Source of the DNA: Candidatus Vampirococcus lugosii
GTDB lineage: Bacteria > Patescibacteriota > Gracilibacteria > Absconditabacterales > Absconditicoccaceae
Direction of reading: 5' to 3'
Assembly: GCF_018420025.1 (NCBI RefSeq)
Contig: NZ_JAEDAM010000054.1
Coordinates: forward strand, 1-6,975
DNA length: 6,975 nt
Below, in pieces: positions 1 through 6,975 of this stretch. The translations under genes and the position numbers were made by a program. Within the stretch, counting starts at the first letter, position 1, and every line of letters begins with the position of its first letter. The notes beneath the pieces are model-generated. The model worked only from the letters and a program-made list of their open reading frames with translations. It was not told the origin of the DNA and searched no databases.

Positions 1-111
1 AACATAAAAGACAATTATCCAAAGTATGTAATAAGTATGGATGATAGTTTTGGTGAAAGTTATGACTGAATAGAAAATATAAATATAATTGATTGGTTAA
101 TTAAGTTTTAA
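1..111 (+). CDS. 3' end of a P-loop ATPase of the AAA_14/DUF4143 (COG1373-like) type; the 5' part lies outside the window
   Basis: Frame +1 is open from nt 1 to TAA 109-111. With TGA=Gly it translates as NIKDNYPKYVISMDDSFGESYDGIENINIIDWLIKF. From memory this resembles the conserved C-terminal tail of DUF4143 ATPases (..NxPKxVxxxD....GIxxxNIxDxLL). Only 36 aa are visible, so the family call is tentative. Confidence 0.5.
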
Positions 112-131
112 TTTATAAATATTATTAAAAA

Positions 132-1703
132 ATGGCAGAGAAAGAAATATTATATTCTATAAATTGAGAGAAAATATATCCATTGAACACTAATTTAAAA
201 GAATGAAATAAATCTAAAAAATGATTTAATAGATGAGTAATTGTAAAAATTATTGATATGCTTGTAGCAAATAAAGTTAAAGAACAAAAAATTCAAAATT
301 TTCTTTATGATTTTTCTTCAGATGCAGAAACCAAGGAAGAAAAAAGAACTTATAAAGAAAAATTTTCTTTTAATTTGCCTAATAGTGGTAGTTTTAAGAG
401 TGTACTAAAAAAAATTGAAAAACATGATATTTATAATTTAGCTTGAATTTACGAACTTATTTTAGATTGAGAAAAAATTATTGATGAAGAAAAGCCAAAA
501 CAAGAAAAACAAATAAAACAAATTATAGATGAAATAAAAGAAAAACAAACTATACAAACAGAGCAGTTATACAATATATTGATGTCTTTGACTGTAAATA
601 ACTTTTTGATATTTTCATGACCTTCATGAACTTGAAAAACATCAATAGTAGATACACTTTCTGATAGTTTAGGTGGTAAATTTCATAAACTTCCTGTTAG
701 AGCAAACTTTAGTGATGAAAGTGCTATATTGGGGTACTGGAATCCACTACTTTCAAGATATGAATGAACTGAAACTTTAAGATTTTTGATTGAAGTTTAC
801 AAAAGTGAAAGAGAAATAAATTTTTTACTTCTTGATGAGATGAATCTTTCAAAAATTGAAAACTATTTTTCTACCTTTTTGTCTGAGATAGATAGACTGA
901 AAGAAAAATGAGAGACTACAATAACACTTTTTGAAACAAATATTACAAATAAAAAACAATATGAAAATATAAAATACTTTTTAGAAAATTATTTTAGTGA
1001 AGATTTTGAAAATAATATTTATTTTAGTTGAAACTTTTTAGAATATTGAAAAAAAGAAACAGATGAAAATTGAAACTTTGAAACAGAAGAAATACAATCT
1101 ATAAAAGTTTTTATAAAATTAAAAAATAATCTAAAAATCATCTGAACTATAAACGAAGATGAGACAACAAATAGCTTATCAAATAAAGTACTTGATAGAA
1201 GTCAGTTCGTAACATTTGAAGTATGAAACTTGTTTGGTGAGGATGAAAATGAAAATGAAGAATTAAATTTAAAGTATAAAAATTATTTTGATTCATTTTA
1301 TGAAGAAAAGATAAAATTAAATCAAATTGAAAATTATTTTAAAAAATTAGATAAATATAAAGAAATAAAAACAATTATAACAGCAATAAACGAGCAAATA
1401 AAAAACATAAGCATAAATGAAAGTGTATGATATAGAGCAATAGAAGAAATCATGACTTATATAAAAAATTATTGTAATTATAATTGAGAAGATAATATTG
1501 AAAATCTTACTAAAAAACTTACTGAAAGTTTGGATAACCAGATAAGTCAAAAAGTCCTTACAAAACTTAAAACTTTTAGTTTGATAGGAGAAGAGCAAAA
1601 AAAGGCTTTTAAAGAGATAGGGAATATATTAGAGAAATTTGAAAATAAAAAATTAGAAAAATCTATAAAGTTTTATAATCATTTAAAAAGTAATATGTTA
1701 TAG
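132..1703 (+). CDS. McrB-like AAA+ NTPase (AAA_5/COG1401-type motor subunit of a restriction-like system), 523 aa with TGA=Gly
   Basis: ATG 132 directly follows an in-frame TAA at 126-128, and the frame runs to TAG 1701-1703 with 18 in-frame TGA codons. Three motifs support the call: Walker A LIFSGPSGTGKTS (606-644), Walker B region FLLLDEMNLSKIENYFSTFLS (822-884), and GTINEDETTNSLSNKVLDRSQFVTFE (1143-1220). Together they match the DEMNL...YF and GT.N.DET...S.KVLDR signature I recognise in McrB-family AAA+ proteins. Track ORFs 258..446 and 1230..1430 are fragments of this frame. Confidence 0.85.
618..644 (+). other. Walker A / P-loop (GPSGTGKTS); all three glycines are encoded by TGA
   Basis: The codons are tga cct tca tga act tga aaa aca tca. 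Only TGA=Gly restores the GxxGxGK[ST] consensus. Confidence 0.9.
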
Positions 1704-1704
1704 G

Positions 1705-2499
1705 ATGAAAAAGTATTTTGAAGAAATAGAAATTTTGGAATGAGTCTATTGAAACATTTATTTCAAAAACAATTTACATAAATTTAAAACCTTAATTCAA
1801 AGGGATTGGAGTAAGTATTTTGATATAAAGTTTTTTGATTGAAAAAAAGAATTATTTTAAGATAACAATTGAGAAGAAGAGAAAGATAACAAAAATAATA
1901 AAGATAATAAAGATGAAAAAACTAAAGAAAAGGGAATATTTTTAGAAAAACTTCTTTTAAAATTAAATAATAAATTTAAATCTATACATGAATATTTTGA
2001 AATAGATGAAAAAACTAAAAATAAACCTTTAAATGAAAGAATTTATATTTTTAATGAAAGTAAAAAAGAAGAACTAAAAATATTTATAAGAAATTTTTAC
2101 AATAATTACTTACAGGAACATTATATAAAAAACAAATTTGATATAGATTTTATTAAAGAAAACAATTTTACTTTACAAAAACATTTCAATGTAAAAGAAT
2201 TCTTTTCAGACCATGAAAGTTTATTTGATAAAAATAATGATTTTGAAAAAGCAAAAAATAAAAGAATATATCTTTGAGTAAAAGATGAAAATAAAAAAGA
2301 ATTAAATACTTTAGAAGATCAGATAAATAATTTAAATGAAGAAAATAAATTTTATATAAAAGTAAATTTAAAAGATTTGGAAAATACAAAGATATGATGA
2401 GAAAAAATTGAATTAAATTGAACAACAAAATATGAAAATATATTTATATTAGAAAGATGAGATTATATTTATCATACTAAAAATAAAAATAATGGATAA
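1705..2499 (+). pseudogene. Unknown protein (264 sense codons) interrupted by a single in-frame TAA at 1858-1860; possibly a pseudogene, a sequencing error, or a 51-aa peptide plus a start-less downstream ORF
   Basis: ATG 1705 lies one nt after the upstream TAG (context TAGGATG). Frame +1 stays open to TAA 2497-2499 apart from the TAA at codon 52. The 212 codons after that TAA contain no TAA/TAG, and no in-frame ATG/GTG/TTG occurs before TTG 2377. The 3' end overlaps the next start (ATGGATAA at 2492-2499). The sequence just after the stop is a D/N/K/E-rich low-complexity stretch. I recognised no family motif. Confidence 0.55.
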
Positions 2500-4744
2500 A
2501 CAAATTTTGGAAAATTTAAAAGAATTTTTACCTCAAGATGTAGTAAATGAAATATTAATTTCTAATGGTTTTGAGCTTGAGTGAGAGCATAAAGGAACAG
2601 AAACAAGAACAGAAACAAAAACAGGAACAGGAACAGGAACAGGAACAGGAACAGGAACAGGAACAGGAACAGGAACAGGAACAGGAACAGGAACAAAAAC
2701 AGGAACAAAAACAGGAACAGAAACAGGAACAGAAACAGGAACAGAAACAAAAACAGAAACAAAAACAGGAACAGGAACAGGAACAAAAACAGGAACAAAA
2801 ACAGGAACAAAAACAGAAACAAAAACAGAAACAAAAACAGGAACAGGAACAGAAGCAGAAACAACAGAATGAAGTAAAAATAATAAACAAACAATTTTTG
2901 AATTTATAAATGAAAAACAGTTAGATAATTTTAAAAAACTAAATGTAGAAACTTGAACAAAAAATATCAGATATTGATTTGAAACTCTTAATACAGCTCC
3001 TTTTGAAAATAATAATTTGGAATATTTTATATTTCCAGTGTCTATAAGTAGTATACAAAAATTATTAGAACTATTAGCAGAGATAAGAGATTTGTTTAAG
3101 TGAAATGATTCCAGAAATTATATTCCAAATTTTTTAATGGAAGGAGAATGAGATTGAGCAGATATATTTATAGATAGAAAGATAAATTATCTTACATATT
3201 TGATAATAAATTTTTTAAATAACAATTGAAAACAACTTTTGCCTCATTATATAAACTATAATAATTTCAAACTTGATAAAATAAATCCTTCTTTATTAAA
3301 AAACGAAAATTTCTATAAAAATTTTATGGTGAAAGAAACTTCATATATACAAGATATGCAAGAAACTATAAACAACCCAAAAACTCAATTTTTGAAATAT
3401 TATCTTTTACATTTTATAAAAAATATTGAACCAGAATATGCAAATAAGATAAAATTTTTACTTCAAACATACTTAAAAGATGTAAAGTCACAAAAAACAA
3501 ATGTAAATATATCCCAATATAAAGACCTAAAAACAATTTTTGCACTTATGGAATCTATAATAGAATGAGATATTGCTACCAAAAGACAACTTTTAGATAA
3601 GATAAATGATCTATATGAGATATGGTTATTTCAAAAGATGGTTTATTATTTTAATCAGAACAAAGAAGAAAACAAAGATAAGAAAGAAAAGATAGAAGAA
3701 AAAATAAAGAAAAGATTAGAAGAAAAAATGTATTATACTATACATATTGATGAATTGAATAGATATTTATGAGAAAAAAATAAAGTTAACTTTAAAGACT
3801 GAATAGTAAGCAAAGAAAAAAAAATATATTTAAATGAAAAAATTATTTATTTAAAAAAAGAAGATGATTTTAAACAATTTGAAGTTGATAAATCATTAGA
3901 TGGTATTTTAGATCAAATAGAAGATATTAATACTAAAAATAACATTAAAAATAACATTATTAAACTTAATTTTAATGCAACTGAAATAAAAAGAAAACTA
4001 AATGATGAAATTTTAAAAGATTATAATAAAAAAGAATGAAAAATTGATTGAATAATTAACAAAATAAATAAAAATGAAAAGATTAAAAAAATTAAAGAAT
4101 TAGAAGAAAATCTTACCATCTGAAAATGATTTATAAAAGAAGATGATCCTGATTTTGATTTACTTGCAACAATAGATTTAGATAAACTTTCAAATCAATT
4201 TCAATGATATAATTTTAGTATATCACTTTGAGGACATAATAAAAATCTACAAAATAAAAATAAATGTATACTTGACCCAGTTTTATGTGATTTGATCTCA
4301 TCAAAAATAGAAGAACTTCAAGATATTTTAAAAAGTGATAAGATAACACCTGATTTTATTATTAAAATTAAAGGCTGAAAAAATATAATTTGATCAATAT
4401 TTTTGGATGCAAAATTTTCAAAATATCCTTTTTTCTTAAAAAATCAAAATAAAAAAGAAAATATGGATTATGCTCCAGTTTTTAAATATTATAAAGAACT
4501 TGCCAAAAATTTTTCTACTTCTGATATCGATAATAATTTCCCATACAAAGTTATTATACTTTTCCCTTGAGATAAGGAAGCTCAAGAATTAAAAGAATTA
4601 AACAATTATTTTCAAAGATATACAAATATAGTAGCTGTTCCTATGATGGTTTGAAATGAAAATATTTTAAATAAAAATTTAGATTATTTAGAAAAGTATA
4701 TAAAAGAATTTACAAGAGAAGTTATAAGAAAAAGAAAAGGTTAG
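2492..4744 (+). CDS. McrC/DUF524-like PD-(D/E)xK nuclease-domain protein, 750 aa, with an N-terminal (G/E/K)-T dipeptide repeat and a K/E/N-rich central region
   Basis: ATG 2492 overlaps the upstream stop by 8 nt. I checked frame +2 codon by codon, and it is open to TAG 4742-4744 with TGA read as sense. The C-terminal region reads ...KITPDFIIKIKGGKNIIGSIFLDAKFSKY..., with PD at 4349-4354 and D-A-K at 4406-4414. That is a classic PD...(D/E)xK core as in McrC (PD......DxKYK). An upstream helix, LYEIWLFQKM (3611-3640), resembles the lYE.W motif that precedes the core in DUF524-type nucleases. The gene sits downstream of a McrB-like gene. Track ORF 3239..3568 is an internal fragment whose 'M' is really a TTG Leu. 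Confidence 0.8.
2594..2863 (+). repeat. Tandem hexanucleotide repeat, 45 units of [GG/GA/AA]AACA, lying in frame inside the CDS
   Basis: My unit count is GGAACA x24, AAAACA x10, GAAACA x9, AGAACA x1 and GAAGCA x1. These include 12 consecutive perfect GGAACA units at 2624-2695. In the gene's frame they encode GT x24, KT x10, ET x9, RT x1 and EA x1, a total of 90 aa. Confidence 0.97.
4349..4414 (+). other. Putative PD-(D/E)xK nuclease catalytic core (PD ... DAK)
   Basis: The codons are cct gat (P-D) at 4349-4354 and gat gca aaa (D-A-K) at 4406-4414, separated by 17 residues (FIIKIKGGKNIIGSIFL). A hydrophobic beta-strand-like stretch precedes each acidic residue. Confidence 0.65.
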
Positions 4745-4745
4745 G

Positions 4746-6485
4746 TTACTTTGAAGTTCATAATATATCAGTAACAAATTTTGAAGAATCTTTTAAAAAT
4801 TCATTTCAATTATAAGTAACAATTTTTTCGGTCTTTTCTCAATATATAAATTCATTTATATTTTTACCTCATATTTTAAGATCAAAAGATACATAATTAT
4901 TTGTCATAAGAAAAGATATAGCATACAAAGATATTGTCAATGTTCCTAAAAATCTAAATCAGTTATGCCATCTAATATATTTAGATTCACTATAAAAATT
5001 TTTTCTTAAGAATTTATTTCATATATATAGTAAAATAATTCCAAAAGAAAGTATAAAAGAGAAAAAATATCATATAATAACCAAACTAATAACAAATACA
5101 GAATTATTGAATATATTTATTTTTTTTAATTTTTCTTGTTTATTGTCTTCAAATGCTTCATATTCTTCAAAGAAGGTATAAACTTTTATATATTCATAAT
5201 AATTTTCACATAATCCAAAGTATAACAATAATTTTATATAATCTATCTTATCTTTTTTTACACTTAAGTTATCATATAAAAATCTTAAAATATGAGTTTT
5301 TATAATATCAGCAAATATACTTTCTTGAAGTTTAATAATTAAAGATTTATAATTTTCTAAAGTATTTAAAAACTCTATAGATTGTTCTTTACTTTTAGAT
5401 ATATCTGAGATATCTTCAATATTTGATTTATAGTCAATTTTTACTTCAAGCCAATCTTGTTTTTTGCTATATTTGTTTTGTGTAAAATGCTTTACCCAGT
5501 TAGAAAACCTTATATCAAAGTTTTTTTCTTTTATACTATTTTTAAAATATCACCATAGATATCATTTTATTTGTCATTCTTTTTTTTCTGCAATATCTGA
5601 AACCTTTATATAATTTTCAAAATTAAATTCATAATTATATATAATATTTTCAATTTCTTTTCTTTCTTCTAATTTTTCTATTTGAGATTTTTTATATTCA
5701 TTTGTTTCATTGAAAGATAAAAGATTTATAATATCATTCATTTTTGAATAACTTATATCTTTGTTTATATATTTATCTATATCAAATAACTCAAAAATTT
5801 TAGCCAAAAACTCATATTTTTTACTGTAATTATTTTCATTTTTGAAATAAAAAGAAATAAGGTTGTTACAGAAAGATGATTCATTTGAATATCAAGATAA
5901 ATTTTTTAATTTTGTTCATTTTTTAAAACTTTCATCAATTAATATATCTCATTTTAAATTTGAAGTATTAAAATTTTTTGATTTTATTACTTGAATAATT
6001 AATTTTAGAAATTTCTGATAATTATCATTTTGAGTTAAATCATAAAAATCACCTTTTATCTCGCTTCTTTCATTTAAATAAGAAATAACTTTTTGTATGA
6101 AATGTTTAAAATCTTTATCAAATTTTGAGTAAATTTCTATGTGTTTTTCAGGATCAAAATATTTTGATTTCTTAGCATAATCAACGATTATTTCTTTGTA
6201 AATATTACTTATTCATATATCATATAAAAAAGAGTGTTTATTGTCATCAATATCAAAGTTATTAAAGCTTTTATTTAAAAAGATTGATATTTCTTTTAGG
6301 TAATTATTGATTTTTCAAAATATTTTTTTTACTCATATTAGAAAAGTGATTGGATTTTTTTTATTTATCAGTTCATCCAAATCACTTTTCAAGTATGTAA
6401 ATTTATTCAAATAATGTTCAATATTTTCAATTTCTTTTTTATTGTTTTCTTTTTCTATTTGTTTTTCAATATTTTTTTCACTCAT
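4746..6485 (-). CDS. Hypothetical protein, 579 aa: a large soluble N-terminal region (~460 aa) followed by C-terminal transmembrane segments
   Basis: The minus-strand ATG is at 6485-6483 and the TAA stop at 4748-4746. I verified the frame line by line, and it holds with 18 TGA codons read as Gly. Track ORF 5574..5807 is an internal fragment. The hydrophobic stretches are SVFVISLVIIGYFFSFILSFGIILLYIG and GFRFLGTLTISLYAISFLMT. I recognised no family signature. Confidence 0.8.
4902..5102 (-). other. Two predicted membrane-spanning hydrophobic segments of the minus-strand protein (5019-5102 and 4902-4961)
   Basis: There are 28- and 20-residue uncharged hydrophobic runs separated by a basic loop (NKFLRKNFYSESKYIRWHN). 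They were judged by eye only, and I ran no TM predictor. Confidence 0.6.
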
Positions 6486-6517
6486 GATTTTTATTTTATT
6501 TTTGTAAATATACTTAT

Positions 6518-6545
6518 ATGATATTTTTTATTTAATTTTTGTCAA
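6518..6545 (-). promoter_or_regulatory. Sigma70-like promoter candidate for the minus-strand gene
   Basis: On the minus strand, TTGACA (plus coordinates 6545-6540) is followed by a 16-nt spacer and then TATCAT (6523-6518). The -10 element lies about 32 nt upstream of ATG 6485. The AT-rich background makes chance -10 matches common, but an exact TTGACA is more informative. Confidence 0.35.
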
Positions 6546-6654
6546 TTTTTTGAATATAAAAACCTCAGCAATAAAATAGATAAAATAAATAAAATCTTTA
6601 TAAACAAATAATATGTTGGAAGGTGTTAGAGAATATAAATTTTAATTAAATTTT

Positions 6655-6713
6655 GTATTATAAGAAAAAATATTTGCATTTTATAAGATAATAAGTATTT
6701 TAAGAAAAAATAT
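6655..6713. repeat. Pair of 19-nt direct repeats (GTATT[A/T]TAAGAAAAAATAT) spaced 40 nt apart
   Basis: Copies lie at 6655-6673 and 6695-6713. They share a 13-nt perfect core, TAAGAAAAAATAT (6661-6673 and 6701-6713), and differ at one position in the 19 nt. They sit in the intergenic region upstream of the small HTH-like ORF. Confidence 0.6.
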
Positions 6714-6753
6714 CTATAAATAACAACAATATATTGATGTGTAATATAGAATA

Positions 6754-6885
6754 GTGTTATTTACACAAAAAGATATAATAGATAAAATTTTTATTTGTGA
6801 TCAATGGTCTGTTGCGAGTTTGGCAAATAAATATAATATAAGTAGACCGACAATGTATAAAGTGCAGAAGATTAATAATTTTTAA
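6754..6885 (+). CDS. Small helix-turn-helix-like ORF (43 aa from GTG 6754); possibly a remnant of a recombinase or transposase HTH
   Basis: The frame is open from 6745 to TAA 6883-6885 and translates as (V/M)LFTQKDIIDKIFICDQWSVASLANKYNISRPTMYKVQKINNF. The S.A.LA.KY.ISR.T.YK pattern is typical of resolvase or transposase-type HTH motifs. The stretch is locally more GC-rich than its flanks. It has no ATG start and is very short. Confidence 0.35.
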   Translation: MLFTQKDIIDKIFICDQWSVASLANKYNISRPTMYKVQKINNF

Positions 6886-6975
6886 CTTGAAAATAATTAT
6901 AATATGTATATATATAAATATAATATTTTATTAATTAAATTGAAATTATTTAAATGAGTGATTTTTTGAAAAAAG

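Follow-up and report, generated by a model that had tools for sequence, protein, structure and literature searches.

The analysed DNA is an entire 6,975-bp contig (hereafter the window) from the predatory bacterium Candidatus Vampirococcus lugosii. TGA was read as Gly (code 25): it occupied five of six alignment columns that are 93–100% Gly in normal-code homologues and fell in none of the Trp columns of that alignment. Code 25 is also the published code of V. lugosii (genome paper), and both lines of evidence agree with an earlier reading made from the sequence alone (the sequence-only reading), which had placed the DNA in a code-25 lineage. The window contained genes A to D and the end of an upstream gene, with the following features:

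1–111, plus strand: 3' tail of an upstream gene, 36 codons, ending 20 nt before gene A
132–1703, plus strand: gene A (523 aa, NCBI MBS8122203.1), an NxD-clade AAA+ NTPase of McrB-like type (PADLOC, Pfam, fold, partner genes)
618–641, plus strand: gene A Walker A, GPSGTGKT (aa 163–170), its three glycines all TGA-coded
825–848, plus strand: gene A Walker B region, LLLDEMNL (LLLDEMN being aa 232–238), D235 and E236 invariant
1143–1169, plus strand: McrB signature in its NxD(E) form, GTI-N341-E-D343-E344-TT (motif conservation, published clade)
1185–1199, plus strand: gene A KVLDR motif (translation)
1705–1857, plus strand: gene B N-terminal fragment, 51 codons, matching the N-termini of intact orthologues
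1858–1860, plus strand: in-frame TAA at gene B codon 52, in a variable low-complexity linker (translation, second assembly)
1861–2499, plus strand: gene B remainder, 212 codons and stop, with the conserved C-terminal body FFSDHESLF ... ERGDYIY (orthologue match)
2492–4744, plus strand: gene C, 750 aa, McrC-type subunit of highly divergent sequence (profile comparison, invariant residues)
2492–2569, plus strand: gene C N-terminal conserved peptide of ~26 aa, MDKxILxxLKEFLPxDVxxEI, in four of five family members
2593–2863, plus strand: hexanucleotide tandem array (period 6, ~45 copies) encoding a (G/E/K)T dipeptide linker (repeat analysis)
3608–3637, plus strand: helix DLYEIWLFQK with invariant E376, equivalent to the LYEYW that starts PDDEXK_7 of canonical partners
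3638–4327, plus strand: K/I/N/E-rich insertion of ~230 aa from the E376 helix to the PD strand, a stretch of ~70–80 aa in canonical partners
4328–4720, plus strand: nuclease core TPD621FII ... LD639AK641FSKY ... KYYKEL ... ILFPGD ... NIVAVP (hhalign, reciprocal HMM, invariant residues)
4746–6485, minus strand: gene D, convergent membrane protein, 579 aa, MBS8122204.1, syntenic in loci L001 and L002

Genes A and B are separated by a single base, the TAG of gene A lying at 1701–1703 and the ATG of gene B at 1705, and genes B and C share an 8-nt overlap, ATGGATAA, at 2492–2499. The sequence-only reading had described both coupled junctions (1701–1707 and 2492–2499), the ORFs of genes A and C, and a set of motifs in their products; junctions and ORFs were found again, and all quoted motifs were located in the table-25 translations. 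L001 and L002 repeat this junction design. The upstream gene, whose tail had no Pfam match, may be co-transcribed with gene A and is outside the conserved cassette.

Gene A matched the PADLOC model PDC-M26A (3.6e-37; 1.2e-43 for a gene A orthologue). Its Pfam scores were 29.8 bits for AAA (cutoff 21.2) and 21.5 bits for AAA_5, just below the cutoff of 22; many bona fide McrB homologues match only such alias Pfam models (Bell et al., eLife 2024, PMC11090510). Among 33 aligned homologues K169, D235, E236, N238, N341, D343 and R356 were invariant, E344 was conserved in at least 90%, and gene A also has the arginines that McrB-like AAA+ proteins conserve. The NxD(E) signature was present in 74 of 80 homologous genome loci. 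The sequence-only reading had counted INEDETT as a departure from McrB; it is instead the published signature of a major McrB branch (PMC11090510), near-universal in the family.

The AF2 model of gene A reached pLDDT ~90 over aa 130–350 (pTM 0.72), and Foldseek matched it to McrB structures 6hz4 and 6ut6 (E 4e-6 to 2.5e-5, target TM ~0.49). Scores for dynein, MoxR and NorQ were comparable, so the fold on its own cannot tell McrB from these. The N-terminal ~125–155 aa contained no recognisable domain (Pfam, aa 1–138), as had been noted from the sequence; this was not a departure, however, since variable N-termini are typical of McrB homologues. The closest full-length orthologue of gene A, L2_A, carries MrcB_N (26.4 bits, cutoff 25) within a 140-aa segment missing from gene A. 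The reader module is variable across McrB homologues and thus not strictly defining.

Homologues of gene A occurred in at least 594 species, almost always with a DUF2357+PDDEXK_7 (McrC-type) gene immediately downstream. The downstream gene was tightly coupled in 72 of the 80 homologous loci, and these coupled genes matched DUF2357 (1e-79) and PDDEXK_7 (1e-55). In the window the McrC-type gene C likewise lies in the coupled operon of gene A, with gene B in between.

Direct scans of gene C with Pfam, NCBIfam and PADLOC gave no match. When compared by hhalign with a profile of 48 verified canonical partners, its C-terminus aligned to the PDDEXK_7 core over ~130 columns (91.8%, E 7.5e-7), with five motif blocks colinear. 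A second colinear match ended on LYEIW (gene C columns 46–260 against partner columns 134–393; E 0.005, probability 7%), and an HMM of the DUF2357 region reached E 0.15 at best against the C proteins. Reciprocally, the partner nuclease HMM found gene C at E 7.3e-7 and placed the five C proteins at the top of 176 six-frame ORFs (7e-7 to 0.03), the other 171 having E > 2. Residues E376, D621, D639 and K641 were invariant throughout the family of five, the x position being occupied by A, T or S, and the motifs TPDFII and LDAKFSKY lie at 4346–4363 and 4403–4426. These results bear out the PD...DAK nuclease core that had been recognised in the sequence. The AF2 model of the closest gene C orthologue (W-coded, 8-sequence alignment) was unusable, at a mean pLDDT of 41; only its C-terminal secondary-structure order was compatible with PD-(D/E)xK, and Foldseek with this model returned nothing at E < 1.

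The repeat linker had also been described correctly, although its copy number is uncertain because a short-read contig ends in a break within the array. Relatives carry other inserts at this position, including an acidic repeat and a Sigma70_r2 domain. The size of the nuclease had been taken as a further departure. This does not hold, because the canonical partners found with this ATPase clade measure 550–1,300 aa and insertions are common in McrC (PMC11090510), which makes E. coli McrC the wrong yardstick.

Genes A and C could also be read as a MoxR-type chaperone ATPase and a non-nuclease, the PD...DAK pattern having arisen by chance. The best PDB sequence match of gene A is MoxR-like 2r44 (E 0.004), bpMoxR is a weak Pfam match, and gene C lacks a direct family match. 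Against this stand the NxD(E) McrB signature in gene A, homologue partners that are DUF2357/PDDEXK_7 rather than VWA proteins, the clean separation of the five C proteins from 171 ORFs by the reciprocal HMM, and the five motif blocks colinear with PDDEXK_7, so that this reading is close to refuted. The pairing of a McrB-like motor with a PD-(D/E)xK nuclease of McrC/DUF524-like type, as put forward in the sequence-only reading, is supported by the PDC-M26A match, the motifs, the McrB fold matches, the partner genes, and the hhalign and HMM results alike.

Between motor and nuclease, the sequence-only reading had seen an extra gene of 264 codons. A middle gene is indeed conserved in relatives, but in V. 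lugosii it is not an intact ORF: TAA at codon 52 divides it, and the 212 codons that follow contain no ATG or GTG start, only one TTG far downstream. Both halves match intact orthologues, which marks gene B as a genuine gene that has been disrupted. The same TAA was found in a separate Logan assembly (run SRR13241709; 100% identity over 93–2637). Intact orthologues are ~240–275 aa, conserved, and located between genes A and C, and gene B was translationally coupled and conserved in every locus where the region was visible. Beyond these orthologues, gene B had no detectable relatives.

Gene D, on the opposite strand, lies 1 nt from the gene C stop and contains hydrophobic segments at aa 458–489 and 510–528. 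It had been overlooked in the sequence-only reading. In four loci genes C and D abutted or overlapped tail to tail; in L006 the counterpart is analogous, homology not being demonstrable (E 0.27), and at L009 gene D was absent. Neither gene B nor gene D received a domain or fold assignment from Pfam, NCBIfam, PADLOC or the fold search.

A gene-neighbourhood survey, which the sequence-only reading had suggested, found A-B-C (or B-C where a contig was cut) in L001, L002 and L006/7, joined by junctions of the design seen in the window. The variant occurred in five loci only, every one in a TGA-recoded genome, and several of the five came from related AT-rich genomes. In L002 the A–D block is flanked by inverted IS30-type copies, and in other recoded genomes type I R-M genes and IS elements border the cassette, as is usual in a defence island. 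Some distant gene A homologues had methyltransferase genes on one or both sides (Emticicia L003; JGI 3300059473), and L006 has one gene A paralogue with a fused N6_Mtase domain.

The gene B stop, reproduced in the second assembly, raises the question of whether the V. lugosii cassette has lost its function and is decaying, as what remains of a mobile defence island. This is possible but doubtful. Gene A lacks the reader domain of L2_A, the orthologous L002 block is IS-flanked, and genes B and C are without protein annotation in the public record, all of which fit decay. Long ORFs nevertheless remain intact for genes A (523 aa), C (750 aa) and D (579 aa), with all catalytic residues kept, and the stop falls in the variable linker of gene B. 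The DNA also came from whole-genome-amplified cells (genome paper), and the reads may all carry one amplification error.

The conservation of gene B also bears on whether the locus represents a new three- or four-component system, with gene B and perhaps gene D as obligate subunits and a mechanism unlike that of two-component McrBC; gene B might then act as stand-alone target recognition and gene D as an effector or sensor anchored in the membrane. This is rather unlikely. Gene B is conserved and coupled in every visible locus, genes like B and D were found in none of the 80 canonical loci, gene D lies tail to tail with gene C in four loci, and the whole L002 block sits inside the IS30-type copies. 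Yet gene B is broken in V. lugosii while genes A, C and D are intact, gene D is missing at L009 and its L006 counterpart has no demonstrable homology, neither B nor D has a domain or fold assignment, and part of the synteny may reflect common descent, as several of the five loci come from related genomes.

A nutritional role, in which the enzyme would help to degrade imported prey DNA rather than act in defence, is improbable. The authors of the genome paper raise the possibility that this predator uses R-M and CRISPR nucleases to break down the host DNA it takes up. Specific support for such a role of this cassette was not found; elsewhere the cassette lies by type I R-M genes and IS elements, and gene B is broken in V. 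lugosii.

Overall, the cassette probably belongs to the NxD branch as a restriction module of McrBC type, highly diverged and specific to its lineage. As a system it is a rare variant of the known McrBC kind, not a novel type. To call it an undescribed variant in a code-25 lineage was fair; to call it atypical was overstated. Three of the four listed departures are normal for the clade.

By analogy with E. coli and Thermococcus McrBC, the gene A product of this McrBC-type module would assemble an NTP-hydrolysing ring. The gene C product would dock on this ring and stimulate hydrolysis, and would cut nucleic acid where translocating complexes stall, the putative target being modified or unmodified DNA. 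The N-terminal peptide of gene C, on its hypervariable linker, may serve as a tethered docking element. Our best guess for gene B is a conserved accessory subunit, either an adaptor or a specificity factor, because the reader modules fused to gene A vary by locus and are absent here. The V. lugosii module looks partly decayed, with the stop codon in gene B and a gene A without the MrcB_N of L2_A, and these two losses make its activity in V. lugosii doubtful unless gene B is dispensable.

Among known systems, PADLOC PDC-M26 is matched by gene A at component A only. No other PADLOC model was matched by genes B, C or D or by the canonical DUF2357/PDDEXK_7 partners, and no publication under the name PDC-M26 was found. 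CoCoNuT, an NxD subset with a long coiled-coil fused to the McrB GTPase, tandem nucleases and associated helicase or other Cnu genes, was rejected: only ~125–155 aa precede the ATPase, without a long coiled-coil, and the contig contains no helicase or second nuclease gene.

PcaI/LlaJI-type R-M systems combine a methyltransferase with a McrBC-like two-subunit restriction enzyme, and PcaI is the experimental precedent for a restriction enzyme of an AAA+ GTPase and a DUF2357 protein (PMC8989522). The cassette shares with them a putative AAA+ GTPase subunit and a nuclease subunit of putative DUF2357 type, and differs in the extra gene B and in the absence of a methyltransferase gene from the contig. 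No ORF of the 6,975-bp contig contained a methyltransferase domain; a cognate enzyme in trans is possible, and the V. lugosii genome encodes eight methylases elsewhere (genome paper).

E. coli K-12 McrBC (Type IV; 6hz4, 6ut6) has the same AAA+ fold group, the same layout of Walker A/B and signature motifs, and a PD-(D/E)xK nuclease subunit in its operon. Its signature is NxxD (NTAD), whereas that of gene A is NxD; gene A lacks an MrcB_N/ADAM reader, a middle gene is added, and gene C is of the PDDEXK_7 type rather than Pfam McrBC and about twice as long.

The closest correspondence was with McrBC of the NxD clade, none of whose enzymes has been characterised biochemically (PMC11090510). Shared features are the NxD followed by E, a PDDEXK_7-type partner in one operon, the large size of this partner and its insertions, variable GTPase N-terminal modules, and a defence-island or mobile setting in relatives. 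In contrast to these systems, the cassette has gene B coupled between the subunits, a gene C that library models do not detect and whose DUF2357 part is marginally alignable, the ~230-aa insertion inside the nuclease domain, a hypervariable linker bearing the conserved N-terminal peptide, the convergent membrane protein D abutting the nuclease gene, and a confinement of the V. lugosii-type variant to TGA-recoded genomes.

Calling ORFs in the window with the standard code (table 11) returned only fragments, while reading TGA as a sense codon (table 25) gave four long ORFs, designated A to D. These were accompanied by a gene tail and a short ORF near the ends of the contig:

1-111, plus strand: tail of an upstream gene (…YVISMDDSFGESYDGIENINIIDWLIKF, then a stop), ending 20 nt before A
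132-1703, plus strand: A, McrB-like AAA+ NTPase (523 aa; protein P1)
1705-2499, plus strand: B, interrupted middle gene
2492-4744, plus strand: C, predicted McrC-type subunit (750 aa)
4746-6485, minus strand: D, convergent membrane protein (579 aa)
6754-6885, plus strand: 43-codon ORF near the right contig end, with weak HTH_psq, HTH_7 and HTH_28 matches (E 0.02-0.04)

The short gap before A means that the upstream gene may be co-transcribed with it; the tail may resemble the C-terminus of DUF4143-type AAA ATPases. The 43-codon ORF may be a regulator or the beginning of a transposase or resolvase gene. The extents of A and C, the A/B junction (TAG, one base, ATG), the 8-nt B/C overlap (ATGGATAA) and every motif quoted in the sequence-only reading were recovered from the table-25 ORFs and the window.

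UGA encodes glycine in Candidatus Vampirococcus lugosii, the assembly of which derived from whole-genome-amplified cells (both according to its genome paper). An alignment with 30 normal-code homologues of A confirmed this code: of six columns with 93-100% Gly, five have TGA in the window, among them all three Walker A glycines, and no Trp column has it. P1 was 100% identical to NCBI MBS8122203.1 of this organism, encoded on a 6,975-bp contig that the window covers in full. A and D carry consecutive accession numbers (MBS8122203 and MBS8122204), and exact searches of public protein records returned no entry for B or C; thus two of the four genes have no public protein record. The defence systems listed in the genome paper are CRISPR, AbiE and type I-III R-M, and the A-B-C cassette is not among them.

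P1 matched the PADLOC model PDC-M26A at 3.6e-37, a name (PDC-M26) under which a literature search found no papers. Among Pfam models AAA was above threshold and AAA_5 just under it (21.5 vs 22), and matches to PDB sequences were weak and divided between a MoxR-like protein and McrB. No match was found for the N-terminus (about 125-155 aa). Residues K169, D235, E236, N341, D343 and R356 were invariant in a 33-sequence alignment of the A family. The AlphaFold model of A (pTM 0.72; pLDDT approximately 90 across the ATPase) fitted the dynein/MoxR/NorQ/McrB fold group, with McrB chains at E 4e-6 to 2.5e-5. The predicted fold assigns A to a clade, not to a family; the family is settled by the NxD motif and the gene partner. 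The McrBC census of Bell et al. used an Nx(xx)D signature to divide the McrB-like GTPases, among which a major uncharacterised branch carries NxD, usually with E or D next (PMC11090510). The GTI-N-E-D-E-TT of P1 is exactly the NxD form followed by E, and is near-universal among the A family.

Distant A homologues in Emticicia, Desulfococcus and a JGI metagenome were followed by DUF2357 and/or PDDEXK_7 proteins. When GTDB was scanned at one genome per species, at least 594 genomes carried an A-type ATPase; 72 of the 80 best loci had a gene of 550-1,300 aa directly downstream across a tight or overlapping junction, and sampled downstream partners combined DUF2357 (down to 1e-79) with PDDEXK_7 (down to 1e-55). 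The Emticicia locus with the distant homologue lay in a dense defence island (L003 1162-3237 and 5656-6297). Two C5 methyltransferases flanked the A-partner pair, and other genes of the island were one with a Piwi domain (prokaryotic Argonaute-like), a separate gene of the McrBC family and the anti-restriction gene ArdA.

The middle gene had been read as 264 uninterrupted codons; codon 52 is in fact TAA (1858-1860), and the other 212 codons are without an ATG. Both pieces aligned to intact orthologues, so the gene is real and the window carries a disrupted copy. Its premature stop falls inside a variable, low-complexity linker, and a separate assembly of SRR13241709 was identical over 93-2637, TAA included, before breaking inside the repeat of C. 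Conserved blocks in B were LIQRDW, FFSDHESLF and ERGDYIY. No relatives of B were found in the libraries, PDB, PHROGs, viral contigs, or the A, C and partner families. An origin of B as a fragment detached from A or from the canonical partners was rejected (hhalign E ≥ 0.17 vs the partner, A and C families).

Co-occurrence of the three genes, the absence of which would have spoken against a cassette, was found: the arrangement recurs in related loci with the same junction design. Locus L002 has the order A (716 aa), B (274 aa), C (723 aa) and convergent D (598 aa), and its A is the closest full-length orthologue of P1 (56% identity in the ATPase). The truncated contig of L001 includes B, C and D. 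In L006/L007, from a recoded genome of 47-50% GC and only about 37% identical in A, A is present as two tandem paralogues, followed by B, C and a convergent protein with two TM segments. In L009 the downstream gene is not D but a different one. Among the 80 canonical loci, none had a gene wedged in like B and none had a convergent multi-TM gene, which makes B the defining peculiarity of this variant.

D, which the sequence-only reading had passed over, was 51% identical to its counterpart in L002 and 29% in L001, with no match in PHROGs. The stops of C and D converge 1 nt apart in the window (4742-4748) and 22 nt apart in L002; the genes overlap by 4 nt in L001 (3094-3097), as do C and its convergent neighbor in L006 (8566-8569). 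Such spacing leaves no space for terminators between the genes. Homology of the L006 convergent gene to D was not supported (E 0.27), and this counterpart is analogous only. D is a candidate associate of the cassette.

The related loci showed further features. The L002 A-D block is flanked by inverted copies (1-258; 7397-7654), 97.6% identical over 164 bp, of the beginning of an IS30-type (HTH_38) transposase gene; the block could be composite-transposon-like, or the contig could merely end in IS copies. Of the two ATPase paralogues in L006/L007 (L006 418-5308; L007 4943-9833), the first carries an N6_Mtase domain (PF02384, 3e-8) fused at its N-terminus and the second a HARE-HTH-like module at 24.9 bits (cutoff 25.9); the locus adjoins the type I R-M genes HsdR and HsdM.

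C matched no library model (Pfam, NCBIfam, PADLOC), and its profile matched no PDB sequence; PHROGs likewise gave no match. Two full-length relatives were present in 5.8 billion clustered proteins, and 30 of the 32 matches in a full-length homology search were low-complexity, arising from the GT repeat. Searching 1.84 billion representatives exhaustively with a C profile gave eight matches, all orthologues or fragments from TGA-recoded genomes, adding one further full-length relative plus fragments, with no bridge to DUF2357 or PDDEXK_7. A five-member profile searched via a word index returned the L001 orthologue (P0001) alone, and no further members turned up when GTDB genomes, viral contigs and JGI metagenomes were scanned. 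In total, five C loci are known, counting the L006/L007 copy. Blocks invariant in all five proteins were: D-x-Y-E376, T-P-D621-F-I, L-D639-x-K641-F-S-K-Y, Y-x-x-E-L and I-L-x-P-G.

When C and the Emticicia partner were compared as single sequences, hhalign aligned a 30-residue PD..DAK stretch only (E 0.016). Because this was too weak on its own, a partner profile was built from an alignment of 48 verified canonical partner sequences. Against it, the last approximately 130 columns of the C profile matched the nuclease core motif for motif (probability 91.8%, E 7.5e-7). A second match, colinear but weak (E 0.005), ended on LYEIWLFQK vs LYEyWcflk, the start of Pfam PDDEXK_7. A permissive-mact run gave a long alignment of unreliable register and was discarded for the default run. 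Reciprocally, an HMM of the partner nuclease region was run on every six-frame table-25 ORF from the five recoded loci, 176 in all; the five C proteins ranked top (7e-7, 4e-6, 1e-5, 1e-4 and 0.03), with all others at E > 2. By these profile comparisons C is a predicted McrC-type PD-(D/E)xK subunit of the PDDEXK_7 kind, in which a K/I/N/E-rich insertion of approximately 230 aa separates the catalytic helix from the PD strand. Neither hhalign nor the reciprocal HMM against the canonical partners significantly recovered the DUF2357 portion, and the N-terminal half is probably, not demonstrably, DUF2357-like. A structure model of a C orthologue (TGA written as W, shallow alignment) was poor (pLDDT 41) and gave no fold matches.

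Four of the five C proteins begin with a peptide of approximately 26 aa, MDKxILxxLKEFLPxDVxxEI (window 2492-2569; L001, L002, L006), before a hypervariable linker, which suggests a tethered docking motif. In the window the linker contains the repeat that had been described within C, a hexanucleotide array (AGGAAC, AGAAAC, AAAAAC) of 6-bp period and approximately 45 copies at 2593-2863, in frame. The copy number is unreliable since the second short-read assembly breaks inside the array (at window 2637), and it may vary within the population. In P0001 (L001 734-3097), aa 85-186 matched Sigma70_r2 (PF04542) above threshold (E 8.8e-7) at the exact position of the window GT repeat and the L002 acidic NNEKNLE repeat; a weak sigma region 1.2 match and a PADLOC MzaA match (1e-7) were also found. 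Within a McrC-type protein, a sigma-factor core-binding or -10-recognition module is odd.

One coupled operon thus encodes the catalytic motifs both of an NTPase of the NxD McrB type and of a PDDEXK_7 nuclease. By analogy with E. coli and Thermococcus McrBC, a ring of A would hydrolyse NTP and translocate on nucleic acid, and C would dock on the ring, stimulate the motor and cleave. Our guess is that B might serve as an adaptor or specificity factor in trans, a role in keeping with reader modules on A that are interchangeable or missing. MrcB_N, a modified-cytosine reader, occurs in relatives from Bacillaceae and in the L002 A, as an additional 140-residue segment above the Pfam threshold; P1 is without this segment. 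In other relatives A is fused to N6_Mtase (the paralogue in L006) or has methyltransferases on its flanks (Emticicia, JGI locus). PcaI, a validated enzyme of similar make-up, cuts unmethylated DNA (PMC8989522); among NxD enzymes none is characterised, and RNA-targeting members are predicted in the clade (PMC11090510). A broader proposal is that B, possibly with D, is an obligate new subunit of a three- or four-component McrBC found only in UGA-recoded CPR-type bacteria, in which B provides target recognition or coupling in trans, replacing the McrB-fused reader, and the C N-terminal peptide on its hypervariable linker (GT repeat, acidic repeat or sigma-70 region 2) is a swappable docking or sensing element. 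Taken jointly, we consider this unlikely.

With B interrupted and A without a reader, activity in V. lugosii is doubtful; this copy looks damaged and should not be tallied as active defence without further evidence. For the question of whether a McrBC motor can work with a separate adaptor subunit, the intact L002 copy would be well suited. The McrBC type is one of the commonest kinds of restriction system. A McrC-type subunit can drift past Pfam, NCBIfam and PADLOC yet keep its catalytic core, and defence inventories of CPR and recoded bacteria will consequently miss such systems.

The McrBC family was already known as highly modular, and the closest described kind is its NxD branch; membership in CoCoNuT was ruled out by anatomy. 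The motor and nuclease of the cassette are ordinary in logic. New are the insertion of a conserved gene, a nuclease subunit of extreme divergence and a distribution confined to recoded genomes.

What the first reader, a model, noticed from the sequence alone, without database searches (positions are those of the whole stretch)
2594..2863. 45-unit hexanucleotide microsatellite encoding a 90-aa (Gly/Glu/Lys)-Thr dipeptide repeat inside the nuclease gene
The array is perfectly phased, with 45 units of NNAACA. All variation is confined to the first two bases (GG/GA/AA, plus one AG and one GAAGCA), which amounts to a series of G-to-A changes. Twelve identical GGAACA units lie at 2624-2695. In the gene's frame the array separates a 34-aa N-terminal module (MDKQILENLKEFLPQDVVNEILISNGFELEGEHK) from the rest of the protein. 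All six frames are open across the array, which explains the three spurious track ORFs. Because the unit is 6 nt, slipped-strand changes would alter linker length without breaking the frame. That makes it a possible contingency locus tuning the geometry of a defense nuclease. It also resembles the Thr-Gly repeat of Drosophila period, which is unusual in a bacterial enzyme.
Basis: seen in the sequence. Interest (0 to 1): 0.65.

Follow-up and report, generated by a model that had tools for sequence, protein, structure and literature searches.

The report
Repeat-encoded flexible tether in defence protein
A 270-base run of 45 six-letter DNA repeats is real and is translated into a floppy Gly/Glu/Lys-Thr spacer near the start of a probable DNA-cutting defence protein of an uncultured bacterium that reads TGA as glycine; relatives carry other repeats or unrelated floppy sequence at the same spot, so it is a fast-evolving linker and not an on/off genetic switch.

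Summary
Positions 2594-2863 hold 45 in-phase hexamers (24 GGAACA, 10 AAAACA, 9 GAAACA, 1 AGAACA, 1 GAAGCA), in frame with the ATG at 2492.

The window uses genetic code 25 (TGA = Gly). Under it the array lies in a 750-aa gene, g3 (2492-4744).

Seven full-length relatives share one layout: a conserved ~26-aa N-terminal module, a hypervariable disordered segment, then a conserved body with an invariant PD...D-x-K motif. The array fills the hypervariable segment. Five of the seven members have in-frame tandem repeats there (6, 18, 21, 42 or 93 bp). Two others also show X-Thr units: L003 has 17 RAAACT units and L009 has a TKTKT remnant. One member has a sigma-70 region 2 domain, and a 47%-GC member has non-repetitive acidic sequence.

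Segment length is 79-108 aa in six of the seven. The best reading is a slippage-generated flexible tether of loosely constrained length.

g3 is the partner of an McrB/MoxR-like AAA+ NTPase (PADLOC PDC-M26A). One orthologous operon sits next to hsdS and hsdM. "Nuclease" is plausible from the motif and context but is not shown. A contingency-switch role is not supported.

This is ordinary in kind, and interest is modest.

The parts
2594..2863 (+). Hexanucleotide microsatellite, 45 x RRAACA, encoding (G/E/K/R)-T x 44 plus one E-A
   Evidence: TRF and the unit table. It is in frame with the ATG at 2492. The RNA has no secondary structure, MFE 0 kcal/mol.
2624..2695 (+). Perfect run of 12 GGAACA units (Gly-Thr x 12). 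It is probably the youngest and most slippage-prone part.
   Evidence: The array holds 24 of the 32 GGA codons in the four ORFs.
2492..2569 (+). Conserved N-terminal module (26 aa, MDKQILENLKEFLPQDVVNEILISNG)
   Evidence: It aligns with MDxxIxxxL.(E/Q)FLPxxV..EI...NG in L001, L002, L003, L008 and L009. There is no Pfam match.
2570..2893 (+). Whole hypervariable, compositionally disordered segment (residues 27-134, 108 aa). The array makes up 90 aa of it.
   Evidence: Family alignment. On the Uversky hydropathy/charge criterion it falls on the disordered side; 2% of residues are hydrophobic and net charge is 0.
2492..4744 (+). Gene g3 (750 aa under code 25), the repeat-bearing protein
   Evidence: ORF under tables 4 and 25. 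Homologs are P0001, P0002 and P0003. Start and stop codons were verified.
2492..2499 (+). ATGGATAA: the g3 start codon overlaps the g2 stop codon, suggesting translational coupling
   Evidence: The same overlap occurs in L001 and L003, and as ATGGATAG in L002.
4346..4435 (+). TPDFIIKIK...IFLDAKFSKYPFF: the PD...D-x-K motif, a candidate nuclease active site
   Evidence: It is invariant in all seven full-length family members. In the marginal AF2 model it lies on a beta-hairpin. RmuC matches weakly over this hairpin, E 0.09.
132..1703 (+). Gene g1: AAA+ NTPase of the McrB/MoxR/AAA_5 kind, the operon partner
   Evidence: The Walker A motif GPSGTGKT appears only under code 25. Pfam AAA 9.6e-7. PADLOC PDC-M26A 3.6e-37; the ortholog scores 1.2e-43.
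1705..2499 (+). Gene g2: conserved operon member of unknown function, interrupted here by an in-frame TAA at 1858-1860
   Evidence: Orthologs in L001, L002 and L009 are uninterrupted.
4746..6485 (-). Gene g4: conserved convergent neighbour with C-terminal hydrophobic segments
   Evidence: Synteny in L001, L002, L004 and L008. No family hits.

Best explanation
The array is a genuine, translated, in-frame microsatellite. It encodes about 90 residues of (Gly/Glu/Lys)-Thr. These form most of a ~108-residue intrinsically disordered tether between a conserved ~26-residue N-terminal module and the conserved body of g3. g3 is the putative PD-(D/E)xK nuclease partner of an McrB/MoxR-like AAA+ NTPase, in a defence-type operon of a code-25 (Gracilibacteria/Absconditabacteria-type) bacterium.

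Shown: the array, its frame, the genetic code, the conserved module-tether-body layout, and the complete turnover of tether sequence among relatives.

Inferred: the tether is an ancient feature of the family. Its presence and approximate length (about 80-110 aa) matter, but its sequence does not. In the very AT-rich lineages it is repeatedly rebuilt and resized by replication slippage or unequal recombination of frame-preserving units. The window's 45-unit array, with its perfect 12-unit core, is the largest such expansion seen. Repeat number is probably polymorphic. Each step changes the floppy chain by only two residues, so the array acts as a tolerant spacer and not as a switch.
For: - **Array and frame:**
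- **Code 25:**
- **Upstream start:** the N-module is conserved and the stop/start overlap is conserved.
- **Same segment in relatives:** L003 has 17.3 RAAACT hexamers encoding (K/E)T plus a 93-bp duplication. L009 has TKTKT plus an 18-bp unit x 5.9 at 98% identity. L002 has a 42-bp unit x 3.9. L005 has 18-bp and 21-bp repeats. L001 has a Sigma70_r2 domain. L008, at 47% GC, has non-repetitive acidic/Pro-rich sequence.
- **Repeat hotspot:** 4 of the 5 strongest tandem arrays in 38.6 kb of related loci lie in this segment.
- **Disorder:** all the segments tested fall on the disordered side of the charge-hydropathy boundary.
- **Length:** the segment is 79-108 aa in 6 of 7 members.
- **Homogenisation:** the Thr codon is ACA in all 44 Thr codons here and ACT throughout L003, while ACA:ACT is 37:35 outside the array. 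So each array is homogenised internally while the peptide type is kept.
- **Block duplication:** the excess of lag-2 unit identity shows duplication of two-unit blocks.
- **No RNA role:** the array RNA has no structure.
- **Precedent:** an in-frame 9-mer (PTD) repeat is described in a Gracilibacterium (PMC6851277).
Against: - No reads were available, so neither length polymorphism within the population nor the exact copy number is verified.
- Disorder is inferred from composition only. The full-length AF2 model was uninformative (pLDDT 32).
- The clustering of tether lengths at 79-108 aa rests on 7 sequences, and for L003 it depends on which copy of a duplicated motif is taken as the boundary.
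- The function of the N-terminal module is unknown.
- The nuclease assignment of g3 is unproven.
- The window's operon shows possible decay: an in-frame TAA in g2 and a shorter g1. The expansion could therefore reflect relaxed constraint and not a maintained spacer.
Confidence: 0.66

Rival explanations
1. Functional ruler or contingency locus. Repeat number is selected to vary and tunes the reach or geometry of the nuclease relative to the AAA+ motor. This would parallel the 12-bp TAEL repeat, which changes the spacer recognised by EcoR124I and EcoR124II.
For: The perfect 12-unit run should be hypermutable in length. The gene lies in a defence-type operon. Tether length clusters at 79-108 aa in 6 of 7 relatives, so length is not free. 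There is a documented precedent for in-frame repeats changing a restriction enzyme's specificity (PMC3874165).
Against: The unit preserves the frame, so there is no on/off switching. The tract is compositionally disordered, unlike the rigid coiled coil that carries TAEL, so one unit (2 aa in ~108) should have almost no geometric effect. Relatives achieve similar lengths with unrelated, and in one case non-repetitive, sequence. No population data exist.
Confidence: 0.12
2. Junk expansion in a decaying operon. The system is being lost in this lineage, and the array grew because constraint on g3 is relaxed.
For: g2 has an in-frame TAA at 1858-1860 that is absent from its orthologs. The window's g1 lacks the ~150-200-aa N-terminal region present in L002, L003 and L009. 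The window has the largest array in the family.
Against: g3 is intact over 750 codons in a 20%-GC genome, where TAA/TAG stops arise easily. All invariant family residues, including PD...D-x-K, are kept. The tether length (108 aa) is at the top of the family range but close to it. Orthologs with intact operons also carry repeats in this segment.
Confidence: 0.1
3. Bait or decoy region. The hypervariable segment is a sensor surface under diversifying selection. It would present mimics, such as acidic DNA-like tracts or a sigma-factor domain, that are recognised by phage proteins and so trigger the nuclease.
For: One ortholog carries a bona fide Sigma70_r2 domain in this segment, and about 1200 sigma factors hit that part of the profile. 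Most other segments are strongly acidic, with net charge -14 to -19. Sequence turnover is extreme.
Against: The window's tract is net neutral and L003's is basic, so there is no common chemistry. Low-complexity repeats arising by slippage need no selection to explain them. There is no experimental or comparative test.
Confidence: 0.07
4. Assembly artefact or non-coding repeat. Either the array is not in the genome as shown, or it lies upstream of the true start codon.
For: The 70-nt exact self-overlap makes the copy number in the perfect run ambiguous for short k-mers. No reads were available.
Against: Interspersed variant units anchor most of the array. Independent assemblies from other samples carry hexamer or other in-frame arrays at the same position. 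The N-module upstream of the array is conserved at protein level in six of seven relatives, and the start overlaps the g2 stop.
Confidence: 0.04

Closest known systems
Ser-Asp (SD) dipeptide repeat regions of staphylococcal Clf/Sdr proteins
   Same: A long dipeptide repeat is encoded by an in-frame short tandem DNA repeat. It acts as a spacer between functional parts of a protein, and its length varies between lineages.
   Different: SD repeats are in secreted, wall-anchored adhesins and are glycosylated. This tract is in a cytoplasmic-looking protein of a defence operon, has a 6-nt unit and a different dipeptide, and no strain-level length data exist.
PTD tripeptide repeat (9-mer units) in a Gracilibacterium BD1-5 gene (PMC6851277)
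   Same: It occurs in the same kind of organism (code 25). It is an in-frame short tandem repeat with interspersed unit variants, and the peptide is conserved across nucleotide variants. Its copy number was also hard to fix from short reads.
   Different: That protein is predicted to be extracellular or adhesive, and its variants are synonymous. Here the variants change the first residue (G/E/K) and the protein is an intracellular partner of an AAA+ NTPase.
TAEL 12-bp repeat in HsdS of EcoR124I/EcoR124II (PMC3874165)
   Same: An in-frame repeat sits inside a restriction/defence protein, and the copy number alters spacing between functional parts.
   Different: TAEL lies in a rigid helical coiled coil with 2-3 copies, and each copy shifts DNA recognition by 1 bp. 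Here 45 copies form a floppy tract, and no specificity role is evident.
McrBC-type (type IV) restriction systems, and PADLOC candidate system PDC-M26
   Same: An AAA+ NTPase of the McrB/MoxR/AAA_5 kind is encoded next to a larger partner with a C-terminal PD...D-x-K motif. An ortholog of the NTPase has an MrcB_N-like N-domain (sub-threshold). g1 matches PDC-M26A strongly.
   Different: g3 matches no McrC, PDC-M26 or other nuclease model. There are extra conserved genes (g2, g4). Some orthologous operons have two AAA+ paralogs. A tethered N-terminal module is not, to my knowledge, a feature described for McrC.
Thr-Gly repeat of Drosophila PERIOD
   Same: It is a Thr-Gly dipeptide run encoded by a length-polymorphic hexanucleotide repeat.
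   Different: There is no homology, and no PAS or other shared domains. The organism and protein context are different. The resemblance is compositional only.

Membership tests
In-frame coding microsatellite (size-variable protein repeat) | Head-to-tail tandem copies of a short unit | tested here: met
   45 contiguous hexamers, 2594-2863
In-frame coding microsatellite (size-variable protein repeat) | Unit length is a multiple of 3 and the array lies inside a translated ORF | tested here: met
   The 6-nt unit is in frame with the ATG at 2492. The ORF is supported by conserved protein sequence on both sides of the array.
In-frame coding microsatellite (size-variable protein repeat) | Copy number differs between strains or within a population | not testable with these tools
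   No reads and no same-species contigs were found. Between distant orthologs the X-Thr unit count is 45, 17 and about 2.5.
Contingency locus (phase-variable simple sequence repeat) | Repeat changes switch expression on/off, by a frameshift or by altering promoter spacing | tested here: not met
   The unit is 6 nt and lies inside the ORF, so any gain or loss keeps the frame.
Contingency locus (phase-variable simple sequence repeat) | High-frequency reversible length change in a population | not testable with these tools
   This needs reads or culture. It is only inferred from the 12-unit perfect run.
Intrinsically disordered inter-domain linker | Low hydrophobicity and low-complexity composition | tested here: met
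   2% hydrophobic residues. The segment falls on the disordered side of the Uversky boundary, as do the segments of the four relatives tested.
Intrinsically disordered inter-domain linker | Presence conserved while sequence is not | tested here: met
   All 7 full-length members have a segment here with unrelated sequences. Its length is 79-108 aa in 6 of 7.
Intrinsically disordered inter-domain linker | Lack of predicted or observed structure | tested here: inconclusive
   The AF2 model of P0001 had low pLDDT everywhere (32), so it cannot discriminate. The window protein itself was not accepted by the prediction tool.
PD-(D/E)xK nuclease superfamily | Conserved D ... (D/E)-x-K catalytic motif on a beta-hairpin | tested here: met
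   TPD(F/Y)I ... D(A/S/T)K is invariant in 7 of 7 members. In the model the motif lies on strands 56-62 and 65-73.
PD-(D/E)xK nuclease superfamily | Restriction-endonuclease-like fold, or a significant profile match | tested here: inconclusive
   No Pfam or PDB sequence match. The model scores pLDDT 55. The best Foldseek E-value is 0.089, although the top hits are mostly REase-fold nucleases.
McrBC-type restriction system | McrB-like AAA+ NTPase with an N-terminal DNA-reading domain | tested here: inconclusive
   g1: AAA 9.6e-7; AAA_5 2.5e-4, just below the cut-off. L002 ortholog: MrcB_N 3.7e-4, below the cut-off. The window's g1 lacks that region.
McrBC-type restriction system | Partner protein belongs to the McrC family | tested here: not met
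   No match to the Pfam McrBC or PDDEXK models, NCBIfam or PADLOC for g3 or its orthologs.
PADLOC candidate system PDC-M26 | PDC-M26A protein present | tested here: met
   g1 3.6e-37; L002 ortholog 1.2e-43
PADLOC candidate system PDC-M26 | Other PDC-M26 components present | tested here: not met
   g2, g3, g4 and their orthologs give no PADLOC hit at E <= 1.
PERIOD-type Thr-Gly repeat protein | Homology to PER (PAS domains) around the repeat | tested here: not met
   Pfam finds no PAS or PER domains in g3.

The most novel reading that the evidence does not exclude
The N-terminal module plus an ~80-110-residue disordered tether is a functional device of a new, very rare family of McrC-like effectors. 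The module docks on, or is threaded by, the partner AAA+ ring. Tether length is under stabilising selection. In AT-rich code-25 bacteria, replication slippage of in-frame repeats is how that length is kept or adjusted, so repeat-number variants differ measurably in restriction activity. A stronger version is that the segment is a swappable bait, as the sigma-70 region 2 insertion in one ortholog might suggest.
Probability: 0.12. Interest if true: 0.6.

Novelty: new member of a known kind. Interest (0 to 1): 0.3.

Why it matters
For the scan, the main practical point is that this window, and any like it, must be read with genetic code 25. The table-11 gene track is wrong throughout, and the three ORFs over the array are artefacts.

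Biologically, the array is a clean example of how extremely AT-rich, recoded bacteria build and resize disordered linkers by slippage. The family comparison shows a linker whose sequence is fully replaceable while its presence, and roughly its length, persist.

The host protein belongs to a very small, uncharacterised family: about six clusters among 1.84 billion representatives. It is tied to an McrB-like NTPase and, in one genome, to type I R-M genes. That family may deserve study as a defence system. The repeat itself does not open a new question.

Tried and rejected
- **Exact look-up of the window's proteins** (code 25, code 4 and the table-11 ORFs) in the 15-billion-protein collection: none present. 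No same-species variants could be compared.
- **The search for related loci with the family alignment** in genome contigs and viral contigs: nothing.
- **My own degenerate FLDAKFSKYPFF pattern:** nothing in genome contigs or viral contigs. It found one metagenome contig, L003.
- **Code-25 or code-4 translations of the window:** I used the database homologs instead, which carry Trp at TGA positions.
- **AF2 of full-length P0001:** useless, pLDDT 32.
- **C-terminal domain model:** marginal, pLDDT 55. Its fold search gave no significant hit.
- **Profile searches of g3 or its C-terminal domain** against PDB, Pfam, NCBIfam and PADLOC: no credible hit.
- **N-terminal module as a sigma-factor N-terminus:** some sigma hits aligned from profile positions 2-10. 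I rejected this as untestable, because the matches are driven by regions 1.2/2 and the module is too short.
- **RNA-structure role for the array:** rejected, MFE 0.
- **Rfam, tRNA and phage-database scans:** negative.
- **Literature search for PDC-M26:** nothing.
Full report
**1. The observation**

TRF finds one dominant array at 2593-2863 (period 6, 45.2 copies). Cutting 2594-2863 into hexamers gives exactly 45 units: 24 GGAACA, 10 AAAACA, 9 GAAACA, 1 AGAACA and 1 GAAGCA. Positions 3, 5 and 6 of the unit never vary, and position 4 varies once. Twelve identical GGAACA units occupy 2624-2695. All six frames are open across the array. The three table-11 ORFs over it are in the wrong frames.

Two things can be added:
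- The order of unit types is non-random. Units two apart are identical 28 times, against 15.5 +/- 2.6 in shuffles (0 of 5000), so two-unit (12-nt) blocks were duplicated as well as single units.
- The longest exact self-overlap is 70 nt, so the count inside the perfect run is only as reliable as the assembly's k-mer or read length.

**2. Genetic code and gene**

The window is 20% GC. Under table 11 it breaks into short ORFs. With TGA as a sense codon it resolves into four long genes. TGA means Gly here, not Trp:
- The P-loop of gene 1 reads SGPSGTGKTS only with Gly.
- In ungapped orthologous columns, TGA is opposite GGN 28 times and opposite TGG twice, although GGN codons are rare.

This is NCBI code 25, defined for candidate division SR1 and Gracilibacteria. 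A related contig (L004) carries SecY and a GyrA/ParC-like gene next to the locus, so the setting is chromosomal. There is no phage match.

The array lies in g3 (2492-4744, 750 aa), in frame, after 34 codons.

**3. Does translation really run through the array?**

Yes, on comparative evidence.
- Seven full-length family members were assembled: the window plus L001, L002, L003, L005, L008 and L009.
- Six of them begin with the same ~26-residue module (MDxxIxxxL.(E/Q)FLPxxV..EI...NG). One of these is L008, from a 47%-GC genome. In the most distant AT-rich member, L005, the module is recognisable but shifted.
- The ATG overlaps the stop codon of the upstream gene g2 as ATGGATAA in the window, L001 and L003, and as ATGGATAG in L002.
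- The region between the array and the next ATG at 3137 is conserved protein sequence (IF(E/D)FI ... IRYG ... YFIFPVSIS).

**4. What occupies this position in relatives**

After the module, every member has a segment with no sequence conservation. The conserved body follows.

| Locus | Content of the variable segment |
|---|---|
| Window | 6 bp x 45, (G/E/K)T |
| L003 | 6 bp x 17.3, unit RAAACT, (K/E)T at 94% identity, followed by a 93-bp duplication |
| L009 | TKTKT, then 18 bp x 5.9 (NSEQEE) at 98% identity |
| L002 | 42 bp x 3.9 and 54 bp x 2.1, acidic |
| L005 | 18 bp x 2.8 and 21 bp x 3.4 |
| L001 | Acidic stretch plus a Sigma70_r2 domain (8.8e-7, above Pfam's cut-off) |
| L008 | ~91 aa of non-repetitive acidic/Pro-rich sequence |

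Other points on this segment:
- Four of the five highest-scoring tandem arrays in all 38.6 kb of these loci fall in this one segment.
- The window, L001, L002, L003 and L005 segments were tested on the charge-hydropathy criterion, and all lie on the disordered side. Net charge ranges from +8 to -19, so no particular chemistry is conserved.
- Segment length is 108, 93, ~80, 98, 91 and 79 aa in six members, and 165 aa in L001 with its inserted domain. The L003 value is taken to its second, body-adjacent IFDIL copy, as aligned. The number of sequences is small, but it suggests that length is loosely held while sequence is free.

**5. History of the X-Thr array**

X-Thr units occur in the window, L003 and L009. 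These are not sister lineages on a distance tree, which gives L008 | L005 | L003 | (L002, (W, (L001, L009))). Either a short K/E-Thr array is ancestral to the AT-rich clade and was replaced in L001 and L002, or it arose more than once. The data do not decide between these.

The Thr codon is ACA in all 44 Thr codons of the window's array and ACT throughout L003's array. Outside the array the window uses ACA and ACT about equally, 37:35. So each array is homogenised internally by slippage (concerted evolution), while the Thr residue is kept across lineages.

The relatives have only K/E units. GGA is a rare Gly codon outside the array (8 GGA against 64 TGA). The perfect run is GGAACA. Together these suggest that GGAACA is the derived, most recently expanded unit.

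**6. What the protein is**

g3 and its relatives match nothing in Pfam, NCBIfam, PADLOC or the PDB by sequence. An exhaustive profile search of 1.84 billion representatives found only about six related clusters, several of them table-11 fragments. The other ~1200 hits are sigma factors matching L001's insertion.

The case for a nuclease has three parts:
- The motif TPD(F/Y)I...(I/L/F/M)D(A/S/T)KFSKY is invariant in all seven members, including the 47%-GC one.
- A marginal AF2 model of the C-terminal domain (pLDDT 55, pTM 0.50) places the motif on a beta-hairpin, followed by an alpha/beta/alpha/beta/alpha pattern.
- The Foldseek list has no significant hit (best E 0.089), but it is led by Bse634I, BstEII, Mus81, Nt.BspD6I and BsoBI, all restriction-fold nucleases.

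The case for defence also has three parts:
- g1 is an AAA+ NTPase matching PADLOC PDC-M26A (3.6e-37; its ortholog scores 1.2e-43) with AAA/AAA_5/MoxR-type features.
- The L002 ortholog has a sub-threshold MrcB_N domain.
- In L009 the operon follows hsdS (9.5e-16) and hsdM (7.6e-59).

I therefore describe the system as McrBC-like in how it probably works, but I do not file g3 as a member of the McrC family.

**7. Mechanism**

Most likely (about two chances in three), the array encodes a flexible, hydrophilic tether that lets the small N-terminal module operate at a distance from the body. The tether's presence and approximate length matter. Its sequence does not. Slippage of frame-preserving units is how AT-rich lineages generate and resize it.

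The array RNA is completely unstructured (MFE 0), so an RNA-level role is unlikely.

The contingency-locus idea fails on its defining feature, because there is no frame or promoter effect. Its milder form, length tuning, is weakened because one unit changes a ~108-residue floppy chain by two residues. In EcoR124I/II, by contrast, the TAEL repeat sits in a rigid coiled coil (PMC3874165).

A decay scenario cannot be excluded. g2 carries an in-frame TAA at 1858-1860, and g1 is N-terminally shorter than its orthologs.

**8. Novelty and score**

In-frame short tandem repeats that encode spacer-like low-complexity tracts are well known. Examples are the SD repeats of staphylococcal adhesins (from my own knowledge) and a PTD 9-mer repeat in a Gracilibacterium (PMC6851277). 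This array is a new member of that kind, in an unusual host (code 25) and an uncharacterised protein family.

Interest is about 0.3. The most interesting residue is the family-level module-tether-body layout and the sigma-domain insertion in one ortholog, not the repeat itself.

Noticed in passing
window 1-6975: The whole window uses genetic code 25 (TGA = Gly). The four ORFs contain 61-64 in-frame TGA codons against 6 TGG. A table-11 gene track is fragmented and partly spurious everywhere, not only over the array.
   Followed up: yes
window 1858-1860 (inside g2, 1705-2499): There is an in-frame TAA stop inside g2, within g2's own N/K/D-rich low-complexity stretch. Orthologs in L001, L002 and L009 are uninterrupted. 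It could be a pseudogene, a polymorphism or a sequence error.
   Followed up: partly
window 132-1703 (g1) compared with L002 366-2513, L003 3543-5543 and L009 5097-6896: The window's AAA+ protein (523 aa) lacks the ~150-200-aa N-terminal region of its orthologs. In L002 that region gives a sub-threshold MrcB_N (type IV restriction DNA-reader) match. The N-regions differ between orthologs.
   Followed up: partly
L001 734-3094 (protein residues ~85-185): The g3 ortholog carries a Sigma70_r2 domain (8.8e-7, above Pfam's cut-off), plus a weak region 1.2 match, exactly where the window has the repeat. About 1200 sigma factors hit this part of the family profile. A sigma-factor domain inside a putative defence nuclease is unexplained.
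   Followed up: partly
L009 1-6896 and L008 430-5305: In these loci the operon has two tandem paralogs of the g1-like AAA+ gene. The first is fused to a methyltransferase-like N-terminal region. In L009 the cluster directly follows hsdS and hsdM, and no hsdR is seen on the 10.9-kb contig. The AAA+/g3 module may stand in for the restriction subunit.
   Followed up: partly
window 4746-6485 (-), g4: A convergent 579-aa gene with C-terminal hydrophobic segments is syntenic in L001, L002, L004 and L008 but matches no family. It is probably part of the same system.
   Followed up: partly
L008 6113-8566: This 47%-GC contig still has 10 in-frame TGA codons in its g3 ortholog, so TGA recoding here is not confined to very AT-rich genomes. 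Its tether is non-repetitive.
   Followed up: partly
window 2594-2863 compared with the rest of the ORFs: The array contains 24 GGA codons and no TGA, while outside it Gly is encoded 64 times by TGA and only 8 times by GGA. The tract is therefore a long run of a rare Gly codon. This might slow translation between the N-module and the body.
   Followed up: no
window ~6740-6880 (+): A short ORF (...DQWSVASLANKYNISRPTMYKVQKINNF) gives only weak helix-turn-helix Pfam matches (E 0.02-0.05). It has no clear start codon.
   Followed up: partly
window 1-108 (+) and L002 315-365: The 3' end of an upstream gene (...SFGESYDGIENINIIDWLIKF) has a recognisable remnant in the same position in L002, so synteny extends upstream of the operon. 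It gave no Pfam match.
   Followed up: partly
L004 7621-7665: The N-terminus of a GyrA/ParC-like protein carries a 9-bp x 5 in-frame repeat (EQP/EQT). Short coding repeats at protein termini therefore seem common in these genomes.
   Followed up: no
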